A stretch of DNA of 64,000 nt from Carcharhinus longimanus. Its lineage: Eukaryota. The notes below the pieces were generated by a model, which saw nothing but the letters and a program-made list of their open reading frames with translations, did not search any database and had not been told where the DNA came from. Position numbers and translations under genes: made by a program. The DNA lies in the NCBI GenBank assembly GCA_030264375.1, contig JASCQW010000099.1, positions 62,985,823 to 63,049,822 of the forward strand, in the 5' to 3' direction. This document shows, one piece after another, positions 1 to 64,000 of this stretch. The first letter of the stretch is position 1; the number at the start of each line of letters is the position of its first letter.

Positions 1-1963
1 TTGGAAGGTGAGAAAAGTCCAAACTCACTTGATTTAAACTGCCTTCTTTGATCTCCTAGCCCTGGTCTCAGTGCCCTGTGATATTTTTCACGTTAAGTCC
101 TATCCTTGCTCAGTTCTGCCATATTGTGTAACCCAGTTAGTCAAACTTAGGAGCCTCATTCACATTTGGAATACCTCCATTCCCATTTTATTTATATAAT
201 CTATCCCCGATTCAGACAACTCAACTTGTATTCGCAACTCCCTGCTCCTCTCGTTGCTTTTCTCACATTCTCTAGTTCAGAAATCAATCTTGTCAGCCAT
301 TGCACTTCCAACCCAATTTCACATACTATATGTCTCTCTGTGTTTTCCAAAATCAACTCCTGAAACCCATGTCTTTAACTCTGACTGCAGTTTCTCTTTG
401 TCATTCCTCCATGTGTCTTATTACTAGCTATCCTTAAAAACAAAGGATTGTACTGAGTATCACCACCTACGAGCATCCAATCCTGAAAGTCCGGTTTTGG
501 GGAAATAGGGGTTGAGAGGAGGGGATGAATGAGGGATTCTGTGGAGGGGGAGTGGGGCACGAAGGTTCATTGAATATTTTTTCCAACTTCAATTGTTTAT
601 GTTCCAACAAACAAGATCATTCATCACATTAATGGTAAAGAAAATATTATTATAGACGTATGGTTACCTGTAATGTGCCATTCTAATGATTTACAAAACG
701 TGTGATCATTAGAAGGGTGGTTAAAAAAGAAAGGGATAGGCAACAAGTTGGTTAGTCTGGATAAGAGCACATGACCAAAAAGGTTTGGAGACTACTGACC
801 TATTGGTTCCTAGTTATATGAAGAGAAAGATTTGTAGCTGTTTTGAGTCTGTGGTTCACCTACTTGACAAAAATTATTTGTTATTTCAGACCAAACTTTA
901 GGTTTCTACATGTGTTATTCACACAACTTCTCAAAATGCTGGTTCAAAAAGGGTTAGAATTGCTTGTAACCTGTCATTAAATTCGAATAAAATTATCAGA
1001 ATCCTGTGAATTGCCTTCAGTTAAACTTTGTTTCATTAGAACAGAAATTGAAAATGTACAGGCGGCCTGGATATGAAATACCTTGCTGGCCTTGGTAGAT
1101 CTGTTGCTTTTTGCACTGAAGCAAAAGTATAAGTCATAATGATCACTTGCCAATTATTGGCAATTCACAATTTTTAATTGAAATTATTGGATGCTATACT
1201 TTAAACTAAGATTGCTGTAAAATATTTTTGATTTTTAGAACTGGCTTGAGATTACAAACTTTTGGAACTGTTTCCGTAATAAGTGATGATTGTGTTTTTA
1301 GACTGGAACCAGTCTTGTTATTCCAACTAGATTTTGACTTGGAAAAAACTTATGCATTTGCAAGCTTTCATTACACTTTCTAATTCCTAATGTAAAATCA
1401 GTGTACTACTTGGTCATGTGCAGAAAGTTAATAATGAAAGAGAAAATAGTGTTGAGGAAATTCTAGGTCTTTATAAGTTTTGGGAAAGAGTTTGCAACAT
1501 TTTCAGTTCTCCCGCCAACCCTCTTATGGCTCAAGCCTACATTGGGTATATTTTGCAATGGTTGTGTTGAGGCTGACCAATACCAATTACCAAATCATCT
1601 CGTAACAGGATAAAAATGAGAATGTCAAAGAATTTTTCTGATCAAAGCTGCAGCCAAATACATTGATTGATAATTGGATAAAGTAAATGACAGCAACAAA
1701 CTGTGCTGGCACATTCAGCGATGAACTTGCAATTTTTTTGACATTCAATGAGAATAAAGTGATGATTCTGACGAATATAGAAAATTGTTCTATCCTCTTC
1801 ATCAGTCGTAATCAGAGGGTGACGGGGTTACAGTAGATGTAGGTAGAATACCTCAAATCTGCAATGCAAAAACTGACGGTCTGAAAATGAGGCATTTTTG
1901 TCTTAGAGAACTTTGCTGTCTGAGCCACTGAACACTGTTTCTTCTCTGCTTGAAAAATGCTTA

Positions 1964-2026
1964 AACACAGTAAAAAGTCTGACAACACCAGGTTTACGCC
2001 AGTCCAACGCCGGCATTCCCACATCA
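1964..2026. mobile_element. 63-bp Penelope-like terminal-repeat insertion with 13-bp TSD
   Basis: TGAAAAATGCTTA at 1951-1963 and 2027-2039. Internal sequence is shared with 12477-12624 and 24767-24898. Confidence 0.8.
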
Positions 2027-2266
2027 TGAAAAATGCTTACCCAGATGAATGTCCACAATGTAAGCATACGTTCTTGAAACGGTGTGCCGGTCAGCACTGT
2101 GCTAGTTGAACCCCATTCTGGATCGGTTCTAGCTTAGAACATGAACAGCTTACTCCCTCTGAGTCTGATCGGCAGTACATCCTCAGAATCTAAGAAGTTG
2201 GGCGTAAGCTGCTAACAGAAGATTGATATTGCATGAGAACTAAGTGCAAACCTGATATGCAAACTC

Positions 2267-2514
2267 TGTGACTGAGTCTTGAATAACCCCCACAAAGCCA
2301 GTGTCTCTTCACCAAATCCAGATTTATTTACAAGCGTTAGTAATGCTCGGGCAGTTACTTCATGATACAGGGTCTACACCCTGTGTGCTGGTAAACCCAA
2401 CACTCCACCTTATGTACCTTTGCAGGGCTCCCAGATTGGACAGCTTTAGCTGCTTGAATCAGGAAGCTCATATTCTGACAGGACCACCTCATGGACCTCA
2501 TTAAAGTTGTTACA
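2267..2514 (-). mobile_element. Possible solo LTR
   Basis: TGTGAC ... GTTACA ends and reverse-strand AATAAA (tttatt near 2325); no clear TSD. Confidence 0.4.
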
Positions 2515-2966
2515 AATCTATTGCATGATAACAAAATGGGTTGCTGTGAATGACATACTCAGCTGGACATCCAAAATCCAGAAATATCCAAAATCAGTCT
2601 TGGTGCCAAAGGTACTGGATTTGTTGTACTGAACCTGTAGCTCCAGTTGAAGATGGATTTTTCCTGTGTTATAAGTTTTCTAAAGTTCTGTGTTGATGGG
2701 GAGTGCCACAAGTATCTTCTGTCTTCTTTTGCATTTTATTTTTAACTTTCTGATATTCACAGAAATGCATATTAGAAATGTGAAAAAAAACTTCAGTGAT
2801 AAACCGTGGTTTAAACTGTGAATGGGCTGTGGTCCCATTGGATACGATGTTTAACAAGCGGACGTGAATGGATTTGCAGCTTTATCCGTTGATCGTCAGT
2901 TAGAAATATCACTGTGTAGTTGTTTTGGTCAGCGGAGTTCCGACAAATTCGTAGAATTTGAAGAGA

Positions 2967-3883
2967 GGGGCTAGATTTTTACGGAGATTGGGAAGAAAAT
3001 GGCAGACAGAGCCTGATTTTGGGAATCCTCACCCCGTTTTTTTTGATTTTTAGGAATACCTTTTGAAGGTGCAGGCTGGTTTGGTTTGTGAGCTGGCAGG
3101 CTCCATTGTGGAATAGTTATGTCCCAGTCTTCCACAGTTTTCATGAAGTTGGACGGTTGGGAAGCTTTTCAAAGAGTTATATTTCATGGCATCTCAAAGG
3201 TGTGGTAAACCATAGTCTGTAGGAGGAAACCTTTTGAAAGTTGAGCTCAAAATGCCCTCAACATACCCCTTCATGCAAAAGTTTTAAGTGCTTGTAATTT
3301 CAACTGTTGAAAGTTTAAAGGGTCTGGGTGATTGATACTTCTGTTGACCTGCAGTAAAAAGTAGGTTTCAAAGAGAGTGGAAAGTTATCAATGAATTATT
3401 TTTGTTTTAAATATTTTTTACACATCCTGTTGTCACTATAAGGTTCATAGGTTCCATAAAATGTATAGTAAGGGAATGAGCATTGAAATAGATTGCTTGG
3501 CTTAGGGGGCTTGAGGCGCTGTGCGGGGAGTGGCGGTGGGAGGCACGTCGTGGTATGGATGGGGTATGAGGTGGCAAATATGGGGCATGTGGAGTTATAA
3601 AAGGTGGGTAAGGACATGAGGTGGCCATTGTAGTGGGTGAGTGGGGAGAGCATGAGGAGTGAGGGCTAGAGCGCCTTGATTTTTTTCTCATTGTAACAGT
3701 GATGAAGTCAGCCATGCATAGCATCCGGCAGCCCTGAACTTTTTCCTGAGTTGGCTGGCCTAACTGCAGCCTGCACCCACAATGAAAATCCTGTCCCTCC
3801 CGACACTCACTCCAGAGGCGGGCAGGCTGTGCTGGGAATTTTCTTAACTCCAGCTATCCACGTTAAAGATCAAAATCAAGTCC
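2967..3883. mobile_element. Old GC-rich non-autonomous TIR element; partial second copy at about 4590-4925
   Basis: GGGCTAGATTTT ... AAAATCAAGTCC ends. 3480-3760 aligns by eye with 4670-4915 ('gagcattgaaat..ttgcttggc', 'gccttgatttttt..cattgtaac.gtga'). Confidence 0.55.
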
Positions 3884-5318
3884 AAGGTGCTTGTTGAACT
3901 TTTTTAGTTAATGTTTTTTCTGAGATATGTATTCAAACAGTGCAATAGCTACCCTAACTCTTACAAATGCTAATAAGTCCACGGCAACACCATTAATTAT
4001 CTTGCAGCATCGATTGCTTTTATGATTTGGCCCTGCACTTTGCTGAAACAAACACTTCCAACAATAGAGCTGGAATTAACCTTATAGCCTAAAAAGAAAC
4101 ACTTAAAAGAGTAAACTTGTTAAACTTTTATTTCAGTTTTCATCCCGGCTCGCTCTCCCTGTCAATTTGGAGTTGGGAGTAGCATTGTTTTTTTTAAAAA
4201 AATGGTTTTGATTGGCTAGCAATAAAGTCCTTGGACTTGGATTCAATCAAACAAAATATAAGAATGAAGATTTAGTCACTTGATAGACATTGTATTTATG
4301 TTGGAAGAGAAAGGGCTGTAGATGGAATGTGTAAACCTATCCTTGATGTGTTAAGGAAATGTGAAACAAGTGTAAAAATAACTTTGATTTCACCATTGGT
4401 AAAAAGCTGTACAATTGTGCGAAAACGTACCTTGACTTGTAGTAACTGTATACACTTAAAACATGTTGAATTTTCATCCCATGGTAAATGATTCATGATT
4501 TAAGGATTTTATGATGGGTTAGCCTTGTTTTTGGTTGATTGTTGCATTTGATTGGCAACAAGTTTTCAGTTAAATGAGAGGACATAATGACATGGGGTGG
4601 TTTGGCTGGTGTTCCAGTTTCCATTCAATTACATAATATTTAACCTCACAGTAAAACTAAATTTAAGGAGCATTGAAATGGCATTGCTTGGCACAGGAGG
4701 TATGAAGGGTACTGGGGGTAGGTGGGAGGGCATGAGATGGCAAGGATGGGGCATGAGGGTGACCATTGTGGTGGGTGGGTGAGGGACGTGAGGAATGTGT
4801 AGGGTGGGTGAAGGATAGAGGGCCTTGATTTTTTTCATTATAACCGTGACAAAGTCAACCACCCATGGCATTAGGCAACCTCTGAAGTTGCCCCCTAACT
4901 TCCTGGGTTGGCTGGTCTGACAGCAGCTATTGATGTTTAAAGGTAACGAGATGCTCATTTTTATTTTGCTGCTGCATAAAATGGTTCAAAGTGGACAAAG
5001 GAGCAGGTTCGTGGAGCCATGTGTCTTCTGTTACTTGGGTCTCTTGACCCTATTCTCGTGCATGAGAATGGTTGGTGGGTGCTACAGGGTAACTATTTGA
5101 TCATGGAACCAACACACTTGAACCTCATTCCATTCTTACTCATCTTCTGCATACACTTTCAGTCTGCTGGTTCTCGCTCAAAAGCAGGAATGAAAATAAG
5201 AAGTGCTGGATAAACTCAGCAGGTCTGTCCACATCTGTGAAGAGAGAAGCAGAAGTAATGTTTTCAGTCCATCTGACCCTTCTACGGAGCAGGAACCCCA
5301 ATTGATACTTCCCTTTCA

Positions 5319-5641
5319 AATCATAGAATTGCTACAGTACAGAAGGAGGCCATTCAGCCCATCAAGTCTGCACCGACAACACTTTCACCCAGGCCCTATC
5401 CCTGTAACCTCATGCATTTACCCATCTAATCCTCCTGACACTAAGGCAATTTAGTAAAACCACTCAACCTAACCCACATATCTTTGGACTGTGGGAAGAA
5501 ACCAGAACATCCAGAAGAAACCCATGCAGATGCGGGGATCATGTGCAAACTCCACACAGACAGTGACCCTTGGCCAGAATTGAACCTGAGTCCCTGGTGC
5601 TGTGAGGCAGCAGTGCTAACTACTGTGCCACCGTGCCGCCC
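5319..5641 (-). mobile_element. HE1 SINE (V-SINE), full length
   Basis: Reverse strand: tRNA-like head GGGCGGCACGGTGGCACAGT..AGCACTGCTGCCTCACAGC, V-domain 'GTCTGCATGGGTTTC..TCCGG..CCCACAGTCCAAAGAT', and HER1-like tail 'AATGGCCTCCTTCTG..TTCTATGATT'. Confidence 0.9.
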
Positions 5642-6800
5642 GTAATCCAGGGACATTGGGGTAAATTATAATGAACCCACTGGCTGAGGACAACTAATTC
5701 GGCACAACATAAGGTTTTGACCTATGGCTGTTCTGGTTTTTATGGTTCAGCTAGCTACTCAGTGCCTTTAGTGACTTGAGCTACCACTGAAGCTAACATG
5801 GAAATAATCTTAATGCAAAATTGAAACAGTGCTGTTAAAAGTATGCGTGTTGTGTTCCTTTATCAAAACCAGAAAAGTAACCAGGCACAGTTTTCAATTA
5901 GCTGCAAAATATTTTGTATATTTCTTGATTTCTGTGTTTTTGTAGAGAATTTTTTTGCAGAGGTACGCTGGAAAAGAAATCAATATTTTGAGCGATGAAG
6001 AGTTATTTTGCTTCTTGAAGGGTTAATCTTCCAGGGGTTAGTGGAGTTAGGAGATGGGTGAAGCTTATTTTCTTTAGTTTTGTTTTTCCTAAAATATTGG
6101 AGTAATACTGGGCACGCAGAATTCAAAGATTATGGATTTTCTCAGTGTTGTGGATAATAAAATGGATATTTGTGTATCTTGTACTTCGAATTTGACATGT
6201 TCTGGTGCTGAGCAGACAGTGTAATGTTTTTTCAAACGTTTCCTGTGCTTCTTGCAGCCTTTAGTCTTTCATGGGTCATTCAACACATGCTAACCTTAAT
6301 GACTTTTTAGTGCTGTCACATGCCAATCAAATTGTGATTAGCATTCTCCAGTGAATGGAGAAAGTAAGCGTTCTTTCAGTTAAATCATTTTTGCTGCATA
6401 TGAAGATGTCCAGGGAGTGATTTTTATTTATCCTGCCCTAAAGGCCCGGTAGAAGACGATACCAGGAAAAAAGCAAATCCCGATGACAAGCCTGTAATTA
6501 GTTTTGTCTTGAGCCATCTATTTGATATTTTTGCTGCTATTATATAGTTGCTTTGCTCATCAAAGGGAGGGAATTATTGTAGAGTCGCGCTAACATGATA
6601 TATCAACTTACAATGCCACAGAATGTAAGTGAAAAGATACATACAAAAATGGCAGTTTAACCTATAGATAAAATCCAAGGAGAATGGAAAATTATGCAGA
6701 AAATCAACTGGTATGACAGCCATTTTCCAATATTTTCAGTGCCGACTGGTTTTCTCCAAAGTGGACCTGCTGATAGCACTGATCTGCATGGCGATAGAAT

Positions 6801-7451
6801 GGGCTCAATTTGACCAACCCTCTGGAGATGGGCTGGAAAGTGGAAAGCCTTGGAGAGTGGCGCCCGAGAGGAACTCAATATTTTCCCACTACCACGGGAT
6901 ATTGTCAACAGTGGGAATGTCAGTGGCATGACTGTCCATCAATCAGGGGCAAACAGCCAATTAAACCAATTAGCAGCCATTTTCTGTCTCCTGTGGCATT
7001 GTGTTTGGTCTCCAATGCATGGGGGAGCCATGGTGGCTGTCTGAGGTTGGAGGCCTTTCTCAATATAGCACCCCGGGTCCACTGGCTGTGGCCGCACCAG
7101 CGGCTTTAACACACCATTGGAGGGTGGTGCCCTCTGATTGCTGGGGCTTGCCTGCCTTGGCACAATTTTTAGAAATTTTGCCTGACCTACAAGGGCACCT
7201 GAATATGGAGGCACTCTCTTCCTCGCCTTGCAGCCTCAGTAGTGGCCATCTCAGTCCATTGAACTGCTGAGCTGTCAGTCCTCTGATTGGGCCGGCACCT
7301 CGGTGAGGCTGACTGCCATCTTCAACAGGGTGGCCTGGCAGCTGTCTCTTGGCCATTGCCACAGGATCCTACCGTACGTACAAACTTCTGCTTGGACATG
7401 GAAGTCACTTTCGATCCTGGAGTGGGGGACAATTTTGGTAAGATTTCAGCC
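6801..7451. mobile_element. Old GC-rich non-autonomous TIR element
   Basis: GGGCTCAATTT ... AGATTTCAGCC ends around a GC-rich island in AT-rich sequence. Confidence 0.5.
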
Positions 7452-8821
7452 AATGTGTCAGTGTTCATAATGAGTTGCTGCAGTCAAGCTGTATTGCTAG
7501 TGCCCGACAGTAGGGAGCACAGATCCAGGATGAAAGTGAACAATGCACAAACGAAGGAATTATTAATTTTAAAGCGAATTGTTTTGAAGATTCCAAAGTT
7601 TTTCAGATGAAAGGTAGAATTTACTCTCATTGCAACAGCGGAATGTGGTACAAAATGACTACCTGTATTTTTGAAATACCTTTGACTCTTTGAAGTTTGA
7701 TATCTGAAGGGTGCTCTCCAAATCTCTGGATGAATAATTAAATTCATATTCCTATATGATTATAAATATGTGTGCATTTACGGGGAAACTAAGTACAGGA
7801 GGAAGATGGGAATAGGGTAAGAGTTAAATGAAGTACCGTGAAAGGAGACTCGTGCAGAGACAGAGCAGTTGAGCCGAATGATCTGTTTCTGTGCTGTGAG
7901 TTCTATATAGTTTGTTCCAGAGCAACATTTCAGAGGAGCTGAAAAATTGGATTCTGAGCTGATCCTGTGTTTCATTGTCTTCATGATATAGTAGTAATTT
8001 GCATTATTCCCCAAGCATGCTAAACTGAATCAGCTTAGCACAATTGGCAGGGCAAGGGGCACAAAAATAAGTTGTAGTCACAAAAAGTGCAGTCTGTGAT
8101 CATCATATCATCTTGGTTCAGTTATTTAGTGTAGGAATGCTTTTGACAGGAGCAGAGCTGTCAGTGACATTGGCTTCAGGTGTGTTTTATAGATCTCTTG
8201 CCTGGTATGTTTCTGATCTTAGCTAAATCTTCAGAGGAGATGCAGAGCAGATTCACAGCACTTCTTTCACAAAGAATGCTGTAAAGTCAGAAAGTTAATA
8301 CTGCAGTGCCTTCTTACATGTGTCTGGCTTAAGTGTAACTTTAGGAACCTTCGTACAGGCTCATAATTATTCCCCGAAAAACATCATGTGTAATTAGGAA
8401 AGCTAGAGAGAAAAACAAAAACCATTATCTATTTAAAACATTGTATTTAGCTTATTCTCACATATTATGTTCCCCATTATATGCAAACTGCCTGCAGCCG
8501 ATTGGCTCATGTTGTATTTCAGAAGCAGCAAATAATCACAACTGCACAGATATGGATCACGTGTTATCTTCGTCCAACAATCAGGAATAAAAACTGTCCA
8601 TCAGTAATTCCATGAAAGGGGTTGAAACAGAAATGCCAATCAGTAACGGAGACTATAGTGAGGATAAGGGAAACAAAGTGAATTGCTCAGATTCTTTGGC
8701 TGTCTTCACTAAGCTTAAGGCTTGTAGCATAATAAAAATAAAATTGCTAGAAAATGATTGAAGTTATCTTGAGGATATTTTGTGTTTGATTGACATGACT
8801 GCTTTCTACCTGAAACCTTTA

Positions 8822-9305
8822 GGGGCGATTTTACCAAAAGATTTCTAAGTGCCAAATAAGTGTGAAAATGGGAGAGTTGGGCCCAATTTTTGGGGCAAGC
8901 TCCCTGCCGCAATCATATGACACTTGAGGAAAAAAAAATTAGGCAAAATGTGATTTGCGTCAGGAGGGGGAGTGAGTGGAGCCTATTCACGCTGGGAAGC
9001 TGGCTGCTGAGCTGTAGGGGCATTATTGCGCATGCGGTAGCATTGTGCATGCACTGTGCACAAGGTCTGGCACTGCTCCCACCCCCCAGGACATCGCATC
9101 TCCTCTCGATTCCTTCCCCCACCTGTCTAATCACCCCTTGCCTCCAGATGATTGTGGGCACTAGGCTGATTATGTCCAGCAGAACAAGGCTGGTAATATT
9201 GAGAGAAGCAAGAAACCGGGCACAGAGCCTGTTTTTCGTCTCTCACCTAATTTTACTGGCTGACCACGCCAATCGACTGCCACGATGAGCCGGTAAGATC
9301 ATCCC
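8822..9305. mobile_element. Non-autonomous TIR element (PIF/Harbinger-like MITE)
   Basis: Ends GGGGCGATTTTACC ... GGTAAGATCATCCC form an imperfect inverted repeat; flanks TTA / TTT. Confidence 0.65.
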
Positions 9306-9359
9306 TTTGTCTAAATGTATTAGCCATGCATGCCCTTGGAGCCAATACTATTAGGTGAG

Positions 9360-9698
9360 GAATCATAGAATCTGTACAGTGCAGAAGGAGGCCATTCAGC
9401 CCATCGAATCTGCACCGACCACAATCCCATCAAGGCCCTATCCCCATAACCGCATGCATTTACCTTAGCTAGCACCGCCCCCTCCCACCCCGACACTAAT
9501 GGGCAATTTAGCATGGCCAATCCACCTAATCCACACATCTTTGGATTGTGGGAGGAAACTGGAGCACCCAGAGGAAACCCACGCAGTCACAGGAAGAATG
9601 TGCAAACTCCACACAGACAGTGACCCAAGCCAGGAATCAAACCTGGGTTCCTGGCATAGTGAGGCAGCAGTGCTAACCACTGTGCTACCATGCCACCC
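9360..9698 (-). mobile_element. HE1 SINE, full length
   Basis: Same head, V-domain and tail as 5319-5641. Confidence 0.9.
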
Positions 9699-9929
9699 CA
9701 TGGTGGCACAGTGGTTCAGGCGTCTGAACTATATCAGATATAGTTACTGGCGCAAACTAATGTGAATAACTTCAGAAATACTTGATTGACAGCAAGATGT
9801 GTCAGTCCCACTATATGCTTGAATGTTCTGGTTGTATGAAAACCTCAACTAGCATATAAACTTTTTCTCCTGAACTAGTTTTCTGGGGAAGAAACCCAAA
9901 ATATTTTGTATTGGAGTAAAGAACAATGT

Positions 9930-10200
9930 ATGGCATGATCCCATTGCTTTTTTAAAAACAGAGCAGGGACATTAACCCTTGGCCAATATTTATCCACAAT
10001 CGACATCATAAAAGAAACAAATTACCTGATCATTATCACGGTGTTTGTGGGAATTTGCTGAGACCAAATTAGCTGCTGTGTTTCCTCTCGTATAACAGTG
10101 CCTACACTTCAAAACAGAAAGCACCTCTAGCTGTAAAGCGCTTTCAGATGTCCAGAGATCATGAAAATCATTGCTTAAATCCAAGGCCTTCCTTTTTCTT
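9930..10200 (+). mobile_element. Deu-domain SINE (SacSINE1/AmnSINE1-like)
   Basis: 'tggccaatatttatcc..tgtttgtgggaatttgctg..caaattagctgctgtgtttcc..acagtg.ctacacttcaaaa..gctgtaaagcgcttt' Deu core and L2-like tail. Confidence 0.75.
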
Positions 10201-10680
10201 CCCTCCCATCCTCTTTGCTTCTGCCCCTCTCCCCTTCTGATCTTCTCTTCCTGCTTCCTTCCTCTCCCTTCCCTTCGGCCTTCCTCCTCCTCCTTCCTAC
10301 TCTCCCTCCCTTCCCTTCTGCCTCCCTACCTGCTTCCTTCTGCCCCTCTTTCTTCTCTCACTCCCTTTCTTCTCTCACTCCCTTTCTTCTCTCACTCCCT
10401 TTCTTCTCTCACTCCCTTTCTTCTCTCACTCCCTTTCTTCTNNNNNNNNNNNNNNNNNNNNNNNNNNNNNNNNNNNNNNNNNNNNNNNNNNNNNNNNNNN
10501 NNNNNNNNNNNNNNNNNNNNNNNNNNNNNNNNNNNNNNNNNCTCTCACTCTCTTTCTTCTCTCACTCTCTTTCTTCTCTCACTCTCTTTCTTCTCTCACT
10601 CTCTTTCTTCTCTCACTCTCTTTCTTCTCTCTCCCTCCTGCTCTACCTGCCTCCCTCCTTCCTTCCCTTCCTCCCTCCCT
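10200..10680. repeat. Polypyrimidine tract with a 17-bp minisatellite (TTTCTTCTCTCACTCYC)n spanning a gap
   Basis: Direct reading of 10349-10631. Confidence 0.92.
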
Positions 10681-12416
10681 CGAAGGGTGTGAAATTATTT
10701 GTCGCAACCAAAGACAAAGTAAAATTTATAATTTGATCTTTGAGGAAATATTTAATAATATGATAGTTGGATGGGAGAGGTTGAAAGGTGTTTGGACATA
10801 AAATTAAGCCCATTTGTATAAATTTCGTATGTGTGTGTCTAAGTGGCTAAAATTTAAAATTGCATGCATTCAAGAAGAGCTGCCAATTCCTTATAATTTT
10901 GTGCACTCAACATTGCTATTAAATGTGGAATCAGTGACCCATTAGTAATACAATGCAAATAATTAACACTGAACTGTGTAGGTACAGCAGTAAAGTGTGC
11001 ATTAGAGGAATTGCTCAAACTGCAGAGCGGTCTTTTCAGACCATACCTATTGTTTCCAGTTCTGTTCACTGAGGCAGTTCAGCTGTAAAGGACTAGAGGA
11101 TTGATGTANNNNNAGATTGAAGAAATGTGTTTTTTTTTCATAATTGAAAGAAAATGACTTAGAGGTGATCATGTGGAGAAATTTGATATCTCATTTGTAG
11201 TTAAAGTGGGACAGCACCACACAGGAGGAAAAGAAAAATATGGCGCCTGTATGAGCTCTGAGCTGCTATCCTACACTCTCATTCATCCAGTTCAGAGCTG
11301 CTCTTGCAGAGGTTTGGAGGAAAGTTGCTTTTCCACCTGTTGTCTTGCATGTGGATTGATTCATGTCTCGGACCTGGAACAGAATAAATTGCATGTCAGA
11401 CATGCATTATTGAAAGGACATATAATCTGAGAGTAATGATCTATAATATGCAAAGAGAGAAATTGAAAAGTTTCAATTTCATTTATTTGTAGAAAATCTC
11501 TTCATTTTAAGAAGTTTCCATATAAGACTAGATTCCAGAAAAAACATGGAAAACTTGGTGGATTATTCTCCAAAGAATGTAATCAAAGTGACATGGGGTT
11601 GTAGTTAGAATTCAGGAAAAAAGAACCTGGTAAAATGATATCAGGAAGCATCAATTCATGTGGCTTTGACTGCATTTATGAATAGAAAAACTTAAACCAC
11701 AAACATTCTTTATGGTTACACTTAATATGGTTCATTGTTTGTAGCACATTCAAATGTTTTAAAACTCCCATCAAATTCTGAACTGTGTATATGTGAGTGT
11801 CCTAAAATTGAAAGCAATAACTTCAATCTGCACTAAACATCAAGCTCAAGTTATTTCGAACTATGGGGGAAACATTTGAATGAAGATTAGAGTGTTCTAA
11901 TTTACATAAAAGATCTACATGCGTGCTTGCTACCTGTTCATGAAAATGAAAAATAATTAATTCCTCTTGATAAGTAAAAGCAATTTTGGAACTAAATTAT
12001 AGAGATAAGAAAGCCAGCTGCAATCCCGGATCTGTGCTGAGTTAGCTGATCTCAGCAGAGGTAATAATGAGGGTGAATTTCTGCAAGGGTTTTCCTGCTT
12101 AACTGTCACAACTTAGAAGAGGCATGGAATCTTTAGGAAAACAACAAATGCTGGAGGAACCTCCTGTGAATGTTCACCCCAGTGAGATACTCCTAATGGT
12201 CTCAATGTTCCCAGACAAGTGATATCAAAATTCAATCCAGGCTCTTGTCTCTGACAGCTGCCATTGAGTACCAATTGAATCAGGCATTGCCGAGATCGGC
12301 TGCACATCAAATAGTTTACAGTAATATTAATCACGATGGAGGTGCAAAATAAAGAATTATAATTGAACCGAGTAACTGGGGAGAGGGAGCTTGCCAGTAC
12401 CTGTGGAAAAATAGGA

Positions 12417-12882
12417 TCGTAGAATCCCTACAGTGCGGAAAGAGGCCATTTAGCCCATCAAGCTTGCACCAACAATGAGGTGGCTGGGCGTTCTTGACGA
12501 AGGGACAGGCTGTCCCGAAAGCTTGCGGCTTTTGCTGCAAATAAACCTGTTTGGACTTTAATCTGGTGTTGTGGGATTTCTTTCTGTTTTACCCCAGTCC
12601 AACGCCGGCATCTCCACATCATGGCCAACAATCCCACCCAGACCCTATCACCGTAACCCCATTTATTTACCTTGCTAATCTCCCTAATGCTACAGGGCAA
12701 TTGAGCATAGCCAATTAATCTAACCCACACGTCTTTGGACTGTGGGCAGAAACCAGAGCTCCCTGAGGAAACCCACGCAGACACGGGGAGAATGTGCAGA
12801 GTCCGCACAGTTACCCAAGGCTGGAATTGAACCTGGATCGCTGGCATTGTGAGGCAGCAGTGCTGACCACTGTGCCATCATG
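12417..12882 (-). mobile_element. HE1 SINE carrying a nested insertion at 12477-12624
   Basis: HE1 sequence resumes after the duplicated CCAACAAT. Confidence 0.88.
12477..12624 (+). mobile_element. Penelope-like terminal-repeat insertion with hammerhead-like motif and 8-bp TSD
   Basis: CCAACAAT at 12469-12476 and 12625-12632; TTGACGA-A-GGGACAG-G-CTGTCCC-GAAAGCT. Confidence 0.78.
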
Positions 12883-13974
12883 TACTGTGAGGGCTTTTGG
12901 TTGAGAGTTGAGGAAGGAGAAAAATGTATGCTCATCCATCTGATTTTTAAATAGGAGTTACCAGGAATAATAATTAATAGATATTATGTTACTGAAGGCA
13001 AGCAAACTTTTGATTAAAAACAAAAAGTGATCGAAAGAAACTTGTGTACACAACAAAGAAATCAGAGTTCAAGAAACCACACAAACATCAAAAGGCAAAA
13101 CATGAAATGAGATGGCCTTTTATCATTTGCCTGAAGTATAAGCATGTATTTTTATTATGGGAACCTATAATTTTAGAGGGATTTTCTAAATCGACAGGTG
13201 AATATATAAATCTACAGGTGGATAAATAACTTCAAAAAACTGTATTTTAATTGGAACACTTCTTCTGTATCCTTTCATTTTGATGTAAATTGAATGTGAG
13301 GTTACAAAAGAAAATCAATGTAATTTTACCTAGTCTACTTTCCCTCTGTATAAAAAACGATGTGGAATATATACAATATATATCATGTTTGTTCATTTAT
13401 TCTTTCAGCGTTCCCCAACAGTAACACAATTATGCTGTTATAGATGTCTCGATTTATAAGGGACTTAAAGTACAAATCTGAAAATGCTGTTCAGCCCACT
13501 CTAGTAACTCTCTTGTTCAAGTTTCCTTTCTGGACCTGAATTGACATTGGTCCCAATATTCCTCTCTTTCTCCCCACTCTCCTCATCAATCAGGTGCAGA
13601 ACAGGCAAAGTATATTGAAAATATGCTCCACTGGTGGAGGTGGGTTGGGCCAGTAGTGGATCCAGCTATACCCTTAGTGCAGGCTTGCCCCTTTACCCAA
13701 GATTTTGTGGAAATCAGTTGTGACCTTCAGGGTCTTGTGTCTGCTGTTGAACACCATCAGAAAGTTCCGTGGCCCTATGATTTCATTGGGCCTCTGAAAA
13801 TCTGAAAAAGAATGTTGGAACTTGTCATACGACCCTTTATGCCTTGCCGCTGAGACCCACTAAGGCAAGACTCAAGACTAACCACGTAAGTATGCCACCA
13901 AAAGTGGGTACTCCTAAGTGGTATGGAAGGCAGTTGAGCTGAAAGGTGGTGAATGTTCCTGCCTTTCTTATTCA

Positions 13975-14352
13975 CAGTGGCACAGTGGTTAACACTGCTG
14001 CCTCATAGCGCCTGAGGTCTGGGTTCGATTCCTGGCTTGGGTCACTATCTGCNNNNNNNNNNNNNNNNNNNNNNNNNNNNNNNNNNNNNNNNNNNNNNNN
14101 NNNNNNNNNNNNNNNNNNNNNNNNNNNNNNNNNNNNNNNNNNNNNNNNNNNNNNNNNNNNNNNNNNNNNNNNNNNNNNNNNNNNNNNNNNNNNNNNNNNN
14201 NNNNNNNNNNNNNNNNNNNNNNNNNNNNNNNNNNNNNNNNNNNNNNNNNNNNNNNGGATTGGTTTAGGTTAGTGGGTCATTGTTTTAACTGGTCGGTGCA
14301 ACATCGTGGGCCGAAGGGCCTGTTCTGCGCTGAAATGTTCTATGTTCTATGC
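13975..14352 (+). mobile_element. HE1 head, assembly gap, then CR1 3' end
   Basis: HE1 5' end before the gap; 'gggccgaagggcctgttctgcgctg..atgttctatgttctatg' after it. Confidence 0.75.
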
Positions 14353-15045
14353 ATCTATGCTGAATTTGTGGAGGGAAACATCTGGGGAATGGAGAGTCTA
14401 GTTTAGATAATATACAACAAATTATATCCATGCCAGCTAGCTTCTTATTGCCACCAGTGCAATGTTATGATAAATCTAGTGTCCAAATAATCATTCCTAC
14501 TTTCGTCTTACCCTGGTCTCTGGTTTCAGGATCGCCCATGCACCGTTATATCCGCCATACAGTAGCACTAATGAATAGACCAGTGGCATGGCCAGAAGGG
14601 CTTGCAAATCAGAAGTTCTAATAATATCGTTACCTATTCATAACAGACCTTTGAGAACACTTATGAAGCGAGGAGTATGATATACAGTAGCTAATATGAA
14701 TTGTGAGCTGTTAATTGATTTATTCAAGTGAGCGGTTAGCAGCATTTCCAAATGTCAATCAGTGAATAATCCTTAACTTTGTTGTGTCAATGTGGATGAA
14801 TTGTAAAATTGTACAATTTTTAACTTGTGTTCTATAGCAGAAATATTTCTAAGAACTTGCTTAGAAATAAAGGGTCACAAAGTATTGGGTTGTAACTAGC
14901 TGCACTTTATACAGTTCCATAGGTGTCGGCTGCATTATAATTTTATTTAAAGAAGGATCCAGTGTTAGTTATGTTACAAAATGTGAATGATATAAGGATT
15001 TTTTTTTCATATACGTTCTAAGCAATGATTGTTCCTTGGTTTCAG

Positions 15046-15152
15046 CATGATGTGTCCCAGACTTTGCTTAAAGCCACCTTGGACAGTGTGGTTGAAGAAT
15101 GTGTCAGCTTTGTGGGAGTGGATATCAACATCAGTTCGGAAACTCTTATGAG
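15046..15152 (+). CDS. SRBD1: SRBD1 internal coding exon ([36 protein letters not shown])
   Basis: ttcag acceptor ends 15045 and gtaggc donor starts 15153. The peptide matches the Tex/SRBD1 'YQHDV..L...LD.VVE.CV..VGVD.N' motif. 107 bp, ending in phase 2, compatible with the next exon. Confidence 0.95.
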
Positions 15153-15551
15153 GTAGGCAGATTCTTTTCCAGTGCCGTAATTACATGGCAGTGGATCACA
15201 GGGTCTCTGTTTAGACTGTCTCTTAACTTAATCTCAGCTGGTGATTTGTGGTCTTGTTTTTAGATTGTCAGCTGTATGGGGAATGGCAAGTTTAGACAGT
15301 ATTTTACCTGCACAGTATTTTTAAAAGTCTTCCTTTGAAGAAAAAATGGGATGAAGGACATAAAACAAAATGCGCCAAGTTATGAATTATGGTCCAAGTT
15401 AAATGCACAATCTCTTTGAACTAATGCAGCATATATGTGTGTCTGTGCGTGTATGTATTTTTTTAATGTTTATATTTTGGGTCAGAGAATTAATGTACTG
15501 CGCTAAAACATGCACTAGGATTTCTGTAATGAAACCATTGAGTATAAAGTA

Positions 15552-15712
15552 GATTTTTAAAGATTCTTTCATGGGATTTGGGCATCATTGGTTTTTTGTT
15601 GCCCTCCCTAATTGCCCTTGAATAGAGTGGCCTGGTAGGACATTTCAGAGGCAGATCAGCGTCAACCATATTCTTATGGGTCCAGAGTCACATGTAGGCT
15701 AAACCAGGTAAG
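15552..15712 (-). mobile_element. 3' end of a common shark SINE/LINE tail
   Basis: 'ttcatgggatttgggcatc..ttgccctccctaattgcccttgaa..gagtggc..catttcagagg..gagtcacatgtagg'. Confidence 0.6.
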
Positions 15713-15749
15713 TGTTTTGTATTTGTATTAATTCTTATTAGCGACTGAC

Positions 15750-16868
15750 GTTCTGTTGTCGCCGGATGTGACGTTACAAGTGCCTAGCGTGAGAAACAGG
15801 CTCAGAGTAATATAACGTACACCTGTAAATAAAACTCCATTGTTTAAACTCTTCGTGCTCCCTAGCATCATTCTCCATTGTACATCATAAAAACTGGTGC
15901 TGCTACACACTGGGGACGAAGAAATTTGCCAAGAAAATTCAGGCACTAAAAAGTTAGACAAGAAGCTTTTCTCATATGCTCTGGACCGAACAGGCTAGGT
16001 AGATATGAGTAACGATACTCTGCAGCAGTTAAAAAGCTGGGTGTGTTAAATAAGAGGTTGAAGTTTGGATTGTTGACTTGTGTAAAAGAAAAATCAAGGT
16101 GGCTGTTGGAAACGCATTGCAAAGTGTGCATATGGAAAACATCCATTAATAGAGCAAATAGCATGAGTTTTCAGCGTCACGGGAACCATGATAAAAATAT
16201 GGAGGGATGGAGCTCCTATGCTGAGCGTTTTGCCTGTTTTGCACTGGCAAACAAAATAGTGGAAGATATGAAGGTGCCCTCTTTCCTGAGCAAAATGGGG
16301 CAAAGTCTCAGAAGTTTAGTGCAACCTGAGAAGCCAGGCACTAAAACATATGAACAAATCGTAGATATTTTGCAAGCACATTTTTCGCCAAAGCTGTTGG
16401 TGATTGCAGAACACTTCAGATTCAACAGAAGAAGCCAAGAAGAGGGAGAGTCAATTGCACAATTCATGGCTTTGCTTAAAAAACTTGCAGAATATTGTCA
16501 GTTTGGAGATGTGATGAATGACATAATTTGTCTGTTGGCTCTGCAGTTGGGCAGTACAGAAATATTTGCTAGCCATGTGTAGCCTTACTTAGGAAAAGGC
16601 CATGGATGTTGCTGTTTCGATGGAACTAGCTGCTCAAGAAGCTCAGCAATTCAGCTTGTATACTTGAATACACAAAATGGTGGCTGAATTAGCAGTTAAG
16701 AAACTCAAATATCATATGTGTCACCAGGGCGCAAAAATAGGCCATTCTGCAGCTTAATGCTGCTGTAAAGATATGGTATAGTGAAGCTGTGGGGGAAGAA
16801 AGAGACAATGCAGCGTACCTGTTAGAAGAAAAAGCAAGCTCCACGTAAAAATAAAAATTCAAAACAAT
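15750..16868 (+). mobile_element. Gypsy/Ty3 LTR retrotransposon 5' part: putative 5' LTR, PBS and decayed gag
   Basis: AATAAA at 15828, LTR-like end ...ACA at 15909, then PBS-like TGGGGACGAAG. ORF 16043-16582 has the gag motifs 'W.SY.ERF..F..AN' and 'HF.PK..VIAE.FRF..RSQ.EGES...F...LKKLA..CQFG'. Broken zinc knuckle near 16720. Confidence 0.85.
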
Positions 16869-16892
16869 TTGTGCTAACCACTATGCTACCGT

Positions 16893-17076
16893 GGGCGGCA
16901 CGATAGTACAGTGATTGCACTGCTGCTTCACAGCTTCAGGGATCTGGGTTTGATTCCTGGCTTGGGTCACTGTCTGTATGGAGTTTGCACATTCTGTTTG
17001 TGTCTGTGTGGGTTTTCTCCGGGTGCTCTGGTTTCCTCCCACAGTCCAAAGATGTGCGGGTTAGGTTGATTGGCCA
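16893..17076 (+). mobile_element. HE1 SINE 5' half ending at a gap
   Basis: Head and V-domain present. Confidence 0.85.
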
Positions 17077-17176
17077 NNNNNNNNNNNNNNNNNNNNNNNN
17101 NNNNNNNNNNNNNNNNNNNNNNNNNNNNNNNNNNNNNNNNNNNNNNNNNNNNNNNNNNNNNNNNNNNNNNNNNNNN

Positions 17177-17360
17177 TACTGTGAAAATCCCTGAGTCGCC
17201 ACATTCGGGCACCTGTTTGGGTGCACTCAGGGAGAATTTACCATGGCCAATGCACCTAACCAGCGCGTCTTTCAGACTGTGGGAGGAAACCAGAGCACCT
17301 GGAGGAAACCCACGCAGACATGTGGAGAACATGCAGACTCTACACACACAGTAACCCAAG
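17177..17360 (-). mobile_element. V-SINE with alternative 3' tail
   Basis: V-domain followed on the reverse strand by 'GTGCGACTCAGGGATTTTCACAGTA'. Confidence 0.8.
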
Positions 17361-17361
17361 C

Positions 17362-17465
17362 ACAACAACACCACTCACCTGAAGAAGGATCAGCGCTCCA
17401 AAAACTTGTGTTACCAAATAAACCTGTTGGATTTTAACCTGGTATTGTGAGACTTCTTACTGTCC
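17362..17465 (+). mobile_element. Penelope-like terminal repeat, same family as 12477-12624
   Basis: 'cacctgaagaaggatcagcgctccaaaaacttgtg..aaataaacctgttggattttaacctggtattgtgagacttcttactgt'. Confidence 0.72.
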
Positions 17466-17839
17466 CACTGCTGTCAATGTAGGCTCTTGTTGAATACACC
17501 CCTCACTGCCACGAAACCCATGGCAGGGGTGCACCATCAGCGGGAAGGTTCCAGCCAATGTTTTGGATCTAATTTGGCTGTACTTCAGGTGACTTCTTGG
17601 AAAAACCATATCAGGACTCGAAATGTTGGCTGGAATTTTCCAGCCATGCATGCCACGCTGCCGCTGTGAGGGATGATGGAGAATTTGGCTTGGCCAAATC
17701 TCCACCCATGGATGTGGGACCAGAGAGTCCGGCTGGTGTGACTCCGTCCGTTAACTCTGTTTCTCTCTCCACAGAGGCTGCCAGAGCTGAAGAGCTTTTC
17801 CAGCACTTCCTATTGTTATTCCAGATCTCTAGCACTGTG

Positions 17840-17980
17840 CCAAAAGATGTGTTGGTTAGAAGGATTATCTAGGCAAATGCATGAGGCTATGGGGATAGGA
17901 CCTGGGTGAGGTGCTATGTTGGAGAGTCAGTGCAAACTCAGTGGGCCAAATGGCCTCCTTCTGCACTGTAGGGATTCTAA
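17840..17980 (+). mobile_element. HE1 SINE 3' fragment
   Basis: 'gggccaaatggcctccttctgcactgtagggattcta'. Confidence 0.75.
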
Positions 17981-18500
17981 TCTACGAGGGTCCGTGGCTC
18001 CAGCTATTTTGTAGATCAGTTTGAATGAATGTAAATGTGAGAGGCTCGATAGTTCGGGGATGTAGTAGCGAGTAAGTCATAATCAATCTGTATAGGTTTC
18101 TTCATAATTACTTCATCTAGGGAAATTAGTATTGGCCTACAATTGTAAAGAGTTGGCAGAGATACGACCACCATTCAGCCTATTAACCAATTATCCAAAA
18201 TCTAAAACAAATGGCTCTATCGTACTCTCTTCCCATCTGCTTCAAATAGCAAACTCATTTTCCCTTTTAAAAACACTTTCCATACTCCAACCAAGCTCTG
18301 CATATGTGTCCTAACCTAACTGCTCAGCTTAATGCGGTTTTTAATTAACGGCCCCTCAACACTGATTCCCCAATCATAAGCAATAGTCTTTACCTAGTCA
18401 ACCTATCGAAACCGTTTGTGACCTGAGACCCATTAACTTGATTGTCTATCCATAGATACCCCCAGTATTTTCTGCTTTTATTCTCCAACTATTATCTATA

Positions 18501-18816
18501 CACAGTGGTTAGCACTGCTGCCTCACAGTGCTGGGGACTGGGGTTCGATTCCTGGCTTGGCTCACGGTCAGTGCAGAGTCGACATATTCTCCTCGCATCT
18601 GTGTAGGTTTCTCCCAGGCGCTCCGGTTTCCCCCCACAGTCTGAAAGATGTGCTGGTTAGGTGGATTGGCCATGCTAAACTGCCTCTTAGTGTCGGGGGA
18701 TTAGCAGTGTAAATATTTGGGGTTACGGGGATAGGGCCTGGCTGGGATTGTGGTCAGTGCAGGCTCAATGGGCAGAATGGCCTCCTTGTGCACCGTGGGG
18801 ATTCTATAATTCTATG
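18501..18816 (+). mobile_element. HE1 SINE
   Basis: Head, V-domain and tail present. Confidence 0.9.
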
Positions 18817-19514
18817 AAGTGCAGGTGATTCATGCCAAATGGGACGAGTTGATGGGGGAAGTCAACTATGGGGGCAAATACGGAACGTTTCTCTGCAGTT
18901 TGTCTATTCTAGCCTGGGGAAAATGACTTGTAATGTTTGCCTCCAGCAGCACGTGAACACTTCAAGCTTATTCATTTATGTGAAGTGTTTTGAGTTGTCT
19001 CTGGGTGAGGTGATAAGGTGATATTATGCAAATGCTTTTTCCTTGATTCTCCAGCTACAATCTGATACCACATCACTTAAATACCCTATTCATAAACATT
19101 AGCACAAGATCCCATTTGATGTGACACAGGATCACAAATGAGTAAATTATGGAGTCACTAAATCCATTTCCTTGCAGCCAAATCTGGAATTTTCTAATTT
19201 AGAACAAAATGAGTATTAATGCCAGGCAGGGGGTAATATCTGGGCCATGGATTTACAGTGAGTGTATCAGCTGAATTCCATTCACTCTCATGTATTCTTT
19301 GGTTTGTCATGGTCTTTTAGGGATTGGATTTCGTAGCCCTGTTTTATAATCTGGAGGAATTGCAAACAAATGGCTGTCATATCGTACAGGCATCTCTTTC
19401 TCCTTATAGTTACACCCTCTCCCATACCGCACGATTGACTCCTCTGAATGCAGTCTCAATGAAAATAACCGAGATTCCCCTTTCACCAACATTCCCGCAT
19501 CTCAACTTCCCGAT

Positions 19515-19606
19515 AAGGAGAGACTAGATAGGCTTGGGATTGTTTTCTTTCCAGCAGAGAAGGCTAAGGGAGGTCATGATTGAGGTGTACAAGGCTATGA
19601 AGGTAT
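19515..19606 (+). mobile_element. Short CR1 ORF2 fragment
   Basis: 'ERLDRLGL.SF.QRRLREVMIEVYK.M' motif. Confidence 0.65.
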
Positions 19607-19607
19607 A

Positions 19608-19836
19608 AAATCGTGGAATCCCTACAGCGCAGCCAGAGGCCATTTGGCCCATTGAGACTGCACCGACAACAATCCCACCCAGGCCCTATCCCTGCATCTG
19701 CATGTGTTTACCCTTCTAATGCCCCCTGGCACTAAGGGGCAATTTAGTACGGCCAATCAATCTAGCCCACACATCTTTGTGGGAGGAAACCGGAGCACCC
19801 GGAGGAAACTCATGCAGACACGGGGAGAACATGCAG

Positions 19837-19878
<42 letters not shown>

Positions 19879-19958
19879 GACCCAAGGCCAAAATTGAACC
19901 CAGGGCCCTGGTTATGTGAGACAGCAGTGCCAGCAACCATTGTGCCACCATGCCACCT
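19608..19958 (-). mobile_element. HE1 SINE containing a (CA)n microsatellite at 19841-19874
   Basis: Full HE1 with the internal 'cacacag' expanded to about 17 CA units. Confidence 0.88.
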
Positions 19959-20349
19959 GCCATGCATGTCCTCTTTGCTTGACAAGCTAATGTGGCAATC
20001 AGATCTCAGACTGCAAGGCCACTCGGATGGAAAGTGAAATGAGTGATGGAGCATTGTTGGTGTTGGGTGAACAAGGAATGTTAGCACCGGGAGAGCTTTC
20101 TGCTCTTTCCTGAAGCATCTGTGATCGTCTGCATAGGCACACATTCAAAAGACTGCGTTCCCAGCACTACTTCTGTACTTCAATGAAGAGCCATCGCCAA
20201 GTCCATACTCAAGTCCTCCCGTGGGGTTTCGAATCTATCTGACCCAGAGGTGTGTGTACCATCACTGATCTTCGTGTTGGTGTTTCCAGCAGCATTCTTC
20301 CTCCTCAGTAAGCCCCTGAAGAGGAAGGACCAACCAACCCATCTTTTTA

Positions 20350-20626
20350 ATTTTGATTTGATTTGTTATTGTCACGTGTATTAGTGTACAGTGAAAAGCA
20401 TTGTTTCTTGTGCACTATACAGACAAAGCATACCGCTCATAGAGAAGGAAAGGAGGGAGTGCAGAATGTAGTGTTACAGTCATAGCTAGGGCATAGAGAA
20501 AGATCAACTTAACGCGAGGTAGGTCCATTCAAAAGTTTGATGGCAGCAGGGAAGAAGCTGTTCCTGAGTCGGTTGATACGTGACCTCAGACTTTTGTATC
20601 TTTTTCCCTACGAAAAAAGGTGAAAG
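20350..20626 (-). mobile_element. Rex1/Babar-type LINE 3' end
   Basis: (TTTGA)n tail plus 'ttattgtcacgtgta' and 'gcagggaagaagctgttcctgagtc', typical of Rex1 3' ends in reverse orientation. Confidence 0.65.
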
Positions 20627-21052
20627 CTCCAAGTCTGTAAGAGATTAAATTAGAGTTTACAAGAGTTAGAATTAAATTTTAGAAGCATAGATGAGAGTAA
20701 AAGACAGAATTAGAAGGAATGCTGGGCACAGCTTGCAAGAAGTCACCTAATACTGGCGCTGTCTTGGAAAAGAAATCTCACCCACTTGTCTCCCATTAGC
20801 TCGAATGGATAGAGGCCTAGGGGAGATCAGTTGGAGGTGTGCCACGAGAGAACCTATTTTAAAATGCTATGAAGAGAAAAATATAATAGAATATGACTAT
20901 TGTAATAAAGATCTCTGCATTTTTCTTTTCCCCTATTCTAGCCCGAGAACAGTGGTCCAGAAAATTGTCTATATGACCTTGCAGCTGTGGTGGTGCATCA
21001 TGGTTCAGGGTGAGCACTCTTTTGTTCTTCATTGTTATTGTCTTTCTTCACA

Positions 21053-21376
21053 GAGCAGCATGGTGGCACAGTGGTCAGCACTGCTGCCTCTCCGCGCCAG
21101 GGACCCGGGTTCACTTCCAGCCTCGGGTCACTGTCTGTGCGGAGTTTGCACATTCTCCCTGTGTCTGCATGGGTTTCCTCCCACAGTCCAAAGATGTGCG
21201 GGTTAGGTTGATTGGCCATGCTAATATTGCCCCTTAGTGTCCTGAGATGCGTAGGTTAGAGAGCTTAGTGGATAAATATGTAGGGATATGGAGGTAGGGC
21301 CTGGGTGGGATTGTGGTCGGTGCAGACTCGATGGGCCAAATGGCCTCTTTCTGTACTGTAGGGTTTTTATGATTCT
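21053..21376 (+). mobile_element. HE1 SINE
   Basis: Head, V-domain with small deletion, and tail. Confidence 0.9.
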
Positions 21377-21377
21377 T

Positions 21378-23992
21378 TTTTAAGACAGTCTTTAAACAGA
21401 ACAAAAGGAGAAATGTTCATTGCTGTATAAAGGGGTCGAGGAAAACATAGCAAACTCACAGTCTGAGGAGGAATTATCATTGAATGTGCTCGTCATTGCT
21501 TGTGCTACACACTAATACTATATCACACCATCACTGGATGGACAGCCAGTAAGGTTGGAAGTTGACACTGAGACAGCAGTCTCGCTGGTGCCAGAATCTG
21601 TTTACAAGAAGAAAATTAAACATGTTCCCTTGAAGTCATCTAGGATATTGTTGAAGGCATACACAGGTGAAATTTCACTTAAGTGCAGCATTGAAGTAGC
21701 TATGCAACTTAATGGGCAAATAGCAGATTTGTTTCTACACGTAGTAAAGGGAAACTGTGCAGCATTGATGGGTTGAACATGGCTGGAGAAGATTCCACTG
21801 AACTGGGCCGAAGTCAACTTGGTGACCAGTGGAGAATCAGGCCTCACGAAAATTCTAAAGAAATACAATGTTGTGTTTGGAAGATTAGGGAGCATTACAG
21901 ACATTGCGGTTGAATGGAAAATAAAAGAAGAAAGCCAAGCAAAATGCTTGAAGGCAAGGTCTGTACCTTATGCTATTATGCTGAAGGTGAAAGCTAAAAT
22001 GGGATGACTTGTGAAGATGGGCATGTTGGAACCTGTATGCATTAATGAATGGGCCATGCCAATAGTTCCAGTCATCAAGAAGGGTGGATCCCAAGATTTT
22101 GGGAAACTTTGTATGGCACCATATGGAACAATACCCGTTACCCCATGTTGGTGACTTGCTTGTGGGATTAGCTGGAGACCAACGTTTTTACAGAATTGAC
22201 CTGAGCCAGACTTAGTTGCAGATGAATGTGGACAAGAAGTCACAAGAACTTCTGACAATCATTGCACGTTAAGGCTTGTTCTGGTACTGAAGATTGCTGT
22301 TTGGTATCGCTTCAGCTCCAGCATTATTTCAACAAGCAATGGATCAGATCCTGAATGGACTGAGTGGAATTCAGTGCTATGTGGACGACATCTTAATCAC
22401 TGTAACAGATTAATAGGAATACTGTTGGAATTTGGACGCTACCCTTCAGAGTTTGGAAGACTATAGTCTGAGAGTCTGGAAGAACAAGAGTGTGTTTTTC
22501 CAGTCCTCTGTTGAGCATTTGGGACATGTGATTAGCACCACTGGCCTTCTCAAAGATCAAGTCTATAACAGAGGCGCCTCTACCTCAGGAAGGAGTGCAG
22601 CTGATTAATATTCTATGGTTATTGAACTGTCCAAACCTGGCAGCTAGTCTGAAACTATTACTATAACAATCTTCTGCGTCAGAACAAGAAGTGGAAGTGG
22701 TCGGCTTCATGCAAGCCAAAGAAGCATTGCTCAAATCTTATGTTCTTATGCATCTTGATCCTACTCTACCTCTATAGTTAGCTTGTGATGCATCTCCTAT
22801 GGTGCAGGAGTCGTGGTCTCCCACATCATGCCATTGGATGAAGAAAGGCCCATTGCTTTTGCTTCTCTAACCTTGAGCAAGGCCACAAGTACCTATGCGC
22901 AGATTGAAAAGTAAGCATTAGGAATAAAGAAATTGGAGTAAAGAAATTCCATTACTCCCTGTATGGGAGAGAATTTACGGTGTTGGCCAGCCATCATCTG
23001 CTAACTATCATTTTTGGACCATACATGGGTCCACTTGCAGCAAGTAGAATGAGAAGATGAGCATTGCTTTTGTCTGCATATACTTAAAAAAAATTAACTA
23101 TCGACAGCCAAGTTTACACTGTCATGGACATGGACACTACAAGATTTCCACTGCCAGGTAGTTCATCAGACTACTCAAGCTGGAATATCTTCTGCAAGTA
23201 GACAATCCACCAGTCACTTGTAGACAAGTGTGGAAGCATACTTGGAGTCATCCGATACTTACAGAAGTGATGGATTTGATATTAGGAGGAAAGTCCTCAG
23301 AACTACCACCTAATCTGACTGCACTATTCCAGGAGATTGGAGCTGTCAGTGCAGCCAGGATGGCTTCTATGGGGACTCATTCTGCCATCATTGAGAAAGA
23401 GAGTACTAGAAAAGTTGTGTGAGGGCCATTGCAGAATCATAAACATGAAGGAGTAGTTATTTCTAATGGCTTGGAATCGATGCAGAAATTAAAGAAAAAG
23501 CCAGAACATGTTCCTCCTGTGCAAAGCCAGCTATCGCTGCATCCATGGAAACAGCCTGAAGAGGCTTGTCACGTGGACTTTGCAGGACTTTTTGAAAGTC
23601 ATATGTTTTTGGTAACAGTTGATACTCCCACAAAGTGGCCAGAGGTCATTGTGATGAAATCTGCTTCATCGAAAAAGATGACCGAGAAGCGAGGAGAAGT
23701 ATGTGGTTGATTTAGATTCCCTGGACAACTGGTAAGCCATAATGGACCTCAGTTTGTCACACAAGAATGTGAAGATTTCTTGCAACGTAATGGTATTCAA
23801 CATATTGGCCCTGATTTTACCTGCATGCCCACCCTGCTCACAGAACAGCATTCCATGTTGGCCTTGGGCGCGATCTTCTGAACCTTGGGCAGGAGTGCTG
23901 ATAAAATTCTGGCCATTAAGTCCACACTGTATGGATTAGCAGAGTGTTTCATCCAAACCATGAAACATACTTTGAGAGCAACCAGGAACAAG
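21378..23992 (+). mobile_element. Gypsy/Ty3 pol pseudogene (protease, RT, RNase H, integrase)
   Basis: Protease 'LEVDTETAVSLV' near 21555; RT 'WAMPIVPVIKK' and YVDD at 22378-22389; RNase H 'LACDAS..ERPIAFAS.TL....YAQIEK'; integrase 'HVDFAG..MFLVTVD...KWPEV' and 'NGPQF'. Many stops and frameshifts; no 3' LTR seen. Confidence 0.93.
23806..23914. mobile_element. Small Harbinger-like MITE inside the Gypsy integrase
   Basis: GGCCCTGATTTTA ... TAAAATTCTGGCC ends with ATT on both sides; the integrase sequence resumes after it. Confidence 0.65.
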
Positions 23993-24092
23993 GAGGGTAG
24001 ATAGGTGGGGTTATGGGGATAGGGCCTGGATGGGATTGTTGTTGGTGCAAGCTTGATGGGCCAAATGGCCTCCTTCTGCACGGTAGGGATTC
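23993..24092 (+). mobile_element. HE1 SINE 3' fragment abutting the truncated integrase
   Basis: 'ggggatagggcctggatgggattg..gggccaaatggcctccttctgcacggtagggattc'. Confidence 0.8.
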
Positions 24093-24344
24093 AGACTCCC
24101 GTAATCAAAAATTACTTTGACGCATCTTAAGCCGGAAAGCATGAATGCTGTGAAAACCTTTTATTCTGTATTGCAAGCAGCTGTATGAGATAACCCCTCC
24201 AGCACTCTAAAGATGACGACTCAAAAGTACTTTCCTTCATCAGAACCTTGGTGTATTTCAGTCTTTAAAGGGTGCGTGCCCACACGGTTAACTTGAACGC
24301 AAAATGTTTTTTGTCACGCATTTAACTTAGTTCCTGTTTTCCAG

Positions 24345-24521
24345 ACATGTTGCCGGACTCAACTCCAGTAGAGCAAAAAATATCATTGAATGGCGTGAGA
24401 AGAATGGACCATTCATCAACAGAGAACAGCTGAAGGCAGTCAAAGGCTTGGGTCCAAAAACATTTCAACAGTGCGCTGGTTTCATCCGAATTAACCCAGA
24501 AAACATTAAGAACTTTTGCAG
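24345..24521 (+). CDS. SRBD1: SRBD1 internal coding exon, helix-hairpin-helix region ([58 protein letters not shown])
   Basis: Polypyrimidine tract plus ccag acceptor, gtaagt donor at 24522. 177 bp, phase 2 to phase 2. Contains the Tex HhH motif 'G.F..R.QL..V.GLGPK.F.QCAGF.RI'. Confidence 0.96.
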
Positions 24522-24766
24522 GTAAGTAAATTTCTTTCAAGCTGTTTTTCTTTATGATAAAGGAAAACCAAAACAGCGACCCTGAAGTGGTCTCAGAATG
24601 AGTTCCTTTGCTATCGAATGATGCCGAAATATTCCAAATCAATTAAGCTGACGTGTGACAGGTGCAACAGGACTGTATCAGAAAATAAACGCTGTGATTG
24701 GCCTTGGTTTTAAGACGTTGATTGGCAAACAACATTTTGGACTGGATCTCTGTGCAACATTGGAGC

Positions 24767-24898
24767 ACAGTAAGAAGTCTCACAACACCAGGTTGTACAT
24801 TATGGGTGGTGGTAGGGCTGGTTAAACCTGGCTTTAACCTGGTGTTGTGAGACTTCTTACTGTGTTTACCCCAGTCCAACACTAGCATCTCCACATCA
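24767..24898. mobile_element. Fold-back Penelope-like terminal-repeat insertion with 12-bp TSD
   Basis: CAACATTGGAGC at 24755-24766 and 24899-24910; perfect 29-bp inverted repeat at 24766-24794 and 24836-24864. Confidence 0.85.
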
Positions 24899-24953
24899 CA
24901 ACATTGGAGCCGCAGTCATGTCATTTTACACTCTTCTGTTTTGGTTTCAACAG

Positions 24954-25109
24954 CAATCAGCAGCACTCCAGTAGCACCGCTGAAGCAGGTGCCAAAGGGG
25001 GCACCACCGGGAAATCCAGCAAAAAGGGCAAAGCCATGTGCATCTCAATGGAGCCAAACCCTTTAGATCAGACATGTATCCATCCTGAATCGTATGCCAT
25101 AGTGACAAG
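24954..25109 (+). CDS. SRBD1: SRBD1 internal coding exon (SNQQHSSSTAEAG...MEPNPLDQTCIHPESYAIVTR)
   Basis: tttcaacag acceptor, gtaagg donor at 25110. 156 bp, phase 2 to phase 2. Contains the Tex 'NPLD.T.IHPESY' motif. Confidence 0.93.
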
Positions 25110-26472
25110 GTAAGGACACAAGCAGAAGGCGTGAACTACCCTAGCAATGTAGATGAAATTTATTTCTGTCATAAGGACCAGCTGAAATACGTTTCCTTTC
25201 AAAATGCCAAATTTTATGTGAGATCATAAGTTAATTGCCATTCTTATGCACACCAAAGTAATAAATAGAAAAATTGCCGGTTAATATACTTTAACAGCAG
25301 TTTATATTGCAAGCATAATGTAGGTAGTTTTGTTCAAGCATAACATTTTAAGTGCCAAAAGTCTCTTGTTTTTGAACAAAAGTTGTCTTGTTAAATTGAA
25401 AATAACTAATTACGCAATTTATGCAGTAAGTTGTAACTTCCAACACCCATCAGAATCTGTAATTTCAGCAATCCTTTCTGCCCTACCACCACCCATAATG
25501 TTTAAAATATTATTTAGAGTGTGTAGTTGTTTTGTGTAAATGATGACAACAAAGAGCATAACATTATCATTGAATGGTAGAAGCCCAAAGCATTTGGCAG
25601 GTGTTGGTGTAAAAGTAATCTGTGTTGGCAGTGAAATCTGAGACAGGAAGGTGGCTTGTAGCAACCTTAGAAAATCACACTTGCGTGTGTGCATCATAAC
25701 CGTGCAGTTATCACGGTTTTATCTGGATTTAATCTTGGCTTATTTTTTATGTGTGAAATTCGGATGAACTAAGGCCATCACCTCCACGGTGTGACAGAGG
25801 TGTTAAACGAGTGTCAACTGAACTGGGTTAAGACCTGGTAGGATTTTTTTTAGGAATGCCAGCACTGCCTCAGAACTAGGGACTTTTACTCCTCAGATAC
25901 CTGGTGCACATATCTGGTATCGTGTTACTTCCTCTGAGATGCAACTATTTAACCATGTGATGAAATAAACAAAGGCAGTGTCCTCTGGCTAACCAGCTGA
26001 CGAGACCAGTTAGAAGCATCACAATAAGTGGAGTGACTCAACTATCTGGAACATTGTTACCTCCAAAATAGCATTACATTCTCAGTTTCTGCCTTTGAAT
26101 GCTTCACAATGAATCAGGTTTGAATGTTTGATTCACAATGTTCTCTGTGTGACAGAATTATAAGCTTGTTCTTTATAAACTGGTTAACAATTTTATTACA
26201 TAGTGCTCAGAGGGAATCATTCCCCTTAAGGTTTATGTTGGGCCAAATTGATTTTCTTACCAGGGAGTTCCTTGAAAAGTTTTTTTTTCATATAAACCTT
26301 GATAGAATGTCCTGAAGTTATCAAGTTAAAATTATAATAGCCCTGCCAGAGGCAGGCAGCAGATGTATGTATTTAAATAGAGTGGCATCATCGTGAACAT
26401 TTGGCTATACAGTTCTGTATTTTACATTGTATATGTATGTATAAATGCACTGTCGAAAAACAGCTTGGGAAA

Positions 26473-26790
26473 TAGAATCATAGAATCTCTGCAATGCAAA
26501 AGGAGGCCATTTGGTCCATTGAGCCTGCACTGACAACAATCCCTCCCAGGCCCTAGCTCTGTATTCCTGTGTATATACTCTGCTGGTTTCCATAACACAA
26601 AGGAGCAATTTAGCATGACCAATCCACCTAACCTGCACATCTTTGGAGTGTGGCAGGAAACCAGAACCCTCTGGGGAAACCCACACCGACATGGGGAGAA
26701 TGCAAACTCCACACAGACGGTTACCTGAGGCTGAAATTGAACTCAGGTCCTTGGCGCTGGGAGGCAGCAGTGCTAACCACTGTGCTGCCC
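26473..26790 (-). mobile_element. HE1 SINE
   Basis: Head, V-domain and tail present. Confidence 0.9.
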
Positions 26791-27269
26791 AGATTAAATT
26801 TAATTTAATCTGATCCTATTAGGCTGTGACCAAAACAAGAGGAAGCGACATTTGTGTCAAATTCAATGCTTGGGTCCCTGCAATTTTATAAATGATAATG
26901 ACAATAGTTATCAGTGCTTCTTTTTATCTCTACAATCTTTCTGGATGTGTGAGAGTAGTGGAGATAAAGCCTTAGCTACAGTGGTTTTCATAGATGACTT
27001 GCTGAGGAAACTTGTGAAACGATGAGCTAAATCTTCCTGTCTCTGGATCATCAGAGACCAGATGTACAATTGTGGATGCATGCCGGGATCTTATGGAAGT
27101 GCCGATGCAAGGAACTGGAAAGGAATTGCCTGCGAAGTTTAAATTTCCATTGGACAACTCCAGGTGACCCTCCACTCTGACTCTGAGTTAGAATTGGAGA
27201 CATTGGGCACTCCCACAGCGCTTGTCTGTATAGTTAACCACATTAAAACTTGGTCTAACATCTAGTTAA

Positions 27270-27630
27270 ATCCACAACTGACTCCCCCCACTATCCCCAA
27301 ACACCTGCCTGACCTGAACCAACTATCACTTTTGACTACACCCCAAACACCTGACTATCCACCTGACTCAACCACCCCCAATCATTCAACCATTCCCCCG
27401 ACTGCCTGAATACTTGCCAACCCAGACCTGACTACACTCCCCACCCCAGCCAGACTCGACTAGCTACCTGTCTACTTGAGTCCTAACCCAGCTACGCTGC
27501 CCTGTATACCCCATCCCCATTTGGACCAGACTAATCCTTCCCCAAACAGGCCGGACCACACTCCCTGACCACACTCGACTGCTCCTCTTCTCCACCTTTC
27601 TCCTGACCAAGTCCTCACTTCCCACCCAGA
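27270..27630. repeat. C/A-rich low-complexity tract (cctgac / ccactcc-like units)
   Basis: Strong C skew with recurring 'cctgac' and 'actacac'. Confidence 0.6.
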
Positions 27631-28042
27631 AATCTAAATGGTTTTGTGTGAGAAAGAACTAGGAAAGCTAATGAGGTTATTGGAGAAATTGAGGTTCATG
27701 ATGTTAGTTTGGGTGTGGCATTCCTCAGTATAGGAGTTGATTCAGTGGATGTGGATGGGCCATGTACTAGAGATAGAAATGCAATATCATGATGATGGAC
27801 TAGTTGTATGATTTCAATTTCATCTCAAGGTCAAATGAGGGGCTGAATTTGTGTACTTTTAGGTTCAGTTTTGAGCCATCTAAGCAAAGAGGGGTTGAAA
27901 TTTGAGGCATGCAATATCTGATGAGAACTGAACAGTATTAACTGATTGGATAGTTTCAATTAGCAGTGGAATTAGAATTGGTGCTTGATGGCCAACTGGA
28001 TTGAGCGGATTGACCAGACATGGCAAAGATTTTGGAGAGGTG

Positions 28043-28353
28043 GGCGGCATAGTGGTTAGCACTACTGCTTCACAGCGCCACAGACCCAGGTTCGATTCCA
28101 GCCTCAGGTGACTGTGCAGAGTTTGTACATTCTCCCAATGTCTGCGTAGGTTTCCTCTGGGTGCTCCAGTTTCCTCCCACAGTCCAACGATGTGCAGGTT
28201 AGGTTGATTGGTTGTGTTAAATTGCCCCTTAGTGTCAGGGGGATTTGTGGGATAAATATGTGAGGTTACAGGGGTAAGGCCTGGGTGCGATAGTCATTGG
28301 TGCAGGCCTGATGGGCCACATGGCCTCCTTTCTGCAATGTAGCAATTCTATGA
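28043..28353 (+). mobile_element. HE1 SINE
   Basis: Head, V-domain and tail present. Confidence 0.9.
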
Positions 28354-30134
28354 GGTAAATAAGGGCAAGCAGGACACTTCACTGTCGTCATGGTTTATTT
28401 GCGGTATTGTTGACCAGGGCAGTCTTGGTGCTGTGAGGACAAATTTAAAGTGAATTTTAATAGAGAAATGGTGGGAAAGGTGAGTGTCAGTAACTGGGAG
28501 ATGTTAGATGATACAAGTAACATGAAATGTGAAATCATTATTCATGCCTGATACCAATTCCATCGCTACATATGCCTTTGACCAAATGGAGTGTACAATG
28601 TATTTTCTGATTTCCAGAATATTAATGCAGCTTCAATTTTTATAAATTAATCCAGCATGCATTCTAGAACACATTCTTCCAAGTTTCAGCACTTCAAATG
28701 TTAAAGGTAATATGCAAAGTAACAAAATAGTTATCAAATCAAAACCTTTGGGCCTTATTAATGCTGTAGACATATTGTGGTGTGACTGTTCAGAGATACC
28801 GTGATCTCATTAAAAATAGTAACATTGACTTTGCAACAGAATCGTCCCTCTCTGCCTGTGACTAGTCATTTTGCAAAAAATATGTGCTTACAGAGTACAA
28901 TTGAGATACGCAAGAGAAATATTCATTAAAAATTTTCTCATGTTAGAGAACATAATTGTGATAGGATGCCCGATTGAAACGTATTGTCAGCTAGTTAATC
29001 ATAGTTGATTTATTTTAAGTTTATTGGTGTCACAAGTAGGCTTACATTAACACTGCAGTGAAGTTATGGTAGTAGTAGCAATGGAGCTGCTCTACAAAAC
29101 AAATACTCAAAGCCAAAATTGGTACTAGTCAGCTCTTGTTTTATTTAAGTGCGTAAACGTTCCCATCGTCTTTACTTGGAAAGTTATATTCTATATTCAA
29201 GCAACAGTTCCATGAATTCTGTCTGGCGGAGAAATAGTATGCAAGTATTTGATCTCAGTTTAATTTATGGACCATCTTGGATTGAAATGGAATATTGAGG
29301 TTTAGACATGGTGGAACCATCACAACTTCTGACTAACTGAACTCTTTGGATATAATTTAAAGCAGTATAGGATTTGTAGATTTCTTCTAGTGATGCAGTT
29401 TGTCATAAACATCCTCCCCGCCTCATTCTACTTATATTACCACTGGTCTTTTGTTGGACAAGTAACATTCTAAATCAGGCTCTGATTCAGGCACTATTTG
29501 TGGCATTCCAGCCTATACTCAGGATCATAGTTCTTATTGATTTCACTAAGTCACTGAAAGTGCGACTCAGGGAGTCGAATTAGTTATGCCTAGTATTTGT
29601 CACGGTTACCAGATCTTCCTTAGTTTCCTCAAAGCCTCTTGCCAAGCAAGACTTTGTGGATGGATAGAGAGGGAGGAGCCCCTAAAGAAAATCAACTCTA
29701 ACAGCCACGTTTCGGTGATGAGTTTTTAATGGCACAAAGAAAATAGACTATTTATAAAGTTTTGCACAGTTTTCAAAGACCAGGGCAGAAGTTAAAGAAG
29801 TGTCAACTCAACGACCAAAACACTTAATTTGTTTCTGATGGAGGTGATGCTTCATGCTGGTTACCTCAATGGCACACAGTATGAACACCGCCCAACAGGG
29901 TGTACTCCATAACTGAGATTTTACTGCCCTGCCCGCCACAGGAATTGGAACAGGTGAGGGGGCGGACCTTGGGAAGATCTGTCTTTAAAAATTACAATGA
30001 GTAAATTATCCCCAGATTAATGTTCTTATTTATTTGTTTTGCTTGCCTTGTTTCCTTTCTGAATGGGCGCACAGCACATAAGATTGGTTGCTCTTATTGC
30101 CATTTGATTCAAAGAACATAGTTTAATTTCTCGA

Positions 30135-30283
30135 GGTAATCAGCAAGTCAAGCAGCATCTGTGGAAGATGAAGCAAAACTAATGTTTCAGGTCAGTGACC
30201 TTTTGGTGCCCAAGCTGCTGAGTTTTTCAGACATTTTCTGCTTTCTTGTCAGATTTCCAGCATATGCAGTATTTTACTTTTGT
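30135..30283. mobile_element. Second Penelope pseudo-LTR family in inverted-pair arrangement; other pieces near 5190-5290, 17745-17835, 33983-34058 and 48467-48520
   Basis: 'cagcatctgtgga..gtttcaggtcagtgacctt' followed by the opposite orientation 'ctgctgagtttttcagacattttctg..cagatttccagcat'. Confidence 0.65.
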
Positions 30284-31139
30284 AATGGACTTAATTCTGT
30301 TTTGTATGCTGCCTTATTCAAAACATTTTGTACACCAGGTCAGAGCCTCCTCACTGTTTGTGAATTGTGCAGAGGTTAGATGTAGCTACCAGTGAGAATC
30401 TATACTCTGAGGATTGAATTTGTGCCAGCAACTGGGGAAGGAGGGCATGGAGGTCAGTTCAATGGCATGTCATGCTGTAATGGCACACCATGAACCCTGG
30501 GATTCTGACTATTAGATTAAAGCCAGCGCAGCATTATTCCTCAGTTGTAGCTTGGAAAATTCTTCGTGGGTACAATCCAGCCAAATGAAAGCAAGATTTG
30601 GCAGCTCTGCCATAATATGACACAGTGACTATCTGCAGGCAAAGGAGTTAGCTGTTCTGTGAGGGTGGTAATTTCATATCAGTAAGGATGCATGTCAACC
30701 ATAAATGCTTGATCAAGATTATTCCTTCAAGCGTGTACTACTGCACACATTTTTTAAGGTTGTCCTCAGTTTTCTCCTTCAAACAGCTGGTTTTGTGTTG
30801 GCAATTGTGTCTCTGCTTATACAGGAGTATTCAAAAAGAAGAAATTGAAGAATTCTAAGAGAAGGCTGTTGAAGTTGATTAATTTGTTTGAACTTTTTTA
30901 AAAGGCTGATTGTGAAGCTCAGATTTAATATTCTCGTCAGCACATATCTTCAGATTTTAGAGTTTCAGCTCTGTTGATAACTGCTATTGTTTAAACTGGA
31001 TCCAGAAAAATTTGTCTTCGTGTTGTCAGACTGCTTCTGCATCATCCAGTCCTGAATGATCCACAAGCTCTTTCATTAAATGTTGGTAAGACTTGGATCA
31101 TCAGCACAAGCCCTGGCTGTGCCACCCTGACTAGCAGCT

Positions 31140-31710
31140 CAGACTGAACCCAGACTATTCAGAATTTCAAACCTGAGCTGAACTTGTAATCCCTGTATCC
31201 TCACCATCACAAAGACCACCGACTTCCAAATCAGCCACAGCGAAGCATACTGCTGCTAAAACCCTTTTGTACATCTTCCAAATTCCAGTTCCTGATATTC
31301 CCAATGCTTTCCTGAGCAACCTTCCATTGTACATCACTGGTAAAGTTTTTTAAAGTTTATTTATTCAGTGTCACAAATGCACTTATGTTAACACTGCAAT
31401 GACGTTACTGTGAAAATCCCCTCGTCGCCACACTCCGGTGCCTGTTCGGATGCACTGAAGAAGAATTTAGCATGGCTGATGCACCTAACCGGCACGTCTT
31501 TGGGACGAACCCAGAGGAAGCCCATGCAGACATGGGGAGAATGTGCAGACTCCGCACAGACAGTGACTCAAGCTGGGAATCGAACCCTGATGCTGTGAGG
31601 CAGCAGTACTAATCACTGTGCCGCCCAGATATTATCTCATATAAAATTCTGTGCTCCATATTCTGCTGTGAAGCATATCCTTCTCACCCATTGCCCCATC
31701 GCAATCACTC
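31140..31710 (+). mobile_element. Decayed L2-like LINE fragment split by a SINE
   Basis: 'cctgagctgaac...catcacaaagaccaccgacttcca...ctgctgctaaaaccct' resembles L2 ORF2 3' region (ITKTAYFH / AAETL.HAF). Confidence 0.5.
31346..31626 (-). mobile_element. V-SINE with alternative 3' tail
   Basis: HE1-like head; reverse-strand tail 'GGGATTTTCACAGTAAC.TCATTGCAGTGTTAA..TAAG..TTGTGACAC..AATAAATAAAC'. Confidence 0.85.
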
Positions 31711-34311
31711 ATTACCCATAGATAGGTTCTTGACAGCCAAGGTTATTAAGGGTTACTGGCCCAGTCAGGTAGATGGAATTAACATGATCTAATTGAATAA
31801 TGGCACTGGTTTGGGGATAGAACGGCCTGTTTCTTTTCCTATGTTCCATCAGTCCATTTTCACCCATCACCTCTCCGTGTTTTGAGGAATATTTCCCCTC
31901 TATGCTAAAGGCTACATTCATTTAAGCTGCTGCTGCAAAAGAGAGGCTAAGAAACTGTGATTTAAGGAATGAAATGAGATGTGGGATGATGGAAAATATG
32001 CTATCAGTTGGAGACATTATTCCATATTTTATAATTGTGCAATGTTGTATATAATATTTTAAAGCCCCTCACTTATAAGATGATTTTATACTTTTCCCTC
32101 ATTTAAACTTAATGTCAATTGAGTCATAAATGTTGGATGGATTATTCTGCATTCCAAATATAATTTTTAACTCATAACACAGAGTTCAAAGTGAATTGAA
32201 GTGCTGATATCCTCCTGATGATTTAAATGGTGTCTGTAAACCAGTTAAAAGAAGATCAATTCTCTCTTTGAATTGACTTTTTGTTGTAATTTTTAATGTA
32301 CATTTTCATGTGGAAATATTAACATTTTATGTTCAGGCAACTTCCATTTACATAAAAATTAGGCCAAAACAATTAAAGTTATGATGCAAAAGGAATAGAT
32401 TTTGAACAAGTACCCTTGAGTGATTTTAAGGCAGTAATCTAATGCTGTTCGAAGAGAAAAGCAGTCTTGAATGTTGTAGGACAAAGAGTCAGTGATTTTG
32501 ATGACTTAGGACCTGAAGTTATAAAAGGCCTTATGACCAAATCTGTTTGTTTTCACCGAGTTATTTTTAACCACCAACCTACAGGAATGCACGTTGAGGT
32601 GACTGGAACTCTTGTTTAGTCAGCAATAAGTCTAGTAAAAGCAAATTATTGAAATGTATTCACAGAAAATTTGTGACAGCACATTTAGCGGCAGTCAGTG
32701 ATTGTCTCCATTTTTCTGAATTTGATTGTTTTTTTCTCCCTGATGTTTCTAATCATGATGTGAATTTAAGGTGAGTCTTGGTTTGAACGCTATTTATGTT
32801 ATAAAACAGAATTTCCCTACTAACAAAATCATGAGCATCAAGGTATTAGCCCAAATTAATTTGCAGATTTTGCTTTCTAAATTATTTTTCCCTGTCTTAA
32901 AACCTGTATCAATAAAGTGTTAACATGATCTTTGATCTTAAAACTTACAGTTTGGGAAAGCTACAGAAGTATACAACATTTGTTAAAGGTATTTTTGCTT
33001 GTGAATAAAGAGCTGCTTTTTAAAACAAAGTGCATGAACTGTAATACAATCTTTATGGCTGAGGTGTAGTTTCACACTCCGTTTTAAACTTAACTCACAT
33101 AATTAATCATGTGTAATGGGGGTGATTGCATTATTTTAATTACATGGTAAATATTATTGAAAATACAGTTCTGTCACAGCCAGTTGCAGCTTGCGCATTT
33201 TCATTCTGTTGATGATGAACCTTCGGTGTAACCTTTTCACGATGCTGTTTGCTCATACTGACAGTTTGACTTTGTGGCTCGGTATTGTGTATGAATCAAT
33301 CACAATTTCTATGAAACAATGCACAAGCTATGGTTTTAATGTTTTGTTTTTAAAGTGATTGTATTGCATCATTATGAATTCTCTTGGCGCAACGGTGGAG
33401 ACGTAATGGCATATCAGGTTGCATTAATGTGATGAACTTGATATTCTCGCTTTTTAAATAGCTTTGCTGGAAATGATTATGTAGTAAGGCAGGATGACTC
33501 ATTGGGATGAGCAATCGGTTGGTAACTTTTAATATCTTCAATAGAATGCTGTCTTAAAGCAATTAAAAGCTTATGGTTTATGCTAAATATATGTAATGTA
33601 TCCAAGATGGTTAAAATCCTACTAAACATAATCAAAACAAAAGCACTTGTCATGTTACATGGTTCCATTTCACCTAACTGTTCCTCACTGCTGTCCTTTG
33701 TTCACCCCCTTGAATGTGCCACGTACTGCTGGGGTGCAGTTTCCTGCCCTTGCTCACTTGCATGGTGAGTCAGCGGCCCTTAGGGAAGGCACTTTTTCTT
33801 TTCAGTAGGTGAGAAGGGAAAATTAAAGAACACATCATTTCATACACTTACTGCACACATTGCAGCAAATTGCAGGGCGGTATTGGCAGACGTTGAGGAG
33901 GATTGATGACTAGCGAATATCAAATCGTCTTGAGCTCTTTTTATCTCTAACACAGGTTTTAAGTCTATGTGAATAAGTGTTGTAAATACTCAGCAGGCTA
34001 GCAGCAACTGTGGAGAGAGACCCAGAGTTAACATTTTCATGATCTTTCATCAGAACCCTTCTATATCAGTACTGATGTATTGTTTAATTGCAAAAGTCAT
34101 TTATTGTATATTGAAATATGAGTAGCAGACAATGGGTTCCATTTGCTAGGTTACTACTGTGGACCTTGAGAAGGTTTAATAAACCAGGATTAAGTTGAAG
34201 TTTACTTGTTAGTCACAAGTAAGCTTACATCAACTCTGCATGAAGATGCACTTACACTGTACCTCCTCCAATTCTTTACCCATTGTTTTTACATTAGTTT
34301 CTCTAAAATAT

Positions 34312-34576
34312 ATTTATTAGTGTCACAGGTAGGCTTACATTAACACTGCAATGAGGTTACTGTGAAAATCCCCCAGTCACCACACTCTGGAGTCTTTTTG
34401 GGTACACCAAGGGAGAATTTAGCATGGCCAATGCACCTAACCAGCAGGCCTTTCAGAGTAGGGGAGGAAACTGGAACACGCAGAGGAAACCCATGGGGCT
34501 CCACACACAGTGACCCGGGAATCAAACCTGGGTCTCTGGTACTATGAAGCAGCAGTGCTAACCACTGTGCCACCAT
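34312..34576 (-). mobile_element. V-SINE with alternative 3' tail
   Basis: Same structure as 31346-31626. Confidence 0.85.
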
Positions 34577-34814
34577 GCAGATTGCCGCAGAGCTCAAAGG
34601 CGTCACAAGTCGAGTCTGCAGAAAGTATATTTTCAGTGACCCACTCTGAATTCATCTGCTTTTGAGGTCTCCAACCATGACACCCGCATTTCTAACTATA
34701 ATTTTTAATCTGCCTTCACCTCAGCTACATCTCCATCCTTTAGCATGAATAGAGCTTTGCAATTTTCATAACCGATTGCGCCAAGCACAGTTAATAAGAT
34801 TGCTGAAACACTAA

Positions 34815-35997
34815 AATAAAGATTGGAAATGCTCAGCAGGTCTGGCAGCATCTGTGAGAAGAGAGCTAACGTTTGGAATTCTCCAACCTCACTCCCAGCT
34901 GGGATTCTCCAGTCCCACTGCAGTGACTGGAGTTTTGGTTGAGAGCCAAATGCTCTGTTCTCCCTGGCAGTGGTGGGGTGAATGAGATCGGAGAATCCCA
35001 GCCGTCGTTTCAGGTCAGTGACCCTTCCTCAGAACTGAAAGTACTGAGAGATGCAAGTGTTTTTATGCCAGACAGGGAAAGAGGGGAGAGGAGAGAAGAA
35101 TGAACAGGAAGATCTGTGATAGGGTAAAGGCGAAATTAATTGACAAAAGGAATAATAGTGAAAAGCTAAAACAGATTGCTGTGGGACAGGGAACAAAAGA
35201 TGTGTGTGAATGAAGTGTAAATGAGAATAACAAAACTGCCACCAACAGCTGCTGTCAGGAAAAAAGCAGAGGTTAATGATGTGAAATTGTTGAATGGGAT
35301 GTTGACTGTGTAAGGCTGTAAAGTGCCTCTCGAAAGATGAGGTGCTGTTTCTCAAGCTTGCGCTCTTTGGAACAGAGCAAGAAACCGAGCACAGCAAGTT
35401 CAGAGTGGAGAATTAAAGGGTCGTGTTGGCACACTGAATGGAGGTGTCCCGCAAGATGGTTGCTCAACCTGTGATTGGTCCCCCTAGTGTAGAAGGGACC
35501 CCATTGTGAGCAACAAGTGCAATAGACCAAATTGAAAGACAACCACGTAGATCACTATTTAACCTGGAAGGAGTGTTTGGGGCTTCTGCTGATAAGAGAG
35601 GAGATATAAGTTGCTTCTCCCACACTTACATGGGAAGGAGAAGGGTTTTGGGGGTGACTGAGGTGTGCTCCAAGTCGTCATGGAGGAAATATTCCCTTCG
35701 AAAGGCTGAAAGGGGAGGAGATGAGTTTGGTGCTGGAATCAAGCTGCAGCTGGGGCAAGTGACAGAGAATGATGGACTGAGTACAAAGCTGCAGTGGAAA
35801 GTGAGGTTAAGGGGAGCCTAGTCATGATTCCAGGTATGTGGCAGGGGGAGGGTAATGAGAGCTGAGAACAGTAGTATGGGAAATTGAACTGACAAGGTTG
35901 AAAGCCTGTCAGCCACATTGGTGAATAGTTCTCAGCTGAGGGAAAAAGGAAATGCAGAAAATATTCAGCAGGCCTATCAACATCTATGGCGAAAGAA
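34815..35997 (-). mobile_element. Penelope-like retroelement remnant (GIY-YIG endonuclease plus pseudo-LTR pieces)
   Basis: ORF 35273-35542(-) 'SFNLVYCTCCSQWGPFYTRGTNHRLSNHLAGHLHSV' is a decayed 'NLVY.I.C..C...YIGET.R.L..R..EH' GIY-YIG. It is flanked by repeats of the 'ctcagcaggtctggcagcatctgtg' terminal sequence. Confidence 0.8.
34898..35002. mobile_element. MITE with perfect 13-bp TIRs
   Basis: GCTGGGATTCTCC at 34898-34910 and GGAGAATCCCAGC at 34990-35002. A related copy lies at about 17628-17733. Confidence 0.72.
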
Positions 35998-36299
35998 TCA
36001 GGCAGAATTTTCTCAACACAGTCTCTGGCCAAAGCAGCTGGACCATTCATGCATGTTTATTAGTGGAATTTTCAGTGGGTTTTCTCGTAAGTTCATTAAC
36101 TGAGACATGGAATTATTATCTCCATTTCTGGTTTCCACGCTGAATGGTTTGGTTTGGTTTGGCAGGAGAACATGTTGGGATTTGTTAAAAGAGAGATTTT
36201 TAATTAAAGGAACCTTGTCGTGCATTACAATTGTTTACTTACACATGGATTTTGAGACTGATACAACCTCAGGGATAGAGAAGAGACTGGGAAAGACTG

Positions 36300-36560
36300 C
36301 TGGCTGGATTGCTTGCTCTTACCTGGAGGTCCTTCTGAGGGACTGCGGCGAAGTGATCTTACCTAAGCACAGGAAGGAAAAGACAACCTCTCTACCACAG
36401 CCATGGATGGAAGTCAGCAGCAAAAATGTGGACCCACTAACCTGGAGACCAATGCCAAGAGGTTCCAAGAGAGCAGCAAGGGTGCATGGCATAGCAATTT
36501 TAGGTGCCCCTGACTTTTCCAGCATTGTGTGGCACATGACTGCTCAGAAAAACATACTTT
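36300..36560 (+). pseudogene. Decayed Myb/SANT-like DNA-binding gene fragment of a PIF/Harbinger transposon
   Basis: 'LEVLLRDCGEVILPKHRKEK.....PWMEVS..V' resembles Harbinger Myb/SANT 'LE.LL..V....L.P....R......AW.EVA..V'. No splice context. Confidence 0.45.
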
Positions 36561-38561
36561 GCAGCTGCACTGATTCTCTCTCTCCAGGCACCTCACACCT
36601 CCTCCAACACTCTCACTAGCCTTCATCCAATTGTTCCTTGCACCATGCCTCACAGTCACCCTCACAAATGTCCTTTCTTCTAATCCACGTGACCATTATT
36701 AACACCCTGGGGAACTGGGAGTGGTGCTCCACTACGGGGCACCTTGATAATCATTGACAAAGTGTGCCCACCTGACCCACTGGAAAGAAGGTCTTAGAAT
36801 CATACTATGATGGAGACCAATTGGTAACCATCTGTAATGCACTGAAAACACACTCTAAGAAGCAGTGCTGTGAGCTGCAATCTCTCACTTGCGCAAGGCT
36901 GATCAGAAGTTTCTCATCTGAACTTGGGTTGTGTTTGGAGAGAAATGAATTGCACATCTGAAATATTGGCTGTGGTGCTGGAGTGGAAGGGGTGAAATAG
37001 TGTGAAGTACAAAAGGCTTCTCTCGAATGGTAAGATCACAGTCAACTGAAACCCTACGGTGTGATTAAGAACCTATACCATTGACGAAAACAGCAAAAAT
37101 CTTCAATAATATTGATTTTACTGGTTGTCTCTGAACAAAGTGCGACCTGTGCTAGGTATAAACAACATCACTGGCACATTGTCATTTGGATGTTGGCACG
37201 TTGTTGGATATTGGCAGTCGGTCCAATTACACAAGCCAGTAAGTTATGTTTAGTGGTGCCGGTCTAAAAGATCTTTGTGTACAACTTTGAACAGATCGGG
37301 AAGCCAACTTTACATGGACAGTCATATTTGTGAAATAATGCTGCTATTGGTAGCAGTTTGTGATGAATTGTACGATTGCAAAATGTTGAATGTGCCTAGT
37401 GACAGGAACAATTGCTAGATAATTTGGACTCCTTGGTTGTGATTGTCTTGAAATATGCTTTCACATATCTTCCATGTATTATTTAACATACCATGAGGAA
37501 TGCTTTTAGAAACCAGGGCATTAAGACCGCTTATTTGAATAGCAGGCAAATAGAATTTTATTGCTGTGCTTCATTTTCTCACATTGTGAACTTGTTCTGT
37601 AGGATTTAACTGGCTGTGTTTCTGCTGGCGTAATAGTCAGGAATTGCCTGCAGTAATGTTCATTTTGTACTTCTCAAGTGACTTATCAACCTTTTAACTA
37701 TTTGGATAATTTTCAGGAACATTAATCTGTTGTGTTGTGGGAAAACTAGGACATGAAGTAGATCAGTGAATTTGTATAACCCAGCACATGACCGTACTCC
37801 AGACTGTTTTAAATGGCATTGGAATAAATTATTTGCGATCAGCTTCTTGAGTTTTGGAATTGGAAAAGATGAAACTACCATAAAGTTACAAGAATTGTCT
37901 GTACTCTGCTGAATATGACATGTCGTTATCCCTGGCATGCGCAGAGTTAGGCACATGTTTCAGATTATTAGTGATAACATTTGTTTATGGAACTGGCATT
38001 TAGGCTGATAGCACATGAACATCGTGTTTGTAGAGTTCTCAACAAAACGTGGGCTAGATTAAATCCAACCATTTAACTCCAATCATTGGCAAAGAGATGG
38101 AACAAGTCTCCAATGTTGCTACCAAATTCCATTTATTCACCCACAACCTGCTCGCCGATGCTTAATTTGAGTTCTAGTCATATAATCTGATATTTTCTCC
38201 AATTAGTTCTGTTTTCCAATCTTTAGCCACTAATCCAGTCAGTTTTGTGTGGACCACTCTGCTCAATGCCTCGTTAAGTTTAGTGAAATTAGACATGAAC
38301 TGAATTTCAGAGGCAAGATAAATGACTGTACTTGACGTCATGGCAACATTCGTACGCAGGTGAATCACATCAAAGTTTTCCTCAGTGTCACACACAACCA
38401 TGAGTTGAACCTATGTTGCAGTTCCTGGATCATCACTAGAGTGAAAACCTGGTCTCACTACATCACATTGTGGGTACACCTTCATCGCATATATTTTAGT
38501 GTACTTGTGTGGCTTGCATTGCAAGTTATGTTAATTTCTTGAATATGGACACCTTTATTGC

Positions 38562-38768
38562 CTGGACAGCTGGTCAGTGATGCACAGCGATGCCAAAAGC
38601 ACAGGTTCAATTCCTGTACCAGCTGAAGTTATTCACGAAGCCCGCTTTCTCAACTTTGCCCCTTGCCTGAGGTGTGGTGAACCTCAGGTTAAATCTCCAC
38701 CAGTCAGCTCTCCCCTGCCAGAGAGGAGAGCAGTATATGGTCATCTGGAACTATGGCAACTTTATACT
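38562..38768 (+). mobile_element. tRNA-derived SINE of a different family; second copy at 56665-56782(-)
   Basis: B-box-like 'ggttcaattcc' and tail 'ggaactatggcaacttta'. The head is shared with the reverse complement of 56690-56782. Confidence 0.65.
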
Positions 38769-39204
38769 AATTAACTTAAATACCCAATCTGCAGGTTTTT
38801 TAACTTAGAAGTACTTAACCGAACGTTGGGTCTATCAATATTTTCAGTTTACTGCTGATATGTTTCAAGTGAACGTAGGCAAAGTGCTGCTCAGCTCATT
38901 GCCGTTAGAGTTGACAACAGATCCCTGTGATATAATGCATGCAGATTTTGTTCATTATTGGTGAGAGTTTTACTTCCAAATACATGTATGTTGCAATATG
39001 TCCTATATGATTGTCCACCTACCCAAATGAAACAAACAACAAGACTGGAACCAGTTTTCCTTTCTCCCCCCTTCAAAAAGAAGGCTGTCAATACAAGTAC
39101 AACTTGCCTGGTCACAAACCAACTCTTCATGGGCCACCCAAGACTGGGTAGAAAAGAATAATTGGCAGTCTGGTTGTAAGACCCGCCATGGGAATGAGCG
39201 ACCT

Positions 39205-39535
39205 TAATATGATAAATTCTTCATCAAGATGGAGAGTGGCATAGCTGACTCTGAGACTACGGTCCTGAATCTAAATAAAGGAAACTGTGACGGTATGAGG
39301 CATGAGTTGGCTGATGGATTGGAAAATGTTACTGAGGGATGATGATGGATCGGCAATGGCATACATTTCAAGGAATGCTTGGGTGAACTGCAGCAATTGT
39401 TCATTCCTGTCTGGCACCAAAATAAAACAGGAAAGGTGACCAAACCATGGCTTACAATGGATCATAATAAATGGTGCTGCAGGCTGGAAGAGCTTAATCG
39501 CCCACTCCTGCTTCTATTTTCCATGTTTCTGTAAG
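39205..39535 (+). mobile_element. CR1 LINE fragments (ORF2 middle fused to 3' end)
   Basis: 'VLNLNKGNCDGMRHELA..W...L' and 'KPWLT', followed by 'aatggtgctgcaggctggaagagc..actcctgcttctattt..atgtttc'. Confidence 0.75.
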
Positions 39536-40059
39536 AAAATATCAAATTTCAATTGAATTTGTACGTTCAGCTCAGTCTAAATTCTGAGTGCGTTGATTTA
39601 GTTTTTTAGCCATAGACCAGCAGTAAACCAAACAATGTTGGCATTAATATGAGGTTTTACATTTTTGATACCAGTCTTGTAATTACTGTCTATGATTCTC
39701 AGATATAGGAGCTCAAAGAAAACTACTCTTCAGAATTAAATCTATTGTGGATATATATGATTTAGAAAATTAAAATCCCATGGAATGATCACCAAAGTCA
39801 GAGAGAGCATCTTTTTGCAATTACTGTCACATGAACTCTTTGCTTAGTGTATGTTCTAATGGTTGATTAGAAAACATTGCACTTGACTTGCATTGATTAT
39901 ATCAAAACTATGAATCTTTCCCTGCATGCATCATTGAGCAACTAAACAAAGTTAATTAAATGAATGGGCAAAGCTATGACTGATAGATTTCAGTGTAGGC
40001 AAATATTTGGACCTGGATGATGGAATATAAAGCCATATATCCAAGCTTCCCAGTGATAC

Positions 40060-41050
40060 CAAGACAGACCATAGTTTAAAGAATAGAGATGGAAGCTTGA
40101 AATTTCAAGATAACGAAAAAAATGGCAACAGATTTCAAGAGGACATAGACCGGTTGATTGAGTGGACAAATGATAGGTTAAATTCAATATAGAAAGTGTG
40201 ATGTGATGTGATGTATTCTGGTTGGTAGAATGAGGATAGGTAATACATTCTATATGATTACAATGGGCACAAGAAGAGGGAGAACTGGGTGTGCTTGTGT
40301 ACAGAGTTTGCAGGGTAGGTTAAAGCAGTTAAGCAGTATTTGTGATACTGGTCTTTGTAAATAGAGGTAGAGAGTACAAAATGGCCTACTGGAGCAGCAC
40401 AACGGGCTGGGAGAATCGACCCCGCTGTGTTTCAAATGAAATGTTAAACAAGGTCCTAACTGCACCTGCAGGTGGATGTAAAAGATTCCATGGCACTATT
40501 TTGGAGAAGAGCAGCAGATTATCTCCTGTGCCCTGGCCAATATTTTTCTTTCACTCAACATCACAAAAACAGATTATCACATGGCTGTTTGTGGGAGCTT
40601 GCTGTGTGCGAATTATCTGCCACATTTCCTATGTTTCCACATTGACTGCATTTCATTGGCCATCAAGTGCTTTTAGACACCTGCAAGCCATGAAAGGTGC
40701 TACTTTAATGATTTGATCCAAGTTTTCCAGATATGGAGGGTTACATTAGGGGAGATGTTTTCCACAGGTTGGGGAATATGCGCTAGAGGACATTGTCTAA
40801 AATCAACACTAAAGCTTTCAGGGATTAAATTAAGAGACACACAAGAGTGGTAGAAGTTTGGATCTCTCTTCCACAAATAGCAATTATTTGTAGATCAGTT
40901 GCTAATTTTATGTTTAAGAAGGATCGAATCCGAGGTATTAAGGGTTATGGGGCAAAGATGGGTATAGGGACTGAGGTCGTAGCCATGATCTCATTAATGA
41001 TGGAACTGACTCAAGAGGCTAAATTGCCTACTGCTGTTCCTTTGCTGTTT
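40060..41050 (+). mobile_element. Old CR1 fragments interrupted by a Deu-SINE
   Basis: 'QEDIDRL.EW...W...FN..KC.V' near 40135-40200 and CR1 3' UTR at 40720-41050. Confidence 0.7.
40400..40710 (+). mobile_element. Deu-domain SINE (SacSINE1-like)
   Basis: 'gatgtaaaagattccatggcactattttggagaagagcag..cctggccaatattt..gctgtttgtgggagcttgctgtgtgc'. Confidence 0.78.
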
Positions 41051-41671
41051 TTCTAGCATGCCATCTGTCAGNNNNNNNNNNNNNNNNNNNNNNNNNNNNN
41101 NNNNNNNNNNNNNNNNNNNNNNNNNNNNNNNNNNNNNNNNNNNNNNNNNNNNNNNNNNNNNNNNNNNNNNNTTTTTAGCAGAATAAAAATGAATCCTTGA
41201 AAGTTGCAGTATGTTTCCTTAAAGAAAATTGCACGAGACGATTCATGCTGCGTCGTATGGAATTAAATCCAATCTGCCTGTAATTTGTATCAACAATTCC
41301 AAACTAATATTCATTTTAAAATCTTACAGAATTCACCACAAACTCCTGCTTAATTGCCAATCCCTTTGCCTGGTGTGGCAAATGAAAAATGTTGTGTGTC
41401 AAACTGGTGCAGTGGGCATGCTCTTTTGCAGTTGGAAGGTAACAGACATTACTGTAGCGGAACAGAAGGAGCTTTGGCCTTTACCTGACCCGTGTTATAA
41501 TTGATAATGCATTTGTCGCTGACCCACAACAATAAAGATTTGTTCCAGCATGAACATCCCTTACTGAGGACAAATAAAATCCATTGCACATGGCAGTATT
41601 TTTCAGTGACCAAGGACTACTCTGTGTTCAGAATAGTTATAAATTGAGAGAGGTTTTGGTTGGTTTTAGGA

Positions 41672-41755
41672 TTTAGGTTTTAGGTTTACAGTTTAGGATT
41701 AACTTGAATCAGGTTTTAGGTTTTAGGTTTACAGTTTAGGATTAACTTGAATCAG
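41672..41755. repeat. 43-bp-period tandem duplication rich in TTTAGG
   Basis: tttaggttttaggtttacagtttaggattaacttgaatcag occurs twice. Confidence 0.9.
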
Positions 41756-43654
41756 TCGGTGCCATCATTCTTTATGTAGCCTCTGCTGGGTATCCATTGT
41801 TCTCTAATCAGTCTCAGGATCTTTTATTCTTACAGCCAGTGACTCTGTTGTACCCTTGAAGAAAGTTTACAAAATGAGAAAATAACTCATCTGGCATATT
41901 CAGCTTTATGCTGAGCATTGACCTCGAGCATGAGATCAATATAGCATCGCTGATGGAGCCCAGCTAAAAGTTGATAGCTATTGATTTTTGTACTGAATGT
42001 CCTCTGCCCACATTCATTTGAATGAGGGTGGTGCATTAAGCATGTAATCAGATTTATTTTTTGTTGCCTTTTGCTTCCAGGAAGCCTGTGCATGTATCAA
42101 GATTGATTTTAAAGGGCAAAAAGAAGCACGCCGAATTTTTCAGTTAAAAATGTTTGATTGGAAGGATGCCTTTGTTAAATTCGTTCTCATGCATTTAAAG
42201 CTCAGTGAAATAAAACTTTTTTTCCCCCAAATCTGCAGTATAGGCTTACAGTGTATACACTTAAAAGTTAAATCCAAGATTAAACAATAATTGCACTTCT
42301 TGATGGATGCCGTTAAGTGATACAATTTAAAAACAAACATAGTCACTGCTCCAAATTGCAACTGTTTTGTTAGTGAGATTAGAAGGTCTGGTTTATGCAC
42401 ATTCTTAATGTCTTTGGTCATCAACTTGAGTTTTTGAGCAGCACATTGCAGCAATCCCCAAAAATATTGACATATTCCATTGTAGACCCTACTGTAAATG
42501 TTTAGCATTTCTAACCATTTTAAAGTTGCAACACTTCTTTCTTAATAAAGGCCTTCTGACTGATGAATTAAAATAATATATACTAACCTTCATTAAAAAT
42601 GTGTGGTTCTTTTATAGAAACCCTCTGTATGAGGATTAAAATCTAAATCTTATCCACCATCTTAAGTTTGAACAGCCATTTTTGCGACACTAAAGAGTTA
42701 TGTTACCCTTTGCATGGAGCATGACATTTGAAAAGTAACACAAATTAACATGTCAAGGTAATTTTTTATACCCATTCAAGTCAAAAAGATGGAACCAATT
42801 ATAGAAATATCAACAGAAAAGTTCTTTAGAAGTTTTTTTTTTCTCTTAAACATTAGTTACACAATCATTGTGAAAACGGTGAAAGTCAGCAGGCATTGGT
42901 TTCATTGTGGGCTGGACTCAAATAATTTCTGCTGGAGAGGCAAGGCTGTCTTCAAGCAGTTGCTGTTTACTTTAACTCACGAAGAAATGCTCAAGACGGC
43001 AAACCCTCTATTGCAAGGTGGGTGGCTTTGAGCCTGAAAAATATTAATTAATCGTGAACTGCAGTTCCAATGCACAATGGACTTATTATTCTTTCCTCAT
43101 CCTTCCTGCCTGTTTTCCAACTGCTTTCTTCATGAATATGACTTATAAAAACAGAATTTTAATGAAGAAAAATGCCTCTTAAATTTCTGCATGCCCAGAT
43201 TATTTAAAGTTTTGCCACAATATTTATGCATTTTGAAAGCTATTAAATCTTTTTTTATTATCAAAGTTCCTTTAATTGTGTTTTTTTTTTCACTTAGGTC
43301 GCAGAAAGTTTTGCATTTAACAATGTTCGGTGCAATATAAAATAAAGTGAGATTCAGGACATAGATTGGTAGGATATGAGTTAACTTCCAAAGTTTCTCA
43401 TGTGATCTTTAAGTACTGCTTATAAGTGGGATGTGGGGGCTGCACTAAAGAAGACTCTTTCCCACCGAGAGGAATGGGCAAGACCGGAAGGTAAGTTACT
43501 CCAAGCATTCTCAGCCACTTCCTGGTGGCCATCCAAACAGTGTCATTTGTAGAGCTCTTGTAGGAAATTGTCTGCTTGCTCTGAAACTAGGGATGGTATG
43601 TGTGGCCTAGAGAGAACTCAAAGGAAAGAGAACAAAAATTTCAAACAGCTTCAA

Positions 43655-43782
43655 CTATATACTTTTTACATTTTTTTATATACATATAATATATGTGTGT
43701 TATAATAAGTATGTATTTTGCTGAATATCTATTTGTGCATATATATGTTTTATAATAGGTATATTTATATTGTAAATAAAGT
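43655..43782. repeat. AT-rich (TA)-like low-complexity tract
   Basis: Direct reading. Confidence 0.7.
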
Positions 43783-43790
43783 GCACTGGA

Positions 43791-43985
43791 CTCCAAAGAT
43801 GTGCAGGTTAGGTTGATTGGCCATGTTAAATTGCCCCTCAGTGTCCAGGATGTGTAGGTTAGCGGGATTAGTGGAGTAAATATGTGAGGTGACAGGGATA
43901 GGGCCTGGGTGGGATTGTTGTTGGTGCAGACTCGATGGGTCAAATGGCCTCCATCTGCACTGTAGGGATTTTATGATTTTTATGA
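43791..43985 (+). mobile_element. HE1 SINE 3' half
   Basis: From 'ctccaaagatgtgcaggttagg' through the tail. Confidence 0.85.
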
Positions 43986-44559
43986 CGATGCTCTTTGGTC
44001 AAGCATTTATTATTTAGAACTTACTTTATTCAGCAAGTTGCCGGTTTCACAGAATTCCAGTTTACATATCTGCCATATCCTTAAACAGCTGTTGCTTGTC
44101 ACGGGCATCGTGCTTGTATGGTAATCACCATCAATCAATGACTACAGTCAGCAGTTGATAGTCAGCTGTTCATTTTGAAGCAACATCGTAGCGTTTTCAA
44201 ATCGCTGTCATTTCGTACCAGATGGCAAAACTACCCACAGTGCTGGCACTTCCCAGTTTTAGGGTTTTTGATGAGTTGTGGCTTAAATCCATTCAGGGAT
44301 CGGGATATATGTTTTTCAGAAGATCCATCTGCTGACTTTCAGATTTTTGGATGGTGATATGAACAATAAGCTCTATATCACTGATACTTAATTTTGAATT
44401 AAATAACAGATGTGTAAATATAGTGCAGTCAAGGGTAAAGCAGGGATCATTGATGGAAGAATGGGAATAGTCGTGTTTCCCTGAGCTCTGGCGCTGGCTC
44501 TGGAGCTCCTCCTTTCATCCTGATACATGGCACATAGTCACCTTATCCTGGAGTCGATA

Positions 44560-47500
44560 TTCCATGCTGTGCCCTTGGAAGATATTTGGTGGCGTTTTGG
44601 TGACAAAATGCCAAGGAATGTCAAGAAAATCCTTGATTAAAAAGGAACAGTCGGAAGCATCTAGGTGGAACTGGACCCTCAACATGGCGACCTGGTTGAA
44701 GAGCAGGCTCTGGGTCCGTCACTCTCAAAGGCAATNNNNNNNNNNNNNNNNNNNNNNNNNNNNNNNNNNNNNNNNNNNNNNNNNNNNNNNNNNNNNNNNN
44801 NNNNNNNNNNNNNNNNNNNNNNNNNNNNNNNNNNNNNNNNNNNNNNNNNNNNNNNNNNNNNNNNNNNNNNNNNNNNNNNNNNNNNNNNNNNNNNNNNNNN
44901 NCTTAGAGAAACATCTGCATGGTATGTCAGATATCTTGGTGAATCTGGAGAACCGGGGCCAGAGGAAGAGTATCCATATGATCAGTTTTCCAGAGGGAGC
45001 TGAGACTAAGCTCCTCGTTAGATTTTTTTGAGAACGGACTGCAATATTTTCTTAATCCCAACATGAAAGCTGGGTGTATTAAGTTTGAAGGAGCACACTG
45101 TATCCGATCCTTGAAACCTAGGGACAACCAACGTCAGTGGCCTATTATCAAGAATTTTTTGTAATTTCAGGGATCGCCAAATAATATTGGAAGCTGCCAG
45201 ACATGGTGGGCCCTGGCTCTGTGATGGAGCAAAGGCCTCCCAGGACTTCTTGGCAGCGATACAGCAAAGGCATAGGGACATTCGATAAGGTTAAAAAACG
45301 TCTGAAGCTGTCTGAATTCCAGCCCTACATTACTCTACTATACTGAGGTTACTCTCAAGGATTTGTTGAAACATTCGACAATCCCTACTGATGCTTTAGA
45401 CTCTGTGGAAGGCAACAGTTGGAATCCACACACAGTTCACCATTAATCCAGGTCAACTCCACTGCCCTATCCCCTAACCTCATGCATTTATCATGGCTAA
45501 TCCACTTAACCGATACATCTTTGGATACTAAGGGGTAATTTACTATGGGCAATTCACCTAACCTACACTTCTTTTGAAATATAGGAAACTGAAGGAGATG
45601 CATGCAGACACGGGAGAATGTGCAAATTCCATACAGTCACCCAAGCCAGAATCGAACCTGGGTCCGGGCGCTGTGAGGAGCAGTGCTAACCATTATGCCA
45701 TTGTGCTGCCCTTCTCTCAATTAATCCTGTTATGTGATTTATCACATTGATAGGGGTAATCCTGTGAGCGAGCATTGAGGCAAATTTTTATCTGCTATCC
45801 TACTGAATCCAGGGACATCCATTTATCCTTAATGGAATGCATTCTGCAGTGTACCTCTTGGGTCTGAGGAATGCATTGCGTAAGTTGAATGGTACACGGA
45901 TTGTGCGCTTTCGATCCATCTTCTCATTTATAACCCTTAGATTAATAATTGTGGATTCTTTCCACATGATATCTTTTGTTCTCATTATTATTAAAATGAG
46001 TAGTGCCACTACAAGGAGGTGGGCAAGTGATTTAAGATGGAGGTAGAGGATGAGGCTCTACGAGTCCTCTCAGCGGGTGAGGAAAACTCCCCCTGGGACT
46101 TCTGGGCTTGTGTATTTCCTGTATTATTTTGAGATTATAAAATCTCTGATGGACTGCAGTTGTGGTACAGGCAGACTATATAGCCAGGGAAATGGCACCT
46201 CTAATTTAGGCGGAGATAGCAGTGGTATTTTTTGGTGCATGCCCAAATGTGGCGTGAAAATCCTTGGCAGTTCAGCCACTATAATACTTGTGCTAATATT
46301 CTACATTTTCTGTGGCTGAATGAGCAATGGGTGTAGCTACTTTAAAGATTTGTTCATGAAGTGTACAGGGAATTCATTATTCTATTAAAAGTAAGATGAT
46401 TTTGTCTTTTCTTAAGGAGAAAGTTGAAATAGCTTTTATTGCAAGAAACTCATCTGGAAACTCAGAGGGACTGGTTGGGACAGATGTTTTTTGCTTCTTT
46501 CATGACCAGCAGTTGAGAAGTAGCAGTGCTGGTTAATAAGAATCTACGTTTTAAATACGAGAGTTGTGTGAAAGACAAAGGGGATAGTTATGTAGTTGTT
46601 ATGGGGCTGGCATACGGTAGAAAAGATTGGAGGGTTGGGTTTGGGCAAGATGCTCTTTCAGAGAGTTTGTGTAGACCTGATGTGCCAAATGGCTTCCTGC
46701 ACTGGAGGTGTTCCATGGTTTTAAATATTGATGAGGAGATATGGAGTAACATTTGGGAATGCGCTAATAAAATCTCAGTTTGTAATAAAACAAAAGAGAT
46801 TCAGTTTAAGATATTACACTATCTGCATGTTACTCCAAGCTTATGTCTGAGGATTGACCCTGCTATATCCTTGTTGGACACAGTGATTACCGGCATTGTT
46901 TTTGGTCCTCCCATCAAGATTAAATCTCATTAGTTTACTGTCCTTAAAGAGCTTGAACAGATTTTTGATATGGCTTTAGAGTTTGATCCCTTGCTTTTAA
47001 AACACGGCCTCCCAGTTAAAAAGATAAATGATGCCAATTGAAAAGGTTGTACAAGACCCTAACATTTACAGCACGGAAAAATATCCTTTGCTCATGGGTT
47101 AGTGATAAGTCTCGTTCAATTCAGTATTGGCATAAAATTATTACAGAATGTATCCCAATAGAATTCTTGACCTGTTTACTTTGAGCTAAATGGGATACAT
47201 TCCATATGGAATGGGACCCCTATCTTAAGATTTTAGATACTGCACTGTCTGACTTGCTTCTACCATGTTTTCCAAACAATTTGTAGCTCTGTCACCATTA
47301 TCCTGAGAATGAGGTTATGCACCTCTGAGCCAATTATGTTTGTATCCTGATGTCCCCCAGTCTTCCTATATATCCTTTTGCTATTTGCTTGATGTGAGGC
47401 GTAGGATACAAAGAATAACCCAGAAGAGCTGTGCTGGTATTTTTCTTTCTCTTTCTACCTGCAATTTATTGAAAAATGACCACGCTGTTCTGTACCAATC

Positions 47501-47565
47501 TCTGAGGGTTTATTGTATTGTGTGAAAAAAATGAAAAATCCATGATAAAAATGTATTTTTAAAAT
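44560..47565 (+). mobile_element. Internally deleted L1-clade LINE (ORF1, ORF2 pieces, A-rich end)
   Basis: 'LVNLENRGQRKSIHMISFPEGAE' resembles L1 ORF1 'LENRSRRNNIRI.G.PEG.E'. 'IDEEIWSNIW...SVCNKTKEIQFKILH.LH.TP' resembles the fish-type L1 ORF2 C-terminus. A-rich tail near 47525-47565. Interrupted by a gap and SINEs. Confidence 0.8.
45460..45711 (-). mobile_element. HE1-type SINE inside L1
   Basis: Head and decayed V-domain. Confidence 0.8.
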
Positions 47566-47586
47566 AACGGTAAAGCGGGCTTACTC

Positions 47587-47760
47587 GTGTTAATTTTTCA
47601 GGTGCAGTAGTAGTCTGGTGACGTAAAAGGGACTACTTCTCCTGTCAGTGTGGAGTTTGCACTTTCTCCATCCAAAGTGTTAATTTTTCAGGTAGAATAG
47701 TAGTTTAATGACATAAAAGGGACTATTTCTCCTGTCACTGTGCAGTTTGCTCTTTCTCCC
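47587..47760. repeat. Diverged tandem duplication of about 90 bp
   Basis: 'gtgttaatttttcaggt...taaaagggacta.ttctcctgtca.tgtg.agtttgc.ctttctcc' occurs twice. Confidence 0.85.
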
Positions 47761-47970
47761 TGTGGCTGCGTGGCTTTCCTCCGGGTGCTCTGGTTTCCTC
47801 CCAGATTCCAAAGATACGTGGCTTAGGTTGATCGGCCATGTTAAATTGATTCTAGTGTCAGGATAAGTGTGTAGAGTTACGGGAATAGGGCTGGGTGGGA
47901 CTGTGTTTGGTGCAGACTTGATGGGCTGAATGGCCTCCTTTTGCACTGTAGGGATTCTATGACTCTATGA
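47732..47970 (+). mobile_element. 5'-truncated HE1 SINE
   Basis: V-domain and tail. Confidence 0.85.
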
Positions 47971-49289
47971 AAGATCCAGGTGGGCACCTTGTTTGATTTG
48001 AAAAGCAAAGATCTAGATGAAATTATATAATTGACAGCATGATATTGCCACCATTACAATCAAGAGTTCAATGCAAAAGAAGTACAGACTCATACTGATG
48101 CATGACATGAAGACTTCAGATTTGTTAGATTTCTTCTACACAGGACTTTTTTCTGTCTGACCCAGAGGGACTCAATCTACCAGGAATTCTCTCTTTCTGG
48201 TAAAAATGGTCTTTTTAGATGAAGAATGTGTAGGACAGACACGGGTAAATTAATCAATGGGAGAGCAATAATCGATGGCAGCTACAGTGTGCCAAATGAT
48301 GGTTTTAGTAATGAGCATACGTTTTATTTTTCGGTGATGTGATGTATGGATATCTCTTCATTGTTTATTTTTCTGCTAAGTACATCTTACTGTATTGTGG
48401 CAAATCGTTCGCCACCTTCGCCTATCATTGCATGTTTTAATCTACGAGGATTAACATTTTAAATCCTGGATCTACTCAGTACGTCAGGCAGCAGCTATTG
48501 AGAGAGAAGCATAGCTAATGAGCTGAGTTTTCCCAGCTGAGTCACAATTCTTGGCTGGGAACCTGGAGGTGGCCATGACAGGATGTCGGCTGGGATCTTC
48601 CTGGACGTGACCAATTAAAAAGCTGGTCCTGGAAGCAACATCCAATTGAAAATGACGAACAGACCAGGGAAACAACTGGACCAATAAGAGGGTCTGCAGC
48701 GACGTCTGGCCCTGTTGGGTGAGGCAGGCGGTGCTAAGGCAGGCTGAAGACTGCAAGGGTGCCTCAAAATGTGCTGCTCCCAGAACAATTATGAAATGGG
48801 AAGTTGGCTACACCTGTCAGTCTATTATTGTGGAGGGAGAGCCAAGACTGTGGCCAATTGGTCCTTTCAGTTTTGGGGTGTAGGGAGGGGTGACTTTAAA
48901 AGGTCCAACTGTTGCAGTCTGCAAAGACAAAACAACTGGAAATAACATCTAAGAATGAATTCTCTGCTGCATTACAGTGCAAACTGACCTTTATTCATAG
49001 TGGTTTTGATATTTATGTCTAATTAATTCAACAGTCACAAGCAAAATGAAGCATTGTGAGCCTTCATAACAAGCATAAGCAAAACTCTTCAATATCAGTT
49101 GCAGTCGTTCCTGTTCCTGTAACCACTCCACTGTGACATGGCATTAGTTCACTTTTCTATCAATACCGCAACATCACTTTTAACAGTGAGTTGTAACCCT
49201 TTAAGGGCTGTGGCCAAACTGAGTTTCAGATTCTCAATGAAGCACTATACAATCCAAACTTATTTGGTAAAATCATCATCGACCAAATC

Positions 49290-50298
49290 CCTATACCAAA
49301 GAAAAGTCAGGCAGTGTGCCATAATGACTACTGCGCAGTGGTTCCAACATCCATCATTATGAAGTGCTTCGAAAGGCTAGTCATGGCACACGTCAACTCC
49401 AGTCTTCCAGATTGCCTGGACCCAGGAAAGTTCATCTATCACCGCAACAGGTCCACAGCACATGCCATTTCCCTGGCCCTACACTCAACCCTGGAACAGC
49501 TGGATAACAAGGGCATTTATGTCAGACTCCTATTTATTGATTACAGCTCAATCTTCAACACCATAATTCCAACAAAACTTGTCTCCAAACTCCGTAATCT
49601 AGGGCTCTGCTCCTCCCTCTGTGTGACTGAATCCTCAACTTCCTAATCCATAGATCGCAATCAGTAAGGTTAGGCAACGACACCTCCTCCACAATTACCC
49701 TCAACATCGGTGCCCAACAAAGCTGTGTCCTCAGCCTCTTTATACATAGATAAGGGGATTAAGGGTTATGGGGAGATGGCGGGAATGTGGAACTGAGACA
49801 CGACAGATCAGCCATGATCTTATTGAATGGCGGGGCAGGCTCGAAGGGCTAGATNNNNNNNNNNNNNNNNNNNNNNNNNNNNNNNNNNNNNNNNNNNNNN
49901 NNNNNNNNNNNNNNNNNNNNNNNNNNNNNNNNNNNNNNNNNNNNNNNNNNNNNNATCAGCCATGATCTTATTGAATGGCAGGGCAGGCTCGAGGGGCTAG
50001 ATGGCCTACTCCTGCTCCTATTTCTTATGTACCTATGTTCTTACATTCATGACTGTGTGGCCAAATTCCAGTCCAACACCATTTTCAAGTTTGCTGATGA
50101 CAATATTGTAATGGATCAGATCTCAAACAACGACAAGATGGAGTACAGGAAAGAGATAGAGAATTTGATGAAATGGTGTGATGACAATAATCTCTCCCTC
50201 AATGTCAGTAAGGCAAAGGAGCTAGTCGTCAACTTCAGGAAGTGTGGTGGGAGGACATGCCTCTGTCTACATCAATGGTGATGAAGTGAAGATAGTTA
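49290..50298 (+). mobile_element. Rex1/Babar LINE reverse transcriptase fragment
   Basis: 'NDY..V..TSIIMKCFERLV..H....LP..LDP..F.Y..NRST..AIS.ALH..L..LD....YVRLLFIDYSS.FNTIIP..L..KL' and 'KFADD' near 50090. Interrupted by a CR1 3' end. Confidence 0.88.
49748..50042 (+). mobile_element. CR1 LINE 3' end inserted into Rex1/Babar
   Basis: 'atcagccatgatcttattgaatggcggggcaggctcgaagggc..atggcctactcctgctcctatttcttatg' with a (ttcttatg)-like tail. TACAT appears on both sides. Confidence 0.8.
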
Positions 50299-50301
50299 AA
50301 G

Positions 50302-50840
50302 GACATTAATAAGCCAAACACTGGGTTCATTTCTAGAGGGCTACAATTGAAAAGCAGAGAGGTTGTTTTAAACCTGTATACAGCCTTAGTCAGACCACAA
50401 TTGGAACACAGTTCTGCTCTTTGTTGTAAAAATATGGATTATACCAGTACTGAGAAGAAATGTTTATCAGGCTGGGGACTTTCTTGATAGAGAAATTTAA
50501 GGTATGAATTAGGTTTGATTGGATAGCCATAGAGCAAACATTTCTACTTGTGAGGAAACCAAAATTAGGTGACATAACAATAAGATAATCAGTATTACCT
50601 CCAAAAGACAATTCAGGAGAAATTATTTACCCAAAGAGTAATCGGAATGCACACCTTACCACCCAGTTAGTCAAATGGCAGCAATGTACTTGGGGAGAGT
50701 CTAGATAAAGCTTATATAGGCAAAAATAATTGAAAGTTATTCTCATAGGGCTAAGTAAAGAGGGATGGGAGCGGGCTCGTGTAAAGCATAAATACTGTCA
50801 AAGACAAGTTGAACTGAATGGCCTGATATTTGTGCTGTGG
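50302..50840 (+). mobile_element. Old CR1 LINE 3' fragment
   Basis: Decayed 'LY.ALVRPQLE' ORF2 end followed by a CR1-type 3' UTR. Confidence 0.7.
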
Positions 50841-50996
50841 ATGTTTGCAAGGAAAAACCTGGCAGACTTTCACACACTGTGATGTACTGTGATAAATTGA
50901 AGCACTTTTATCTAATTTAAAATGGACAGCAGTTATTTTAACACAATCACAACAAATTTGAATGCAGTGTAGTTGGGTCAAAGCCCAACTTCATAT

Positions 50997-53177
50997 TGTT
51001 ATGACCATGAACCAGATCCCCTCCCCAGGGTTTTGGTATGATTTGGTTAGCAATCAATAATATTTTGCTTAAAAGAGACCAAGCTTGATTGAAGACACTT
51101 GCTCAGTGATTCCATGGATTTTGAACAAACAAAATTAAATTTTACTATTGTTATGATCCCAGCTGGTGTTAATACTGGCCATGTCAAATCCCAGAGTGAA
51201 ACCTGGTTTGATAGATCCTAACTTTGTTATTTTTTGGAAGCCATGCAGGGCAGTTACTGAACAGATTCACAAGAATCTGCTGTTGAGGAAAGAAATAAAC
51301 ATTTTATTAAACAAGAAAACAATGGATTAATATTATACCAGACAGAACATTCGGAAAGATTCCAATACAGATACCAGAAAATGATTCACACTCACACTAT
51401 TTCTTTTATCTCAGGAATACCTTTACAGACACAGATCTCCAGTGAAAAGTTACCACTATCTCAGTACTAAGGTTTGGGCTAGCTTGGTTTCAAACCGATT
51501 TTCTTCTGGTTGACTTCTGAGCATTCGCAAGATGCTTTTCTTCAGCTGGCACTTACTGAGACACCTAAAAACTGCAATCTAAAGACACTATTATTTCAAA
51601 TTCTGAACAAGCGGTATGAGTTTCCTAAACTCAGCTCTTCAGCAGTCTGGCAGATTTCTTACTCAAGAGTTTTAGATCTTCTGCCTGTGCTCTCTGGTAT
51701 ATACACTCTAACTGACAGCCATTCTGTGTTTCTCTGTCTCTCTGCATGGCTCTGGACTCCAGTGGCATAGTTTTTTTCGACTTTATGATTTTGTCTCTAA
51801 CTTCACTAAATTAACCCATAGTAATTCATCACTTCGCTTTAAGAGTTGTAAAACCTCATTAAAAGTGCATGTACACAAACAGGGTCACAATCTTCCTGGC
51901 ACCCAACTCGGAAAGACTAAAAATAAAACTAGACCCAAGATTCACCTTGCACACAAATACGAAATATAAATTAAACTTAATTGTTCCCAACATCATACAA
52001 GGTCAGAAAGTTTCTATCTTATACTCTAACATTCAGGGTGGTTGTGAAGTACATGTGAATTAGCAAGCAAAATCTGGTCAAACGCACCATGTTGCATAAA
52101 AATGCAAAGTGTAAAGGGTAACCAAAACAGAGTCCACGAATTTCTCAACAACCCATCCAAATTCCATTCAACAACCAACCTCACTGAAGCTATGTCTCTC
52201 TCTCTCACGAGGGATTCCCGTCTTCACTTTCAAAGAACTAACCTGGGAATTCTCTCCAAAGGTTGTTCCAACTTGGGCGCCGCACCTGGCAGGGTTTCAG
52301 TCTCACTTCCTGAGATGTGTTACCCTGAATTCCCAAGAATGCACTTCTGCACCAACTCGTAAGCATAACTTCAGCTTTTCGGCGACGCCAAGCAGAACAC
52401 CACAGCTCAGAAGGGGTACCTTTGCCCCAGCGACTCGCAGCACGAAGACCTCAAACCTTTATTGCCTTCTCAGATCTTGAGATCTTTTCCTGAACTCATG
52501 TTGCTTCTCCTGAGCCCTCTTTGATTGCCAGGGTTTCTCCTGGGTCCTGTTCACTTAAAGTCTGCTAATCACATCCCTTTACTATATTTTTAGCTCAATA
52601 GGGTGGCATGGTGGCACAATGGTTAGCATTGCTGCCAGGGACCCAGGTTTAATTCCTGCCTTGGGTGACTGTATGGAGTTTTCATGTTCTCCCCATTCTA
52701 TGTGGGTTGTCTCCGAGTGCCCCAGTTTCCTCCACACTCAAGAGATGTGCGGGTTAGATTGATTGGCGATGCTGAATTGCCCCTTAGTGTCAGAGGGATT
52801 AGCAGAATGAATACACAGAGTTGCAGGGATGGGGTCTTCGTGGGGTGCAGACTCAATGGCATCCTCCTGCACCATAGGCATTATATGTTTCTATGATTTT
52901 CCTGTCTCTGTCTGGGACTCTCTTCTGTGATCTCACCCTTTGGGTTCTCTCCCCTTGTCTTCCCCCGTCACCAGAGTCTCTCGTCTTCAATGGAGCACCA
53001 CTGCTGGTCATGTGGCCCTGGTTTTTGTGCCATTTTCCCTCTTGTCATAGGGGCTCTGGGCCCAAAGAACTCAAAAATGCAGAATTGCACTTGTGCAGCA
53101 CACTCTGTGAAGTATTTCAGGATTTAGAGGTCCTGATCTCTGCTGTGGACGAGTAGGTAAATCTGGCATTCATAACA
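50997..53177. mobile_element. Putative solo LTR with a nested second LTR (51149-52031) and an HE1 SINE
   Basis: TGTTATG ... CATAACA termini with ATAT / ATAC flanks; inner TGTTATGA ... TCTAACA. Confidence 0.55.
52601..52898 (+). mobile_element. HE1 SINE nested in a putative LTR
   Basis: Head, V-domain and tail present. Confidence 0.85.
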
Positions 53178-53865
53178 ATACGGATGCTGCAATAGCTTGT
53201 TTAGTTGATCCCAAGGCAAGGAGCTATGTGACATTCAAACAAAAATATACTTAATGATGTGCTCAGTTTTGTGTACAATTTAGTGAACACAGCTATTCAG
53301 AACCAAAATTATTGGCGCATTTATGACTGTGTATAATTCAAATCATAGAGTTGGTTTAGAACTGAGAAAACCAAGGCCAGTTTGCTGCTGCAATTTGTAA
53401 ACTAGTATAGGTAGAAAGTCTTGATGTAAAAGAGTTTAACATCATTCATTTCACACAGAGTGAAGGGATGAAATAGGGAAGCTGGGTGGATGATTAGTGG
53501 TGAGAGGAAGTGTTTCTTGGGTGCCAGTCTGATGAGGGGGTGAAAGCAATGTGGTAGGGATTATTTTCCAGTTGGTAAGGAGGTTAACAACTAACGTTGC
53601 GTAACAATTAACATTGACCCATCCCCATCTTCGCCACCACACACCCCCTTTTACTCTTCCCATTGTAGAACCACCAACTGGTATTACAGGTAAATGTTGA
53701 AACTATTGTTTTCCCATTGAGATAGGGTAACATTAGTTTTCATAGTCATTTGAAGTGGAATGTCGTGATGAACACACTGATTTTAATATCCAGTAAATTA
53801 TGCATTATTGTTCCTTGTTTCTTTATTCAGTAAACTGAGAGTGTCTTAACTGAAATCTGTTGGAG

Positions 53866-55016
53866 TCCTAGAGGTTACAGCATGGAAGCAGGCCCTTTGG
53901 CCCAACTTGTCCATGCCGCCCCTTTTTTTTAACCCCTAACCTAGTTCCAAGTGCCCACGTTTGGCCCATATTCCTCTATACCCATCTTATACATATAACT
54001 GTCTAAACGCTTTTTAAAAGACAAATTTGTACCCACCTCTACTACTACTTCTGGCAGCTTGTTTCAGATACACATCCCCCTCTGTGTGAAAAAAATTGCC
54101 CCTCTGGACCTTTTGTATCTCTCCCCTCTCACCTTAAACCTATGCCCTCTAGTTTTAGACTCACCCACCTTTGGGAAAAGATATTGACTATNNNNNNNNN
54201 NNNNNNNNNNNNNNNNNNNNNNNNNNNNNNNNNNNNNNNNNNNNNNNNNNNNNNNNNNNNNNNNNNNNNNNNNNNNNNNNNNNNNNNNNNNNNNNNNNNN
54301 NNNNNNNNNNNNNNNNNNNNNNNNNNNNNNNNNNNNNNNNNNNNNNNNNNNNNNNNNNNNNNNNNNNNNNNNNNNNNNNNNNNNNNNNNNNNNNNNNNNN
54401 NNNNNNNNNNNNNNNNNNNNNNNNNNNNNNNNNNNNNNNNNNNNNNNNNNNNNNNNNNNNNNNNNNNNNNNNNNNNNNNNNNNNNNNNNNNNNNNNNNNN
54501 NNNNNNNNNNNNNNNNNNNNNNNNNNNNNNNNNNNNNNNNNNNNNNNNNNNNNNNNNNNNNNNNNNNNNNNNNNNNNNNNNNNNNNNNNNNNNNNNNNNN
54601 NNNNNNNNNNNNNNNNNNNNNNNNNNNNNNNNNNNNNNNNNNNNNNNNNNNNNNNNNNNNNNNNNNNNNNNNNNNNNNNNNNNNNNNNNNNNNNNNNNNN
54701 NNNNNNNNNNNNNNNNNNNNNNNNNNNNNNNNNNNNNNNNNNNNNNNNNNNTGATTCATGAACCTCATTATTTTGTATGCCTCAATAAGATCACCCTGAA
54801 GCTTCTGACATGCCAGAGAAAAAAACCCAGGCTATCCAGCCTCTCATTATCATTCAAACCACCGAGTCCCAGTAGCATCCTAGTAAATCTTTTCCGCATT
54901 CTTTCTACTTTAATAATATCCTTTCTATAATAGGATGAACTGTATACACTATTCCAAGTGTGGCCTTACCAATGTCTTGTACAACTTCAACAAGATGTCC
55001 CAACTCCTGTATTCAA
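53866..55016 (-). mobile_element. CR1/HER1 LINE 3' portion, spanning an assembly gap
   Basis: Minus-strand translation 'YLFPKVGESKTRGHRFKVRGERY' and 'LYKTLVRPHLE' near 54960-54985; CR1 3' UTR at 53866-53990. Confidence 0.88.
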
Positions 55017-55252
55017 AGTATTCTGCATTCTGTTGGAATAAAACTTTGTTGATTTTGATGGTATGTGAAGCCACCAGGTAGATTTCGTAGCTAAATAATT
55101 TAATGAGTTTCTGTTCATTATCCTGGACATAAGATCAAAATTCACGAGATATTACTGAAAATACTTTACAGGTTGTGAGGAGCTAAAATCTCACTAAGAA
55201 TCTAAAATCCAGAAGAAGTATGAAAAGGAAAGAAAAACAATGTGGATTCAAG

Positions 55253-55338
55253 GGGAATTGTAGCAGGCAGGTCAGGACCATGGAAATTGTAGCAGACAGG
55301 ACAGGATCATGGGAATGTAGCAGGCAGGACAGGACCGT
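55253..55338. repeat. Three tandem units of about 29 bp at the edge of a MITE-like sequence
   Basis: 'ggaa(t)tgtagcag.cagg.cagga.c.t' three times. Confidence 0.8.
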
Positions 55339-56350
55339 TGCAAAGGTCCATTGACCCAAAAGGGTGGGTGAGGGGGGTGGTTTTCCGGTTTTGGGGTGAG
55401 CGCAGCTGCAAGATCCCGCCCATAGTATCAACCTGAAGCATGTGAGAAGGAGAGATGGCAATATTGTGGTCATGAGTCGGTAGAGTAATGCATACCACCA
55501 GCAAACCCAGTAAATGAGATTACAGCTCCTTTAGCATATACCTCTGCTGGGAATAATTTCATTAAATCTAACTTGATATCAAGTTTTAGATAAGGAGATG
55601 ATATTGATCATTTTATTGGAGCTTTTGAATATTTGCTAAATTGCTGTAAGTGAAACAACGAATGGTGTACAGAATGAAGCAATTACTGGAAGCTGCTCAT
55701 AGTATTTAGAGAGCTGGTTATAGAGTTATAAGCTACTTCAGAATTATTAATGGATCGCCTATGGCACAAGTTACTATTTTTCAACAATGAGGGACGTTTA
55801 TACCTTTTTAGGGCATTACAGTGAGTCCAGTGATTTACAGTGCTTAATGATTTACTGTCTAAATAAATTAAATTTTTAACTGTACTCTGGGATTTTTTAA
55901 ACAGTGCTGAGGGATTGAATTTCACAACCATGCATTATTCTGTGAAAGTAGTAAATGATTGGCCTACATATATATATTTCTATACTCGTATTTAATTTGT
56001 ATCCACACAATTTTAAGTTGATAGTGCAAAGAATTTTTAATTCATTTTTATTACAACTGTACATTTCACATCCTCAATTACATACTTGTGAAGTATCGCC
56101 ACTTGCCCTATGGGCAAATGATATCGAATTTGTATTAACAATATTTTGTCTAAAGTTCTAGGTGAGTTATCTTTAGCTGATTTTTTAACTTTAAAGATTT
56201 GAAATGTCACTTTGAACAACTTTTGAACAGAAAATGCTACTGGGCTTCTTCATTATTGTTGAATATCAGTGCATCTGTGGGAAATTGGGCATGCTTAGAT
56301 TATGCAAATCAAATAGTGTTCAGAGTCACACTGGGTTGAAAAAAGATTTT

Positions 56351-56559
56351 GGGTGAGATTCTCTGGCCTCCCAGCTGCGTGTTTCCCAGTGGTGGAAGGC
56401 ATCGTGCTGTTTGCTAATGGCGGGATTCCCTGATTCTGTTGCTGTGAATGGGATTTCCCATTGATGTCACCCCACACCACTGCAAAACCCATGGGTGGGG
56501 ATGCATTGCTGGAAGGACTGGAGAATCCCACTAGCGTAAATGGCCAGAGAATTCCGACC
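56351..56559. mobile_element. Harbinger-like MITE; related copy at about 62465-62641
   Basis: GGGTGAGATTCTCTGGCC ... GGCCAGAGAATTCCGACC ends, plus internal inverted repeat GGGATTC / GAATCCC. Confidence 0.7.
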
Positions 56560-56804
56560 ATCGAGGCATTCTTCTTGTTTGTAAGTTCTCTATCCAAAGG
56601 TGGGTGCTTGACAATTAATTGCTAAACTGAAGCAAAATGCCATGATTTTGTTTTACTGTGGATAGGGCAAGGAGACAGTCCCCTGAGTCAACCTCAGCCC
56701 GAGCGGGGATTGAGTTCTGTGCTGTTGGCATTAATCTGATCCACATGCTGACAATTTGGCCAACTGAGCTAATCGGTCTCCCTATTCAAGGCATTAAAAG
56801 GTCA

Positions 56805-57146
56805 AGGGTTGCCAACCCTTCAGAATTTTCCTGCTATCTCCAGTATGTAAAGATACATCTACAGGACACTGCTGTGAGCAAACCAGCAGAAAATCATAAA
56901 GCATTAAAGTTATCGTTCTTTTTTTCATTTTTTTAAAACTTGTTCCCTATCAAAATGTTTGAAAAGATACCAATGGTTGACAGACAGAAAGTTGCTTCAG
57001 ACAATGAAGAGTCCATTTACTTGTAATTGGTGTGGGGAAGTGGTGTACCATGAGGAGAGACATGTTGGATTACTGGAGCTAGACAGTCAGAAATGGATGA
57101 CCATTTGGTGAACCCTCAAAATAAGTCCAACCAGGGTTGGCAACTT
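56805..57146. mobile_element. hAT-like MITE
   Basis: Ends AGGGTTGCCAACCC ... GGGTTGGCAAC. Confidence 0.6.
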
Positions 57147-60100
57147 GTAAAAGCATAGTCCATTCATTGTATAGACATAATCATGATAGAATGAAAGAAA
57201 TAATGTTTTTACTTTTCATTGCCATTTAACATGTTACCGTGAGCATTACAAATTTGGAGAATCAGTGGTGACCGGGAACATTTTCAAAAGTAGTCTTAAC
57301 AAATTTTAGGCACCTTGTGTCCAAATTGTGCAACCATAAGAAATTGTATCATTCTCAAATAGCAGGGTGTAATGAAAGCTATCAGAGACTACACATACCC
57401 TGCATACCAAAAATAATGTATAATGCCTTAGAATAGTGGTAAGGTTAATGGAGCTCACCGCTACCAGGCAGTGACTTCAGGCAAGAGCAGATACACAGTT
57501 ACATGGTGTAATAATTCTTGTTCACCAGGTTGAGGGAAAACCAGCAACACGCTTATTTACAGGCAAAGATCATACAGAAGCATAATTAGCTCCTGAGAAG
57601 AATCTGGAACAGTAACCCCTGCTTATCAGGGAGATTCCTCCACTCTGCTCCCCAATAGTTGCCCAGATCATGTGACTCTTTGTAGACTGAATTTCATAGG
57701 GACACTTACCACACAAGGGAAAATCCGGAGGTTGTTGTCTGAGATGTGTTGCTCCACTGTTATCATTGTGAAAAGAGCATCTCCCTATCTTGCTTTCAGG
57801 ACACCATGAAAGCTCTACACATATGTTGTATACATATGTCATAAATTTGGACTTAACTTGCCACAGAAGGTTGAGGCTTGTCCAGTTCAATTTACATGTT
57901 TAATGCTGTGATAAATCTTAATTACTGCCAAACAACCTCCCTGGCTCTGAACATAGCCTTTACAAATATGGAGTCTCATTCCTGCAAATTTTAGTGAGTT
58001 AATTTTTTAAAGACTTTTTTGTATTATTTTCCATTTTCGTTGTCTCTTTCACTCTCTCTGAATCCCATCTTTCTTTCTCTTTCTCTATTACAGGTTTTAT
58101 ACTTCACCTGACATCCAATTTAATATTCTAACTGACATTTGCTGCTTCAGACACTGAGCTATCCAGTAACAATGCCTCAACCTGATTTATTAAGGAGATA
58201 AATAGTTATTAGTCCTGTTCAGGCAAGCCTCAGATGCCCCGCTGAGGGTGTCGAACTGTTTCCATTTCACTTTTGCAGCAACTTGCTTCGCAGAAGCTCG
58301 TGGCAATGCATTGAGCAGCAGCAAGTCTCACAATTGGCAGATACAATTTGCTCATCGACTGTAGGATTTAGGCACAAGATACATTGGGAAAGAAAAATTG
58401 AGATTCATTTTTTTTTACTTTTTTTTTCCTTTTTTCCTTTGCTCCTGTTTAGTTTTTTGGCAAATTAGCAAGGAGAATTCAGGTGACTGACAGATCTTGT
58501 CAACAGCCTGTAATGCTTTACGTTCTTGTTTGAATATCACTATAAGTTTCTATTGTATAATAGGTTTTTCAGTCGTTAAAGCTAATTACTTGGTTTAAAA
58601 AAAAGCCACATCTTTAGCAGCTGGATTGTGGAGAGAAATACCTGCTCCTGATTTTGTGGAAATTTTATGTAACATTTTGTTTTTTTTCTGTTCACTTCCC
58701 TTTGCATGTCTGTCTGCCCACCTGCGGCTATTTTTGTTTCACAGGAACCAATCAAAAACATTTAGTTTGTCATCTCTGGGATGATTTCTTACAAGNNNNN
58801 NNNNNNNNNNNNNNNNNNNNNNNNNNNNNNNNNNNNNNNNNNNNNNNNNNNNNNNNNNNNNNNNNNNNNNNNNNNNNNNNNNNNNNNNNNNNNNNNNNNN
58901 NNNNNNNNNNNNNNNNNNNNNNNNNNNNNNNNNNNNCTGTTAAGAAGTCGATTATCTCAGAGGTCATTTGCCCAATTCCTGACCAATTATGATGTGGCAA
59001 ACAGACTGCGATCTATTTGCATAAAAGGAAATAGGATACCAACACGGCATTAGCACTCATCTGGGGATCTAAAGTAACTTCCTCAGCTTTCACAGGTGTT
59101 GTAGTCTTGAAAGCTACAGGCCGATGGCATTCTTCACATTTGAGATCACCAGTTTACCATATGGAGTCTGATTTTTTTCAGAAGTGCTACAATACACCCG
59201 TATGCAGTAAGGGTTTATAAATAAAGGGAAAGACTGCAGGTTATACTTAATTCTCTTTGATTGCAGTTTCAGTTTTAAGTGACATTGCTGTGGTAGTTTG
59301 CTGGTAGAAATAGTACATTTTTTTTAAAAAATATGTGAATTGCGTTTGGGTGAAATTTTACAAGGCTGTAATGTACAATTGAATTATTTAAGTGATGTCC
59401 TGCACCACTGCAGTGCAGCTCATTTGGTTTCTGGATGTCATCTGAACCAGGAGATTATGTTACAGGCTATAAGTCACTTCAGCTCAACTGTTATTATAGT
59501 AGTAATGGTATATTTGTACTAATTTTCAAATGGTTATGGTGCTGTAACATCTGTGTGGCTGTGGAATCTGTTAAAGTCTAACAGTCTGCAGCATGACAGT
59601 CTTTTGAAGAGGCAATTAAGTTTTGAAGTAGGATGGGGGAGTATAACAGAAGCTATGATGAAAGTCTTTTGACATATCAATATATAACAAGAAGGGCTAG
59701 TGCTAGGTTTAATGCAATGTTTCAAGTAGCATACTGATTAGAGGTCTGGGAAAAATATGTAGGCAGACTCCTTTATAGGAGCCTAAAAAAATATGTAATT
59801 AGAGTAGACTGCTTAGCTACCAGGCTCACTGCTTCCACAGATTATGTACCTACGTACCTTGGACTCCAGGCCAACAAATTAACCTTGAATAACCTCCATC
59901 CCCTTTGATCCTCAATTATGACTAAACAAAACTCCAAGAATATTCATTATTCCTTATTTTTCCCATTATTTAACTGAATCCTGCCACTCTCCATTTGAGT
60001 TTTTAATTCAGGAATGGAACGTGGACATCACTGGCAAAGTTTGTTATTTATAGAGGAATCATCACATTGCATGGATTATAAGAACATCTCTGTTTACATC

Positions 60101-61863
60101 CTTCTAAATAATGTTCAGTTCAGGATTATAACAAATATTTATCTAAGCATTTTAGAAAGCTACGTAACTGCCTTTGCTGCCAGTCTGTTTCCACTAGTTT
60201 GTTCCCCAATAAATGCTTTATTTGAGGCTTATGCTGTTCTTTGCATATTAATGGATCCTCTCCTATGTTGAACAATCTGTAATAATTAAACCTGAAAGAA
60301 ATAAAGGTCCAGGACCAGTACTCCATATCCTGCAACAACCCTTCTCCCACTTCCTGCATGCATCATCTTTCTCCAAATTGATCAAATTTGAATCTGTAAA
60401 GCTTAAGAGTTTTATATTCCTCACTTTCATTATTTCAACTTTTGACCACTATTTTTGATGATGACTGTCCAGAAGTGTATATTATGAGCAAATTTAATAT
60501 TGCCTGTCCAGCTGCACCTGGATAGTGAGATAGCCTGTTAAAATTGCACATGAAATTTACCTACTATCTCCTGCAGGCACCATAACAAAGGTTTACTTCT
60601 CCCTTACCTCTGTTTGACCTCCATCCTAGACCTCAAGGCTCAGTGACTTAACTGAATGCTTGGGACCATTCCTGCCTCGTAACGTTTTGCTCCTGTCTGC
60701 TGATTTTGAACAGAAACCCAACTAGTTGTACGCAGATGAAACCTGGGAGTTGAAATCTCCTGGGCCTCATGCTGCAAAGATTAGGACATTAGACGTCTTC
60801 CTTGACCCTGTTCCGGCCTATACATCTGCTGCCCCAAGTTGAAGTTGGAACTATTATTCCAAACGTGGCCTCATCCGCAATGCATATAATATTAGAATAA
60901 CTTAAGCTGTAATGCTGTGACATGGAATCTGCTTTCGATTAGCTGTTTTGGAAACTGCTTGATATCAACTGGAAATTCGAAGTGAACAATAATAATTGTA
61001 CTTGCATCCTTTTCCTTTTCCACATGTGCTAATGGCCATCATTATAATCATGTTCATGTGTTCGTTATTTTACTACTCCAGTATGCATTGCTCTACATCT
61101 GTCTACATTAAAATCCAACTACTGTTTATTAGCCCATCTGGGCCTGATCTTTGCAAAAACTTTTTTTTTTGTTCCTTATACTTATCACTTCTTGAGAAAT
61201 CGAGGCCAAGGCGAAAATACAAAACACCGCTAAAGTTGAAAAATGAATTAAAAGATGAGATAAGTGGGGAATTATTACACCAGGACAGTAGGTTTTGGTT
61301 TAAAAATTCCACGGATTGTAGGAGGAAGGAAGCCCTGAAGGAGGCAAGGAATTCTATAGCTTCAAGGTACTGGGAGAGGATGAATAAAAGTCTGAAAAGG
61401 ATGCGGTTAGTCCTGATTCTAAACACTGTGAGGATGCATTGAGAAAGAAGTGTGTGAAGGACATAGTGTATTTGGAAGCTTGGAGGAAAAGGTCCTGAAG
61501 CTCCACAGGTCATTGACACAGCTTTTTGTACTTAACATTGCCATCTGTTTCATATTTCCAAGCGAGTTTTTAATCCATTAATTTCATGATCCGTAACTCT
61601 TGCATGTGGAATATTAATAACTTCCTTCACATAGGTGATGGCTTGGACAATTGTCTGCCTAGTGGGCCATCGGTAACATATTGTTCCCACAATCCAAATC
61701 CTTTGGTGGTGCCATAATATGGATCATTACAAACTTTCATTAATTCTTATTTTTGTGAAGAATGTATTTACAGAGTGGAGCAACTTGACCAGGTGTCTGC
61801 AGCTATTGTGCGCAATTTATTGTTGTTTTAATTGTATTTCATATTTTTCTTTACCTTTTCCAG

Positions 61864-62048
61864 ATTCTTATCTTTCATCAACGGAAGTCTGTCTGACATT
61901 GGAGCATCCGCTATGCTGTGTAAAGTGAATGCAGCGCTGAAAACCAATTTGATGGATGCCTTGGCTCAAAGACTTGATACAACAGAGCCAACGTTGCAGA
62001 TGATTATTGATGGACTGACACAGCCTCATGATTATGACATTAGAGCAG
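61864..62048 (+). CDS. SRBD1: SRBD1 internal coding exon (RFLSFINGSLSDIG...TTEPTLQMIIDGLTQPHDYDIRA)
   Basis: ccttttccag acceptor, gtaatg donor at 62049. Continues the frame from 25109 (AG|A = Arg). 'TLQ.IIDGL.QP..D.R' motif that precedes the S1 domain. Confidence 0.93.
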
Positions 62049-62892
62049 GTAATGCGTTCTTACGATATCAAATAATTCCCTTTGTTAGCTCAGTAACATT
62101 TAGTTTAAGTAAATCGTTATTTTATAAATATCTGGCTTTATATATAGTTAATAAAATCCCTAATTATTATTGTCAATATTTACACTTGAATTTAGCATTG
62201 TTGGTAGTAAACTAACAATGAAATTCTGCAACTAATCTCAAAATAGAGTCTTCCAATTATAGATCTAGTTGCTATTTTGACCACCTGAAACCTGCAACCA
62301 TTTTTCATGCAGCATATAGAATGATGAGCAAGCTTACTCCTGTATCTCCGCAGCAATTGATCAAAGTGAAACCATTCTTATTCAAATGGCAATTAAAAAT
62401 AGGGGCAAATAAACGTTGCATCAAATTTCCAATTTTATTTTGAAGATTCGAATGGCTTGATGTAGGGCAGGATTTTATTCCCCCTCCGCAGTGTGTTCCA
62501 TGGCAGTAGGATCTTATGGTCCTTCAGTTGTCAACAGGGTTTCCAGTTGAATGCAGCCCTTGCTACCAGGAAGCCCGCAGTGGCATGTGCGCCATAGGCA
62601 GGACCATAACACCTCGTTGGTGTAAACGGCAGCAAGATTTTAACGATGGAAACTCAGTACATGTGACTAAACTTGGGTTGTGCTTTGAGACTTAAACAGG
62701 AAATTCCAAATACCATTTTTACATCACCTTTACATTGCATCCCATATTTCACTGGATGTGAGAGAGAGGATATATGGTAATTCTGCCATGGTTAAGGTGC
62801 AGCCAAGAAGGTGATAGATTTTAAACAAGCTGGCATCATTAGACGTAAGTTCAAATATTGGTACTTAAGAATTTGCTGATCTAACTTGCAAC

Positions 62893-63124
62893 ACTGCACA
62901 TTCTCCTCATGTCTGCGTGGTTTTCTTCCGGGTACTCCGGTTTCCTCCTACACTCCAAAGATGTGCAGGTTAGGTTGATTGGCCATGCTAAGAAATTGCC
63001 CCTTGGTGTCCAGGGATGTGTAGGTTGGAGGGATATGGGGGTTAGGGCTTGGGTGGGATTGTGTTCAGTGCAGACTCGATGGGCCGAAGGGCCTCTTTCT
63101 GCACTGTAGAGTTCTATGATTCTA
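62893..63124 (+). mobile_element. 5'-truncated HE1 SINE
   Basis: V-domain and tail. Confidence 0.85.
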
Positions 63125-63252
63125 ACACAGTAAGACAGGAGTAGCTCACATAAACATCTAAAGAAGGCTGATGTTGGGATCTTCATTGTGCTGTTGATTG
63201 ATCTTTTGTCAAACAAAATTTCTTGCTCTTTATTCCATTTGTCAGTGTCTCT

Positions 63253-63981
63253 GGGGCAGAATTTTTCAGATGGCAGGATCTCCCATCTGGCTACCTGAAG
63301 ATTTGGTAGAGATTTGTTCCACACTTTTGCAAACTGTCCAGCAATTATTTAATGATTGACTAACAGCCAGATTTCCGTCCACAACTGGGGAGGAGGTTCC
63401 CTCTAGACAGCTACTAACCAGTCAGGTGACCAGTAGCTCTGTAGCCCCAACAGCAGCAGGTTCAATTGGTGATCACTGCTGGGACTGCAGCCAGTCCTCA
63501 AAGAAGAAGCGCTAATAGTTGTCAGACTGACAGTATGTCCAGGGTATTAGCCCCAGCGTGGGATGTATGGGGGTTGGGGGCCTGGCTTGAGAGACCAGAT
63601 AGTGGAGGGTTAAAGAGGAGGTGAGTATGATCTTAGAGGAGAGGAGGTACTTTGATGGGCACGGGAGTCCCCAGAGGAGCTACCGCCCTCACCTTTCCTG
63701 ACACTACCCCACACAGTTAAAGCCTGCTTAGCAAGGGCCTTCCCCTTCTGCAGATAATATAGTAACAGGGGTTTGATGAGGCACATAAATGACCTGTTAT
63801 TGGCCAGTTAACAAGCTCATTACGCCTAAGAACAGGCAGGCCAACCAAAGCCTGCACTACCATCCCCTTGGAATTGGAGACAGGTTGTGAATGGACAGGT
63901 ATGCGGTGGACAGTCCTCACACTATGTTTTTCAAGCTCGCTGCCTTCAAATCTACCTGTGGGGAACTGTAAAATTCCACCC
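63253..63981. mobile_element. Old GC-rich non-autonomous TIR element
   Basis: GGGGCAGAATTTT ... AAAATTCCACCC ends. Confidence 0.5.
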
Positions 63982-64000
63982 ACCAAGGGAGGGGGAGAGA

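What the first reader, a model, noticed from the sequence alone, without database searches (positions are those of the whole stretch)
12477..12624. Minimal hammerhead-ribozyme motif in a 148-bp element that jumped into an HE1 SINE
Seen: TTGACGA (12494-12500), A, then GGGACAG-G-CTGTCCC as stem II, then GAAA and a palindromic AGCT. The sister copy near 17375-17415 reads CAC-CTGAAGA-A-GGA.tcagcgc.TCC-AAAA-ACTT-GTG, keeping the CUGANGA box and a CAC/GTG stem I but losing GAAA. The two copies have different but self-complementary stem II sequences, which looks like covariation. Established: Penelope-like elements carry minimal type I hammerheads with a palindromic stem III thought to cleave as dimers (Cervera and de la Pena 2014). 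Inference: the family consensus is a functional ribozyme. Both copies here lie in the SRBD1 sense orientation, and each has a core mutation.
Basis: partly seen in the sequence, partly recalled or inferred. Interest (0 to 1): 0.7.

Follow-up and report, generated by a model that had tools for sequence, protein, structure and literature searches.

The report
Broken ribozyme in shark Penelope stub
This short insert in a shark gene's intron is the clipped end of a Penelope-type jumping gene whose family carries a known tiny self-cutting RNA motif; this copy lost a key part of the motif when it inserted and is very likely dead, and most related copies were apparently made from RNA that had not been cut.

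Summary
The motif is real but of a known kind. 12477-12624 is the 3' end (pLTR plus tail) of a Neptune-type Penelope-like retrotransposon: related copies join to an RT + GIY-YIG-type ORF, end at two sites about 35 nt apart, and often carry an inverted arm. The family has a minimal type I hammerhead; 12,660 genome copies keep an exact core (control 0), and two stem II pairs show compensatory changes. Three corrections. The focal 'core mutation' is an inversion junction: 12478-12494 is the flipped 5' piece, removing C3 and stem I. The sister copy is another subfamily with three lesions. Intact cores are not depleted on the sense strand (3 of 12 against 2 of 17). Cleavage was not tested. This scan has noted shark Penelope hammerheads before (189 findings, at least 16 genomes), including the fixed start.

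The parts
12469..12476 (+). left copy of 8-bp target-site duplication
   Evidence: shorter than the family's usual 10-14 bp
12478..12494 (-). inverted arm: family positions -15 to +1 relative to hammerhead C3 (holds the displaced 5' strand of stem I and C3); stops at the family's fixed -15 boundary
   Evidence: reverse complement matches the forward sequence of subfamily A copies
12495..12623 (+). forward arm: 3' end of the PLE pLTR plus tail, from U4 of the core to the ORF start codon
12495..12501 (+). remnant of CUGANGA box (C3 missing) and the extra A between positions 9 and 10.1
   Evidence: sequence; extra A in 203 of 218 parsed copies
12502..12516 (+). stem II, 6 bp with GGC loop
   Evidence: sequence; G10.1-C11.1 pair; covariation at 10.3 and 10.4 across subfamilies
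12517..12524 (+). GAAA box, AGCU palindrome (predicted intermolecular stem III) and H17 = U; predicted scissile bond 12524/12525
   Evidence: sequence; predicted palindrome duplex -6.5 kcal/mol; hammerhead numbering from PMC4209133
12525..12530 (+). 3' strand of stem I, without a partner in this copy; in intact subfamily A copies it pairs with AGCCAC but with an A.C mismatch at 2.2-1.2
12540..12545 (+). AATAAA followed by a GT-rich tract, possible poly(A) signal of the pLTR (inferred, not tested)
   Evidence: sequence; conserved anchor in all subfamilies
12588..12623 (+). optional about 35-nt PLE 'tail' between the two 3' end sites, ending in the ORF's ATG (12621-12623)
   Evidence: 3' ends 26 at site 1, 23 at site 2, 1 between, 4 earlier, n=54; L085 runs on from this ATG into the ORF N-terminus
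12625..12632 (+). right copy of the target-site duplication
   Evidence: repeat families D5, D14, D17; A and B boxes
17371..17463 (+). sister copy, subfamily B, tail-less (ends at site 1); C3 at 17379; lesions at 17390, 17400, 17404
15031..15153 (+). SRBD1 exon downstream of the focal copy (the upstream exon lies about 45 kb before the window)
   Evidence: tblastn of P0001

Best explanation
The 148-bp insert is a 5'-truncated, partly inverted copy of the 3' end (pLTR plus tail) of a Neptune-type Penelope-like retrotransposon, whose family carries a minimal type I hammerhead; in this copy the inversion removed C3 and stem I, so it very likely cannot cleave. Shown: link to the RT + GIY-YIG-type ORF, two 3' end sites, inverted arms, intact family core, covariation. 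Inferred mechanism: the element's protein cut both target strands and started reverse transcription inside the RNA at the tail sites; one cDNA (forward arm) ran from the tail through the uncut ribozyme to U4; a second cDNA on the other strand gave the inverted arm, which ran to the RNA's 5' boundary at -15; the two were joined head to head. In this subfamily the template likely begins 15-19 nt upstream of the core (a probable transcription start, about 0.55 likely), so these short inserts would be copies of the first 110-145 nt of the element's own transcript. The family ribozyme is probably a slow, dimer- or protein-dependent cutter that acts on only a small share of RNAs before they are copied.
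For: L017 has a subfamily A pLTR directly after a GIY-YIG-type ORF end; L067, L081, L082 carry RT and the CX4CxxC linker plus VVYLI..YIGET motif (RVT_1 E=5e-6); an 881-aa single-ORF relative matches at 56%; L085 continues from the tail ATG into the ORF N-terminus (E=1e-13). Tail: 49 of 54 3' ends fall at two sites. Two arms in 38 of 85 short inserts. Focal arm = reverse complement of -15..+1; stem I pairing probability 0 in the focal copy against 0.4-0.46 (intact A, L312) and 0.98 (intact B, L349). Core: 12,660 exact copies; H17 is U 129, A 64, C 22, G 3 of 218. Covariation: 10.3-11.3 GC 75/AU 68/GU 56 and 10.4-11.4 AU 95/GC 77 of 218, 0 of 2000 shuffles as high; 27 cells with double change against 12.5 shuffled, 0 of 500. 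Uncut templates: 0 of 43 subfamily A segments end at +27..+31; 50 of 56 unselected segments pass the site. Fixed start: 15 of 17 segments reaching -11 stop by -20; 29 of 30 non-C copies stop at -15, 10 of 30 C copies stop at -16..-19. PMC11167929: a lizard PLE protein cuts and extends both strands, starts RT at two internal sites, and uses uncleaved RNA.
Against: No cleavage assay. Pfam found no GIY-YIG hit; the endonuclease call rests on motifs by eye and on the literature description. Shuffle controls ignore relatedness, and two of the five measures did not exceed shuffles (477/500, 495/500); subfamily A is oversampled and about 5 of its 34 contiguous-region parses are spurious. The focal inverted arm does not start at a tail site, unlike most two-armed copies, so an internal jump or another route is needed. 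The readable-end set is biased against long copies (18 of 82 segments dropped for N flanks): 20 of 30 C copies do read far upstream. The -15 boundary is weak or absent in subfamily C (28 of 30 read through). No RNA data could show a start.
Confidence: 0.88

Rival explanations
1. The family hammerhead efficiently cuts the RNA in vivo and the cut product is the normal template (processing or circular-RNA model of PMC4209133).
For: Intact core and covariation. Five readable 5' ends at +28..+32 among 56 unselected segments. In subfamily E about 11 readable ends lie within 3 nt of the cut among 89 segments.
Against: 0 of 43 subfamily A segments end at the cut. In the first 100 of 295 subfamily E copies that break from the parent near the cut (counted by eye), apparent ends were 2 at the cut, 12 at -1, 18 at -2, 7 at -3, 5 at -4, 9 at +1, 10 at +2, with 29 matching through -5 and 8 small deletions: the peak lies 1-2 nt upstream of the cut, and many junctions use microhomology with the partner arm. 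Templates ligated into circles would also pass the site, so circles are not excluded by this test; the sharp -15 boundary is hard to explain with a circle.
Confidence: 0.12
2. The about 145-nt units are an independent non-autonomous family (SINE-like or retrozyme) with its own master copy.
For: Sharp 5' boundary at -15 and defined 3' ends in subfamily A.
Against: The same subfamily sequence runs on into the ORF in 20 of 30 C copies and in L017, L063, L064; no tandem arrays seen; flanks upstream of -15 share nothing.
Confidence: 0.08
3. The -15 boundary is a reverse-transcriptase stall (before the U-rich tract) or a splice acceptor (CAG|AAC), not a transcription start.
For: A pyrimidine tract and CAG precede the boundary; D. 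virilis Penelope has an intron ending at the hammerhead (PMC4209133). The extra-G sign of a cap is mixed: G in 22 of 43 non-C copies (p=0.002) but 11 of 14 at inverted junctions against 4 of 15 at direct ones (by eye).
Against: Ends keep the AG (peak at -15, none at -13) and share no upstream exon; both -15 and -19 are pyrimidine-purine steps; a TATA plus initiator layout is described in a rotifer pLTR (PMC3846280).
Confidence: 0.35
4. Sense-strand intronic copies survive only when the ribozyme is broken (selection against cutting host pre-mRNA).
For: Both window copies are sense to SRBD1 and broken.
Against: Sense 3 intact of 12, antisense 2 intact of 17 across SRBD1 and PRKCE introns (with the focal copy and the copy at 71993 scored by hand; script alone 2 of 11 against 2 of 17, Fisher p=1.0); the focal lesion arose at insertion and the sister's G12>A is the common CpG change (41 of 218 copies).
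Confidence: 0.07

Closest known systems
[quoted passage not shown]
   Same: No stem III loop, palindromic 15.2-16.2, extra base between 9 and 10.1, G10.1-C11.1, short stem I, many variable subfamilies, mostly in truncated copies, some in opposite-strand pairs.
   Different: Sharks are not named in the passages and supplement file searched; count here (12,660 exact cores) exceeds the 4,000 and 9,000 given for coelacanth and Xenopus; subfamily A has an A.C mismatch in stem I.
EN+ Penelope-like elements, Neptune/Nematis type (PMC8557442, PMC3846280)
   Same: Single ORF with RT, CX2-5CxxC linker and C-terminal GIY-YIG-type domain; 5' truncation; inverted 5'-truncated arm; optional 30-40 bp tail; target duplications.
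   Different: Here the pLTR plus tail ends exactly at the ORF's ATG; the rotifer pLTR includes the first codons. Clade not placed on a tree.
PAc (Poseidon of Anolis; Frangieh et al. 2024, PMC11167929)
   Same: Two internal RT start sites giving the tail; both strands extended; uncleaved RNA is the insertion template.
   Different: In PAc the ORF starts inside stem II; here it starts about 127 nt downstream of C3. PAc cleavage was shown in vitro (protein-assisted); not tested here.
Non-LTR retrozymes (PMC7229834 listing; bioRxiv 10.64898/2026.07.22.740005)
   Same: Type I hammerhead, PLE-related, reported in one chondrichthyan.
   Different: Retrozymes are tandem arrays; these are dispersed single or head-to-head ends of an autonomous element.

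Membership tests
EN+ Penelope-like element (Neptune type) | pLTR linked to an RT ORF | tested here: met
EN+ Penelope-like element (Neptune type) | C-terminal GIY-YIG endonuclease | tested here: inconclusive
   VVYLI..WYIGET..RQRMNEH motif seen by eye; no Pfam GIY-YIG hit
EN+ Penelope-like element (Neptune type) | CX2-5CxxC motif before the endonuclease | tested here: met
   CHSNLCKTC in L082 and P0121; definition in PMC8557442
EN+ Penelope-like element (Neptune type) | optional 30-40 bp tail | tested here: met
   26 + 23 of 54 ends at two sites about 35 nt apart
EN+ Penelope-like element (Neptune type) | inverted 5'-truncated arm, partial tandems, target duplication | tested here: met
   38 of 85 two-armed; duplications of 10-16 bp in 38 of 85, none found in 38; tandem in L085
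EN+ Penelope-like element (Neptune type) | placement in the Neptune clade by RT phylogeny | not tested
   no named reference PLE sequences in hand
min-HHR, family level | CUGANGA and GAAA boxes, NUH site | tested here: met
min-HHR, family level | stem II with covariation, G10.1-C11.1, extra base after A9 | tested here: met
   (controls do not correct for relatedness)
min-HHR, family level | stem I of 3-6 bp closing the core | tested here: met
   subfamily A has one A.C mismatch
min-HHR, family level | palindromic 15.2-16.2 allowing a dimer | tested here: met
   GCT in 180 of 218; duplex energies
min-HHR, family level | self-cleavage as a dimer | not testable with these tools
   needs in vitro assay
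min-HHR, this copy | C3 and stem I present | tested here: not met
Rfam hammerhead families | covariance-model match | tested here: not met
   no hit at E<=10 in the window; intact copies were not scanned
Non-LTR retrozyme | tandem repeats with a hammerhead in each unit | tested here: not met
   single dispersed insert; relatives are dispersed or head to head
HE1 SINE (host) | match to the HE1 consensus | not testable with these tools
   only tRNA-type boxes and abundance seen; PMC2911107 says HE1 is a tRNA-derived SINE also found in elasmobranchs

The most novel reading that the evidence does not exclude
In this shark Penelope subfamily the transcript starts 15-19 nt upstream of the hammerhead core, just enough to include stem I, so the ribozyme is the first thing in the mRNA; internal RT priming at the tail then turns the uncut 5' leader itself into a flood of 110-145 bp inserts, and the ribozyme serves not to make the template but as a dimer-triggered switch that removes the mRNA's capped end.
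Probability: 0.3. Interest if true: 0.55.

Novelty: new member of a known kind. Interest (0 to 1): 0.27.

Why it matters
The copy itself is a dead fragment. The family is useful because the role of PLE hammerheads is an open question: thousands of young genomic copies record where the template RNA began and whether it had been cut. Here they say 'mostly uncut, with a fixed start just upstream of the core', extending an in vitro result from a lizard element to in vivo insertions and giving exact positions for a 5' RACE or cyclic-phosphate test.

Tried and rejected
Rfam scan of the window: no hammerhead. Fossil of in vivo cleavage: a cluster at +28..+32 was followed up in subfamily E; the peak is 1-2 nt upstream of the cut and confounded by arm-to-arm microhomology, so rejected as evidence of cleavage. 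Cap-derived extra G at -16: enriched overall but only at inverted junctions, and absent in subfamily C (3 G, about 6 A in the first 100 of 877): inconclusive. Cleavage at AUC before -15 by an alternative fold: stems I and III do not pair (by eye): rejected. Sense/antisense selection: no sign. RNA evidence: no RNA holder listed; four contig sets guessed to be RNA hold related sequence but cannot show starts or ends. One search was aimed by mistake at an inversion junction; its loci L161-L190 entered only, which one search replaced. Row L369 in alignment A1 is in the wrong orientation and stayed. Lunse et al. (RNA Biol, dimer cleavage of PLE hammerheads) was not held: seen only as a reference and a summary in PMC6765202. 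PDB search with the PLE protein: none. Literature searches for a shark PLE hammerhead found no paper describing it; subscription journals and Repbase/Dfam were not searchable, and supplement file 1 of PMC4209133 and the bioRxiv supplements could not be seen and may list sharks.

Full report
Setting. The window is part of a 2.68-Gb genome. An exon at 24343-24498 matches shark SRBD1 proteins at 92-100%. A tblastn of that protein over 464 kb maps 20 exon hits on the + strand from about 155 kb before the window to 13 kb after it; the focal insert lies in the intron before the exon at 15031, the sister in the next intron. PRKCE starts 193 kb upstream on the - strand.

Observation. The letters are as reported. 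An 8-bp repeat brackets 12477-12624 inside a minus-strand tRNA-type SINE. Rfam has no hammerhead hit in the window. A search of the genome gave 3,344 candidates; the 30 best copies show an intact CTGACGA box preceded by CCCAGCCAC. The first 17 nt of the focal insert (12478-12494) are the reverse complement of that upstream stretch (family positions -15 to +1, C3 = 0). The forward arm starts at U4. So the T read as a mutated C3 is the end of an inverted arm, and the 5' strand of stem I is on the wrong strand. Predicted stem I pairing is 0 in the focal copy, 0.40-0.46 in intact subfamily A copy L312 and 0.98 in intact subfamily B copy L349; the focal region folds no better than shuffles (z -0.94). 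The sister belongs to subfamily B (GGAGC/GCTCC stem) and has three lesions (17390, 17400, 17404).

What the element is. In L017 a subfamily A pLTR follows directly on an ORF end with VVYLICC..WYIGET. Loci found with that ORF piece carry RT motifs, a CX4CxxC linker and the same pLTR with varied stem II (RVT_1). An unnamed 881-aa relative holds all parts in one ORF. In L085 the pLTR runs on into the ORF, whose ATG is the last codon of the insert. Pfam gave no GIY-YIG hit. Of 54 subfamily A copies chosen on their 5' part, 26 end at +86..+101, 23 at +121..+130, 1 between and 4 earlier: the optional tail of PLEs (PMC8557442, passages; PMC11167929, parts 1-2 of 4 read). Of 85 short inserts 38 have two arms; duplications of 10-16 bp were found in 38, of 6-7 bp in 9, none in 38. 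The Cys linker points to Neptune/Nematis (PMC8557442, PMC3846280, passages); no tree was built. Density is 75 segments in 864 kb, which would scale to about 2 x 10^5 if typical (inference).

The ribozyme at family level. An exact-core pattern with a free inner stem II matches 12,660 places, control 0. Among 218 parsed copies (subfamily A oversampled; about 5 of 34 contiguous-region parses spurious) 131 have an intact core; the base between 9 and 10.1 is A in 203; H17 is U, A or C in 215; G12>A (a CpG change) occurs in 41. Pair 10.3-11.3 is GC 75, AU 68, GU 56 and 10.4-11.4 is AU 95, GC 77, both above 2000 of 2000 shuffles; the same holds in the 66 unselected copies. On 33 aligned copies 89% of cells pair against 30-51% for slid controls, with 27 double-change cells against 12.5; two of five measures did not beat shuffles, outer pairs were fixed by the search pattern, and one row was misoriented. 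These controls ignore shared descent, but changes recur in several stem lengths (3-6 bp). All features match the min-HHR of PMC4209133 (parts 1-2 of 4 read, one of two supplement sources searched), which reports no monomer cleavage and low dimer cleavage. Subfamily A keeps an A.C mismatch at 2.2-1.2 (AC in 60 of 218) and a 6-nt AAGCUU palindrome that could trap U17; it may be a weak cutter (inference).

Was the template cut? I took 54 of the 57 loci with an exact subfamily A 3' end, giving 82 segments, 64 with a readable 5' end (18 dropped for N). None of 43 that reach the site ends at +27..+31 (the cut product would start at +31; L239 is ambiguous, its junction lies in the palindrome). In the unselected 864 kb, 50 of 56 segments pass the site and 5 readable ones end at +28..+32. 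That cluster was mostly subfamily E, so I tested it: about 11 readable ends within 3 nt of the cut among 89 segments, but in the first 100 of 295 genome copies that break near the cut the apparent ends peak at -1 and -2 (12 and 18) with only 2 at the cut (by eye), and many junctions use microhomology with the partner arm. Run-off at a cleaved end is therefore not shown; most templates were uncut, as found in vitro for PAc (PMC11167929).

A fixed start. Of 17 subfamily A segments reaching -11, 15 stop by -20. Genome-wide the 20-mer spanning -16..+3 has 184 copies with the parental C and 43 without; 29 of 30 non-C copies stop at -15, and 10 of 30 C copies stop at -16..-19 while 20 read on, most for more than 50 nt. 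So roughly 45% of copies reaching this point end within 5 nt (estimate). Ends keep the AG and share nothing upstream, which fits a transcription start at the C|A (-15) and Y|G (-19) steps better than a splice acceptor; an RT stall is not excluded. The focal inverted arm ends exactly at -15. Subfamily C lacks the boundary (28 of 30 read through). A cap-copied G is suggested by 22 of 43 (p=0.002) but is confined to inverted junctions. Public runs could not test this.

Orientation. In SRBD1 and PRKCE introns, intact cores are 3 of 12 sense and 2 of 17 antisense (focal copy and the copy at window 71993, which has a 2-nt bulge, scored by hand). No sign of selection, at low power.

Mechanism. Shown: structure, family link, ends. 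Inferred: both target strands were primed on PLE RNA; the forward cDNA began at tail site 2 and passed the uncut hammerhead; the other cDNA reached the RNA's 5' boundary; head-to-head joining cut through the core. The focal arm does not begin at a tail site; internal jumps of this kind are seen in L007 and L008.

Novelty. A new member of a known kind. Searches for a shark description found none (open literature only); the 2026 retrozyme preprint includes one chondrichthyan (part 1 and passages read). Earlier notes of this scan report the same family many times, including the fixed start and uncut templates in other genomes; I reached both points before reading them and count them as agreement, not evidence.

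Noticed in passing
window 24757-24910: Two-armed PLE stub with a 12-bp duplication (CAACATTGGAGC); between the arms lies a filler whose 22 nt match window 25480-25501 in reverse, i.e. DNA copied from about 0.7 kb away. It sits in the short intron between two SRBD1 exons.
   Followed up: partly
window 1948-2040: Another tiny two-armed PLE stub (tail only on one arm) with a 12-bp duplication and no ribozyme part.
   Followed up: partly
window 12540-12575 and all subfamilies: Conserved AATAAA plus GT-rich tract lies upstream of both RT start sites, so templates must extend past this possible poly(A) signal (promoter-proximal suppression or read-through).
   Followed up: no
subfamily E, e.g. L371-L400: Subfamily with a 6-bp stem I and 3-4 bp stem II (some with a GAAA loop); 5' ends cluster 1-2 nt upstream of the predicted cut, at the edge of the AGCU palindrome.
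   Followed up: yes
window 16013-16579 and 22417-23707: Decayed pieces of an LTR-retrotransposon-like element (weak Retrotrans_gag hit E=0.038; integrase-like stretch by eye).
   Followed up: no
P0124, P0125, P0127: Annotated shark septin 5a, XRCC5 and PPP1R12A-like isoforms contain about 100 aa at 72-78% identity to this PLE's ORF: exonisation or annotation artefact.
   Followed up: no
L091:6494-6841 (-): PRKCE first coding exon, head to head with SRBD1 about 38 kb apart.
   Followed up: yes
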